From Mobula hypostoma (lineage: Eukaryota): a stretch of 64,000 nucleotides of DNA. Numbering within the stretch: the stretch's first letter is position 1; every line of letters begins with the position of its first letter. Below are positions 1-64,000 of the stretch, piece after piece. The stretch is taken from contig NC_086097.1 of assembly GCF_963921235.1 (NCBI RefSeq), forward strand, positions 10,664,001 to 10,728,000, given 5' to 3'. Below the pieces are notes generated by a model that saw only the letters and a program-made list of their open reading frames with translations, was not told where the DNA came from and did not search any database. The translations under genes and the position numbers were made by a program.

Positions 1-1166
1 TGAAAAATAGCAGATGGAATCATTTTGGTAAGACCATCCAGGGTGGGTCTTACACAGTGAGCTGTAGGGCACTGAGGAGTTCTGCAGAACAAAGGGGTCT
101 GGGTATACAGGTCCATGATTTATTGAAAATGGTTTCACAGGTAAATAGGGTCATAAAGAAAGCTTTTGGCACATCAGCCTTCATAAGTCAAAGGACTAAA
201 TTCAGAAGTTGGGATGTTTTGTTGAAGTTGTTTAAGACATTGAGAAGGCCTAATTTAGAGCAAGCTGTGCAGTTTTGGTCACCCATCTACAGGAAAGATT
301 GAAATCACGCAGAGAAAGGTTACAGGGATGTTGCCACAACTTGAGGAGCAAAGTTATAGGGAAAGGTTGAATAGGTCATTATTTCCTGGAGCACAGAAGA
401 TTGAGGAGAGACTTGATAGAAGTATACAAAATTATGGGGGAGGTAGGTAGGGTAAATGCAAGCAGGTTCTTTCCACTGAAGTTGGGTGAGACTAAAACTA
501 GAGGTCATGGGTTAATGGTGAAATGAGCAATGTTTAAGAAAAGATAAGGGGGATCTTCTTCATTCAGAGGGTGGTGAGAGTGTGGAATGAACGGCCAGTG
601 GAAGTTTTGGATGTTGGTTTGATTTCAACAGTTAAGAAAAAATTAGATGGGTAAATTGATGGGAGGGGCTGAAGGCTATGGTCCAGGTGCAGGTCGATGG
701 AACTAGGCAGGATACAGAAACATTCCGAATATTGAAAGGCCTGAACAGATTAGAAATGGCAAAGTTATTTCCCATGGTAGGGGATTCTAGGACAAGAGGG
801 CATGACTTCAGGATTGAAGGACGTCCTTTTAGAACTGAGATGCAGAGAAATTACTTTAATCAGAGGGTCATAAATCTGTGGAATTTGTTGCCAGGATCGG
901 CTGTGGAGGCCAAGTCATTGAGTGTATTTAAGACAGAGATAGATAGGTTCTTGATTAGCCAGGACATCAAAGGATATGGGGTAAAGGCAGGGGAGTGGGG
1001 ATGACTAGAAGAATTGGATCAGCCCATGATTGAATGTTGGAGCAGACCCAATGGGCTGAATAGCCTACTTCTGCTCCGATATCTTATGGTCTTATGGATT
1101 AATAGGTCTGTATGGACTAGGTGGGACAAAGGGTCTGTTTCTGTGCTGTAGTGTTCTTAGACTCTA
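1..1166 (+). mobile_element. Decayed CR1 LINE 3' part (RT C-terminus + 3' UTR), split by a second CR1 at 711-1097
   Basis: ORF 57-302 (KKAFG..AFISQ..FRSWDVLLKLFKTLRRPNLEQAVQFWSP) is a CR1 ORF2 C-terminus. The 3' UTR resumes at 1098 (..GGGTCTGTTTCTGTGCTGTAGTGTTC). Confidence 0.85.
711..1097 (+). mobile_element. 5'-truncated CR1 fragment nested in the preceding CR1; same family as 58140-59021
   Basis: ETFRILKGLNRL..SRTRGHDFRIEGRPFRTEMQRNYFNQRVINLWN; TCTTATGG tail repeats. Confidence 0.85.
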
Positions 1167-1617
1167 ATAATAAACCAAGTTGGGGTTTCTTCCTCCCTTT
1201 TCTACTTCTGCTATCCCCCCTCCTACTTTGTGTTCCCCACTTCCTTTTGCTTGTTTCCTCTTTTATCTCCTACTGTAGTGACCTTTCTGCTTTGAGGAAA
1301 ATCTTGCACAAGTGCTGTGGGTGTGAGTCAGGAGCAGGGATTTGAAATTGCAGAGAATGGAAAGCCGTCGATGTTATGCAGTAGTGTTGCCAGCTGTTAT
1401 GTGATCAATTCAAATGTCAAGTTTATTGTCAATACCAAACATACCTATAAATGCCATGAAATGTTGTTTATTGCACTGTACATTACACACATAACAAACA
1501 TAAATTACATAGACTTAAATTAACATAAATTATGCAAAAACTACACAACAGAATAAACAAAAACTGACATATTGGAATTAGGGTGATGAAGAAAGCTTTT
1601 GGCATACAGGTCTTCAG

Positions 1618-1935
1618 ACACTCATTGGCATTTACCTTGTGTCCTCCATAAATTAGCTACTGAGTGTAAGTTCATCGTCTTCTGCTGCTGTAGCCCATCC
1701 ACTTCGAGGTTGAATGTGTTGTGCATTCAGAGATGCTCTTCTGCACACCACTGTTGTAATGTGTGGTTATTTGAGTTAATGTCAGCTGGAACCAGTCTGG
1801 CTATTCTCCTCTGACTTCTCTCATTAATAAGGCTTTTTGCCCATAGAACAGGCGTCACTGAAAGTTTTTTTTAATGCTTTTCACACCGTTATCTGTAAAC
1901 TCCAGAGACCATTGTTCATGAAAATTCCAGGAGAA
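1618..1935 (-). mobile_element. Partial non-autonomous Tc1-like DNA transposon
   Basis: Homologous to 35460-35740 and to the reverse complement of 5330-5770. Decayed TIR CACTCATTGGC at 1618. Confidence 0.7.
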
Positions 1936-2105
1936 AATGAAAGAGGAAAGACCCAGGGGGAGGTGATAGGCAAGTGAGAGGAAGTTAAGAGGCCAGAGTG
2001 GGGAATAGAAGAAGGGATGAGGGGGAGGGAAAGTTTCTTTTTAACTGAAAGGAGAAATCGATATTCATGCCATCAGGTTGGAGGCTACCCAAACGGAATA
2101 GGAGG
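1936..2105 (-). mobile_element. Penelope-like element (PLE) 3' fragment
   Basis: ATCGATATTCATGCCATCAGGTTGGAGGCTACCCAAACGGAATA is the antisense of the GIY-YIG C-terminus (FRLGSLQPDGMNID), as in other copies here. Confidence 0.75.
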
Positions 2106-2350
2106 AAATAGCAATTGGTTCAATGGACTGAGCAACAAATACGTAACAGTCTTACCAACCCTCACAGAGCAAGATAGAAGGATTCACATGTCGGCCGCTT
2201 CATTTGAATAGAGGGATCAGAAGTGAATGAATGAGGAATTTCACATTCCTGGGTGTAAATATCTCTGAGGATCTACCCTGGATCTCCAAAGAAGGCATGG
2301 CGGTGGCTATATTTCATCAGGAGCTTGGAAAGATTTAATATGTCTCCAAA

Positions 2351-3056
2351 AACATAGAAACATAGAAAACCTACAGCTCAATACAAGCCCTTCGACCCAC
2401 AAAGCTGTGCCGAACATGTCCTTACCTTAGAAATTACCGAGGGTTCACATAACCCTCTATTTTTCTGAGCTCCATGTACCTGTCCCGGAGTCTCTTAAAA
2501 GATCCTATCGTATACACCTCCACCACCACCGCTGGCAACCCATTCCACTCACTCACCACTCACTCTCTGCGTAAAAAACTTACCACTGATATCTCCTCTG
2601 TACCTACTTCCAAGCACCTTAAAACTGTACCCTCTCGCGTTAGCCATTTCAGCCCTGGGAAAAAGCCTCTGACTATCCACACGATCAATGCCTCTCATCA
2701 TCTTGTACACCTCTATCAGGTCATCTCTCATCCTCTGTCGCTCCAAGGAAAGGAGGCTGAGTTCACCCAGCCTATTCTCATAAGGCATGCTCCACAATCG
2801 AGGCAACATCCTTGTAAATCTTCTCTGCACTCTTTCTATAGTTTCCACTTCCTTCCTATAGTGAGGCAACCAGAACTGAGCACAGTACTCCAAGTGAGGT
2901 TTGACCAGGGTCTGATATAGCTGCAACATTACCTCTTGGCTCCTAAACTCAATCCCATGATTGATGAAGCCTGATGCACCATATGCTTTCTTATTCACAG
3001 ATTCAACTTGCACAGCAGCTTTGAGTGTCCTATGGACTCAGACCCCAAAATCCCTC
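2351..3056 (-). mobile_element. CR1 LINE 3' fragment
   Basis: ORF 2549-3013 (LVKPHLEYCAQFWLPHYRKEVETIERVQRRFTRML); (TTTCTATG)n tail at the left end. Confidence 0.9.
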
Positions 3057-3456
3057 CTTCACTTGAAAATTTCTACATATGTACTATGAAAAGCACTCTT
3101 ACTGGTTGCATCGTCTGGTATGGGAGGGTGATTATTGCACAGGATCAAAGTAAGCTGCAGAGAGTTGTAAACTTAGTCATACCTGGCCTCTATAGTATCC
3201 AGGACATCTTCAAGGAGCAATGTCTCAAAAAGGCAGCATCCATCATTAAGGACCCTCATCGCCTAGGTCATGCCCTATTCGCATTGGGCATGGCTTCGGG
3301 CATTCGCATCGCTTCAGGAAGGAGGTACGGAAGCGTGAAGGCACGCACTCAATGATTCAGGAACAGCTTCTTCCCCCAGTCCCCCGCCCCCACTGTCCGA
3401 TTTCTGAATGGACATTGAACCCATGAACACTATCTTACGACTTCTTTTAATTTATG

Positions 3457-3520
3457 TTTTTGCACTACTTATTTAATTTAACATATATATATATGTTAAA
3501 TTAAATAAGTAGTGCAAAAA
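3457..3520. repeat. Perfect 64-bp palindrome centred on (AT)n
   Basis: TTTTTGCACTACTTATTTAATTTAACATATAT is followed directly by its exact reverse complement. Confidence 0.95.
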
Positions 3521-3982
3521 AATATATATACACACATACATACATACACACACACTTACTGCAATTCACAAGTTTTTTCTATTGTTATGCATTGCATTGT
3601 GCATTTCACGACATATGTCCATGTAATTAAACCGGATTTTGACTTTGATTCTGATACTCATTTGGATGATTAGTTTGAGGATATTTCACTTCAAATCTCT
3701 TAATTTCACCTGTATCAGACTGAAAGTTATTTGTTCACGTGGAGTTATTTTTTCTGCCTTGAAGTGCTGAAGACCCATCACTTTCTCTGTGATTCTTAAT
3801 CAGGTTTTAAGCAAAACATGCCATTCTCAATTATCCATAGAAATGAACGAATGGATTCCTTAACAAAATACAGCATTGATGGAGCTGAACAGATACGCAT
3901 TTGGACAAATAAATCAAGCTCAATCCACTTGAGATCTCCAGGGTCTTAAAGCAATTATTTATAATTTTCTACCAGTTGGAAC

Positions 3983-5055
3983 TTCAAAGTTCAAAGTTCA
4001 AAGAACTTTATATGAAAGTACATATATGTCTCCATATACAACCCTCAGATTCATTTTCTTGCAAGCATACATAGGAAACATCATAGAATCAATCAAGGAC
4101 CACACCCAACAGAATGGACAAACAACCCATGTGCAAAAGACAACTATGCAAATACAAAAGAGAAAAGAAAGAAAGAATAACAATAAGTAAATAAGCAATA
4201 CCTATCGAGAACATCAAATCAAGCATCCTTGAAAGTGAGCCAGTAGGATTTAGGAAAAGTTTAGTGATGAGGTGAGTGAAGTTGAGTGACGTTAATCCCA
4301 GTGGTTCAAGAGCCTGATGGCTAAGGGTTAACAACAGATCTGGAACCAGGTAGGTGGGCTGGGTCCTGAGGTTCCAGTACCTCCTGCCTGATGGCAGCAA
4401 TGAGAAGAGAGCATGATCTGTGTGGTAGGGGTCCTTGGTGATAGACGTTGCTTTCTTGCGACAGCGCTCCGTGGAGAAATGTTCAATGCTGGGGAGTGCT
4501 TCACCCATGCTGGACTGGTCTGTATGCATTACTTTGTTAGGATTTTCCATTCAATGACATTGGTATTTCCATATCAGACCACGGTGCAACCAGTCAAGAT
4601 ATATCTCTGCCGTTCATCTATAGAAATTGTCAAAGTTTTGGATGTCATGCCAAATCTTCGCAAACTTCTAATGAAGTAGAGGTGCTGCTATGCTTTTTTT
4701 CATAATTGTACATGTGTACTGTGCCCAGAACAGATCTTCTGAAAAGATAACACTGAGGGATTTAATGTTGCTTACCCTCTTCTCTTCTGCTCCCCCGATG
4801 AGGGCTGCCTCGTGGACCTCTGGGTGCCTCCTTCTGGTCGCTATTCAGTCTCTTGGTCTTGCTGACATTGAGGTGAGAAGTTGTTGTTATGACACCACTC
4901 AGCCATATTTCCACTCTTCCTCCTATATATATATAACCGATTTGTCACCTCCTTTGATTCAGACAACAACAGTGGTGTCATCAGCAAACTTACATTTGGC
5001 ATTGAAGTTGTGCTTAGCCACATAGTCATAAGTATTGTATAAAGTGGGTAGAGCG
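3983..5055 (-). mobile_element. Rex/Babar-type LINE 3' fragment
   Basis: Minus strand: KFADDTTVVV, then LPSIEHFSTERCRKKATSITKDPYHTDHALFSLLPSGRRY; tail (ACTTTGA)n. Confidence 0.85.
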
Positions 5056-5435
5056 ACTAAAATCTACTACAGCATTAAACATGACAGAGGCATACAATGA
5101 CATCAATGCTCAGGACTATGGTCAAACATACACCCAGTGGCCACTTTATTAGGTACACCTGCTCATTAATGCAAATATCTGATCAGCCAGTCATGTGCCA
5201 GCAACTCAATACATAAAAGCATGCAGACACGGTGAAGAGGTTGAGGAAGAAAGGTGATTTAAGTGACTTTGATCTTGAAATGTTTGTTGGTGCCAAACGG
5301 GATGGTTTGAGTACCTTAGAAACTGCTGATCTCATGGAGTGTTCATGCACAACAGTCTCTAGAGTTTACAGAGAATGATGCAAAAAACACAAAAAAAAAC
5401 ATCCAGTGAGTGAAAATACCTTGCTAGTGAGAGAG

Positions 5436-5653
5436 GTGAATCCGTGGAATCTGGTATCACAGGTGGCTGCGGAGGTCATCGTTGGGTGTATTTAAGGCAG
5501 AGGTTGATAGATCTGGATTAGTCAGGACATGAAGGGATATGAGGAGTAGGCAGGCGATTGGGACTGAGAGGGAAATGGACCAACCATGATGAAATGGCGG
5601 AACAGACTCCATGGGCCACATGACCTAATTCTGCTCCAATATCTTATTGTCTT
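5436..5653 (+). mobile_element. Short CR1 3' end nested in the Tc1 element
   Basis: GTGAATCCGTGGAAT..GGGTGTATTTAAGGCAGAGGTTGATAG..ATCTTATTGTCTT. Confidence 0.75.
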
Positions 5654-5892
5654 CTGGAGAATGGCCCGGTCAGTTCAAGGTGACAGTCACTCAAATAATC
5701 AAGCATTACGGCAGTAGCCTGTAAAAGAGTGCTTCTGAGCCCTCAACACGCCAAACCTTGAAGTGGATGGACTCCTCAATACCCAGAGCCTGGACTGACA
5801 CCAACCTACTGCCCTCTACTGTGCTTATGGTCTTGTTTATTATTTATTGTAATGCCTGCACTGTTTTGTGCACTTCATGCAGTCCCGGGTAG

Positions 5893-6728
5893 TGGGTAGT
5901 GGCTCCATATGTCACTACTACAGGGAGTGACAACCCTGCCTTACACGAGTCCCGGGCTCAGCTGGCTCCGGCTGACAGTACCCGGTATAGAACATAGAAC
6001 ATAGAATAGTACGGCACAGTACAGGCCCTTTGGCCCACAATGTTGTGCCGACCCTCAAACCCTGCCTCCCATATAAGCCCCCACCTTAAATTCCTCCATA
6101 TACCGGTCTAGTAGTCTCTTAAATCTCACTAGTGTATCCGCCTCCACTACTGACTCAGGCAGTGCATTCCATGCACCAACCACTCTCTGAGTAAAAAACC
6201 TTCCTCTAATATCCCCCTTGAACTTCCCACCCCTTACCTTAAAGCCACGTCCTCTTGTATTGAGCAGTGGTGCCCTGGGGAAGAGGCACTGGCTGTCCAC
6301 TCTATCTATTCCTCTTATTATCTTGTATACCTCTATCATGTCTCCTCTCATCCTCCTCCTCTCCAGAGAGTAAAGCCCTAGCTCCCCTATCCTCTATGGG
6401 CCCCTATCCAGGGTTACGGAGCCCACTGCCTTGTGGGTATCTTCAGGAGAAGAGAAGGCTAAGGAGTAAACCCTACACAAATCCGGAGTGGAGCCCCTAA
6501 GGTGGTCGGATGACGTATCACGTCACCTCCCGGCAGCTCCTGCAGCCAAGCTGATGCCAAATGCACTGCTTCGCATTCCTTTGGACCACATCCATGAGGC
6601 CGAGAGGGGAATCTCGATGTCTGGGCAGCCCAGAATCTCCATATTCATCGCCCAGGTCTGCGCCCGGGAGAGGCAATTGAGTCCTAAACCGGGCGCATCC
6701 ATTGTCTACTTAGACAGACAGAATCATT
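5893..6728 (+). mobile_element. Non-autonomous RTE-type retroelement (SINE-like), split by a CR1
   Basis: 16-bp TSD ATGCAGTCC(C/T)GGGTAG at 5877-5892 and 6729-6744. Blocks shared with 50025-50415 (CTGCCTTGTGG, GGAGTAAAC, ACAAATCCGGA, CCCTAAGGT). Confidence 0.7.
5989..6394 (-). mobile_element. CR1 3' fragment
   Basis: ORF 6055-6351 MRGDMIEVYKIIRGIDRVD..TRGRGFKV..FFTQRVVGAWN; (TTCTATG)n tail; TAT duplicated at both flanks. Confidence 0.9.
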
Positions 6729-7291
6729 ATGCAGTCCTGGGTAGGTCTGTAGTCTAATGTAGTTTTTGTGTTGTTTTACGTAGTTCAGTGTAGTTTTTGT
6801 ATTGTTTCATGTAGCACCATGGTCTTGAAAGACGTTGTCTCATTTTTACTGTGTACTGTACCAGCAGTTATGGTCGAAATGACAATAAAAAGTCACTTGA
6901 CTTGACTTGATTACAGCAGCAGTATACCATGAACATATCCCCAGTAGTCACTACTTTAAGTATAGGATGTACCGAATAAAGTGGCCACTGAGTGTATATT
7001 GTGTCATAATATTGAGTTAATGAGACCAGGTACTTTTGGCAGGATCATAGACTCGTTGCAGGTTTGGGGACATGGTGAGGGGTTATGTTGCAGACATCAA
7101 GTTGCGAGATTATAAAACATTAAATTTGGAGGCGATGAAAATGTTATTTTTAGTATGAGTAAGGATTCAAAATTATTAAAGGCAGGCAATGCTGTGTATC
7201 TGGGTAATCTGTGCCAGCCATGTTCTAATCTCAGATCATGTTCATACTCTAAGCTTGTATCCCAGAATCAGATTTTTGGATGACATGAAAT

Positions 7292-7574
7292 AGGGTGCAA
7301 CAGTAGCATTGCAGCTAGTGCAACACTACTACTGCTTGTGCCGTTGGGGTTCAGAGTTCAATTCCGGCATCGTCTGTAAGAAAGTTTGAAAGCTCTTCCC
7401 ATAAGCACATGGATTTCCTCCGGGTACTCCAGTTTACTCCCAGAGTCCAAAGATATAACAGTTAGTGGGTTAATTGTTTATTGTAAATTGTCCTGCTATT
7501 AGGCTAAGGTTATATAGTGGGATGCCGGGTGCTGGGCTAGAAGAGCCTGTTCTGCACTATGTCTAAATAAAATA
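7292..7574 (+). mobile_element. HE1-like tRNA-derived V-SINE
   Basis: B box GAGTTCAATTCC, V domain TTTCCTCCGGGTACTCCAGTTTACTCCCAGAGTCCAAAGA, CR1-like tail GCCTGTTCTGCACTATGTCTAAATAAA. Confidence 0.8.
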
Positions 7575-7992
7575 CCATCTAGGTAGTTTCCAGCCCCTTG
7601 GTATGAACATAGAATTCTCCAACTTCCGGTAATTCCCTCCCCCTCCCTTCCTCTATCCCTATTTCACTCTGCCCCCTCCCCACAGCTGCCTATCACCTCC
7701 CTCATGGTTCCGCCTCCTTCTACTACCTATTGTGTTTTCCCCTATTCCTGCTTCACCTTTCCTGCCTATCACCTCCCTGCCTCCCTTTCCCCACCCCTTT
7801 ATCTTTCCCCTTACTGGTTTTTCTCCTGAAACTGACCAGCCTTCTCCTTCCCACCTTCCCCCCACCTTCTTTATAGGACCTCTGCCCCTTCCCTCTACAG
7901 TCCTGACGAAGGGTTCCGGCCCAAAACATCGACTCATTTTTCCCATAGATGCTGCCCGACCTGCTGAGTTCCTGCAGCGTGTTGTGAGTGTT
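7575..7992 (+). mobile_element. PLE 3' end / pseudo-LTR with degenerate hammerhead motif (7899-7934)
   Basis: LGSFQPLGMNIEFSNFR* C-terminus, pyrimidine tract, then AGTC-CTGACGA-AGGGTTCCGGCCC-AAAA-CATC-GACT. Confidence 0.85.
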
Positions 7993-8290
7993 AAAATAAA
8001 ACTTTGTTGACTAGCTGCAGCAGTATAGTGAAAATATAAATCAATATGAATTACAAAAAGAAATAAATACGTCGAAGTAGAAGAATAACAAACTAGTGTT
8101 AATGAGTTCATGAACCATTCAGAAACTCGATGGGGAATAGTCGGTTTCTGAGTTGTCGAGTGTGAATCTTCAGGCTCCGGATAGTAGCTATGAGATGACG
8201 GATGTTGGCTTTTTGAGGCAACGCCTCTTTAAGATGTCCTTGATGGTGGGGAGGATTGTTCGTGTGATTCAGCTGGCTGAGGATTCCACA
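7993..8290 (-). mobile_element. Rex-type LINE 3' fragment
   Basis: Antisense CCCCACCATCAAGGACATCTTAAAGAGGCGTTGCCTCAAAAAG..TTTCTGAATGGTTCATGAAC. Confidence 0.65.
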
Positions 8291-8699
8291 GCTGAGAATG
8301 AAAGGGATATTGATTGCAGTCTTGAAACGGGTATTGATTGCAGTATTGTCCATGTTGAAAGAGCAAGGTTTGACGACAGAATGTGTTTTGTGGAGCTGTT
8401 CTGCAAGCCTGACACCTCATGCACAGTTAAGCTGCACAGCTGAGTCATTGTTCATGAACTTGACATCACTAGAAACAGATATCCATACAAGACGCCTGCT
8501 GCAGGTGCAACACTTGCTCAAGAGAGCAGTCCGTGAATTTCTGTATTCTCACACCAACATTTTACTTTTCAGTCAGCTTCCGATTTTCCTACATGGTGGC
8601 TGTAATGTATCTTTTTTTTTCTCATTCCTCATGCAATTTTGCTGTCCCCTCCTTCATTGTGGAAATTCGTAGAATGACTTTTTTTAATCAAAATCTAAA

Positions 8700-8946
8700 T
8701 ATTTATTTATTTATTTTATCATTTTGGGATCCAGCACGGTAACAGGCCCTTCCTGGGCCCTCACTGCCCAGTTACCCTCCGTGTGATCTATTGACCTGGT
8801 AACCTATATGACTTTGGAACGTAGGAAGAAACCGGAGCACCCGGAGGAAACCCGTGAGGTCATTGGGTAAACATACAGGCAGCAGCAGAATTGAACCTGG
8901 GTCGCCAGTGCTGTAATAATGTTACGCTAACCGCACTCCAACCACG
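8700..8946 (-). mobile_element. HE1-like V-SINE
   Basis: GGAAGAAACCGGAGCACCCGGAGGAAACCC is the antisense V domain; AATTGAACC is the antisense B box. Confidence 0.8.
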
Positions 8947-9325
8947 TCAAAGGTGTCTATTTCACCCCTGGAAGAACGTAAAGGTCGCAGCAACAGATGT
9001 TCCAAGTATATTTCGGTTAGATTCAATTATTTTTCAAAGTTTTCTGCAACTGAAAGACTGCAGTTCATTGTGTGTTAATCATAACTTACTGGAGAGCATT
9101 CACCTCGCCACTTTCCCAAAGGCATAATGAAAATTAGATTTCCATTAGACCTAATCAAAATGATAAACTGCACATAATTTCCTTTTAAATATTGAGAATG
9201 TTCATCAGGGTAGCATTTCATAAAAACAAGGAACATAATGTTCCCAGAACTGAATAACATACACATATGACAGTGCATAATCACGTGTATCAGGTCATGC
9301 ATAAATTGCCATAACCCAGCAATTA

Positions 9326-9696
9326 CATTGATTTGTCCAACTTCCGGTATTTGCCCCTCCCCTTCCCTTCCCTCTTCTTCAGTTCCCCACTTGGCCTCTC
9401 ATCTCCCCGATGTGCCTCTTCCTTCCCTTTCTCCCATAGTCCACTGTCCTCTCCTTTCAGATTCCTTCTCCAGCTCTTTACCTTTTCCATCTATCACCTT
9501 TCAGCTTGTTACCTGCTCCCTCATTCTTATTCCGGCGTTCCCCCCCCCCCACCCCCTTTCCAGTCCTGATGACAGGTCTCGTAGAAACATTGACTGTTTA
9601 TTCATTTCCATAGATGCTGCCTGTCCTACTGAGTTCCCCCAACATTTTGTGTGTATACCTCTGGATTTCCAGCATCTGCAGAATCTATTGTGTTTA
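9326..9696 (+). mobile_element. PLE 3' end with degenerate hammerhead motif (9562-9595)
   Basis: AGTC-CTGATGA..GAAA-CATT-GACT followed by the conserved GATGCTGCCTG..CCAGCATCTGCAGA terminus. Confidence 0.8.
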
Positions 9697-10024
9697 CTAT
9701 AGCCCATGTGTTTATCTCTTGTACCAAGTTCACAACTCATTAGCTGTAAGTATGTATTCAAATAGAGGCCTATCACACTTAAGGTGAGAGCCAATAGTGA
9801 GGGATACAGAAGTTATCTCTAATTGAACTTAATTGCGACCAGAAACATGCTCCCACGATATGTAAGCACTTGACAGCTTGTTGAATTTCCAAATGAATAC
9901 TTATGAAGATAATTCCTAGCTAAATTTTAAATTCCACAAAATAAATCTTCCCATCCCAAGATGTTGTCAATGTTTTGTGGTTACTCTTGAAACCATACTG
10001 TCAAATCAGTTAAGTAACTGGTAT

Positions 10025-11460
10025 TTATGAGTATCTACAAGCATTTAGAGAAGCAGCATTTCATTTGAGATTGTCAACATGACTTTGTCAAGGGCAGGTT
10101 GTGCTTCACAAACCTAAAGGAGTTTTCCAAGGAGGTGCCAAAGCATGAGGTTTAGTAAGTTATTTGACAAGTTTCTCTATAACCTGTCCATAAGGTTATG
10201 AGGACTTAGTTGCCTGGATTAGTAGCTTTCCACCAGAAGGTGGAGGGTATTGTGCCTGAAGGTTGGTGACCAGTGGTGTTCTGCAGGAATGTGTTCTGAA
10301 ACCCATGCTCTTGATGATTTTTATAATTAACCTGGGTGAAGATATGGAAAGGTGCGTTAATAAGTTTGAAGATGACTCGAAGATTGAAGGTTTGTTGTGG
10401 ATAGTGTTGAAGGTTGTCGTACGTTGCAAAAGGATCTACAGTATATAGGCTGCGGTATTAGGCATAGAAGAGACAGATGGCGTTCAATCGAGAAAAGAGT
10501 GAAGTGATACATTTTGGAAGATCAAACCTGAAGGTGGAGTACAACATCAATGGCAAGATTCTAAGCAGCATGGATGAAAAGAAGGATCTTGGGATCAAAG
10601 TCAATTGTTCCTTCAATGTACCACACATGTTGAGAGGGTTGTTAAGAAGGTGTATGGTGACCTGACCTTCGTTAGCAGAGGGATTGTGTTCAGGAGCGAA
10701 AAAGTCATGTTGAGCTCTATAAAACTCTGGTTAGACCACACTTAGTGTTGTGTTCAGTTCCGGTCACCTCATTATAGGAAGGATGTGGAAGATTTAAAGG
10801 ATGCAAAGGAGATTTACCAGGATGCAGCCTGGATTAGAGAACATGTCTTATGAGGAAAGGTTGTGCAAACTGGGGGGATTTCTCTGTTGAACGATAGAGG
10901 TGTATAAGATTTAAGGCATCTTGCGAGACCATGGATCTGCGCCTGGAAAGTCTTCACTCTCCAGGGCGCAGGCCTGAGCAAGGTTGTATGGAAGACTAGC
11001 AGTTGCCTATGCTGCAAGTCTCCCCTCTCCACGACACCAATGTTGTCCAAGGGAAGGGCATTAGGACCCATACAGCTTGGCACCAGTGTCGTCGCAGAAC
11101 AACATGTGGTTAAGTGCCTTGCTCAAAGACACAACACGATGCCTCGGCTGGGGTTAGAAATCACGACCTTCAGATCGCTAGTCGAATGCCTTAACCACTT
11201 GGCCACGTGCCCACACGTATAAGATTATGACAGACATTATGAAAGGACATCCACCACATTTTTCCAAGAGTGGCAATGGACAATACAAGAGACATGTGTT
11301 TAAGGTAAGTGTAGGAAAATTCAGAGGATTTGACAAAGTTACCTTTTTTTAACATAAACGCACTACCAGGGACAGTGGTAGAGGCCGATAAAATACAAAT
11401 ACTTAAAAGGCACATGGACAAAATATAAATATACACAGGCACATTGATGTAAAAGAAAGG
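10025..11460 (+). mobile_element. Decayed CR1 RT and 3' region; hosts a SINE and a full-length CR1, and resumes at ~17821-17922
   Basis: VTSGVLQECVL..IINL..VNKFEDDSK; MAFNREKSEVIHFGRSN. Confidence 0.8.
10912..11216 (-). mobile_element. tRNA-headed CORE-type SINE with RTE-type body and tail
   Basis: 10-bp TSD GTATAAGATT (10902-10911 / 11217-11226); A box TGGCCAAGTGG; CORE-like GTGTCTTTGAGCAAGGCACTTAACC; the 3' ~190 nt are shared with 50217-50410. Confidence 0.85.
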
Positions 11461-11570
11461 AAACATTTTAGAAACATAGAAAACCACCAGCGCGATACAG
11501 GCCCTTCAGCCCAAAAAGTTGTGCCGAACATGTCCCTACCTTAGAAGTTACCAGGCTTACCCATAGCCCA

Positions 11571-14500
11571 CTATTTCTTTAAGCATGTACCTATCCAAAA
11601 GTCTCTTATTAAAAAGTCTCTCCCTATTGTATCCACCTCCACCACAATTGCCAGCAGCCCATTCCACACACTCACCACTCTCTGAGTAAAAAACTTACCC
11701 CTGACATCTCCTCTGTACCTACTCCCCAGCACCTTAAACCTGTGTCCTCTTGTGGCAACCATTTCAGCCCTGAGAAAAAGCCTCTGTCTATCCACACGAT
11801 CAATGCCTCTCATCATCTTATACACCTCTATCAGGTCACCTCTCAACCTCTGTCGCTCCAAGGAGAAAAGGCCGAGTTCACTCAACCTATTCTCATAAGG
11901 CATGCTCCCCAGTCCAGGCAACATCCTTGTAAATCTCCTCTGCACCCTTTCTATGACTTCCACATCCTTCCTGTTGAGAGGCGAACGGAACTGAGCACAG
12001 TACTCCACGCGGGGTCTTACCAGGGTCCTATATAGCTGCAATATTATCTCTCTGTTCCAAAATTCAATTCCACGATTGATGAAGGCCAATACACCGTATG
12101 CCTTCTTAACCACAGAGTCAACCTGCGCAGCTGCTCTGAGCATCCAATGGACTTGGACTCCAAGATCCTTCTGATCCTCCACACAGCCATGAGTCTTACC
12201 ATTAATACTATATTCTGCCATCGTATTTGACCTACCAAAATGAACCACTTCACACTTATCTGGGTTGAACTCCATCAGCCACCTCTCAACCCAGTTTTGC
12301 ATCCTATCAATGTCCCACTGTAACCTCTGACAGCCCTCCACACTATTCACAGCACCTCCAACCTTTGTGTCATCAACAAACTTACTAACTCATCCCTCCA
12401 CTTCCTCATCCAGGTCATTCATAAAAATCATGAAGAGTGAGGGTCCCAGAACAGATCCCTGAGGCAAACCACAGGCCACTGACCTCCATGCAGAAAGTGA
12501 CCCGTCTACAACCACTCTTTGCCTTCTGTGGGCCGCCCGTTCTGGATCCACAAAGCAATATCCCCTTGGATCTCATGCCTCCTTACTTTCTCAATAAGCC
12601 TTCCATGGGGTACCTTATCAAATGCCTTGCTGAAATCCATATACACTACATCTACTGCTCTACCTTCATCAATGTGTTTAGTCACATCCTCAAAAAATTC
12701 AATCAGGCTCGTAAGGCACGACCTGCCCTTGACAAAGCCATGCTGACTATTCCTAATCATATTATACCTCTCCAAATTTTCATAAATTCTGTCTCTCAGG
12801 ATCTTCTCCATCAACTTACCAACCACTGAAGTAAGACTCACTGGTCTATAATTTCCTGGGCTATCTCTACTCCCTTTATTGAATAAAAGAAAACATCTGC
12901 AACCCTCCAATCCTCTGGAACCTCCCCCCGTCCCCATTGATGATGCAAAGATCATTGCCAGAGGCTCAGCAATCTCCTCCCTTGCTCCCACAATAGCCTG
13001 GGGCACATCTCATCCGGTCCATGCAATTTATCCAATTTGTTGCTTCCCGAAGCTCCAGCACATCCTCTTTGTTAATATCTACATTCTCAAGCTTTTCAGT
13101 CTGCTGCAAGTCATCACTGCAATCACGAAGATTCTTTTCTATAGTGAATACTGAAGTAAAATATTCATTAAGTACCTCTGCTATTTCCTCCAGTTCCATA
13201 CACACTTTCCCACTGTCACATTTGTTAGGTTCTATTCTTTCACGTCTTATCCTGTTGCTCTTCACATACTTTAGGATGCCTTGGGGTTCTACTTAATCCT
13301 GTCCACCAAGGCCTTCTCATGGCCTCTCCTAATTTCCTTCTTAAGCTCCTTCCTGTTAGCCTTATAATCTTCTAGATTTCTAATATTACCTAGCTCTCTG
13401 AACCTTTTGTACACTTTTCTTTTCTTCTTGACTAGATTTATTACAGCCTTTGTACACCACGGTTCCTGTACCCTACCATAACTTCCTTGTCTCCTTGGAA
13501 TGTACCTATGCAGAAATACACACAAATATCCCTGAACATTTGCCACATTTCTTCCGTACTTTTCCCCGAGAACATCTGTTCCCAACTTAAGCTTCCAATT
13601 TCCTGCCTGATAGCCTTATAATTCCCCTTACTCCAATTAAATGGTTTTCTAACTTAGAAACATAGAAAGATAGAAAATAGGTGCAGGAGTAGGCCATTCG
13701 GCCCTTCAAGCCTGCACCACCATTCAGTATGATCATGGCTGACCATCCAACTCAGAACCCTGTAGCTGCCTTCTCTCCATACCCCCTGATCCCTTTAGCC
13801 ACAAGTGCCATATCTAACTCTTAAATATAGCCAATGAACTGGCCTCAACTGTTTCCTGTGGCAGAGAATTCCACAGATTCACCACTCTCTGTGTGAAGAA
13901 GTTTTTCCTCATCTCGGTCCTAAAAGGCTTCCCCTTCATCCTCAAACTATGACCCCTCGTTCTGGACTTCCCCAACATCGGGAACAATCTTCCTGCATCT
14001 AGCCTGTCCAATCCATTTAGAATTTCATACGTTTGAATCAGATCCCCCCTCAAACTTCTAAATTCTAGAGAGTACAAAACTAGTCGATCCAGTCTTTCAT
14101 CATGTGAAAGTCCTGCCATCCCAGGAATCAATCTGGTGAACCTTCTTTGTACTCCCTCTATGGCAAGGATGTCTTTCCTCAGATTAAGGGACCAAAACTG
14201 CACACAATACTCCAGGTGTGGTCTCACCAAGGCCTTGTACAACTGCAGTAGTACGTCCCTGCTCCTGCACTCAAATCCTCTGGCTATGAATGCCAGCATA
14301 CCATTCGCCTTTTTCACCGCCTGCTGTACCTGCATGCCCACTTTCAATGACTGGTGTATAAAGACACCCAGGTCTCGTTGCACCTCCCCTTTTCCTAATC
14401 GACCACCATTCAGATAATAATCTGTTTTCCTGTTCTTGTCACCAAAGTAGATAACCTCACATTTATCCACATTAAATTGCATCTGCCATGAATTTGCCCA

Positions 14501-16447
14501 CTCACCTAACCTATCCAAGTCACCCTGCATCCTCTTAGCATCCTCCTCACAGCTAACACTGCCGCCCAGCTTTGTGTCATCAGCAAACTTGGAGACGCTG
14601 CATTTAATTCCCTCGTCTAAGTCATTAATATATATTGTAAACAACTGGGGTCCCAGCACTGAGCCTTGCGGTACCCCACTAGTCACTGCCTGCCATTCTT
14701 GAAAGGTCCCGTTTATTCCCACTCTTTGCTTTCTGTCTGCCAACCAATTCTCTATCCACATCAATACCATACCCCCAATACTGTGTGCTTTAAGTTTGCA
14801 CACTAATCTCCTGTGTGGGACCTTGTCAAAAGCCTTTTGAAAATCCAAATATACCACATCCACTGGTTCTCCCCTATCCACTCTACTAGTTACATCCTCA
14901 AAAAATTCTATGAGATTCGTCAGACGTGATTTTCCTTTCACAAATCCATGCTGACTTTGTCCTATGATTTCACTGCTTTCCAAATGTGCTGTTATCACAT
15001 CTTTGATAACTGACTCTAGCATTTTCCCCACCACCGATGTCAGGCTTACCAGTCTATAATTCCCCGGTTTCTCTCTCCGTCCTTTTTCAAAAAGTGGGGT
15101 TACATTAGCCACCCTCCAATCCTCAGGAACTAATCCAGTATCTAAAGAGTTTTGAAAAATTATCACTAATGCATCTACTATCTGTTGGGCTACTTCCTTA
15201 AGCACTCTGGGATGCAGACTATCTGGCCCTGGGGATTTATCTGCCTTCAATCCCTTCAATTTACCTAACACCACTTCCCTACTAACATGTATTTCCCTCA
15301 GTTCCTCCGTCTCACTAGACCCTCGGTCCCCTACTATTTCCGGAAGATTATTTATGTCCTCCTTAGTGAAGACAGAACCAAAGTAGTTATTCAATTGGTC
15401 TGCCATGTCCTTGTTCCCCATGATCAATTCACCTTTTTCTGACTGTAAGGGACCTACCTTTGTCTTAACCAATCTTTTTCTTTTCACATATCTATAAAAG
15501 CTTTTACAGTCAGTTTTTATGTTCCCTGCCAGCTTTCTCTCATAATCTTTTTTTTCCCCTTTCCTAATTAAGCCCTTTGTCCTCCTCTGCTGGACTTTGA
15601 ATTTCTCCCAGTCCTCAGGTGTGCCACCTTTTCTGGCTAATTTGTATGTTTCTTCTTTGGAATTGATACTATCCCCAATTTCCCTTGTCAGCCATGGGTT
15701 CACTACCTTCCCTGGTTTATTCTTTTGCCAAACTGGGATGAACAATTGTTGTAGTTCATTCATGCGATCTTTAAATGCTTGTCTGTTCATATCTCACTCT
15801 AATGCTATTGTAAAGGCGATAGAATTATGATCACTATCTCCAAAATGCTCTCTCACTGAGAGATCTGACACCTGACCAGGTTCATTTCCCAATACCAAAT
15901 CAAGTGCAGACTCTCCTCTTGTAGGCTTATCTACATATTGTGTCAAGAAACCTTCCTGAACACACCTAACAAACTCTACCCCATCTAAGCCCCTTGCTCT
16001 TAGGAGATGCCAATCAATATTTGGGAAATTAAAATCTCCCATCACGACAACTCTGTTATTATTACACTTTTCCAGGATCTGTTTCCCTATCTGCTCCTCG
16101 ATATCCCTGTTACTACTGTGCAGCCTAAAAAGAACACCTAGTAAAGTTATTGACCCCTTCCTGTTCCTAACCTCCACCCACAGAGACTCCGTAGATAATC
16201 CCTCCATGGCGTCCACCTTTTCTGCAGCCGTGACACTATCTCTGATCAACAGTGCCATGCCCCCACCTCTTTTGCCTCCCTCCCTGTCCTTTCTGAAACA
16301 TCTAAAACCCGGCACTTGTAGTAACCGTTCCTGTCCCAGAGCCATCCAAGTCTCTGTAATGACCACCACATCATAGCTGCGAGTACTGATCCATGCTCTA
16401 AGCTCATCTGCTTTGTTCACAATACTCCTTGCGATAAATAGACACAT
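11571..16447 (-). pseudogene. CR1 ORF2 (APE endonuclease + reverse transcriptase), disrupted
   Basis: ARSIVNK..YDVVVITETW..VVMGDFNFP..LDLVL..SDH (15794-16447); [36 protein letters not shown] (12506-13006). Confidence 0.9.
13656..15780 (-). mobile_element. Young 5'-truncated CR1 with a ~655-codon open RT frame, nested in the full-length CR1
   Basis: ORF 13814-15790 carries all RT motifs ([28 protein letters not shown]). The host rejoins as TTTTCTAACTT|GTCTGTTC (compare 29126-29145); CTT is present at both junctions. Confidence 0.95.
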
Positions 16448-16586
16448 CTCAAACCTTCATTCTGAGCACGTCCCTTCTCTATCACCTGCCTATCCTCCCT
16501 CTCGCACTGTCTACAAGCTTTCTTTATTTGTGAGCCAACCGCCTCTTCCCCAGTCTCTTCAGTTCGGTTCCCACCACCCAACAATT

Positions 16587-17519
16587 CTAGTTTAAACTCA
16601 CCCCAGTAGCCTTAGCAAACTTTCCCGCCAGGATATTGATCCCCCTGGGATTCAAGTGCAACCCGTCCTTTTTGTACAGGTCACACCTGCTCCAAAAGAG
16701 GTCCCAATGATCCAGAAATCTGAATCCCTGCCCCCTGCTCCAATCCTTCAGCTACGTATTTATCCTCTACCTCACTCTAGTCCTACTCTCACTGTCACGT
16801 GGCACAGGCAGTAATCCCGAGATTACTACCTTTGTGGTCCTGCTTCTCAACTTCCTTCCTAACTCCCTGTAGTCTTTTTTCAGGACCTCTTCCCTTTTCC
16901 TACCTATGTCTCTGGTACCAATATGTACCACGACCTCTCGCTGTTCTCCCTCCCACTGCAGGATATCTTGGACGCGATCTGAAACATCCGGGACCCTGGC
17001 ACCTGGGATGCAAACTACCATCCGAGTTTCTTTCCTGTGTCCACAGAATCGCCTGCTAACCCCCTAACTATAGAGTCCCCTATCACTGCAGCCATCCTCT
17101 TCTTTTCCCTACCCTTCTGAGCCACAGGGCCAGACTCTGTCCCAGAGGCACAGCCACTGTTACTTCCCCCAGGTAGGGTGTCCCCGCCAACAGTACTCAA
17201 ACAGGAGTACTTATTGTCAAGGGGTACAGCCACAGGGGTACTCTCTAGTACCTGACTCTTCCCCTTCCCCCTCCTGACTGTGACCCACTCGTCTGTCTCC
17301 CATGGCCCCCAGTGTGACCACCTGCCTATAATTTCTTTCTATCACCAACTCGCTCTCCCTGACCAGATGAAGGTCATTATACTGCATCTCCAGTTCCTCA
17401 ACGCAGTCCCTTAGGAGCTGCAGCTCGAAACACTGGGTGCCGATATGGCCATCCGGGAGGCTGGGAGACTCCAGGACCTCCCACATCTGACACTGAGCGC
17501 AGAAAACCGACCTCATACA
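16587..17519 (-). pseudogene. CR1 ORF1 (Cys-rich N-terminus, coiled coil, SGNH/GDSL esterase), frameshifted
   Basis: CAQCQMWE..C(F)ELQLLRDCVEELE; AVIGDSIVRG; VVCIPGARVPDV..VVVHIGTRDIG..VVISGLLPVPR. Confidence 0.85.
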
Positions 17520-17639
17520 CATTCTACTTCCTTTCCGCAATTAACATAGATAGACCTACCTCGTCTCGTTACCGCCGCAGCCCATTGAGCCAAAGCCCTA
17601 ACACTCAGCTACCTCTCACTCCGCTGTCCACTCTGAACA

Positions 17640-17715
17640 CTGCCCACTGGATATGGCGGTCTTCTTTTAAAACTTTTCCTACTCCACTGGCTGACGTCAC
17701 GCGCCTGCGCAGTCT
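17640..17715 (-). promoter_or_regulatory. Putative internal Pol II promoter of the CR1 5' UTR
   Basis: On the minus strand, in order: NRF1-like TGCGCAGGCGC (17701-17711), CRE TGACGTCA (17692-17699), TTTTAAAA (17665-17672), YY1-like CCGCCAT (17653-17659). Locally CpG-rich. Confidence 0.5.
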
Positions 17716-18366
17716 CACTTCTCTTTCACCCCAAGTAGTAAAACTGCCTTCGCTCTGGAAATTCTTAGCCGTTGACCCGCAGCCTTCTTGCTCCGAATCA
17801 AACACCATTGAACATTTCTAAAAGGAGGGTTATGAGCTGTGCAGGAGGTAAGGGTTAGATTAATCATGAGTAGATTCATATAGAACGATGCAACATTGTG
17901 AGCCAAAAGGTTTGTACTGTGTGAATCAGTTCCATCTTTCTGACAAGCTTCATGCAGGAAACCAAAGGTTATTTCACTCCGACAGGAGCATCTAATTGAT
18001 TTTAAATCAATTTCATGAAGTCTTCAGCAGGATAGGGCAAAAAAAATTGCAAGGATCAAATAGCTTCCAATCTTCAATATCGATTTATTGTTATTATAAT
18101 GCACAGAATATTCAACTAATAACTACATACTATGACAGAGCAGATCTGCCACAAATAATTTCTTCCTTCCCACCCCCCCACCCCAGTAGCCCCCATAATT
18201 CTCCCTGCCCCTCACTGGCAGTGCTGACGTTAAGCTTCTTGGGTGCACACACTAGGCTAATGCGCAGCGCAGACACTTTTGTTTGTAGTTGCACACTCCA
18301 GGACAGCGACATTCTTTGATGCGTTCTGTTCGTTATTCATTCCAGTTTCAGGGAGGGGACCCGACT

Positions 18367-21177
18367 TCTTCTTCTTCTGATGTTTAATGGCAGTTGGCTG
18401 TCCAGTTTAAAGGTGAATTAGCACCACCAACTGGACTGGAATGTGGTGTAGCGAGTTGGGAAATATACCCCCTACTGGTTTTTTATCTGATGAAAACCTA
18501 ATTACCTCAAAAAGCCGTACAGATTGTGAGTAATGAAAGACAATACTGTGAATTAAATTAAAATTACTTCAATATCATAATGAAGTTTTTAAGTGAAAAC
18601 TATCAACCATCAAAAATAGTAGTGAAGCCTGCATTTTATTTCTTTCAACCTTATATGCTTCACACTGTAATAGAATATTCAACTGTTTCATAGTGATGAC
18701 AAAACCTACACAACCCAGAGATATGAGTAAGTAATCATAGTATGCCCATTTAGACCATAAGACCATAAGACAGAGGAGCAGAATTAGGCCATCTGGCCCA
18801 TGGATTCTGCTTCACTATTCATTCATGGTTGATCCTTTTTTCTATCTCCTCCTCAAGCCCAGTTCTCGGCCTTCTCCCCATACCTTTGATACCATATCCA
18901 ATTAAGAACCTATCAATCTCTGCCTTAAATACACCCAATGACCTGGCTTCCACAGCTGCATATGGGAACAAATTCCACAAATTCACCACCCATTGGCTGA
19001 ATAAATTTCTCCACATCTCTGTTTTGAAAGGGTGCACCTCTACCCAGAGGCTGTGCCCTCTTGTCCTAAACTATCTCACCATGTGAAACATCCTTTCCAC
19101 ATCTACTTTGTCTAGGTCTTTCAACACTCGAAAGGTTTCAATGAGATCCCCCTCATCCTTCTGAATTCTAGCAAGTACAGATCCAGAGCCATCAAATGTT
19201 CTGTGTATGATAAACTTTTTATTCCTGGAATTATTCTCTGGACCCTCTCCAATGTCAGCACATCTTTACTAAGATGAGGAGCCCAAAACAGTTCACAATA
19301 CTCAGGTTAACCTTCACGGTATTCTGCACAAGGACTCCCAAGTCCCTCTGCATCTCAGATTCCTGGATTTTCTCCCTGTTTAGAAGATAGTCCACACATT
19401 TATTTCTAATACCAAAGTGCATGACCATGATGCACCCCCTTCTCTTTCTTCACACACTATAACATCAGGCATACTGCTAGTGCCCTCCACAGAGAAGACT
19501 AATGCAAAAATACTCATTTAATTCAGCAGCCATCTCCCTGTCCCTGTTATTATTTCTCCTGCCTCATTTTCTAGCAGTCCTATATACACTATCATTTCTC
19601 TGTCATTTTTTACATACTTGAAAAACCTTTTACTCTCCACTTTGATATTATTTGCTAGCCTGCTTTCATATTTTAACTTTTCCTTTCTAATGATTTTTTT
19701 AATTAGTCTCTGCAGGTTTTTAAAAACTTCCCAATCCTCTAGCTTCCCACTAATTATTGCTTTGTTGTATGCCCTTTCTTTTGGTTTTACAATAACTGAC
19801 TTCCCTTGTCAACCATGGATGCACTATTTTCCATTTGAGTATTTCTTCATTTTTGGAATACAGATGTCCTGCACTTCCTCATTTTTCCCAGAAATGCACG
19901 CCATTGCTGCTCTGCTGACATCCCTGCCAGCAGCTCCTTCCGATTTACTTTGGCCAACTCCTTTCTCATACCACTGTAAATTCCCTTTTCTCCACGGAAA
20001 TTCTGCTGTGTCAGATTTTACTTTCTCCCTATCAAATTTCAAGTTGAACACAAAGAACCAATGTTGGGAGGCCTGTATATAACTGCCATCATCGTCCTTT
20101 TACCCTTGCAGTTTCTTAACTCAACCCACAAGGATTCAACACCTTCCGATCCTATGTCACATCTTTCTACTTATTTGATGCCATTCTTCACCAGTAGAGC
20201 CACACCACCCCCTCTGCCTACCTTCCTATCCCTCCGATATAACATGTAACCTTGGACATTCAGCTCCCAAGTACAACCATCCTTCAGCCACGATTCAGTG
20301 ATGGCCACAACATCGTACCTGGCAATCTGTAATAGTGCAACAAGTTCATCCATCTTATTTCTTATACTACGCGTATTTAGATACAACACCTTGAGTACCA
20401 TATTTGCTGTCCTTTCTGACTCCGCATCCCTAATGATTTGATACTCAGCCTTTTGACTAAGTCCCATCACCTACCTGCCCTTCCTAACAATCTGACTACA
20501 CACTATTTTTACCTTTTTACCATCTGTCCTATCCTGAGTCCCTTCACTCCAGTTTTCACCCCTCTGCCAAGTTAGTTTAAATCCTCTCCAACAGCTCTAA
20601 CAAACCTGCCAGCGAGAATCTTGGTCTCCCTTGGGTTCAGGTGCAACCCATCACTTTTGAACAGGTCATACCTCCCCCAGAACTCCAGGTCAAAACAATA
20701 TAATTTCTTCCCTTCTTGTTTTACCCCCTTCTCCCATAAACGCCACAGTTTTATATAGTCTGTAAAGGTCTCTCTGCTTATGCAACATTATCCGACAAGT
20801 CTTGCCATAAGTTCCTAAATCTTAACCCTACCAACCTCTTAGCTTCTGATTTGCTAATTGGAAGGTCTATATCCACAGATGAATTTTTACCAGCTTTTTT
20901 AGCTAAACAATCTACCCACTCATTCCCTTCAACACGTCAATGTGCAGGGACCCAGAAGAAGATGACATGTAAACCAATACTTTGAATATGAAGTAATGTT
21001 TGATGAGTTTCCAGCAGTAAATCTAACCGACTGCTAGAATAACCTGTTTCAAGACTCTCAAAACTGAAAAACAGAATCTGAACAATTTACAACTTTGCAA
21101 GGACAAATTTCCTCCACCATCCGTAAGCCCAAACTGATGGCAACCAAGTTTGCTGTATATACTGATAAATGGTTAGT
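18367..21177 (-). mobile_element. Nimb / I-clade LINE 3' part (RNase H + CCHC region + 3' UTR), split by a CR1
   Basis: Perfect 13-bp TSD AGGGGACCCGACT (18354-18366 / 21178-21190). RNase H motifs SVYTANLVAI..CSDS..FFWVPAH..EGNEWVDCLAKKA; ILLQCEAYKVER; 3' CCAGTTGGTGGTGCTAAT and a (GAA)n tail. Confidence 0.9.
18752..20682 (-). mobile_element. Internally deleted CR1 (ORF1 end, APE start, tether, RT C-terminus, 3' UTR)
   Basis: MVLKVLYLNTRSIRNK..YDVVAITESWL (20171-20470); (TCTTATGG)n tail at 18752; abrupt jumps near 19430 and 20050. Confidence 0.8.
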
Positions 21178-21424
21178 AGGGGACCCGACTGATGGGTGGG
21201 TAAGATGTTTTAAAAAGGTGCCTGTTTGTGGAGGCATATGCCTTGTGCTGGCTCTGTAGAAGGGTTCATTTTGGGGAACAGGGAGAGTGCTCCCATGACG
21301 CATAAATGAATGTCTTGTACCTTGTATTTGTTTGTATTAGATCACGTCAACCAAAATTTTGTGCAATAGCAAACTTGAACTAACTCCTCATGCTGCTTCT
21401 TAGCTGTATGATCTAAGAAAAAGA

Positions 21425-21770
21425 TTAAGGGAGATTAGATGGTGGTATACAGAATTATGAGGGGTAACGATAGGATGAATGCAAGCAGGGTTTTTTTCCA
21501 CTGCCATTAGGTGAGATTACAACTACATGTCATGGGTTAAGGGTGAAAGGTGCAATGCTCAAGGGGAACATGAGGGGGAACATTTTCATTCTGAGGGTGG
21601 TGAGAGTGTGGAAGTGCCAGTGGAAGTGGTGGATGTGAATTCAATTACATCAATAAGAAAAAGTTGGATAGGTACGTGGATGTGAGGCATATGTAGGTTG
21701 ATGTGTTTAGGCAGATTAATATGGGCATACTAGATAGGCTGAAGGGCCTGTAGTGCTCGATGACTCCATG
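21425..21770 (+). mobile_element. Old CR1 3' fragment (family of 1-710)
   Basis: Homologous to 400-710 and 1100-1160. Confidence 0.75.
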
Positions 21771-22258
21771 TCAATTGCCTTGAATTTTGTATTGCCTGTA
21801 CTCCCCCTATGTAGAAAAGCAATGTTCACTGACTGATTAAGGTCCAAAAATGCCTCTAATTACAATGGTTCCATCTAATTTTTATTAATATTAAAACTCA
21901 GAATAAAATGCAAAACCAAAGTGTAAAGTTGATCTTTGATAATCTGAATTCAAATGCTTATCTTATTCATTCACGCAAACTAAATTCCAATAGCTATACA
22001 CCGTTAGCATTTTTCCTTAAATAAGGTGCACGAGTAAAGAGATAACTGTTTATTTACATGTACTGAATTATTTAATACCAATTTGCTTGATACCTGAATC
22101 TTTGAGTTGAGGCAATTTAATATGACATTAAGAACTGGACCTAGTAATAGTTGCTTAGAATCTGCAGTCTGCCAAAAACAGATAAATATCGTTAAGCTTC
22201 TGTCCCCAAGGTGAAATAACGGAAATAGTACTGTATTGCTATACCTCTTCAACAATAT

Positions 22259-25135
22259 GACCATGTAGCAATCACAGCATGGAAACAGGCCATCTCGACT
22301 CTTCTAGTCCGTGCCGAACTCTTATTCTCACCTAGTCCCACCAACCTGCGCTCAGCCCATAACCCTCCATTCCTTTCCTGTCTATATACCTACCCAATTT
22401 AACTTTAAATGACAACATTGAACCTACATCAACCACTTCTGCTGGAAGCTCGTTCCACACAGCTACCACTCTTTGAGTAAAGAAGTTCCCCCTCATGTTA
22501 CCCCTAAACTTTTGCCCTTTAACTCTCAACTCATGTCCTCTTGTTTGAATCTCCCCTACACTCAATGGAAAAAGCCTATCCATGTCTACTCTATCTATCC
22601 CCCTCATAATTTTAAATACCTCTATTAAGTCCCCTCTCAACCTTCTATGCTCCAAAGAATAAAGACCCAACTTATTCAACCTTTCTTTGTAACTTAGGTG
22701 ATGAAACCCAGGTAGCATTCTGGTAAATCATCTCTGTACTCTCTCTATTTTCTTGACATCTTTCCTATAATTTGGTGACCAGAACTGTACATGATACTCC
22801 AAATTTGGCCTTACCAATGCCTTGTACAATTTCAACCTTACATCCCAAATCCTATACTCAATGCTCTGATTTATAAAGGCCACCATACCAAAAGCTTTCT
22901 TCACCACCCTATCCACATGAGATTCCACCTTCAGGGAACTATGCACCATTATTCCAAGATCCCCCTGTTCTACTGCATTCTTCAATGCCCTACCATTTAC
23001 CATGTATGTCCTATTTTGCTTAGTTCCACCAAAATGTAGCACCTCACATTTATCAGCATTAAACTCCATCTGCCATCTTTCAGCCCACTCTTCTAACTGG
23101 CCTTAATCTCTCTGCAAGCTTTGAAAACCTACTTCATTATCCACAACACCTCCTGTCTTAGTATCATCTGCATACTTACTAATCCAATTTACCACCCCAT
23201 CATCTAGATCATTAATGTATATGACAAACAACACTGGACCCAGTACAGATCCCTGAGGAACACCACTAGTCACTGGCCTCCAATCTGAGACATAGTTATC
23301 CACCACTACTCTCTGGTGTCTCACATCTAGCCACTACTGAACCCACTTTACTACTTCTATATTAATACCTAACGATTGAACTTTCCTAACTAACCTTTCA
23401 TGTTGAACCTTGTCAAAGGCCTTACTGAAGTCCATATAGGCGACATCCACCACTTTACCCTGGTCGACTTTCCTAGTAACCTCTTCAAAAAATTCAATAA
23501 GATTTGTCAAACGTGACCTTTCACGCACAAATCCACATTGACCGTTCCTAAATAGACCTTGTCTGTCCAGATAATTATATATACCATCTCTAAGAATACT
23601 TTCCATCAATTTACCCACCACTGACGTCAAACTCACAGGCCGATAATTGCTAGGTTTACTCTTAGAACCCTTTTTGAACAATGGAACAATATGAGCAATA
23701 CACCAATCCTCCGGCACCATCTCCGTTTCTAATGACATTTGAAATATTTCTGTCAGAGTCCCTGTTATTTCCACACTAGCTTCCCTCAAGGTCCTACGGG
23801 ATATCCTGTCAGGGCCTGGAGACTTATCCACTTTTATATTCCTTAAAAGTGCCAGTACTTACTCTTCTTTAATCATCATAGTTTCCATAACTTCCCTACC
23901 TGTTTCCCTTACCTTACACAATTCAATATTCGTAGCCTTAGTGAATACCGAAGAAAAGAAATTGTTCAGAATCTCCCCCATCTCTTTTGGCTCCACACAT
24001 ATCTATCCACTCTGATTCTCTAAGGGACCACTTTCCTCACTGTCCTTTTGCTATTAATATAACTGTAGAAACCCTTTGGATTTATTTTCACCTTACTTGC
24101 CAAAGCAACCTCATATCTTCTTTCAGCTTCTCTAATTTCTTTCTTAAGATTCTTTTTACATTCTTTATATTCCTCAAGGAGTAATACCTCATTTACTCCA
24201 TGCTGCCTGTATTTATTGTACATATCTCTCCTTTTCCGAACCAAGTTTCCAATATCCCTTGAAAACCTTGGCTCTCTCAAACTTTTAACCTTTCCTTTCA
24301 ACCTAACAGGAATATAAAGATTCTGTACCCTCAAAATTTCACCTTTAAATGACCTCCATTTCTCTATTACATCCTTCCCATAAAACAAATTGTCCCAATC
24401 CACTCTTTCTAAATCCTTTCGCATCTCCTCAAAGTTGGCCTTTCTCCAATAAAAAATCTCAACCCTGGGTCCAGTCCTATCCTTCTCCATAATTATATTG
24501 AAACTAATGGCATTGTGATCACTAGACCCAAAGTGCTCCCCAACACATACCTCCGTCACCTGACCTATCTCATTCCCTAACAGGAGATCCAACACTGCCC
24601 CTTCTCTCGTTGGTACCTAGGGAAGTATTTTGCAGTATTGTGGCAAAAAACACACATTTTACAAACTCCAAACCATCCAGTCCTTTTACAGTATGGGCTT
24701 CCCAGTCTATGTGGAGAAAATTAAAATCTCCCACAATCACAACCTTGTGCTTACTACAAATATCTGCTATCTCCTTACAAATTTGCTCCTCCAATTCTTG
24801 CTCTCCATTTGGTGATTTATAATACACCCCCATAAGTATTACTACATCTTTCCCATTCCTCAATTCCACACAAATAGCCTCCCTAGATGAGCCCTCTAAT
24901 CTATCCTGCCAGAGCACCACTGTAATATTTTCTCTGACAAGCAATGCAACACCTCCCCCTCTTGTCCCTCTGATTGTATCACACCTAAAGCAATTAAATC
25001 CAGGAATATTTAGTTACCAGTCACACCCCTCCTATAACCATGTTTCACTAATAGCTACTGCATCATACTTCCAGGTACCAATCCATGATTTAAGCTCATC
25101 TACCTTTCTTATAATGCTGCTAGCATTAAAATAAA
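22259..25135 (-). mobile_element. CR1 LINE with near-complete but disrupted ORF2
   Basis: Collinear APE (24570-24944, 24020-24595), RT (23334-23831; 23103-23324 with YADD) and C-terminal (22332-23069) ORF fragments. Confidence 0.92.
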
Positions 25136-25359
25136 TATATAAACAATGGTTTATATATACCAAGACCAGACGTAATTTAACATATACTCTTTTTTTGATA
25201 TTTAAGTTGTCACTGTTAGGATGGGAAACAGCATCTTCCCTTAGGCCGTAGAGCTACTGAAAGCCCTGCCACCGTTCAGATCTCATCATGTTTCCAGCGG
25301 CAGTAGCAATATACTGTTCACTTTTTAACTTGTGTTGTAAATGCACCCACTGTACTGCT

Positions 25360-26412
25360 CATCATCATCAGCATCATCAGGTGCCATGCCCAGTTTAAGC
25401 TTTGACTGCCATGGCCCACACACTCCTGTTTCAGGTCAAGTGGATCAATTTATTGGTATTCATTTCCAGTTCTCTGGCTGCTGTCTCCATCATTATTTGT
25501 CTTTGCCTTCCTCTTGCCTTCTACCCTTCAATCTTTCCCATAATTACCTTGCCTTCTAACTCCTCTTTCCTAATCACATGTCCAATGAAATCACGTTGCC
25601 TTTTCATGATCTATATATTATTTCTCTTTTTGTGTTTGCTCTGTTCATGACATCCTCATTAGATATTCGTTTTGTCCATGATATTCTTTGCATCCTCCTC
25701 AAAAACCACATCTCTGCTGCTTCAATCGGTTTCCTCATGTTACTAGATATTGTCCAACATTCTGAGCCATATAATATAACTGGATAAACATAACACTTTA
25801 ATGCTCTGAGGCGGGTTGTCATGCCCAGTTTAGTGTTAGTCAGTACACTCTTGATTCTCGTAAAAGTGTCTTTTGTCATCGCTATTCTTCTTTAGATGTC
25901 CAAGTCGCACCTGCCATCTGATGTCACCCAGCTTCCTAAGTAGCAAAAGTTCTGTACTTGTTTTATGTCTTCCCTGTTTATTCTCAGCCTGCAGATAGGA
26001 TTCTCCTTCTTTTTTATATCACCATACATTCTGTCATTTTGCAATTGATAGGTAGACCCATTTCTGCACTTTCTTCAACAACTGTATCAATTAAGTTTTG
26101 TAGTTCTTCCTCCGTACTTGCAATTAACACAGTGTCATCCGCATATCTGAAACTATTGATGTTTTCACCACCAACTTTAATTCCCAAGATGTCTCTTATT
26201 TTTTGTAATATTGTTTCACTGTACACGTTAAACAAATCAGGGGAGAAAACACACCCTTGTCGAACTCCTCTCTTGATTTTTCTAAACTGACTCACTTCTC
26301 CATCTATTCTTACAGCAGCAGTTTGTTCCCAGTACAGATTTCTGATTAGGCAGAGGTCTTTGGTATCTAGATCTAGAGTTTCCTGTAATATTTCGAATAA
26401 CTTATTGTTCTT
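25360..26412 (-). mobile_element. RTE-clade (BovB-like) LINE 3' part, inserted in a Rex-type tail (25219-26480)
   Basis: IKRGVRQGCVFSPDLFNVYSE..INSFRYADDTVLIA; LYGSECWT..AAEMWFLRRMQRISWT; (GAT)n tail; TSD CACTGTACT(G/A)CT at 25348-25359 and 26413-26424. Confidence 0.92.
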
Positions 26413-26935
26413 CACTGTACTACTACTGAAAAAAAAAACAAATTTTATAACATATGCAAGCGATGATACTCCTGATTCTGATATGAGTCTCTATTGCATT
26501 ATCATACATTTCCAAACACTATATTCCATCTGCCACTTTATTGTCCATTCTTTCAATTTGTCTAAATCCTGCTGCAATTGCATTGCCTCCTCAGTATTAC
26601 CTACCCCTCCAACTTTCTTCGTATCATCTGCAAACTTTGCCACAAAGCCATCAATTCTGTTATTTAAACCACTGACAAACATTGTGAAAAGTAGCGGTAC
26701 CAAAACTGACCCCTCAGGAACACCACTACTCACTGTTAGCCAACCAGAAAAGCTCCCCTTTATTCCCACTTACTGCCTCCTGCCATTCGTCTACCCATGC
26801 CAGCATCTTTCCTGTAACAACCGTAGGATTTTATCTTGTTAAGCAGCCTCATGTGTGACACCTTATCAAATGCCTTTTGAAAATCCAAGTAAATAACATC
26901 TACTGTCTCTCCTTTGTCCACCCTGCTGGTTACTT

Positions 26936-29900
26936 ACACAGAAACATAGAAAACTTCAGCACAATACAGGCCCTTCGGCCCACAATGCTGTGCCGAACTT
27001 GTACTTAATTTAGAAATTACCTAGGCTTACCCATAGCCCTCTATTTTTCTTAGCTCCATGTAAAAGACCCTATCGTTTCCTCCTCCACCACCATCACCGG
27101 CAGCCCATTCCATGCACTCACCACTCTCTGTGTAAAAATATTACCCCCGACATCCCCTCTGTACCTACTTCCAAGCACCTTAAAACTGTGCTCTCTTGTG
27201 TTAGCCATTTCAGTCCTGGAAAAAAGCCTCTGACTATCCACATGATCAGGACAGGTTGCACTTGAATCTGAGGGGGACAAATATCCTGCCGGGGAGGTTT
27301 GCAAAGGCTATTGGGGAGAGTTTAAACTAAGATTGCTGGGGGGTGGGAACCGAACTGAAGGGATGGATGGCTCACAAATAGAGAAAGCTTGGAGACAGTG
27401 TGAAAGGGAGGATAGGCAGGTGATAGAGGAGGGACACACTCAAACCGATGGGGTACCGCAAGGCTCAGTGCTGGGACCCCAATTGTTTACAATATATATT
27501 AATGACTTGGATGAGGGAATTAAATGCAGCATCTCCAAGTTTGCGGATGACACGAAGCTGGGTGGCAGTGTTAGCAGTGAGGAGGATGCTAAGAGGATGC
27601 AGGGTGACTTGGATAGGTTGGGTGAGTGGGCAAATTCATGGCAGATGCAATTTAATGTGGATAAATGTGAAGTTATTCACTTTGGTGGCAAAAATAGGAA
27701 AACAGATTATTATCTGAATGGTGGCCGATTAGGAAAAGGGGAGGTGCAACGAGACCTGGGTGTCATTATACACCAGTCATTGAAAGTGGGCATGCAGGTA
27801 CAGCAGGCAGTGAAAAAGGCGAACGGTATGCTGGCATTTATAACGAGAGGATTCGAGTACAGGAGCAGGGAGGTGCTACTGCAGTTGTACAAGGCCTTGG
27901 TGAGACCACACCTGGAGTATTGTGTGCAGTTTTGGTCCCCTAATCTGAGGAAAGACATCCTTGCCATAGAGGGAGTACAAAGAAGGTTCACCAGATTGAT
28001 TCCTGGGATGGCAGGACTTTCATATGAAGAAAGACTGGATGAACTGGGCTTGTACTCGTTGGAATTTAGAAGATTGAGGGGGGATCTGATTGAAATGTAT
28101 AAGATCCTAAAGGGATTGGACAGGCTAGATGCAGGAAGATTGTTCCTGATGTTGGGGAAGTCCAGAACGAGGGGCGACAGTTTGAGGATAGGGGGGAAGC
28201 CTTTTAGGACCGAGATTAGGAAAAACTGCTTCACACAGAGAGTGGTGAATCTGTGGAATTCTCTGCCACAGGAAACTGTTGGGGCCAGTTCATTGGCTAT
28301 ATTTAAGAGGGAGTTAGATATGGCCCTTGTGGCTACGGGGGTCAGGGGGTATGGAGGGAAGGCTGGGGCGGGGTTCTGAGTTGGATGATCAGCCATGATC
28401 ATAATAAATGGCGGTGCAGGCTCGAAGGGCCGAATGGCCTACTCCTGCACCTATTTTTTCTATGTTTCTATGTTTCTATTTTAATGAGAGGAGTATTATG
28501 AATAAAACGGATGAGCTTAGGGCATGGATCAGCACTTGGAGCTATGATGTTGTGGCCATTACAGAGACTTGGATGGTGCAGGGGCAGGAATGGTTACTTC
28601 GAGTGCCAGACTTTAGATGTTTCAGAAAGGACAGGGAGGGAGGCAAAAGAGATGGGGGCATGGCACTGTTGATCAGAGATAGTGTCACAGCTGTAGAAAA
28701 GGAGTAAGTCATGGAGGGGTTGTCTATGGAGTCTCTGTGGGTGGAAATTGGGAACAGGAAGGGGTCAATAACTCTACTGGGTGTTTTTTATAGACCACCC
28801 AATAGTAACAGGGACATGGAGGAGCAGATCGGGAGACAGATTCTGGACAGCAGTAATAATAACAGGGTTGTCGTGGTGGGAAATTTTAACTTCCCAAATG
28901 ATTGGCATCTCCCTAGAGTGAGGGGGTTAGATGGGGTGGAGATTGTTAGGTGTGTTCAGGAAGGTTTCCTGACACAATATGTAGATAAGCCTACAAGAGG
29001 AGAGGCTGTATTTGATCTGGTATTGGGAAATGAACCTGTCAGGTGTTAGGTCTCTCCGTAGAAGAGCATTTTGGAGATAGTGATCACAATTCTATCTCCT
29101 TTACCATAGCATTGGAGAGGGATAGGAACAGACAAGTTAGAAAATGTTTAATTGGAGTAAGGGGAAATATCAGGCTATCAGGCAGGAAATTGGCAGCATA
29201 AATTGGAAACAGATGTCCTCAGGGAAACATACGGAAGAAACGTGGCAAATGTTCAGTGGATATTTGCATGGGGTTCTGCGCAGATATGTTCCAATGAGAC
29301 AGGGAAAGGATGATAGGGTATGGGAACTGTAGTGTACAAAGGCTGTTGTAAATCTATTCAAGAAGGGAAAAAGAGCTTACGAAAGGTTCAAAAAACTAGG
29401 GAATGATAGAGATCTAGAAGATTATAAGGCTAGCAGGAAGGAGCTTAAGAATGAGATTAGGAGAGCAAGAAGGGGCCATGAGAAGGCCTTGGTGGACAGG
29501 ATTAAGGAAAACCCCAAGAAATTCTATAAGTATGTGAAGAACAAAAGGATAAGACGTGAGAGAATAGAACCAATCAAGTGTGACAGTGGAAAAGTGTGTA
29601 TGGAATCGGAAGAGATGGCAGAGGTACTTAATGAATACTTTGCTTCAGTATCCACTGTGGAAAAGGATCTTGGCAATTGTAGGAATGACTTGCAGTGAAC
29701 TGAAAAGCTTGAGCATGCAGATATTAAGGAAGAGGATGTGCTGGGGCCTTTGGAAAACATCAAGTTGGATAAGTCACCAGGACCGGAAGGGTTGTACCCC
29801 AGGCTACTATGGGAAGTGAGAGAGGAGATTGCTGAGCCTCTGGCAATGATCTTTGCATCATCAATGAGTACGGGAGAGGTTCCGAAGGATTGGAAGGTTG

Positions 29901-31398
29901 CAAATGTTGTTCCCTTATTCAAGAAAGGGAGTAGGGATAGCCCAGGAAATTATGGACCAGTGAGTCTTACTTCAGTGGTTGGTAAGTTGATGGAGAAGAT
30001 CCTGAGAGGCAGGATTTATGAGCATTTGAAGAGGCATAATATGATTAGGAATAGTCAGCATAGCTTTGCAAAGGCAGATCATGCCTCACAAGCCTGAGTG
30101 AAATTTTTTGAGGATGTGACTAAACACATTGATGAAGATAAAGCAGTAGATGTAGTGTATCTGCATTTTAGCAAAGCATTTGATAAGGTACCCCATGACA
30201 GGCTCATTGAGAAAGTAAAGAGGCATGTGATCTAAGGGGACATTGATTTGTGGATCCAGAATTGGCTTACCCACAGAAGGCAAAGAGTGGTTGTAGACGG
30301 GTCATATTCTGCATGAAGATTGGTCACCAGTGGTGTGCCTCAGGGATCTGTTCTGGGACCCCTTCTCTTCGTGATTTTTATAAATGACCAGGATAAGGAA
30401 GTGGAGGGATGGGTTAGTAAATTTGCTGATGCAACAAAGGTTGGGGGTGTTGTGGATAGTGTTGAGGGCTGTCAGAGGTTACAGCAGGACATCGATAGGA
30501 TGCAAAACTGGACTGAGGAGTGGCAGATGGAATTCAACCCAGATAAGTGTGAGGTGGTTCATTTTGGTAGGTCAAATATGATAGCAGAATATAGTATTAA
30601 TGGTAAGTCTCTTGGTAGTGTGGAGGATCAGAGAGACCTTGGGGTCCGAGTCCATAGGACATTCAAAGCTTCTGCGCAGGTTGACTCTGTGGTTAAGAAA
30701 GCATAGGGTGCATTGGCCTGCATCAACCGTGGTATTGAGTTTAAGAGCCAAGAGGTAATGTTACAGCCATATAGGACCCTGGTCAGACCCACCTGGAGTA
30801 CTGTGCTCAGTTCTGGTCACCTCACTACAAGAAGGATGTGGAAATTATAGAAAGGGTGCAGAGGAGATTTACAAGGATGTTGCCTGGTTTGTGGAGCATG
30901 CCTGATGAGAATAGGTTGAGTGAACTCGGCCTTTTCTCCTTGTGGTTCCTCCAGGACCTCCCCCGTCCCCATTAATGATGCAAAGATCATTGCCAGAGGC
31001 TCAGCAATTTCCTCCCTTGTGTCCCTCAGTAGCCTGGGGTACATCTTGTCTGGTCCCAGAGACTTATCTAACTTGATGTTTTCCAAAAGCTCCAGCACAT
31101 CCTCTTTCTTAATGTCTATATGCTCAAGCTTATAATGCGCTGTAAATCATTGCTGCAATCACCAAGATCCTTTTCCCTAGTGAACACTGAAGCAAAGTAT
31201 TCATTAAAGTGCCTCAGCTATCTCCTTCGGTTCCATACACACTTTTCCACTGTCAGACTTGATTGGTCCTTTTCTCTCATATCTTATCCTCTTGTTTTTC
31301 ATATACTTGTAGAATGTCTCGGGGTTTTCTTTAATCCTGTTTCTCAATGCCTTCTCATGGTCCCTTCTGGCTCGCCTAATTACATTCTTAAGTTCCTT
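26936..31398. mobile_element. Rearranged CR1 insertion: minus 3' end (26936-27247), plus-strand ORF1-end to RT (27248-30942), minus tether (30947-31398)
   Basis: All three parts belong to the family of 11469-17810; orientation switches are visible at 27247/27248 and at 30942-30947. Confidence 0.8.
27449..28478 (+). mobile_element. Young CR1 3' fragment with an open RT C-terminal frame
   Basis: [17 protein letters not shown]..to the stop at 28379; (TTTCTATG)n tail; near-identical to 61082-62074. Confidence 0.95.
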
Positions 31399-31727
31399 CC
31401 TCGAAGAACTCTAACAGATTTGTCAGACAAAATTTCCCTGTACAGAAACCATGCTGACTTATTTTATCATTAGTCTCCAAATACCCTGATACCTCATCCT
31501 TAGTAATAGATTCCAATACTTTCCCAACCACTTGAGGTTAGGCTAAGTGGCCTATAATTTCCTTTCTTTTGCCTTCCTCCTTTCTTAAAGAGTGGAGTGA
31601 CATTTGCAATATTCCAGTCCTTTGGGACCATGCCAGAATCAAGTGATACTTGAAAGATCATCACCAATGCATCCGTTATCTCCTCAGCAATCTCTCTAAG
31701 ACTCTGGGTGGTAGTCCATCTGGTCCA

Positions 31728-32190
31728 GGCATGTGTTATAACAAATGTTTGGACAAACATGGGCTGTTTTCTCTGGAGTGGTGTTTGCTGAGTGGAGATC
31801 TGATGGAGGTTTATGGGATGATAAGGGACATAAATGGGAAAGAAAGACAGTATCTCTTTCCTGGGGTTGAAATATCTAATACCAGAGGGCATGAATTAAA
31901 GTTGAGAGATGTTAAGTTCAAAAGAGAAGTGAGGGGCAAGTTTTTACAGAGTGGTGGGTGCTTGGAATGCACTTCCTGAAGTGGTGGTAGAGGCAGATAC
32001 ATTGGGACTTTTAAGAGACATTTTGGAAAGGCACATGGTTATGAAGAAAATGGAAGGATATGGACATTGTGTAGGCAGAAGAATTCGTTTAGGTGGCCAT
32101 TTGATCACTAATTTATTTGGTTCAGCACCACATTTGTGGACCAAAGGGCCTATTCCTGCACTGAACTGCTTGATGTTTAATGTTTTATGA
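31728..32190 (+). mobile_element. CR1 3' fragment
   Basis: GLFSLE..GDLMEVY..NTRGHELK..VGAWNALPEVVVEADT. Confidence 0.85.
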
Positions 32191-33086
32191 TGGGTGTGTG
32201 AGAGCTATTTGTTTGTGTATGTATAATAATGTATTTTTCGAACAAATAACTTGGAGAACATTGATAATAACAACAAGAATATGCCCAAAGAGCATGGTGC
32301 AGTTACAGGAATACAGGTGCAATGTACGATGAATTAAATGAGTTCCAAAGCATGCACTGTACTAGCAAATACTCTAACAGCATGGAATAGGCAAGATGTT
32401 TGATCATGCATCCAAAACTGTGGCATCGATTGGGAAAACGCTGAGGAACTCCTAAAGAATTTCATTCAAAGCTAGCTACAAGTATGACTGCATGAATAGT
32501 CTCCATCAGTTTGTAGTTTTTGTGTGTGAGCATAGCCTGGAGCTATTAAATAGAATCAAAAACATGTGGGTGAGTCAGGAATTATGAGTGAGGAGAAAAC
32601 ATTCATCATGGATGAGCTACTTCAAAATGCAACATATCACCAAAGGCAACTCTAAACCAAATATGGTGTTATTTCTTCATTGAAAGGAAGCTCTCGAAGA
32701 GCAAGTAGAGAAATATACCTCAGGCCTGCAGAGGTGAAGCAGTAAATGCATCTTTATAGACTTGGAAGGACTGAACAAGACCTTTCCAAAGACTGCATAT
32801 TAATTACTGTGAGAAAACAATTGATGAGTCTTCTTACGCCTCCTGGACAGTGACTCAGTATTGATTGAGGTGAAACATATTGGGCCCTCTACAGTAACAG
32901 AACGTAGTACTGAGAAACTGAGATCTATCTCCCCATGACATGGGTTACCAGGAAAAACCTGTCACAGATAAGATCTTCAGTTTTGTCCAGTACCTCTTAA
33001 ACACAAAATTCTGTCAAGCAGATTTTGTTCACTTTGTCGGCCTATATTAAATGGTCCATGGAGAAATCAGTGAGAACTGCTGAAGA

Positions 33087-33640
33087 TTCAAAGTAGATTT
33101 ATTACATTTATTGTCATAGGATGTATAAGTTATACAACCTTGAAGTTTGTCTACTTACAGGCGGCCACAAAGCAAGAAACCCGAAAGAACCAGTTAAAAA
33201 AATGAAGACCAACACCCAATGCACAGAGAAAGAGAAAAATTACAAATCATGCAAACAACAGAAGCAAGAAACCAGACCAAATTGAGTCCTTAGATCCAAA
33301 TCCCTGGAGCAGCTTTAGTTCATCATATTAGCCAGGTGAATCACCACAAAGCTTGCAGACACAAAGTAAAGCACCTGGGGCGGTCTCACAGAACATTGTG
33401 GGAGAGTGAGCGAAATTGGCCTGACTTTCACCTCCAGTCCTGACACCCTGCATTTCCCGCCTATTTGGACCAGTGTTTAAATGATCCAGGTAGTGGATTG
33501 TGCCTCACATTAGGACCTGGGCTCTGCCACAGCGAAAAGCTCCAGGCCTAGATCTCTCCACCCAGCCCGAAGTTGGTCCAGAGCACTCCAAATTAGCTCA
33601 CCGCATAGAATGATCCAACCTTACACCCAGGTTAGTTGGA
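33087..33640 (-). mobile_element. Probable non-autonomous element with a Rex-type tail
   Basis: TTCAAAGTAGATTTATT..ATACAACCTTGA resembles the tails at 3990-4060 and 63637-63710. Confidence 0.5.
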
Positions 33641-33996
33641 CACTAAGGAACAAGATTCTCAATATGGTGTAATTTTGCAAACTTCCTTCTACCAATAAAA
33701 TAGCACACATGCTCTGCCAAGTTATAATCCAGCTGAATTAAAGTTGAGTAATTGACTCAGGGCTCTTGGTCCGTCCAGAGCTTCAGGAAAACATGGACGA
33801 AAACTATGTGAGACAGAAATTCAAGTGTGACTTAAACCTTGATGGGGAAAAGAAAATTAAATAATGTGGCAACGTTCATGTGTTAACAGCACTTAGCAAA
33901 TTTGACAACTGGAAGTGGGAAATTGAAGGAGGCAGTACAAACAGATATCTCGTTAAAATAGAAGATTCACTCACTGGCCACTTTATTAAGTGCAAC

Positions 33997-34945
33997 ACCA
34001 TAAGACCATAGACCATAAGACATAGGAGTAGAATTAGGACACTTGACCCATTGGATCTGCTTCGCCATGCAATCATGGCTGACCCTTCTTTTCCCCTCCT
34101 CAGCCCCACTCCCCAGACTTGTCCCAATAATCTTTGATGCCGTGTCCAATCAAGACCTATCAATTTCTGCCTTAAATACACGCAATTACCTGTCCTCCAC
34201 AGCTGCACGTGGCAACAAATTCACCACCCTCTGGCTAAAGAAATTTCTCCACATCTCTGTTTCAAACAGATACGTCTCTATCCTGAGGCTATGCCTTCTT
34301 GTCCTAGACTCCCCCACTATGGGAAACGTCCTTTCAACATCTACTCTGTCTAGGCCTTTCAACAGTTGAAAGGCTTAAATGAGACCCTCCCTCATCTTTC
34401 TGAATTCTAGTGAGTACAGATCCAAAGCCATCAAATGTTTCTCATATGATAACCTTTTCATTCCCGGAATCATCATTGTGAACCTCATCTGAATCTTCCC
34501 CAGTGCCACATTTTCTCAGATGAGGAGCCCAGAACTATTCACAATACTCAAGGTGAGGCCTCACCAGTGCCTTCTAAAGCCTTGGCATCACACCTCTGTT
34601 CTTGACATGAATGTCAACATTGCATTTGCTTTCCTCACCACCGACTCAGCCTGCAAATTAACCTTTAGGGTGTTCTGCACAAGGACACCCAAGTTCCTTT
34701 GCATCTCAGATTGTCTGGACTTCCTCCCTGATCAGAAAATAGTCTGCACGTTTATTTCTGGTATGAAAGTGCCTGACCATGTATTTTCTGGCATTATATT
34801 TCACTTGTCACTCTCTCACTCATTCTGCTAATCTGTCTAAGTCCTTCTGCAGTCTACCTGTTTCCTCAACATTAACTGTCCCTCCATCAATCTTTATATC
34901 ATCTGCAAACTTGGCAACAAAGCCATCTATTCCATCATCTTAAAC
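33997..34945 (-). mobile_element. CR1 3' fragment
   Basis: (TCTTATGG)n tail; antisense AKFADDIKIDG at ~34890-34920; similar to 18752-19430. Confidence 0.85.
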
Positions 34946-34958
34946 AGTAATATACAGC

Positions 34959-35421
34959 TTATATTCCATCTGGGTAGCCTCCAAATACAAGGCATAAGGC
35001 ATAAACATCAATTTCTTGAAATTCCAGTAATTGCCCTCCCTTCACCATTCCCCATTCCTGTTTCTGTCTTTCACTTTATCTATTTATTTGCTTATCACTC
35101 CCCTTTGATGCTACTCCCTCCCACTCCCCCACTTCCCTTTCTTCCATGGTCTTCTATCCTATCCTATCAGATTCCCCCCTTCTCCAGCCCTTTATCTCTT
35201 TCACCTTCCCAGCTTTTTACTTCACCAGCATCCCCCCTCCCAGTGTCACCTATAACCTACCACCTCGTACTTCTAACTGTCCCCTCACCTTCTTACTCTG
35301 ACTTCTCCCTTTGTTTTCCAGTCCTGATAAAAGGTCTCAGGCTAAAACATCAACTGTTTAACTCTTTTCCTGAGATACTGCCTAGCCCGGTGATTTGCAC
35401 CAGCATTTTGAGTGTGTTGCC
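34959..35421 (+). mobile_element. PLE 3' end with degenerate hammerhead (35320-35355), inserted in the Tc1 TIR
   Basis: LIFHLGSLQ C-terminus; CCACTTTATTA is duplicated at 33978-33988 and 35422-35432. Confidence 0.75.
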
Positions 35422-36384
35422 CCACTTTATTAGACAGCTGCTTTACCTGATAAAGTGGCCACTGAGTGTGTATTCATGGTCTTCTGCTGCTGTAACACAT
35501 CCACTTCAAGGTTCAATGCATTATGCAATCATAGATATTCTTCTGCACACCACTGCTGTCATACATGGTTATCTGAGTACCAATCTGGCCATTCTCCTCT
35601 GACCTCTCTCATTAACAAGATGATTTTGCCCACAGAACTACTGCTCATTGGATGTTTTTTGTTTGTTTTTAGCACCATTCTCTGTCAACTCTAGAAACAG
35701 TTGTATGTGAAAATCCCAGCAGATCAACATTTTCTGAGATACTCAAATGATCCTGGCACCAACAGTTATCAAAATCACTTAGATCATATTTTTCCCCATT
35801 CTGATACTTGGATTGAACAACAACTTAATCATGTCTGCATGCTTTTATGCCTTTAGTTGCTGCCACATGATTGACTGATCAGACATTTGAATTAATGAGC
35901 AGGAGGACAGGTGTACCTAATAAAGTGGCCACTGAGTGTTTGAAAGTATATGTATAAATCATCTAATTCCTGCAGGAGACATAGAACCGAAAATCAAAAA
36001 ATTATATCATCAGTGCATCCCAAAAGTTGATACAGAGGAAGAATAGACAAAATGGTCTACTGATTTGCTGAATAGAATAAGTGACACATTTCCCAAGTGA
36101 AAAAGTAGATATAACACACATTCCTATGGGAAGAACAAAGAAATTTAGAAAAGCTTAATACCTTGAGCCAGACTTCTCTTCATACTCAACATTTTAGAAA
36201 AAGCTTCTTCCCCCTCCGCCACTGGATTTCTGATTAGACAATGAGCCATGAGCACCACCCCAGAATTTTTACTCTCATTTACATTACTTAAAAGTCTTAA
36301 GCATATACTGTAAATATATATATATAATTGGGGTGTCTAAGGCTTTTGCATAGTACTGTAGTAATTTTATTTATTGCACCATAC

Positions 36385-36592
36385 TTGTTGTTGTTCCTCT
36401 TCACGTCTTGTGGCACATCAGACGGCAACCTTGCAGTTTCTTTAACATTTGTCTGTTTTTTTTATGAAGCTCAGTCACTGGCTCAATGCTCAACCCAGCA
36501 CGGGTGGAAAGCGTGCAAGAAGATGGCCAGTTTTGAACCAAGGACCATTCACCTAAAGTCCGGTACTAATACCACTACACTACCGGCCGGCC
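36385..36592 (-). mobile_element. tRNA-derived SINE (family of 54000-54202) inside a Rex-type tail
   Basis: Minus strand GGTAGTGTAGTGG (A box) ..GGTTCAAAACT (B box) ..AAGGTTGCC. Confidence 0.65.
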
Positions 36593-36959
36593 ATTGCCTT
36601 GTACAGCTGCCGTGAAAAAATAAAGCAAATCTCATGACATATGTGAGTGATGGTAAACCTGATTCTGAAATGGGTCCCTCTGATGGACTCAGAGTGGGAA
36701 AGGGAATCATGGTTGGGAAAGGGGGAAAGGAAGCACCAGAGAGACGTTCTGTAATGATCAATAAACCAATTGTTTGGAATCAAGTGATCTTGCCTGGTGT
36801 CTCAAGGCTGGGTTTGTCTGCACCCACACCATTCCCCTGCCCATAGCTCTCTTCCCTGCCACCTGTCCCACACTGATCGCATGGTGCTCCACCTTAACCA
36901 TTCCCAACATCCTTTGCTCCCACCAGATCTACTTAGTTTCCACTTCACATTAAGAAATA

Positions 36960-37031
36960 CAGTACTGTGCAAATGCTGTAGGCATTCTAGCTTTATACTG
37001 TATATGTGCCAAAGACTTTTGCACAGTACTG
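36960..37031. mobile_element. 72-bp Tc1/mariner-type MITE
   Basis: 14-bp TIRs CAGTACTGTGCAAA / TTTGCACAGTACTG with TA on both sides. Confidence 0.85.
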
Positions 37032-37059
37032 TAAATATATATATTTCTCATTGTAGTTT

Positions 37060-37581
37060 TGTCAGTACCTCCAGTTGAACTTTGCCTTTTTGTGTGTTTT
37101 CCCCCTAGCTGCCAGTCTATGGTTTTGTATTGCCATGTGCTCTTGTTTGTTTTCATGCCCCATGTGCTCCTGTCCCCGCTCCTGCTCTACTCCAGCCCCT
37201 GTATTACTGAGTACTGCGTCTCTCACCTGTTTCCCATTATTACCTGTTTTGCTGCCACCTGTGTCTCATTGTGCTCCACCTATCATCTGCCTCTCTGTTT
37301 ATTGCTCAGTGTATTTCAGTCCTGTGTTTTCACCTCTTTGTTGCCAGATTGTGCCAGTGAATTTTCCTGAGCTTTTCCAACATTCACATCTGTACTCTGT
37401 CCGTCTGAATGTCGACTCTGCCTGTTTCCCTATTCTTGTGTTTGAAATTCTCTGGATGTTTTGATCTCTGCCTGAACTTTGACACCGACTTTGTTTGCAC
37501 CTCGGGATTTGTTACTCAATTAATATCACTGTGTGCACAATACAGGCTCTGTGATTGGATCCCTGCTCCAGTGTCCTGACA
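37060..37581 (+). mobile_element. Solo LTR (probably Gypsy)
   Basis: TGTCAG...CTGACA termini; perfect 5-bp TSD AGTTT (37055-37059 / 37582-37586). Confidence 0.88.
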
Positions 37582-38254
37582 AGTTTATTGTATTTTTTAT
37601 GTATTGAACTGTACTGCTGCTGCAAAACAACAAGTTTCATGACATATGTCAGTAATAAACCTGATTCTGAGAAAAGGGGAGTTATATTGCACTTCAATAA
37701 AAGACATGCATGTTTGACACTGTAACGGTGATTTGATTTAATAACCTAGTTACACATGTTATCGTATTTCTTCATTTTTCCGTGCCTTTATCTGGACATC
37801 TAATTCAGGACGCAAGGGACACATGTTGCAGTGCTACTACATGATTTCTGATTAAATTATTTTGTGTTCCTGGATGTTCAAAGTTAAGCAGATGCGACTT
37901 CCCCTCAGATATTAGCAGTATCTCTGAAACCCCCAGCATCATCCACTCAGAAGCAGGGCAGCATCACACTTCCCACCAGAGCATTTTACACCTCTTTACC
38001 TGGACAACACATAGAGGTTTACAACCAAAGGAATGAGCGAAAAAGAAACACTGTGTTCAAACAAGTGATTTATTGAAAGCTGATGTGCATCAGGAGACAT
38101 CCATTCCTCTGTTGCTATGGAAGGCTCTCCCAACCTGGATTATGCAGTCTTATTCCCTTCGGTTTTCCAGATGACTTGGAGGCATGCAAATTGTGAGGTG
38201 CCCACTGCCAACTCATTATAAGGTGTTGGAAAAGTATTATTGCAAATTCCAGAG

Positions 38255-38900
38255 CCATAACTTTCAGCAGCCGGAATGTTCTAATCTTCATCGTTTTCTG
38301 TGGGTGTTCTTCTTATCTTTCTCACTGGTGTCTGAAAACAGGTCAAATTTCTTTAGCCTTCTGAGGAAGAAGAGGCATTGGTGAGCTTTCATGGTTGTGA
38401 TATCAACGCAGGCTGACCAGGAAAGGTGACGTTCACTCCTCAGAAATTGAAGCTGTCATTTCTGTTAACCACAACACCGTAGATGTAGAGAGGAGCATGC
38501 ACTCCAAACCCCTCCTGGAAGTCAATAACCAGTTCTTGTGTTTTGGTGACATTGAAGGAACAGTTGTTGTCATGACACCATGTTACCAGGCTCTCTTCCT
38601 CCTTCCTGTACTCTGACTCATCACTATTTGAGCTACAACCCATTACTGTGGTACCATTTGTAAACTTGTTAATGTGTTAGAGCAGAATCACAGAATAGAG
38701 TAGGGGGCTGATGGCGTCATCTTGTGGACCACCAGTGTTTCAAATAATTGTGGCGAGGTGTTGCTGCCTAACCTTACTGATTGGAGTCTCGGTCAGTAAG
38801 TCAAGGATCCAGTTGCAGAAGGAGAATTGACTCACAAGGACCTGAGTTTAGTGATGAGTTTAACTTGAATTATAATATTGAAGGCAGAGATGAGTTTGCT
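38255..38900 (-). mobile_element. Rex/Babar LINE RT fragment
   Basis: SNSDESEYRKEEESLVTWCHDNNCSFNVTKTQELVIDF; antisense WILDLLT. Confidence 0.85.
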
Positions 38901-38964
38901 TGGAAGTATTGTATTGAGAAGGAAAATAAGGAAAATTCCCTTGCTCTTCTTTGAAATAACATTA

Positions 38965-39565
38965 TGTAACTGGGTCTTGGTTACACTGGCTGCTGAGGTG
39001 TCTAAAATGGCTTTGTATGTTATATAAAATGGCTTTTCTGTAGTAATAACTGTGATGTAAGGAGATCTCTCTCTCTCTCTGCTTGTTTGGGTTATATTAT
39101 TGATAAGGGGAAGAGCAAACCAATGAGTGTTCATGTTATTCATTTTGCGGGTGATATTCTGTCTCATATGACTGGGGACCGTGTGGTTTGGCGGGCTTTT
39201 TGGGCGGAGAAGACGGAGGAAGGTTGTATTCGGAGGCGCTCTGTAGACCACTTAAGGAGTGGTCCCGTGCGGGTCGTTGGAGGCCGAGGACGGAGGGTCG
39301 AGGTTCTGCGGGATGTTGAGCTCCAACGAAACCTTAAGTGCGCCGACTTTTAAAACTCTGTTCGAACTTTGGCGCCTTCCTTTGTTTTATTCTTTTAGAG
39401 TGTATTCTTTGTTAACCGATATTCACAGTAAAATTTATAAAGTGTACGTATTTAACCGCTTATGGTGTTCTGTCTGATCTGTGAATTGTGCGTTTACACA
39501 GCCTCCACATAAACTGGCTTACGTAGTTGTCAGGTTGCGGGGTTGAGGAGCAGGGTTTGTCTATA
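38965..39565. mobile_element. LTR abutting a Gypsy internal fragment
   Basis: Starts TGTAAC; CCAAT at 39120, CpG-rich middle, AGTAAA at 39427, GT-rich end; adjoins the PPT. Confidence 0.65.
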
Positions 39566-40411
39566 GCCCCCACCATATAAAGTCATGTCCTCATGACATT
39601 GAAGGAGTTCACCAATCCTCCTTGCAAAACACAAAACCCAACCCAGATGCATAAAGCAGTGACATAACTTCCCAGGGCAGTAGAGATCCCACCCTGTTCT
39701 CCTGGCGCTACATAGGTCAACCTCTCCGAGGGGTTCCTACTTCTCTGAGACCTCCGTACCTCCTCTGGCAACTCTTCCGGCTCACGTACCACTGGAGACA
39801 CCCCGGGTATACCTGTCGAACCCTCGCCCGCTCCCTCACCGGGACCCCTCGGCAACTCGGAGCCCTCTGTCTCGGGTTCTGGTTCCACCCTCTCTCCTTC
39901 CAAGGCCGGCTGTATCCTAGGCTGCCCCCCAACACTCTCCCTCCTTTCACCTAACTCAGTGGGGGAAGGGTCAGGAGCCTCTTCTTCCGGTACCGGGGAA
40001 TTAACGAATGGAAGCAGGTACCACACTTCCGAATCATCATCTTCCAAATCAGTATCCTTCTTCAGGGCCGCGCACTTGTCAGCCTCCCCCGTCACCCTGC
40101 AGCTCTGTGGAATCCTCGTACTAGGCACAGGCTCCACATCGGGCGCTGGGTCCACCTGCACCTTCTGTCCCTGGGGCAACAGATGAGTGCAATGAAGAAC
40201 CTTGACAAGCCCATTTCCATCCTTTGGTCTCACCCGCTAAACAGGTAGATTCGGCATCTGGTTCTCTACCACATGGGGGTGGCTGTCCAGCGATCCGACA
40301 ACTTGTGCTTACCAGGTAGTCCTAAATTCCGTATGAGGACCTGGTGTCCCAGCATAAGTTGGGCAAACTTCACTTTCTGATCATACCTCCTCTTATTCCC
40401 TTGATTCTGCT
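39566..40411 (-). mobile_element. Gypsy pol 3' end (integrase C-terminal GPY/F region) and PPT
   Basis: GKHKLSDRW..QMPNLPV..RPKDGNGLVKVLHCTHLLP..EEVRRSQRSRNPSERLTY; GGTGGGGG PPT remnant. Confidence 0.85.
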
Positions 40412-41888
40412 TGGTTTACCTAGGTTTATCCATAGCCCTCTATTTTTCTGAGCTCCATGTACATATCAAGGAGTCTCTTGAAAGTCCCTATCATATCTGC
40501 CTCCACCACCACCACCGGCAGCCCATTCCACGCACTCACCACTCTCTGCATAAAAAACTTACTCCTGACATCTCCTCTGTACCTGCTTCCTAGCACCTTA
40601 AAGCTTCCTCTCGTGCTAGCGATTTCAGCCCTGGGAAAAAGCCTCTGACTATCCACACGTCAATGCCTCTCATCATCTTATACACCTCCATCAGGTCACC
40701 TCTCATCCTCTGCCGCTCCAAGGAGGAAAGGACGAGTTAACTCAACCTATTCTCATCAGACATGCTCCCCAATCCAGGCAACATCCTTGTAAATCTCCTC
40801 TGCGCCCTTTCTATGGCTTCCACATCCTTCCTGTAGTGAGGCGACCAGAACTGAGCATAGTACTCCAACTGGAGGCTGACCAGGGTCCTATATAGCTGCA
40901 ACATTACCTCTCGAATCTTAAACTCAATTCCACGATTGATGAAGGCCAATGCACCATATGCCTTCTTAACCACAGAGTCAACTTGCGCAGCAGCTTTGAG
41001 TGTCCTATGGACTCAGACCCCAAGATCCCTCCAATCCTCCACACTGCCAAGAGTCTTACCATTAATACTATATTCTGCCATCATACTTGTCCTACCAAAA
41101 TGAACCGCACACTTACCTAGACTGAACTCCATCTGTCACTTCTCAGCCTAGTTTTGCATCCTATTGATGTCCCGCTGTAACTTCTGACAGCCCTCCACAC
41201 TATTCACAACACCCCCAACCTTTGTGTCATCAGCAAATTTACTAATCCATCCCTCCACTGCCTCATTTACAACACGCCGGAGGAACTCAGCAGGTCAGGC
41301 AGCATCCGTGGAAACAATCAGTCAATGTTTCGGGCCTGAACCCTTCACCAAAACATTAACTGATCGTTTGCACGGATGCTGCCCGACCTGCTGAGTTCCT
41401 CCAGCGTGGTGTAAGTGTTGCTTTGACCCCAGCATCTGCAGAGTATTTTGTGTTTACCTCCACTACCTCATCCAGATCATTTATAAAAATCACGAAGAGA
41501 AGGGGTCCCAGAACAGATCCCTGAAGCACACCACTGGTCACCAACTTCCATGCGGAATATGACCCGTCTACAACCACTCTTTGCCTTCTGTGGGCAAGCC
41601 ACTTCTGGATCCACAAAGCAATGTTCCCTTGGATCCCATGCTTCCTTACTTTCTGAATAAGCCTTGCATGCGATACCTTATCAAATGTCTTGCTGAAATC
41701 TATATACACTACATTTACTGCTCTACCTTCATCAATGTATTCAGTCACATCCTCAAAAAGTTCAATCAGGCTCATAAGGCACGACCTGCCTTTGACAAAG
41801 CCATGCTGACTATTCCTAACCATATTATGCCTCTCCAAATGTTCATAAATCCTGCCTCTCAGGATCTTCTCCATCAATTTACCAACCA
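40412..41888 (-). mobile_element. CR1 RT and 3' fragment (family of 11469-17810)
   Basis: ORFs 41356-41904, 40737-40973 and 40426-40656. Confidence 0.9.
41267..41456. mobile_element. PLE fold-back insertion (inverted pseudo-LTR)
   Basis: 15-bp TSD CCTCCACT(G/A)CCTCAT (41252-41266 / 41457-41471); ~64-bp inverted arms at 41267-41331 and 41351-41414. Confidence 0.9.
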
Positions 41889-42419
41889 ACCAATTGTTCT
41901 CCAAACATTTTGCTGAAGCTTTATTTTGCTAAAATATTGCAAAATTAAGATATTTCTCACTCTAACCGCTGCTGGGAGATGCATAACAATGAATTTGGGA
42001 GTCTATTGGCGTTTCTTTCTGCCTCCTAACATCTTTTAATAACCCATGTTATTAACAAAGTGTTCCTTGTGTTGTAATCTGGCTCATGGAAGAATATTGT
42101 GACTATAAAACATTTACATTACCCAAAAAAAAGATCATTGCCGAAGTTTGTGAATTTTATTGCATCACATGAAAGTTGGAAACATTAAATTGCTTGCTAT
42201 AGGCTGTTCCCAGAAAATGAGCTTTTCAGTTTTCAGAGACATCGTAAGTCAATTTTGTCCGGAAGTTGAATTATACACAAAATCACTCAATTTGTAACCA
42301 CAATATTTGAATGAATAGCGTCTAAAGTATGTAAGACTGAAAAGAAAGAACAATTGCTAAAAGTGGAGGGTTGGAGGAATCTATTTCTGTCACTGGTAGG
42401 AAAGAATAAGTACAAGGAA

Positions 42420-42718
42420 TGAGTTATTACCCCTTAACCATCAGGCTTGAACCAGAGGGGAAAACTTCACTCAACTTCATTTGCCCCATCGCTGAAATGT
42501 TCCCACAACCTATTTATTATTATTATTTCTTTATTTCTTCTTTTGTTTTTTCACACTTTGTTTTCTTTTGCTCACTGGTTGTTCTCTCTGTTGAATGCGG
42601 TCTTTCACTGATGCTATTATGGTTATTGGATTTACTGAGTATGCCCGCAAGAAAACAGATCTCTGTGTTGTATATGGTAGTACAAATGTACTTTGATAAT
42701 GAACTTACTTTGACTTTT
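42420..42718 (+). mobile_element. Rex-type 3' UTR fragment
   Basis: Homologous to the reverse complement of 3990-4330. Confidence 0.7.
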
Positions 42719-43054
42719 ATTGTTGACTGGCTGCAAATACAGTAATATACAACCAAAGGAAACATACATCTGACTTTTCAATTCAATAATATTCCATGAG
42801 CTTGCTCAAAAGTGTCATAAGTCAGGCATTTGTAATCCAGAGATACCCTGTATCTTTACAAAATACAAACCATGAAGCTTTACCCAGATCAGGTACTACC
42901 ATGGTTGTGCTTAGGAAAAAACTATTTGATTTAGCTTGCTAGCTATCCTGTACAGAAGTTTCTTCTTCAGGTACCCACCAGTTGCTTTCAAAGTACAAAA
43001 ATTGCTCACTGGGCAAGCATTTTTCACTTTGGTTTGTTTGAATCCAGCTTAACT

Positions 43055-43378
43055 TGTGATGGAGAAGGCGGCCAGCCCACAGCTGTACTGTTGGTGCTGT
43101 TCTCAAGCGCCCAATCCCACAAAGACAACCTGGATTGCCTTCAGCCGCAGAAGATGAGGAACTGCTGCGTGCTTGTTCTTGCAGGAACATGGCTCCTGGG
43201 CAGTGTCCAATGCACCATCAATCTACAGGCCATACCACTCAGTGACCAGTGCTAATTGTTTGTGGTATGACTCTATAACTCTAATATTATTTTGTTACTG
43301 TATGTGTTATTATGACTACATGTGCCACGTGTGACTGTTGGTACTGTGTTTTACATCTTGGCCCGGGAGGTACAGTTT
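43055..43378 (+). mobile_element. Rex-derived internally deleted element (APE start joined to 3' UTR)
   Basis: LDCLQPQKMRNCCVLVLAGTWL resembles the Rex APE start (..CVL..ETWL); it is followed at once by tail-like GGTACTGTGTTTTACATCTTGGCCCGGGAG. Confidence 0.5.
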
Positions 43379-43379
43379 C

Positions 43380-43605
43380 GGACCACACCACCCAGCAACC
43401 CACCTATTGAACACTAGCCTAATCACAGTACAATTTATAAAGACCAATTAACCTACTACTAAGCCATACGTCTTTGGAATGAGGAAGGAAACTGAAGCAC
43501 CCAGAACAAACCCACTCAATCACGGGGAGAATATGCAAGTTCCTTGAACTCTGGTATGTCTTGAGCTATAATAGTGTTGCACTAACCGCTAAGCGGCAGT
43601 GGCCC
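43380..43605 (-). mobile_element. HE1-like V-SINE
   Basis: CTAGCCTAATCACAGTACAATTTATAA..GGAAACTGAAGCACCCAG. Confidence 0.75.
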
Positions 43606-44269
43606 CATAATAACCCTTTGCCAATTATGATTATGGTCCCTTTGCAATTAATGTTGAATTTCACTCTTCTAAAGCACTAACATACAGCAAATGCTTTGAA
43701 TAGGGGCAAGGTACAATAATTAATCAGTAACATAACCCAACTAATATTCTGGTAAATTTTCATACTGATTAATAGATATTTTCCAAGTTAAGCATTCTAA
43801 TTAAAACCTGTTTTTTTTTTCAAAGCATGACATTGTTCAGTACAATCAAATTAGCAAATTAGAGCTCGTACTGAAAAATATTAATTGTGACAGCAGGAGC
43901 AGAACTAAATAAAAAAGCTCAGAAACCAGGTTAAAAAATATAATTTCATGGGCTGCAAGGAAATTTCAGTAGCCTTGTAATCTTGTTGGAACCTGAAATA
44001 TTTGTGTGAGCTATAAGAGAAGATTGGGTTATCTTTCCCATTGGACAGGTGTGTAACTTGTTTCAAGTGCTCTCATTTCCCACACAACCCTTTGGAAATG
44101 CTCAGCAGCAGGAGGTGGCGTGGAGACAGAAATGTATAAACAATCAGGATTTCAAAGTGAGCAAAGTAAAAATTCAAGGTGTGTTGTAAATTAGCTCCCA
44201 TTAAAATCTGCACCACCTACTAAAATGTACTCACTGAATCTGAATCCGTTCCATTGAGCACATCTACAT

Positions 44270-45511
44270 GAAAGGCTTTCAGAGGAAAGCAGCATCCATC
44301 TCCAGAGATCCCCACCACCCAGGCCACACCCTGTTCTCACTACTGGATCAGGCTGAAGGTACAAGAGCATCACAACGGCACCACCAGTAAGGAACAGGCT
44401 CTAACTCTCAACCATCAGGTGCTTGAATAAATGAAGATAACCACACTCACTTGCCTCATTATTGAAATATTCCCACAACCAGTGACCTCACTTTAAGGAC
44501 TCATTATTTCACTATCTCATGCTCTTGTTATTTATTGCTATTTATTTGTATTTGTATCTGCACAGTTTGTTGTCTTCCACACTCTGGCTGATGTTTCATT
44601 TGTCCTGTTATAGTCAAGTCAAGTCAAGTCACCTGTTATTGTCATTTCGACCATAACTGCTGGTACAGTACACAGTAAAAACAACACAACATTTTTCAGG
44701 ACTGTGGTGCTACATTAACTACACTGAACTACATAAAACTACACAAAACTACACTACCCTACAGACATCAAGGTTGCTGGTGAATGCAGCAGGCCAGGCA
44801 GCATCTCTAGGAAGAGGTACAGTCGACGTTTCAGACTGAGACCCTACATCAGGAGGAATTCTGCAGATGCTGGAAATTCAAGCAACACACATCAAAGTTG
44901 CTGGTGAACGCAGAAGGCCAGGCAGCATCTCTAGGAAGAGGTACAGTCGACGTTTCGGGACAAGACCAACCCAGACCACAGACCAACCCAGAACTGCATA
45001 AATTGCACAAAACAGTGCAGACATTACAATAAATAATAAACAAGACAATAGGCACAGTAGAGGGCAGTAGAGTCCAGGCTCTGGGTATTGAAGAGTCTGA
45101 TTGCTTGGGGGAAGAAACTGTTACATAGTCTGGTCGTGAGAGCCCGAATACTTTGGTGCCTTTTGCCAGATGGCAGGAGGGAGAAGAGTTTGTATGAAGG
45201 GTGCGCGAGGTCCTTCATAATGCTGTTTGCTTTACGAATGCAGCGTGTAGTGTAAATGTCTGTAATGGCGGGAAGAGAGACCCCGATGATCTTCTCAGCT
45301 GACCTCACTATCCGCTGCAGGTTCTTGCGATCCAAGATGGTGCAATTTCCGAACCAGGCAGTGATGCAGCTGCTCAGGATGCTCTCAATACAACCTCTGT
45401 AGAGTAGTTACTACTCTATAGACTTGCTGAATATGCTGACAGGAAAATGAATGTCAGGGTTGTATACTGTGACATATATGTTCTTTGATAATAAAATGTA
45501 CTTTGAACTTT
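44270..45511 (+). mobile_element. Rex-type 3' fragment split by a second, minus-strand Rex (44615-45402)
   Basis: The host rejoins at CCTGTTATAGT|TACTACTC with TAGT duplicated; the insert encodes DRKNLQRIVRSAEKIIGVSLP..FSLLPSGKR. Confidence 0.85.
44765..44960 (-). mobile_element. Tandem PLE pseudo-LTR pair with two GAAACGTCGACT hammerhead halves
   Basis: Direct repeat 44765-44832 / 44889-44955. Confidence 0.85.
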
Positions 45512-46526
45512 GTAATTACTTCAGGCTATGTCAATCCACAGGCAGAGTGCATCTAATATTGTATTTCGAGAGTCATTGTTCGATCCATTGAGACTGAGCA
45601 AATTGGGCCACCACTTTGCATGTAAATAAGGCCATGAGCAAGTGCAGCAGAGTTGGTGTTTAGTTGGTTAAGTACCCTCAGGACAGTCACAGGCAAATTC
45701 AGGTGATGGTCTAGCATTTATAAAAGCCACACCCAGGGAGCTTTAACTATTGTCGTATACCATTTAGCTAGGTCTTCTAATCTACAGTAATAAACTACAA
45801 CAAATTCAGAATGGTTCAAATTATAACCACTTTTATTACTTGCAGGGGAAGATCTACCTCCATATGTTAAATCATTGGAAGGTAGCTTCAACCTAACAGC
45901 TCAGAACAAACCATTTTTATACTTTTGCAGAGACATTAATTTTCATGTTTTTGAGGTCATTCCATCTCATAATCGCATTCCTTCCTCATCTGGATCCGTC
46001 TCTGGTTCCTGGCACCTGTTCTTTAATCAGTCCATTTGTCTTCTGAGGTTTCTTCCCCATGACAGCTGTGTCCTGTTTTTCTCTGTTCTCAAAATATAAA
46101 TACACGCACTGTCATAAAACATACATAGACTCCTTGTAACCCTCCATCCAAACCAATAAAACATTCTGGGATTGCACAGGTCCCATTTTGTCACATTAGA
46201 GTTTACAACAGTTCATGAAGACTTCAGGGTAGATTTCACACTGTATTGTGTTTTGTAATACTACTCATGATGTAGTTAAACTTGTGTAATTGAGAAAAAG
46301 GAATATCACACAAATATTCTGAAGTTTACAGGTAATCGTCATTGTCATATTCTTTTCAAAGGCTAATATAATTTTTCTTTGGATATTCTTTACATATTAC
46401 CTATAAAGCAGCTTTTTGCAAAATATTTCAGACAATACTTTTTCTTTACTAATTATATATGATTCATTCTGCTTTTAAAAACTTTTAGTCCTTGACGAGC
46501 TTTGAAAACTATATAGCATTTATGGT

Positions 46527-46678
46527 AACACACATCAACGAAGGTTAGTCCTGACGAAGGGTCTCGGCCTGAAACGTCGACTGCACCTCTTCCTACAGAT
46601 GCTGCCCGGCCTGCTGCGTTCACCAGCAACTTTGATGTGTGTTGCTTGAATTTCCAGCATCTGCAGAATTCCTGTTGT
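46527..46678 (+). mobile_element. Young minimal PLE insertion
   Basis: Perfect 13-bp TSD TAGCATTTATGGT (46514-46526 / 46679-46691); the 5' AACACACATCAA is an inverted copy of 46632-46643. Confidence 0.92.
46547..46582 (+). ncRNA. Minimal type I hammerhead ribozyme motif (PLE-associated), intact core
   Basis: AGUC-CUGACGA-AGG(GUCUCGG)CCU-GAAA-CGUC^GACU: stem I AGUC/GACU, loopless palindromic stem III ACGU. Confidence 0.8.
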
Positions 46679-47959
46679 TAGCATTTATGGTGTTTCTTTG
46701 AAAAATCTCTAAGCCAATTACATGGTGCATAATTGGAGAAAAAATAGAGAAAATTACTTGTTATTTTTACTTATGATTGCATTGTAATATTTATCATATT
46801 AATGCCCTCAAATTGCAACCTAAAGCAGATCAAAAAGATATTGAAAGAAAACTGTCGATTTGCTCTCTTATGTGGTGTTGGCTGACGAGTAATTTTCATA
46901 ATCACCATTTAATGACTCAATTTACAAAGAGAATAATGGTGAGGATCTCAATGCTCAGTGCTATTATACAGAAAATCTGACAGGAGCTTCTGGAAAATGC
47001 ACATGCATAGTTAACTTAAAAATGAACCATTGACTGAGAGTAATTCTTGCTTCTCTGTAAGACATATGGTTCTGCAGCCCTCTCCAGCAAAAACATGAGA
47101 TGTCAGCACACTCACAAGAGCTTAAGATGTTTACAAGCAACTTTCACTGCAAAAGACCCTGAAAAATTGTATACTTTATTACATGAAGATGTGTCAAATT
47201 GCTCAAAACTGAAATGCTATGCTATAATTTATTTCCAAAAATATTTTGGTACTAAAATAAAATTGATTTTAGATGTATAGATTGCTATTGTCTGAAAAGA
47301 AATTAAATTACTTCAAAATTCAGTAATTGTTCAAGGTCATTGTGATAAATATATTAAAATGGGGAAACTGTGTGTCCTATACACAGATCAGTAAATAAAC
47401 ATTTCAGAAATGTGAAAATGATTGTAAATTAGGCTTAGCATAAGGATGTACAGAATACAACTCTTTTAGTTTAAGAGGAAACATAGGAGGCTTGATTTTC
47501 GTTTTCTCCTTTGAAAATTGATGGTAAGGTTTTTCGGATCTTCTTTGGAGGTACTATATACTTGGTTTGGTTTGGCCTCACCTTAGTATCTTTGCTGCCT
47601 GATCTGTCGAGTCACTCCAGAATTTTGTGTGTGTGGCTCTGGATTTCTAGCATTTGCAGAATTCCTTGTGTCTGGATCACAAAGATAAATGAAAAATTTG
47701 TAAACTGAGTTGCTGTGGGAGACTAGGTACAGCTTAAACAAGTTGGATGTAAATACCTGAGAGAAAGAACCAGGTTTAGTCAGATATCAAAGAAAGGCCT
47801 CAGATACTATGATGGAGGCTGTTTACAAAATATTTTTAGATGCTTCTGGTGGAACAGCGAGAACTTTGCTTATTAATCTCTTTTTGGCTAAATCTCAAAA
47901 ACAAAATACAACTATCTTGACCATGGCATTTCCTGGCATTGCTTCAACACTTTTGATAA

Positions 47960-48249
47960 GGGGTACAATGACAGCATAGCAGTTAATGCAACATTATTAC
48001 AGCCCAGGTCATTGGAGTTCAGAGTTCAATTCCAGAGTCTTCCGTAAGAAAGTTCATACGTTCTTCGCGTGTGCGCATGGGATTCCTCCATGTGCTCAAA
48101 GTTTCTTCCCACAGTCCAAAAACATACCAGTTAATAGGTTAAGTTGTCAGTGTAAATTGTCCTGTGATTGAGCTAGTGCTAAATCAGTGGTTTGCTGGGT
48201 GTCGTGGCTCGTTGGACCAGAAGGGCCTGTTTCACGTTGTGTCTCCAGA
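47960..48249 (+). mobile_element. HE1-like V-SINE
   Basis: GAGTTCAATTCC; CCCACAGTCCAAAAAC; GAAGGGCCTGTTTC tail; homologous to 7292-7574. Confidence 0.8.
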
Positions 48250-48486
48250 TCAGGGGGTGGCATTTCTAGATGCGCGTCAGCAAATATGAAAACCAATGGT
48301 CAGCTAAACCACTCTAGCAATTCATCTTTATACCCCGATGAGTATAGCCTGGTCAGGAACTGATAGTGGGTGGCTACAAAGTCAACAAATCTACAAAGAG
48401 CAGAAGAGATAAGGGAGCAGGCACAGCCAATCACGCAATCATAGAATTGTTTGACTTCCTGCTAACTTCCATATTTCCATTAGAGT

Positions 48487-48722
48487 TGTAGTCATAGAAA
48501 AGTGCAGCACAGAAATGGGCCATTTGGTCCATCCAGTCCATGCTGGAACATTAAAACTGCCCAGTCCCATTGACTACTATCCATGTACCCATCCAAATTT
48601 CTCTTAATCGTTGAAATCGAGCTCACATGAACCACTTGCACTGGCTCTCATGTCCCTCTCATGACCCTCTGAGTGAAGAATTATCCCCCTCATGTTCCCC
48701 TTAAACTTTTCATCTTTAATCC
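48487..48722 (-). mobile_element. CR1 3' fragment
   Basis: CATAGAAAAGTGCAGCACAGAAATGGGCC..CTCTGAGTGAAGAA. Confidence 0.7.
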
Positions 48723-49193
48723 TGGATTGACAGTATGCCCAGGTGCATGCAGGAAATATTTCTGTTCTTTACTGTGTGTCTGCTGCCCAAAGCTTGCAGT
48801 TGATAAAAGGATCTGTGTCAGTCAGCCTCAGGTGCTCTATTCAAAGCTTTATTTAACATACAGATGTCACTGTGAAGAAGAGCATTCAGTGGAGCAAATT
48901 CGTTGTTAATTAGGGAACTTAGTTTGTAAAAGGACATAATCGTACAGAAGGATATAATCGTGCATGTTATTTTCTTCTCAGCATTAATTTGTAGTAATTC
49001 TGGCACTTAATCAAATGGATCAAGAGTGACTTTTAAAGATTATAATCTTGACTGCTGCTATTGTGGAAATTCAGTATCGTGAGCGTGAGGGAAGTGTGTC
49101 TTTCGAACAAGCTGCCCAAGAAGTGCTCGATGCAGGTGCAGTAGTATCGTTTAAGAAAGATCTGGATAGGTACTAATAGATCAGAGCTTAGAG

Positions 49194-49260
49194 CAGGGGC
49201 TCCCAACTTTTTTGATGTCATGGACCAAGGGCTACGTGGACGCCGGGTTGGGAACTCCTG
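49194..49260. mobile_element. 67-bp hAT (Charlie-like) MITE inside a CR1 3' fragment (~49080-49375)
   Basis: TIRs CAGGGGCTCCCAAC / GTTGGGAACTCCTG; perfect 8-bp TSD GCTTAGAG (49186-49193 / 49261-49268). Confidence 0.9.
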
Positions 49261-49557
49261 GCTTAGAGGGATATGAACCAAATGCAGGGAATTAGGACAA
49301 GAATGGTATACACCTTGATCCGCTTGGACATATTGGACTGACGGCTCATGTATATGCCACCTTCCTCTCTGGCTCTATCACCTAAAAACCTGTTAATTGG
49401 ATGACGCTTAGCTGAAGTCCAGTGTAGATGCGAGGAGCTAATTGAATAATCTGACCAAGAGATTCTTGATCAATATTTCTGCACAAATAGAAGAAAAAAT
49501 CCTAGGGCTGTCATCAATTTTTTGCTGTGTTTTCTTTACATTAACACAGTCATCCTA

Positions 49558-49857
49558 CATTATTTCGTTATGTGCCATTTTGTACGTCGTCAGTGATCAC
49601 AGTCTTTCCATGACCATGATTATTCTTTGCAATACATTCTGCAGAAGTAGTTTGCCATTGCTTTTTTCTGGGTAATGTCCTTACAAGACAGATGACCCCA
49701 GCCATTATCAACACTCATCAGAGATCGTCTGCTTTGCGTCAGTGGTTGCATAACCGGGGCTTGTGATCTGCACCGGCTGCTCATACAACTATCCACATGG
49801 CTTCACAGGTGGGAGGGGGTGGGGATAATCAGGTACTTCACATTGCCCAAGGGTGAT
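49558..49857 (-). mobile_element. RTE/BovB-type SINE fragment
   Basis: Minus strand GCAATGGCAAACTACTTC..TTGCAAAGAATAATCATGGTCATGG resembles BovB-mobilised SINE bodies. Confidence 0.6.
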
Positions 49858-50024
49858 TTGTCATGAAGGGGCCATGATCGTTGCCTGTAGGATAGTCTTC
49901 CAGTCTCTCTACATCCTCCATTATCAGAGTTCTTCCCATCCCCCATCTGCTACCTTCCCTGTCGGCTAGGCATTCTGGGTATAACTGTATCTCTCAAGTA
50001 TCTTAGGTGGTAGTTAATAGTGTT

Positions 50025-50415
50025 TTCGGGTAGGTGGAGCTCATCAGCCTGGGAAGGTAGTCCATCTAAGAGAGGGAAAACTCTGATTTCAAACCTCCGC
50101 TGCCTTGTGGCCATACCCACTCATGGGAAAGGCTTCGGGAGTAAACTCTGAGGACAAATCCGGACCTGGAGTCCCTAAGGTAGTCCGACATTCCCCTCAA
50201 CCTCATTCTGGCAACTCCTGCGACAACACTGGTGCCAAGCTGTATCGGCCCTTGCCCTTCCCTTCGACAACATCGGTGTCGTGGAGAGGGGAGACTTGCT
50301 GCATGGGCATCTGCCGGTCTTCCATAAAACCTTGCCCAAGGCTGCACCCTGGAGTGGACAAGACTTTCCAGGCACAGATCCATGGTCTCGCGAGACGAAC
50401 GGATGACATCAATCA
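50025..50415 (+). mobile_element. Non-autonomous RTE-type element
   Basis: 13-bp TSD AGTTAATAGTGTT (50012-50024 / 50416-50428); RTE 5'UTR-like GAGAGGGAAAACTCTGATTTCAAACC. Confidence 0.8.
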
Positions 50416-50864
50416 AGTTAATAGTGTTATCCCTATGCCACTCAGTTAGCCACTCCCACATGGGAGGAGTTCACATCCTGTACAAGAAGAGTTATCAGTA
50501 AAGTTCAGTTGAATATCCTGCAAGCTGGTGTACTGGTGTGCTCTGCACCCTCCCTCAATAATGAACACAGCATATTCCTTATCTTTACAAGCTCACGAGA
50601 TCTGAATACCCCCAAGAACATGATTAGAGTCCTTCATTGCACTGCAAGAATTCTTCCCTGACAATGTAGTACCCTGCCTGAGCTACCACTCCTACACAAG
50701 CAGATGAACTTTCCATTATGTTTCTTGTTATCATATTTTTACCTTGTCCACTGTAAACTCCATCTCTCTATTCTGTTCCGACTATGATGAGGGTCAAACA
50801 GCCTGGACTCCCTAGGAACTCTCTTGCTTATAACTGGAGCATTTCTTTGACCAGCACTCTAAAT

Positions 50865-51315
50865 CCAAAACCCTACGATATAGGAATGGAATTTGGCCAT
50901 TTGAGTCTTCTTGACTATTCCATCATGGCTGGTTTACTATCCATTCTACTGCCTTCTTCCCTTAACCTTTGACACCCTTATTAATGAAGAACCTGTCAAC
51001 CTCCACTTTAAATATACCCAAAGACTTGCCTCCATAGCAATGAATTCCACAGATTCACCATCCTCCTTCATATCTCCATTCCAAATGGAAGTCCCTCTAT
51101 TCTGAGGCTGTGACCTCTGGTCATAGACTTCCCTACTAGTGGAAACACCATCTCTCTATCCACTCTATCAAAGTCTGACAATATCTGTATGGTTCAATAA
51201 GATCACCCCTCATTCCTCTAAACTGCAGCGACTACAGGCTCACAGCCATCAAATAAATGCACGTCCCACAGTAACACTCTTATTCCTGGAATCACCTCCT
51301 TGAACCTCCTCTGAA
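50865..51315 (-). mobile_element. Old CR1 3' fragment
   Basis: Homologous to 18770-19250 and 34020-34490. Confidence 0.75.
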
Positions 51316-51644
51316 ATCCGCATACATTTTCTTTACCATCCCCCGCCCCCCACCACACTCCAAAGAACTAAGTTGAGCTTCTCGAGTTTTCTCTTCCATC
51401 CCTTCAACATGTTCTAGGCCATCTCCAACACACCTCTCTGCACTCTAACTCACTTTAAATCATGCAATTGAAATATATCCTACACCTTCCTTCAGATGGA
51501 TGAAATTTGTCCCTACCCACCTTGTTCGAGTTTTTCCTATTCCACAGACATTTGGCCTTGAAGTTGCCTAGTCCTCAAAGGACAGATGGAATAAAGTATC
51601 TCTGCCATTAAACCTGACAGAATATCTCCAGGCATGGCCATGTA

Positions 51645-52437
51645 CTTTATTCATTTTATTTTAAAGGTACAGCATAGAACAGGCCCTTCTGGCTCAAAGA
51701 GCCACACCGCCCAGCCCATCGATCTAACGCTAGCCTAATCATGGGACAATTTACAATGACCAGCTAACTTACTAACCGGTGTATCTTTGGACAGTGGGAG
51801 TAAACGGAGCTCCTGGAGGAAACTCACACGGTCTTTGGGAGAATGTACAGACCCCAGACGAAAGAAAGAGATTAAAAAGGCAGAGTAAGAATGCTGGGGG
51901 AGGAGAGGAGAGGAAGAAGTAGGTAGTAGGTGGTAGGTGAAACTGGGAGAGGGGGAGTGGAGAAGTAAAGAGCTGGCAAGTCAAGCGGTGAAAGAGATAA
52001 AGGATTAGAGAAGTGGGTATCTGATGGGAGAAGACAGAAATCCATGGAAGAAAGAGAAGGGGAGGAGTACTAGGGCAGGTAAGGAGATAAGGTGAGAGAG
52101 GGAAATGGGAATGGGGAATGATGAAGGAGAAGGGCAATTACCAGAAGATAGAAAAATCAATTTTCACACCATCAGGCTGGAAGGTTACCCTGATGAAATA
52201 TAAAGTGTTGCTCCTCCAACCTGAGTTTGGCCTCATCGCGACAGTATGTGAGGCCACAGACTGACATACTTGAACAGGAATGGGAAGCAGAATTGAATTT
52301 GGTAATTTTGCGATTACTTTGAATTTTAGCATCTGCAGATTTTTTCTTGTCTGTGATTAGGCTGGGTGGGTTGCAGGGCAGTGCAGCTCATTAGAAGGGC
52401 CTATTCCACACTGTATCTCTAAATTTAAAAAAAATAA
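51645..52437. mobile_element. Composite: HE1-like SINE (-), PLE end (-, 51855-52300), PLE terminus (+), SINE tail (+)
   Basis: Antisense V domain at 51790-51830; antisense EEQHFIFHQGNLPA / DGVKIDFS at 52140-52220; GAAGGGCCTATTCCACACTGTATCTCTAAA at 52394. Confidence 0.7.
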
Positions 52438-53999
52438 TATCAGCTTTACAGTTTAATAGTCCCCACTATATATTGCCCATTGATTGGAATGCAAATTGGG
52501 GAAATGATAATCTATAATTGGCATTAAAATCTCATTTTCAATCGCTCCTAAATTGCATGACCTGACATTGACAAATAATGCACTATAGTGTTTTGGCATT
52601 TAAAAGCAAACGGGGGGATTAGCATAACTGAGCAGATGTCCTGCTTTGCTGGTGTACCCCTAGGGGTGTTGTCTGTGTTATGTTTGTTGATGCTTAGTGC
52701 TTCACAGCTTTAATTAATGCATGCAACACACATTGCAAAAAAAAATCACTAAAAGCATTCCAAAATTTGGCATTACTTGCCATCTCAGAAGAAGAAAATA
52801 ATGAACAATTTCAAGCCATAATTTGAGGTTATTGTGAATGTTCCCAATGAATTTCCTTCTTTAATTCTGCTACTTAAGTTTACCTCAGTAAATGTGGCAG
52901 TACAGGACATCTATCCTCATCTGTATGGATATGCTTCCTCCGCGATTGTGATGTTGACCAGATACTTGTGAAAGGCACTGACAATAAGCCTTAGAAAAGC
53001 ACACGTGGTACTTTGGAGATATATTAATAGACCTGCCTATAACTCTTCCAGCATTCAAAGGTGACACATCATTACTGGTTGAAAAGAGAGTTTCTTCCCC
53101 CCATTCTGAACTTGACAGGGACCTGACTATCCCTGAGGATTAATGGCAGTATTGTTACAGAGGCATCAGTATGCTGAACTATTTTTTTTCCTAATTCAAT
53201 CCTCAGCAAGCTTTTCAGTATTCCAGTCGTATATTGTTTTGCTAATTTGGAATCTAATCAGCATCAGTACAAATTGGGACTGTCAGCCCTCTTGAATCTT
53301 TATCTTAAGAGAACAAGAAAAGAAAGTACAATAATTATATTAGTCCAGTATGAAATCTTGCCTTTAGCCTCAATAAAAAATGACCACACTCTTGTGTTCA
53401 TAACACATTTCATTGCATCTACCCTGTTCAATAATGGACAGTTATATTCTTCTATGAAGGAGCAGCATCATTCTGTTCATGATTTTCAATATCATAAGGG
53501 GATATTTATTTACATCCTTCTGAGCTTTGCAGTTCTCCATCGAACCATTGAAATGAGGTGTGTCAACACTTTTTTACAAGGTAAAATAGGTCATTGTGTA
53601 GCAGTTCAAATATTAAATGTGTTGGAGGTGCACAAGTGAGATGCAGAGTTCAGACAGAAATACACTGTTCTGGCTTTTTCATATTCCAGGCAGGTTTAAA
53701 AGCTCCACCATGAATCAATTGCTTCAAATGTATCAGCAATAAAAAGCAGACAAAGTCATTCTTATCTACAGTGTAGTTTAAATCCACTGTGGAAAAAGAT
53801 CAGGAGACAGTAAATTAGATGTGTTTCATTCACAGGGTGGAGCACATGCAGAAATAATTAATAGTCTAACCAGTCCTCCATGCTAATAACGTGCGCTGAG
53901 AGATCACGCAATTAATACAAATTGACACATAAATCAACTGAGTTCTGACCACCCACTTAGATACCACATTTTTTTATTGTGCTGCCTTCTTTTTGTTTG

Positions 54000-54202
54000 T
54001 GTCAGTGGTGTAGTGGCATCTGCCCCAGATTTCAGAACGAAAGGTCCCGCGTTTGAATGCAGCCGGTTCCTTTCATGGGTTCTCCACTTGCAATGGGTTG
54101 AGCATCAAGCTAGCAACTTGGTTTCATAAAAGAGACGAATGTTAATGAAATGGCAAGGTTGCAACCCAATGCGCCAAATTGACGTTGGGAGGAACTACCA
54201 CC
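54000..54202 (+). mobile_element. tRNA-derived SINE
   Basis: A box TGGTGTAGTGG, B-box-like GTTTGAATGC; homologous to 36385-36592. Confidence 0.65.
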
Positions 54203-54473
54203 TTTTCATGGGTACACAGCGGAGACCGTGAGATGCTATAAATTTTTACAACCCTGTGCACTTTTTTACTGTGCCTAATTGATAGATTGACCAGAGACAT
54301 CTAATAAGTTATATTTTCAAATCTATCCTCTTCATTTGAAATACATCAAATGCAAGAAAGGTGCATCTTCCTTCTTTCTTCTCCAGCTTTGACCCCTCTC
54401 ACACAACTGGTTTCAAGTATCACCTTCCAAATTAGCCTCTTTCCCCTTTCCTACATTCTTATTCTAGCATCTC

Positions 54474-54509
54474 AGTCCTGAAGAAGGGTGTCAGCCTGAA
54501 ACGTTGACT
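54474..54509 (+). ncRNA. Minimal hammerhead ribozyme motif in a PLE end (~54360-54608), intact core
   Basis: AGUC-CUGAAGA-AGG(GUGUCAG)CCU-GAAA-CGUU^GACU; palindrome AACGUU. Confidence 0.7.
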
Positions 54510-55029
54510 GTTTACTCTTTTCCACAGGTGCTGCTTGAACTCTGAGTTCCTTCAGCATTTTGTATGAGTTGCTTTGGATTTCCAGCATCTGCAGATGTTC
54601 TCGTGTTTGTGTTCTCTTTAATTTAACTCCTTTCTTACTGGGTGGTTTCCTGCCACCAGGCAGGTTACACAGAGGACTCATTAGACTCCACCGACCCCTC
54701 GGTTAATGGTAGATGTCCATGGCATAAAAAAGGTTGGGAATCCGGCCGTAGAGCATGAGAAAAATATATTAATGATCCAGAGACATGTGTTTGAATTTCC
54801 CAATGTCAGCCTAGAAATGTAAATTGAATCGGTTGCATAGATAAACTAGAAACCAAATAGCAATTGAAAAAATATTAAATTGTTCCAAAAAAGGGACCAC
54901 TTCACTAGTATCTTTTAGGGAGAGGTAACTAGATACATTAACTGTAACAGTTTTAGTCCTTCTGTGAAAATGGCGTTTTTGACTCCCAATACCAACTATC
55001 TTGTTGGCAAACATACAGTCTCTAGTAAA

Positions 55030-57743
55030 TAAAATTGAAGATCTCAGAGCTAGAGTGCTGTATCAAAGGGGCATTAGGACCACCTGCATCCTTTTAATCC
55101 TGATTAACCCCTTCCATACCGGACGCAGCGATTCAGATTGATGGGTTCACTATACACCGTCAGGATAAGACTGTCGAGTCTCTCAAAAGCAGAGGTCAAG
55201 ATGGTAGTGCTGTACAAATGTATCAGTGCTGTCCCAATTCTGCTCACCAGACTTGGAATATATCAAAATTAAGTACTGTCCATTTTATCTGCCATGGTAG
55301 ATTTCTGCAATCATTTTAGTAGCGCTGTGCTCTCCACCTCAGGCCAACGTCAAACAGCACTGGAATTAACCTGCACAAAACAGCACACCCTGACAGCTTC
55401 ACTATTATTTTGGTGGATTTTAACTAGGCCAGCTTGAAAAAGCCACTAAATACCTTTCTATCAATAAATCACTTGTAGTACCAAAGGAAACAACACGCTG
55501 GACTACTGTTACACCACCATCAAGAATGCTTACCATGCTATCCATACCCTCACTTCAGGAAGTCTGATCACCTGGCTGTACTTCTACTCCCTGAGCATAG
55601 GCAGAGACTGAAGACTGCAGCACCAATAGTGAGGTCCAAGAAGGTATGGACAAGGGAAGCACAGGAGTTCTTACAGGATTACTTTGAATCAGTAGACTGG
55701 ACTATATTCAGGGATTAATCTTCAAATCTGGATGAGTATGCTACAGTTGTTACCAGCTTCATTAAAACCAGTGTGGATGAATGTGTGCCTACAAAGACTC
55801 ACTGTACATTCCCAAACCAAAAGCTCTGGATGACTTAATAGGTTTCTCGCCTGCTGAGGGCTAGACCTGTGGCATTTAGGTCTGGTGACACAGGTCTGTA
55901 CAAGAAGACCAGGTATGACTTGCGGAGAGCTACTTCAAGAGCAAAGAAACAATTCTGAGCAAGGTTGAATGCACATCAATTCTGGTAGGGTTTACAGGAC
56001 ATTTCTTTCTACAACATGAAACCCAATAGCACGAATGGCAGTGATGCTTCACTGCCAAATGAGATCAATGCTTCTATGCCTGTTTTGAAAGGTAGAATAT
56101 AACTACTGCTGTGAAGATTCCTGCTGGACCCTGTAACTCTGTGATGTCTGTGTTGGAGGCCGATGTTAAGGAGCGTGAACCCTCGCAAGGTGGCAGGCCC
56201 CAATGGAATATGTGGTAAGGCTGTGAAATCTTATGCCAACCAACTGGCAGGAGTATTCAAGGACGTTTTCAACCTCTCACTGTTACGGCTAGAATTTCCC
56301 ACATGCTTCGAAAAGGCAACAATTATACCAGTGCCAAAGAAGAGCAGTGTGAGCTGCCTTAATGACTATCACCAAGTAACACTCCCATCTACAGTGATGA
56401 AATGCTTTGAGATGTTGATCATGACTAAACTGAACTCCTGCCTCAGCAAGGACCGGACCCCACTGTAATTTGCCTATTGTCACAATAAGTCTATGGCAGA
56501 TGCAATCTCAATGGATCTTCATGCGGCCTGAGACCACCTGGACAGAACAAGTACCTATGTCTGGATGTTGTTTGTTGACTATAATTCAGTGTGTAAAACC
56601 ATTGATAAATCACAGAACCTGGACCTCTACACCTCCCTCTGAAAATGGATCCTCAACTTCTAACTGAAAGACCAAAATACTTGACTTCCAAACTGGAAAA
56701 CCGCACTCTCTGTGGATTGAAGATAATATCTCCTCCTCACTGATGATCAACACTGGAGCACCTCAGGGATGTGTGCTTAGCCCACTACTCCACTGCTTCT
56801 GTACCCATGACTGTATGGCTAGGTATAGCTCAGATACCATTTATAAATTTGCTGATGATGCAACCATTGTTGCTGGAATTGCAGATGAAGATGAGAGGAT
56901 GTACAGGAGCAGGATATACCAGCTAGTTGAGTGGTCTCGTAGCAACAACCTTGCACACAATGTCAGTAAGACGACAGAGCTGAGTGAGGACTTCAAGAAG
57001 GGTAAGACAAGGAAACATGAACCAATCTTCATAGAGAGATCAGAAGTGCAGAGAGTAAGCAATTTCAGGTTCCTTGGGGGGGCCAAGATCTCTGAGGATT
57101 TACCTGTTCCAAACGTATCATTGAAGCTATAAAGAAGGCAAGACAGCAGCTATATTTCATTAGGAGTCTGAAGAGATTTGGTCTGTCACCTAAACCACTT
57201 GAAAATTTCTATAGACGTACTGTGGAGAGCATTCTGACAAGCTGTATTACTGTCTGGTAAGGGGCGTGCGGGAGGGCAACTTCACAGGACCGAAAGAAGC
57301 TGTGGAAAGCTGTAAAATTAGGCAGATCCCTCTTGGGTACTAGCCTCTGTAGTTTCCAAGACATCTTCAAAGAGCAGTGCTTCAGAAAGGTGACATCCAT
57401 TATTAAGGACACCCATCACCCAGAGAATGCCCTCTTCTCATTGTAACCATCAGGAAGGAGGTTCAGAAGCCTGAAGACACACACTCAGCGATTCAGGTAT
57501 AACTTCTTGCCCTCTGCCATATGATTCCTCAAAGGATATTGAACCCATGGACACTACCTCACTTTTTTAAAATATATGTTACTCCTGTTTTTGCACTATT
57601 TTTAATCTATTTTACATGTATATATATACTTACTGTAATTGAATTACCTATTTATTTTTCTTTCTGTGCTATCATGTACTGCACTGAACTGCTGCTGTTA
57701 AGTTAACAATTTTCATATCACATGCCAGTGATAGTAAACCTGA
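55030..57743 (+). mobile_element. Near-complete Rex/Babar LINE (APE + RT + 3' UTR), disrupted
   Basis: APE TLDYCYTTIKNAYHA..FRKSDHLAVLL; RT VNPRKVAGPNG..CLNDYHQVTL..MKCFE; NTGAPQGCVLSPLL..YKFADD. Confidence 0.92.
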
Positions 57744-57745
57744 GG

Positions 57746-58131
57746 AACACTCACAATGCACTGGAGGAACTCAGCAGGTCAGTCAGCATCAGTTGAAAAG
57801 ATTAGTCGACATTTTGGGCCGAAACCCTTCGTCAGGACTGAAGGAAGAACTTTGGGGAGGGTTTGAAGAATGCTGGTAGTTGAAAAAAAACAGTAATTTG
57901 AAAGACAAAGGGGTGGGGGAGGGGAAGCAGGGAGGTGATTGGCAGGAGAACAATAGTAGAAGGAGGCAGAACTATGAGGGAGGTGATGTGAAATAGAGAT
58001 AGAGGAAGGGAGGGGGAGGGAATTACCGGAAGTTGGAGAATTCTGTGTTCATACCAAGGGGCTGGAGACCACCTAGACGGTATATGAGGTGTTGCTCCTC
58101 CAACCTGAGTTTAGCCTTATCATGGCAGTAG
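57746..58131 (-). mobile_element. PLE 3' end (family of 7575-7992) with degenerate hammerhead at 57804-57839
   Basis: Antisense LEEQHLIYRLGGLQPLGMNTEFSNFR; the GAAA core is mutated to AAAA. Confidence 0.85.
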
Positions 58132-58139
58132 TACTGAGG

Positions 58140-59021
58140 AAACTGAGATTCTGCAGAGAGACTTGGATAGATTGGAAGAATGGGCAAAGAAGTGGCAAAT
58201 AAAGTATAATGTTGGAAAGTGTATGGTTATGCACTTTGGCAGAAAAAATAAACGGGCAGACTATTATTTAAATGGGGAAAGAATTCAAAGTTCGGAGATG
58301 CAACGGGACTTGGGAGTCCTCATACAGGATACCCTTAAAGCCAACCTCCAGGTTGAGTCAGTAGTGAAGAAGGCAAATGCAATGTTGGCATTCATTTCTA
58401 GAGGAATAGAGTATAGGAGCAGGGATGTGATGTTGAGGCTCTATAAGGCACTGGTGAGACCTCACTTGGAGTACTGTGGGCAGTTTTGGTCTCCTTATTT
58501 AAGAAAGGATGTGCTGACGTTGGACAGCGTACAGAGAAGATTCACTAGAATGATTCCGGGAATGAGAGGGTTAATATATGAGGAACGTTTGTCCGCTCTT
58601 GGACTGTATTCCTTTGGGTTTCGAAGAATGAGGGAGACCTCATAGAAACATTTCGAATGTTGAAAGACATGGACAAAGTGTATGTGGCAAAGTTGTTTCC
58701 CATGATGGCGGAGTCTAGTACGAGAGGGCATGACTTAAGGATTGAAGGGCGCCCTTTCAGAACAGAAATGCGAAGAAATTTTTTTAGTCAGAGGGTGGTG
58801 ACTCTATGGAATTTGTTGTCATGGGCAGCAGTGGAGGCCAAGTCATTGGGTGTATTTACGGCAAAGATTGATAGGTATCTGAGTAGCCAGGGCATCAAAG
58901 GTTATGATGAGAAAGCGGGGGAGTGGGAGTGAGAATGGATCAGCTCATGATAAAATGGCAGAACAGATTCGATGGGCCAAATGGCCAACTTCTGCTCCTT
59001 TGTCCTATTGTCTTATGGTCT
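58140..59021 (+). mobile_element. CR1 3' fragment
   Basis: ORFs 58163-58645 and 58657-58932; TCTTATGG tail. Confidence 0.92.
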
Positions 59022-59890
59022 AAGCTGCTGATATGTGTGTACCTCACTTGTAGTAAACTAAGTTAGACTCGCACTTTGGACTCCTGTGTTTTCCTTTGCA
59101 TTAGTTTAATATTTTGAAGTTACAGAACATAGCAGTAAGGCTGTCTGAAATGTTATGATGAGCTGTCAGGGTTGGAGCCGTTGTAGTACCTTAGCAGTGA
59201 ATACCTCTTCAGAGACTCCTAAAGCGTATGCTCACCTTAGACCATCAGATGTCTAGTCAGAGTTGGTTGTAAGTGTCTCAGGCCCCTGAGGCAGTTGCTA
59301 GCCTGAGAATCAGAAATACAGAGCAATACCTGCCCCAGATTCTGAGTCTGCAGACGGGTAATTGGTCCTCTGACCTGCCGCCTGTGTGTTGTAGTGCAAG
59401 AATGGCTATGCTCCTGGCCTCTGATATCAGGAGCAGGTTGGCAGGAAGTCTGCAGCCTGAACACCTGAGAGCAGTGATAAGCAGCAAACTGTTGCTGGCA
59501 ATAGGCATCTAGCGATCGTTCACATGACATTGTTATCATTAGCTTGGTTTGTTTGCTCCAGGTCTGCCTGCATTCAGAAGGTTCACAAGCAGAACCTTGG
59601 ATAGGTACTTGGGAGGTGTATGGGGGGGTGGGGGGTGACTGCAGTCAGACAAGCAGATCAATAAGACGAAGCAGTTAAAGTGGTTTGGCAGAGACTAGAT
59701 GGGCCGAATAACCTGTTTCTGTGCTGTAGTTTTCTGTGGTTCTATGCAATTGCCAAAACAACAGCATAAAATTTTAGGAATTTTGTACATGTGGTGATAT
59801 CAGCATGGCAAAATATGAGGGCTCCTCTGCTAAAGGTGTAGATTGAAGTAAACTCACGATCTACAATCTGAGGGAGGCTAATGCTACATT

Positions 59891-59992
59891 TCAGAATCAG
59901 GTTTATTATCATCGGCATGTGTTGTGAAATTTGTTAACATAGCAGCAGCAGTTCAATGCAATACATGATATAGAAGAAAAAGAACAAAATAA

Positions 59993-60027
<35 letters not shown>

Positions 60028-60258
60028 GATCAGTTACAGTATACGTATATAGAATAGTTTAGTAATAAATATTTAAAAAGTGAAGTAGTATCCAAGGGTT
60101 CAATGTCCATTTAGGAATCGAATAGCAGAGGGGAAGGAACTGTTCCTGAATAGCTGAGTGTGTGCCTTCAGGTTTCTGTATCTCCTACCTGATGGTAACA
60201 GTGAGAAAAGGGCATGTCCTGGGTGCTGGAGGTCCTTAATAATGGACGCTGTCTTTCT
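59891..60258 (-). mobile_element. Rex-type 3' fragment containing an (AAT)n microsatellite
   Basis: TCAGAATCAGGTTTAT tail; antisense SIIKDLQHPGHALFSLLPSGRRY. Confidence 0.8.
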
Positions 60259-61081
60259 GCTGCTGTGTTCAGACTGTTACCAGAAGCAGACTGCGGACTG
60301 AATACAAGGTCCCTGTGCCAAGTGTAGATCTCTACTGAGGCCAAATAACCCCACATTGTCTGTCCTTGTACAACTCACCTCCGAGGCACTGTTATCCTTT
60401 ATTGCTGGTCAGAGGGCTGTTGGACAATGAGGAAGCTGGTCTGCATGTTAAGGGAACAGAATGAGAGAGGAAGACTGCAAGGCTTTTGTTGACTAGGGCA
60501 TAGAATTCATGCTGGCCATCTCTAACAATAAAAGAAGTTAACCATGCCATTTTGGCTCTTATTGCCATTACCTCAATTATTGTGACTTTATGATTTCAAG
60601 GCTTAATACCCTGTGACTCACAAGGCCTGAGAGAGAGTGCAAGGTGAAGCATGGTTCTGTATTGTATTTTCATTCTCTGCGGGCACTCCCCTCCCAACTT
60701 CACTGAAATCCACATTATCATCTGTATTCCTCCCCTCTTATTCTGAAGTTTATTCATTTCCTACACTGCCCAATTCTGAGCAGCACACACAAAATGCATC
60801 AGGTCATGCAACCTCCAGAGAGGGAAAGAAACACTCCACATTTCAGTCTGATACCCTTGAACAGATGGTATATTGTTTCAAAACTGAAACGTTAATTCTT
60901 TTGCTCTTTTCACAGATGCCACTTGACCTTCTGAAAGTTTTCAACATTTTTGTTCAGGAATAAAAATTGTGTAGAAAACTCCAACTTCAATTTAGAATTT
61001 TAAATCACATAATTTTATTTTATTAATATATTCAAAGTACCACCAGATCAATGCTTATTATATTCAGTGTAATAACTTGGT

Positions 61082-62074
61082 ATAGAAACATAGAAACATA
61101 GAAAATAGGTGCAGGAGTAGGCCATTCGGCCCTTCGAGCCTGCACCGCCATTTATTATGATCATGGCTGATCATCCAACTCAGAATCCCGCCCCAGCCTT
61201 CCCTCCATACCCCCTGACCCCCGTAGCCACAAGAGCCATATCTAACTCCCACTTAAATATAGCCAATGAACTGGCCTCAACTGTTTCCTGTGGCAGAGAA
61301 TTCCACAGATTCACCACTCTCTGTGTGAAGAAGTTTTTCCTCATTTCGGTCCTAAAAGGCTTCCCCTCTATCCTCAAACTGTGGCCCCTCATTCTGGACT
61401 TCCCCAACATCGGGAACAATCTTCCTGCATCTAGCCTGTCCAATCCCTTTAGGATCTTATACGTTTCAATCAGATCCCCCCTCAATCTTCTAAATTCCAA
61501 CGAGTACAAGTTCATCCAGTCTTTCTTCATATGAAAGTCCTGCCATCCCAGGAATCAATCTGGTGAACCTTCTTTGTACTCCCTCTATGGCAAGGATGTC
61601 TTTCCTCAGATTAGGGGACCAAAACTGCACACAATACTCCAGATGTGGTCTAACCAAGGCCTTGTACAACTGCAGAAGTCCCTCCCTGCTCCTGTACTCG
61701 AATCCTCTCGCTATAAATGCCAGCATATCATTCGTCTTTTTCACCGCCTGCTGTACCTGCATGCCCACTTTCAATGACTGGTGTATAATGACACCCAGGT
61801 CTCGTTGCACCTCCCCTTTTCCTAATCGGCCACCATTCAGATAATAATCTGTTTTCCTATTTTTGCCACCAAAGTGAATAACTTCACATTTATCCACATT
61901 AAATTGCATCTGCCATGAATTTGCCCACTCACCCAACCTATCCAAGTCACCCTGCATCCTCTTAGCATCCTCCTCACAGCTAACACTGCCACCCAGCTTT
62001 GTGTCATCAGCAAACTTGGAGATGCTGCATTTAATTCCCTCATCCAAGTCATTAATATATATTGTAAACGACTG
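61082..62074 (-). mobile_element. Young CR1 3' fragment
   Basis: Near-identical to the reverse complement of 27484-28478; a small deletion near 61512 frameshifts it. Confidence 0.95.
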
Positions 62075-62134
62075 TATGTATAACACTATGCTGAATGAGA
62101 TATTAAATGGAATATAACCAATGCAAATAACATA

Positions 62135-63183
62135 CAAGAGAAAATCTGCAGTTGCTGGAAATCCAAGCAACACACACAAAATGCTGGAGGAACTCAGCAG
62201 GCCAGGTAGCATTTATAGAAAGGAGTAGGTCAATTTTTCAGGCCAAGACCCTTAATCAGGACTGGAGAAAAAAAGATGAGGAGTCAAGTTAGAAGGTGCG
62301 GGGGGGGGGGCAGGGAGAGGGGAGGGAAAGAAGAAACAAAAGGTGAAGGGTGTAAATGGAGAGGGGGGAGGGATGAAGTAAAGAGCTGGGAAGTTGATTA
62401 GTGAAAGAGATACAGGGCTGGAGAAGGGGGAATCTGATAGGAGAGGACAGAAGGCCATGGAAGAAAGAAAAGGATCAGGAGCATCAGAGGGACGTGATCG
62501 GAAGGCAGGAGGATAAGGTGAGAGAAGGAAATGGGAATAGGATTGGTGAAGGGGGTGGGGCATTATCGGAAGGTTGAGAAATCAATGTTCTTGCCTTCAG
62601 GTTGGAGGCTACCCAGACGGAATGCAAGGTGTTGCTCCTCCAGCCTGAACGTGACCTCCATTCCAACATGTCAGTCCAGTGCCTCCTCTACCATCCTGAT
62701 GAGACGATACTCAGGCAGGGGGAGCAACACCTTATATTCCGTCTGGTTAGCCTCCAACCCGGTGGCATTAGCATCGATTTCTTGAACTTCCAGTAATTCC
62801 CCCTCCCCTTCACCAGTCCCCATTCCCTTTTCCCTCTCTTTTTATCTCCTTATCTGCCCATCACCCCCCTCTGGTGCTCCTCCCCCCTTTTCTTTCTTCA
62901 ATGGTCATCTGTCCTCTCTTACCAGATTCCCCTTCTCCAGTCCTGTATCTCTTTCACCAACCAACTTCCCAGCTCTTTACTTCACCCCTTCCCCACCACC
63001 TCCCGGTTTCACCTCTCACCTTGTGTTTCTCCCTCCCCTCCCCCACCTTCTAACTCTGACTCCTCATCTCTTATTCTTCAGTCCTGATGAAGGGTCTCAG
63101 CCCGAAACATCGACTGTTTACTCCTTTCTATGGACGCTACTTGGCTTGTGGAGTTCCTCCTGCATTTTGCGTGTGTTGGACGT
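62135..63183. mobile_element. PLE with ~0.5-kb inverted pseudo-LTR arms
   Basis: Minus arm 62135-62658, plus arm 62659-63183 (EQHLIFRLVSLQPGGISIDFLNFQ*); hammerhead motifs at 62228-62263 (-) and 63080-63115 (+); putative TSD AAATAA(C/T)ATA. Confidence 0.85.
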
Positions 63184-63249
63184 AAATAATATATTATCAT
63201 TTATTATTTAATTGAAGTTTATTAATCAGAATCACCGAAATATTTGTTT

Positions 63250-63540
63250 GTTAATTCATTTATTGATATACAGCACGGAACATGCCATTCCAGCCCTTCA
63301 AGCCACACCGCCTAGTAACCCTGATTTAATCCTACCCAATCACAGGACAATTTACAGTGACCAATCAACCTACCAACTGGTAAGCCTTTGGACTGTGGGA
63401 AGAAACGGGAGCGCCCATAGGAAGCCAATACGATCACGGGGAGAACATACAAGCTCCTTCCAGGCAGCTGTGAGAATTGAACCTGGGCCAGGGGGACTGT
63501 ACCACATACTGCTAACCACTACACTACCATGCTGCCCCAT
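63250..63540 (-). mobile_element. HE1-like V-SINE
   Basis: TTTGGACTGTGGGAAGAAACGGGAGC; AATTGAACC; CTAACCACTACACTACCATGCTGCCCC. Confidence 0.8.
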
Positions 63541-64000
63541 ATGGTAGGATATCATATGGAATTTGTTGTTTTGCAAGGCATAGAAATTTGCTTAAGTTTC
63601 TAAAATAAGTAGACAGTGAAAAAAAAACAGTGGAGTTCAAAGTTCAAAGTAAATGTATTATCACAGTACGTATATGTCACCATATACAATCCTGAGATTT
63701 GTATTCTCATGGGCACATTAAGTAAATTCAATAATTGTAACATATTGATTTAGTGTTCATGACAAAACTTAAGGAATACGAGGAGAGCCAACATCTTCAG
63801 ATGTGTGAAACTCCATCCCCTTAATGGTGTTAATGCTGGAAGATTACTAATTTTAAGGAATGGGATAGTTTATTTTTAACTTGAGATTATCAAGTGATAT
63901 AGGACTAATGTGGGGAATAGAGTTAAGGTGGAGGTCAGCCATGATTGACTTGGAAAGGAGAACAGGATAGCCTTCTCTTTTCCCTTAAGCTCTTGAAATA

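Follow-up and report, generated by a model that had tools for sequence, protein, structure and literature searches.

A 152-bp insertion in the genome of Mobula hypostoma raises the question of whether a hammerhead motif carried by a Penelope-like element (PLE) can still act as a ribozyme, and whether the sequence around it amounts to a mobile unit in its own right, as an earlier note on this DNA had proposed. We analysed the insertion within a window of 64,000 nt (contig NC_086097.1, positions 10,664,001 to 10,728,000); all coordinates below are positions in this window. Our overall reading, which we hold with good confidence, is that the insert is a short 5′-truncated PLE-end insertion at a site that is empty in two relatives, and that the hammerhead probably rides along as a passenger, without cutting here.

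A recent insertion with an exact target-site duplication

The 152-bp insert (46527-46678) lies between identical 13-bp direct repeats, as read directly from the sequence (Table 1). In random placements, a direct repeat reached 13 bp in 5 of 5,000 cases, a null that includes the site itself, and exceeded 11 bp in 0 of 4,975 cases when the insertion site was excluded, which rules out a 13-bp repeat by chance. That the repeat is a true target-site duplication (TSD) follows from the contig of a related organism (B), which joins 46513 straight to 46679 and holds a single copy; the earlier description of a 152-bp insert with a perfect 13-bp TSD thus stands. The insert has a G+C content of 51% and, as had also been described, retains CpGs, with 7 CpG at an observed/expected ratio of 0.71 vs 0.29 for the window. 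Folding of the insert as a whole is unremarkable (z = −1.2; 25 of 200 shuffles fold equally well).

Table 1. Features of the insert and its target site
Feature	Position	Strand	Basis
Target-flank stretch matching 46545-46557 with one extra base (13/14)	46485..46498	+	Shuffle test
Left TSD, 13 bp, left edge within a TATATA stretch	46514..46526	+	Identical to 46679-46691; one copy at the empty site of organism B
Inverted arm, 12 nt, exact reverse complement of 46632-46643	46527..46538	-	Sequence match
Junction filler, 5 nt	46539..46543	.	Other copies carry different, C/T-rich sequence before 46544 (loose ends)
Forward arm, last 135 nt of the PLE pseudo-LTR	46544..46678	+	Similarity to other arms in the window
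Minimal type I hammerhead (core motif 46547-46582)	46544..46586	+	Sequence, pair probabilities and features described in parts of PMC4209133
'Tail', 35 nt, on one arm only	46644..46678	+	Bimodal 3′ ends of 15 window arms
Right TSD, 13 bp	46679..46691	+	Repeat identity and empty site of organism B

Of the 23 listed runs, four were aligned to 45700-47500: X1 (a possible source; organism A), X5 (organism B), X9 (organism C) and X18. In organism B (X5 record 22), letters 1-682 of the contig correspond to 45855-46513 and letters 683-1504 to 46679-47499, so that the site is empty with one TSD copy; this contig differs from the window flanks at 36 of 1,480 letters (2.4%). The contig of organism C (X9 record 28), which differs from the flanks at 35 of 845 letters (4.1%), covers 46212-46494 and 46680-47241; the two blocks are 36 letters apart in the contig vs 185 in the window. 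Its site is also empty, since the 36 letters equal the 20 expected for an empty site plus a 16-nt piece that B also has behind 46482. The X1 contigs span both insert junctions without differences (46058-46569 and 46659-47500), and the empty-site joint is absent among the joints listed for X1. The young age ascribed to the insertion is thus supported by an empty site in both of the related organisms that were aligned. Very probably the insertion postdates the split of A from B; B and C are represented by one individual each, which leaves room for polymorphism or lineage sorting. At position 46607 this copy has a C where 97% of the X1 depth has a T, so it carries at least one rare change.

A second length difference lies nearby. 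At 46482/46483, 31 nt from the insertion, B and, judging by length, C have 16 extra bases that start with a 12-nt direct repeat of the following sequence, and organism A appears to have lost one repeat unit there.

The insert derives from a Penelope-like element

The forward arm is one of 14 family arms in the window, the 13 others being found at an E value of 0.007 or better. The summed X1 depth over the insert is about 1e7 vs 13-28 in the unique flanks; this depth is no copy number, but it points to a very large family.

Several lines of evidence tie this family to PLEs. A reading frame upstream of the copy at 57839 matches four stingray proteins (four of five candidates) at 71-89% identity, and the open reading frame (ORF) end there is 86% identical to the C terminus of protein P0003. 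At its C terminus P0003 itself matches GIY-YIG, short of the cut-off (E = 8e-4; 20.1 bits vs 22.6), with a CX3CxxC motif before the match, and its nearest Atlas clusters bear RVT_1, HTH_animal and GIY-YIG (scores 0.96-0.97); the Pfam scan of P0003 returned no RVT_1 match. When P0003 was searched against the window with tblastn, four of the six matches were followed, 193-303 nt downstream and in the same orientation, by a family hammerhead. Taken together, the domains, the linker motif and this placement put the hammerhead in the 3′ pseudo-LTR (pLTR) of an endonuclease-bearing PLE, and the Penelope origin proposed earlier holds at the family level. The insert holds no ORF, no full ORF of its subfamily was seen, and the link runs via sister subfamilies that are 78-83% identical. 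We regard the insert as a PLE stump with near certainty.

A CX2-5CxxC linker marks Neptune and Nematis elements (PMC8557442, in the parts that treat linkers). Such a linker was read by eye in P0003 and P0006, which are relatives and not this locus, and the Neptune-type assignment comes from this linker in a related stingray protein rather than from a tree. P0003 had no PDB sequence match, and in metagenome contigs it matched three weak loci only (38-42% over 36-60 aa). In database models P0001, P0002, P0004, P0007 and P0008 the C terminus of the PLE ORF is fused to unrelated host proteins, by exonisation or as an annotation artefact.

Two arms, a filler and a one-sided tail

The forward arm is 94% identical to 44854-44967, 89% identical to 44761-44854 and 73-89% identical to 11 other arms. 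By their 3′ ends the 15 arms in the window form two groups: 7, among them the 12-nt inverted arm, end 32-36 nt before the element does, and 8, among them the forward arm, have the tail. PLE tails of 30-40 bp are described in sections of PMC8557442 and PMC11167929. The inverted arm has its outer end exactly where the tail begins, 35 nt before the end of the element. A match as good as this 12-nt arm was obtained in 145 of 20,000 shuffled versions of the first 17 nt and in 26 of about 20,000 random 17-mers from the window, which itself holds sister copies. The filler looks templated, 46538-46544 being identical to 46554-46560.

An inverted pLTR with a tail at one end and a TSD of 8-10 bp has already been published (PMC3846280 and PMC8557442, in their passages on such insertions). 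The insert resembles these endonuclease-bearing (EN+) PLE insertions in its head-to-head inverted arm, the 35-nt tail on one arm, the TSD, the strong 5′ truncation and the TA-rich target. It differs in its extreme truncation, with arms of 12 nt and 135 nt and no ORF, and in a TSD of 13 bp vs 8-10 bp in the rotifer examples. The insert is a 5′-truncated end of a probably Neptune-type PLE and not a dedicated mobile unit. The idea that the mobile unit is little more than the pLTR fails on two counts: what was inserted is a truncated product that includes an inverted arm and a filler, and upstream sequence that other subfamily copies have is missing from this insert.

We also considered a dedicated non-autonomous element of 152 bp, a retrozyme or SINE-like unit that was copied whole, perhaps via circular RNA. 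Such an element would fit the alignment of other loci across the 5′ junction, where 46539 has a depth of 252 in X1 vs 14.8 for the locus, and of 60 in X5, although X5 lacks this insertion; a master-copy model would lead one to expect this. Within the element, head-to-tail joints also exist; there is a tandem pair at 44761-44967, and monomeric derivatives of retrozymes are described in the portion of 10.64898/2026.07.22.740005 that deals with them. However, no insert end or junction falls at the cut site. The tandem junction at 44854 corresponds to 46673/46549 and not to 46578/46579, and the junctions listed elsewhere differ from the one here (3 nt left out at 46539 in X5; an opposite-strand joint 46548-46636). 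Further, the insert is a single copy, and most sister copies with an intact 5′ side run on into the PLE ORF end. Like the non-LTR retrozymes in the same account, the insert is small, non-coding and pLTR-derived with a type I hammerhead; unlike them, it is not tandem, its ends lie off the cut site and it has an inverted arm and a tail. The definition given there asks for at least two tandem units with complete hammerheads, whereas here there is a single copy and the cores of the 44761-44967 pair are broken. A dedicated element is thus very improbable, and we retain the truncated PLE end.

The pair at 44761-44967 lies on the minus strand, head to tail, and belongs to the same subfamily (94% and 89%). 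Its units overlap by 4 nt at the joint, both cores are broken, and the first unit has a tail and the second none. Other paired arms were seen in the window. At about 41260-41455 a small head-to-head PLE pair lies in a LINE, with its arms joined within the hammerhead, a tail on one arm and a 15-bp TSD with 1 mismatch. At 62134-63180 a 1-kb palindromic PLE pair has arms that are 76% identical, ORF C termini in the centre, a tail on one arm and a weak 9/10 repeat at its ends. A probable head-to-head pair at 51877-52350 combines a long minus-strand arm, which has an ORF end and is broken off before the hammerhead, with a short plus-strand arm that has a tail.

A complete hammerhead core with a G-U pair in stem II

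The motif reads AGUC (46547-46550), CUGACGA (46551-46557), a 13-nt stem II region, GAAA (46571-46574), C46575, GUC (46576-46578) and GACU (46579-46582), with cleavage predicted after C46578. Numbered as in the relevant part of PMC4209133, C3-A9 (46551-46557), G12-A14 and A15.1-U16.1 (46571-46574 and 46577) and H17 (C46578) are all present. Stem III is the palindrome ACGU (46574-46577; positions 15.2-16.2) without loop 3. Direct reading thus agrees with the earlier note on the core nucleotides and the loopless palindromic stem III. Stem I, which had been given as 4 bp, is present but longer: 46544-46550 pair with 46579-46586 over 5 bp, including U46546-G46583, or over 7 bp across a bulged C46584, and 5 of its pairs have probabilities of 0.68-0.99. 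Stem II (46559-46562 with 46567-46570) has 4 pairs at probabilities of 0.68-0.97, the first of which is G-U. An extra A46558 stands between A9 and G10.1; this register has a probability of 0.68-0.97 vs 0.02 for the shifted register, A10.1-U11.1, which is ruled out.

The 10.1-11.1 pair is therefore G46559-U46570 and not the conserved G-C, which the search descriptor of the class does not include. At 46570-46571, 10 other copies have CG (3), CA (2), TG (3) or TA (1), with 1 unaligned, a spread that suggests CpG decay of an original CG. Two copies of the same subfamily have one C and one T at 46570, and T46570 may instead be a subfamily variant. A literature search on a G10.1-U11.1 pair yielded nothing usable. 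With the conserved G10.1-C11.1 replaced, the hammerhead cannot be called intact, as it had been; the origin in the PLE family is left standing.

Comparison with the minimal hammerheads of metazoan PLEs, as far as they are characterized in the pertinent sections of PMC4209133, places the motif among them. It shares their full core, the extra nucleotide between 9 and 10.1, the short stem I, the lack of loop 3, the palindromic 15.2-16.2, the pLTR position and an occurrence mostly as single dispersed copies. It departs from them in the G-U that replaces G10.1-C11.1 and in a stem II of 4 bp, where the Schistosoma families have 7-8 bp. Of the four traits listed there for the class, three lend themselves to a check on a single copy: the extra base and the palindrome are present, and G10.1-C11.1 is absent.

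Rfam at gathering score gave no match in the window, and a search of 46300-46900 gave no hammerhead up to an E value of 10 and two weak unrelated matches (E = 0.92 and 1.5), so the hammerhead assignment rests on motif and family context. On the motif, the palindromic stem III and that context, the assignment to the minimal type I class is sound. A scan of both strands of the window for CTGANGA-N6..30-GAAAC returned 5 matches; the ACGU palindrome and GUC coincide only in the one at 46551. As had been proposed, the motif is the best of its kind in the window, in the sense of the best-preserved hammerhead among the copies there. An exact degenerate hammerhead pattern matched no stretch in viral contigs and none in metagenome contigs. 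An older copy (54474-54607; the scan match at 54478), on the same strand 7.9 kb downstream, has the nearest same-strand complete core and the ACGU palindrome but a GUU triplet.

The hammerhead is predicted to be idle

In the folding model, GACG (46553-46556) of the monomer pairs with CGUC (46575-46578) at probabilities of 0.77-0.99 in three sequence contexts, burying the core. The monomer core is thus predicted to be locked in an inactive hairpin or rod. The active double hammerhead is put at −11.9 kcal/mol vs −23.8 kcal/mol for two monomers and −32.1 kcal/mol for a non-catalytic duplex, in a model that leaves out tertiary core energy and was run with no active-ribozyme control, so that the energies do not amount to a test of activity. 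Published behaviour of related motifs is of the same kind. The sections of PMC4209133 on activity report that animal minimal hammerheads have no monomer activity and low dimer activity and that G10.1-C11.1 is highly conserved, and a review states that minimal hammerheads cleave as dimers at very low rates (PMC6765202, in its treatment of this class). The hammerhead of an anole PLE cuts only with its protein and is dispensable for insertion, and no RNA-seq reads ended at its cut site, according to the corresponding parts of PMC11167929.

Could this copy nevertheless be a working ribozyme in vivo, one that cleaves by pairing in trans with other family RNA to form a dimer, or with the aid of the PLE protein? 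Its core nucleotides and ACGU palindrome are complete, and stem II is still predicted to form with 4 pairs. Partners in trans may exist: the summed depth of the family is 186,000-348,000 in X18, whose status as RNA is a guess, and the core-complete copy at 54474 lies downstream on the same strand. The anole hammerhead also cuts once its protein is added. On the other side stand the G-U at 10.1-11.1, the predicted locking of the monomer core and the modelled energies, which favour both the two monomers and the non-catalytic duplex over the double hammerhead. The nearest copies (44761-44967) are antisense with broken cores, leaving no adjacent same-strand partner; the anole study, in the part cited, saw no ends at the cut site; and no host exon was recognised in 166 non-repeat reading frames of at least 55 aa. 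In the unique flank bins 46249-46492 and 46737-47500 the depth of X18, the run guessed to be RNA, is zero, which is not evidence on expression. We give a ribozyme at work in the cell only a slim chance, and cleavage of this copy in vivo is improbable. The hammerhead is likely a passenger, with no cutting at this locus, and this copy might cut weakly as an engineered dimer or with the element's protein.

Joints from 46575-46584 back to 46544-46548 were seen at other loci in organisms A, B and C. They represent tandem core duplications of about 32-37 nt and are possible natural in-cis dimers.

Two-ended priming as a possible route to the insert

Because the forward arm extends 35 nt past the cut site on its upstream side, we infer that the template RNA was uncut; a template cut at C17 is ruled out by the inclusion of sequence upstream of that site. 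In the mechanism that we favour, the element's GIY-YIG endonuclease would make a 13-nt staggered cut at the TA-rich site. The bottom-strand end would prime reverse transcription at a distal internal start site (46678), run for 135 nt and stop at the 5′ edge of the hammerhead hairpin (stem I) on uncut RNA. The top-strand end would prime at a proximal start site (46643) and run for 12 nt, and the two copies would be joined through the 5-nt filler. Two start sites and a staggered cut would thus yield a forward arm with the tail and an inverted arm without it. Any ribozyme role would belong to the tandem precursor RNA of full elements.

This scheme has a biochemical parallel in the Poseidon protein of the anole (Anolis carolinensis PAc). 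In the in vitro work described in portions of PMC11167929, that protein favours AT-rich DNA, of which it cuts both strands and extends them; its reverse transcription begins at two internal sites bounding the tail, and it inserts from uncut RNA. The insert is like PAc in its two internal end points that bound the tail, its AT-rich target and its uncut RNA template. It differs in clade and in sequence at the start: the start site of PAc is an AC-rich stem-loop within the beginning of its ORF, whereas in the insert the sense strand is GU-rich at the proximal end, without a recognised ORF start. A literature search for twin priming in PLEs returned no PLE-mechanism paper by title, and the idea may still be published.

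The inverted arm, and that step only, has a competing explanation: on the same PLE stump, self-priming or snap-back could have produced the arm, with no priming from the second nick. For inverted pLTRs, self-priming has been proposed to occur on an antisense template (PMC3846280, in the passage concerned), and the templated look of the filler suits it. It does not account for the outer end of the arm, which falls exactly on the tail boundary, as in 6 other arms; copying back along cDNA gives no cause to stop there. The extension of both strands in vitro, reported in the cited part of PMC11167929, likewise speaks against it. Self-priming is a real but lesser possibility, and we lean slightly towards two-ended priming as the source of both arms.

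A probably pre-existing match in the target flank

The flank contains a stretch that resembles the 5′ part of the forward arm (Table 1). In 5,000 shuffles of the 100-nt flank none reached its match score, a test made post hoc. The match is probably older than the insertion, since the B contig aligns through the stretch and the C contig aligns up to 46494. The forward arm ends exactly where this probably pre-existing 13/14 match to it lies, 16-29 nt from the cut. In one speculative reading, both ends of a 13-nt staggered cut serve as primers for the Penelope enzyme at its two internal start sites, and element-target pairing sets the landing or stopping point. We consider this combined scenario a long shot, and the match may be due to chance. 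If true, tiny dated insertions such as this one would be in vivo footprints of homology-guided Penelope integration.

Significance and window context

The locus is a real, young, well-preserved and ordinary stump of a known class of element, with a probably idle ribozyme motif one substitution away from the family form. As a ribozyme it carries little weight: such motifs are known and are very abundant in PLEs, and this copy departs from the intact form of its family. As an insertion that can be dated and whose empty site is known, it offers a clean and compact case for the question of how PLEs make inverted arms and tails, and with a collection of such sites two-ended priming and any role of target homology could be put to the test in vivo.

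Pfam scans of the 166 non-repeat frames of at least 55 aa and of 26 of 52 long frames found LINE-type RT, endonuclease and esterase-like pieces, a PIF1-like remnant and one weak match (E = 0.00098). No host exon was recognised in the scanned frames, a scan that would miss short exons. The PIF1-like piece (47761-47976, plus strand) is a decayed helicase fragment (Pfam E = 2.2e-6) and had no PDB sequence match and no longer homologue at an E value of 0.01. PIF1-like pieces often come from Helitrons, and this one is possibly a Helitron remnant. On the minus strand, 13817-17063 is the remnant of a long LINE; it has RT and AP endonuclease and, upstream of them, an esterase-like frame. Of the window as a whole, 47% is repeated within itself.
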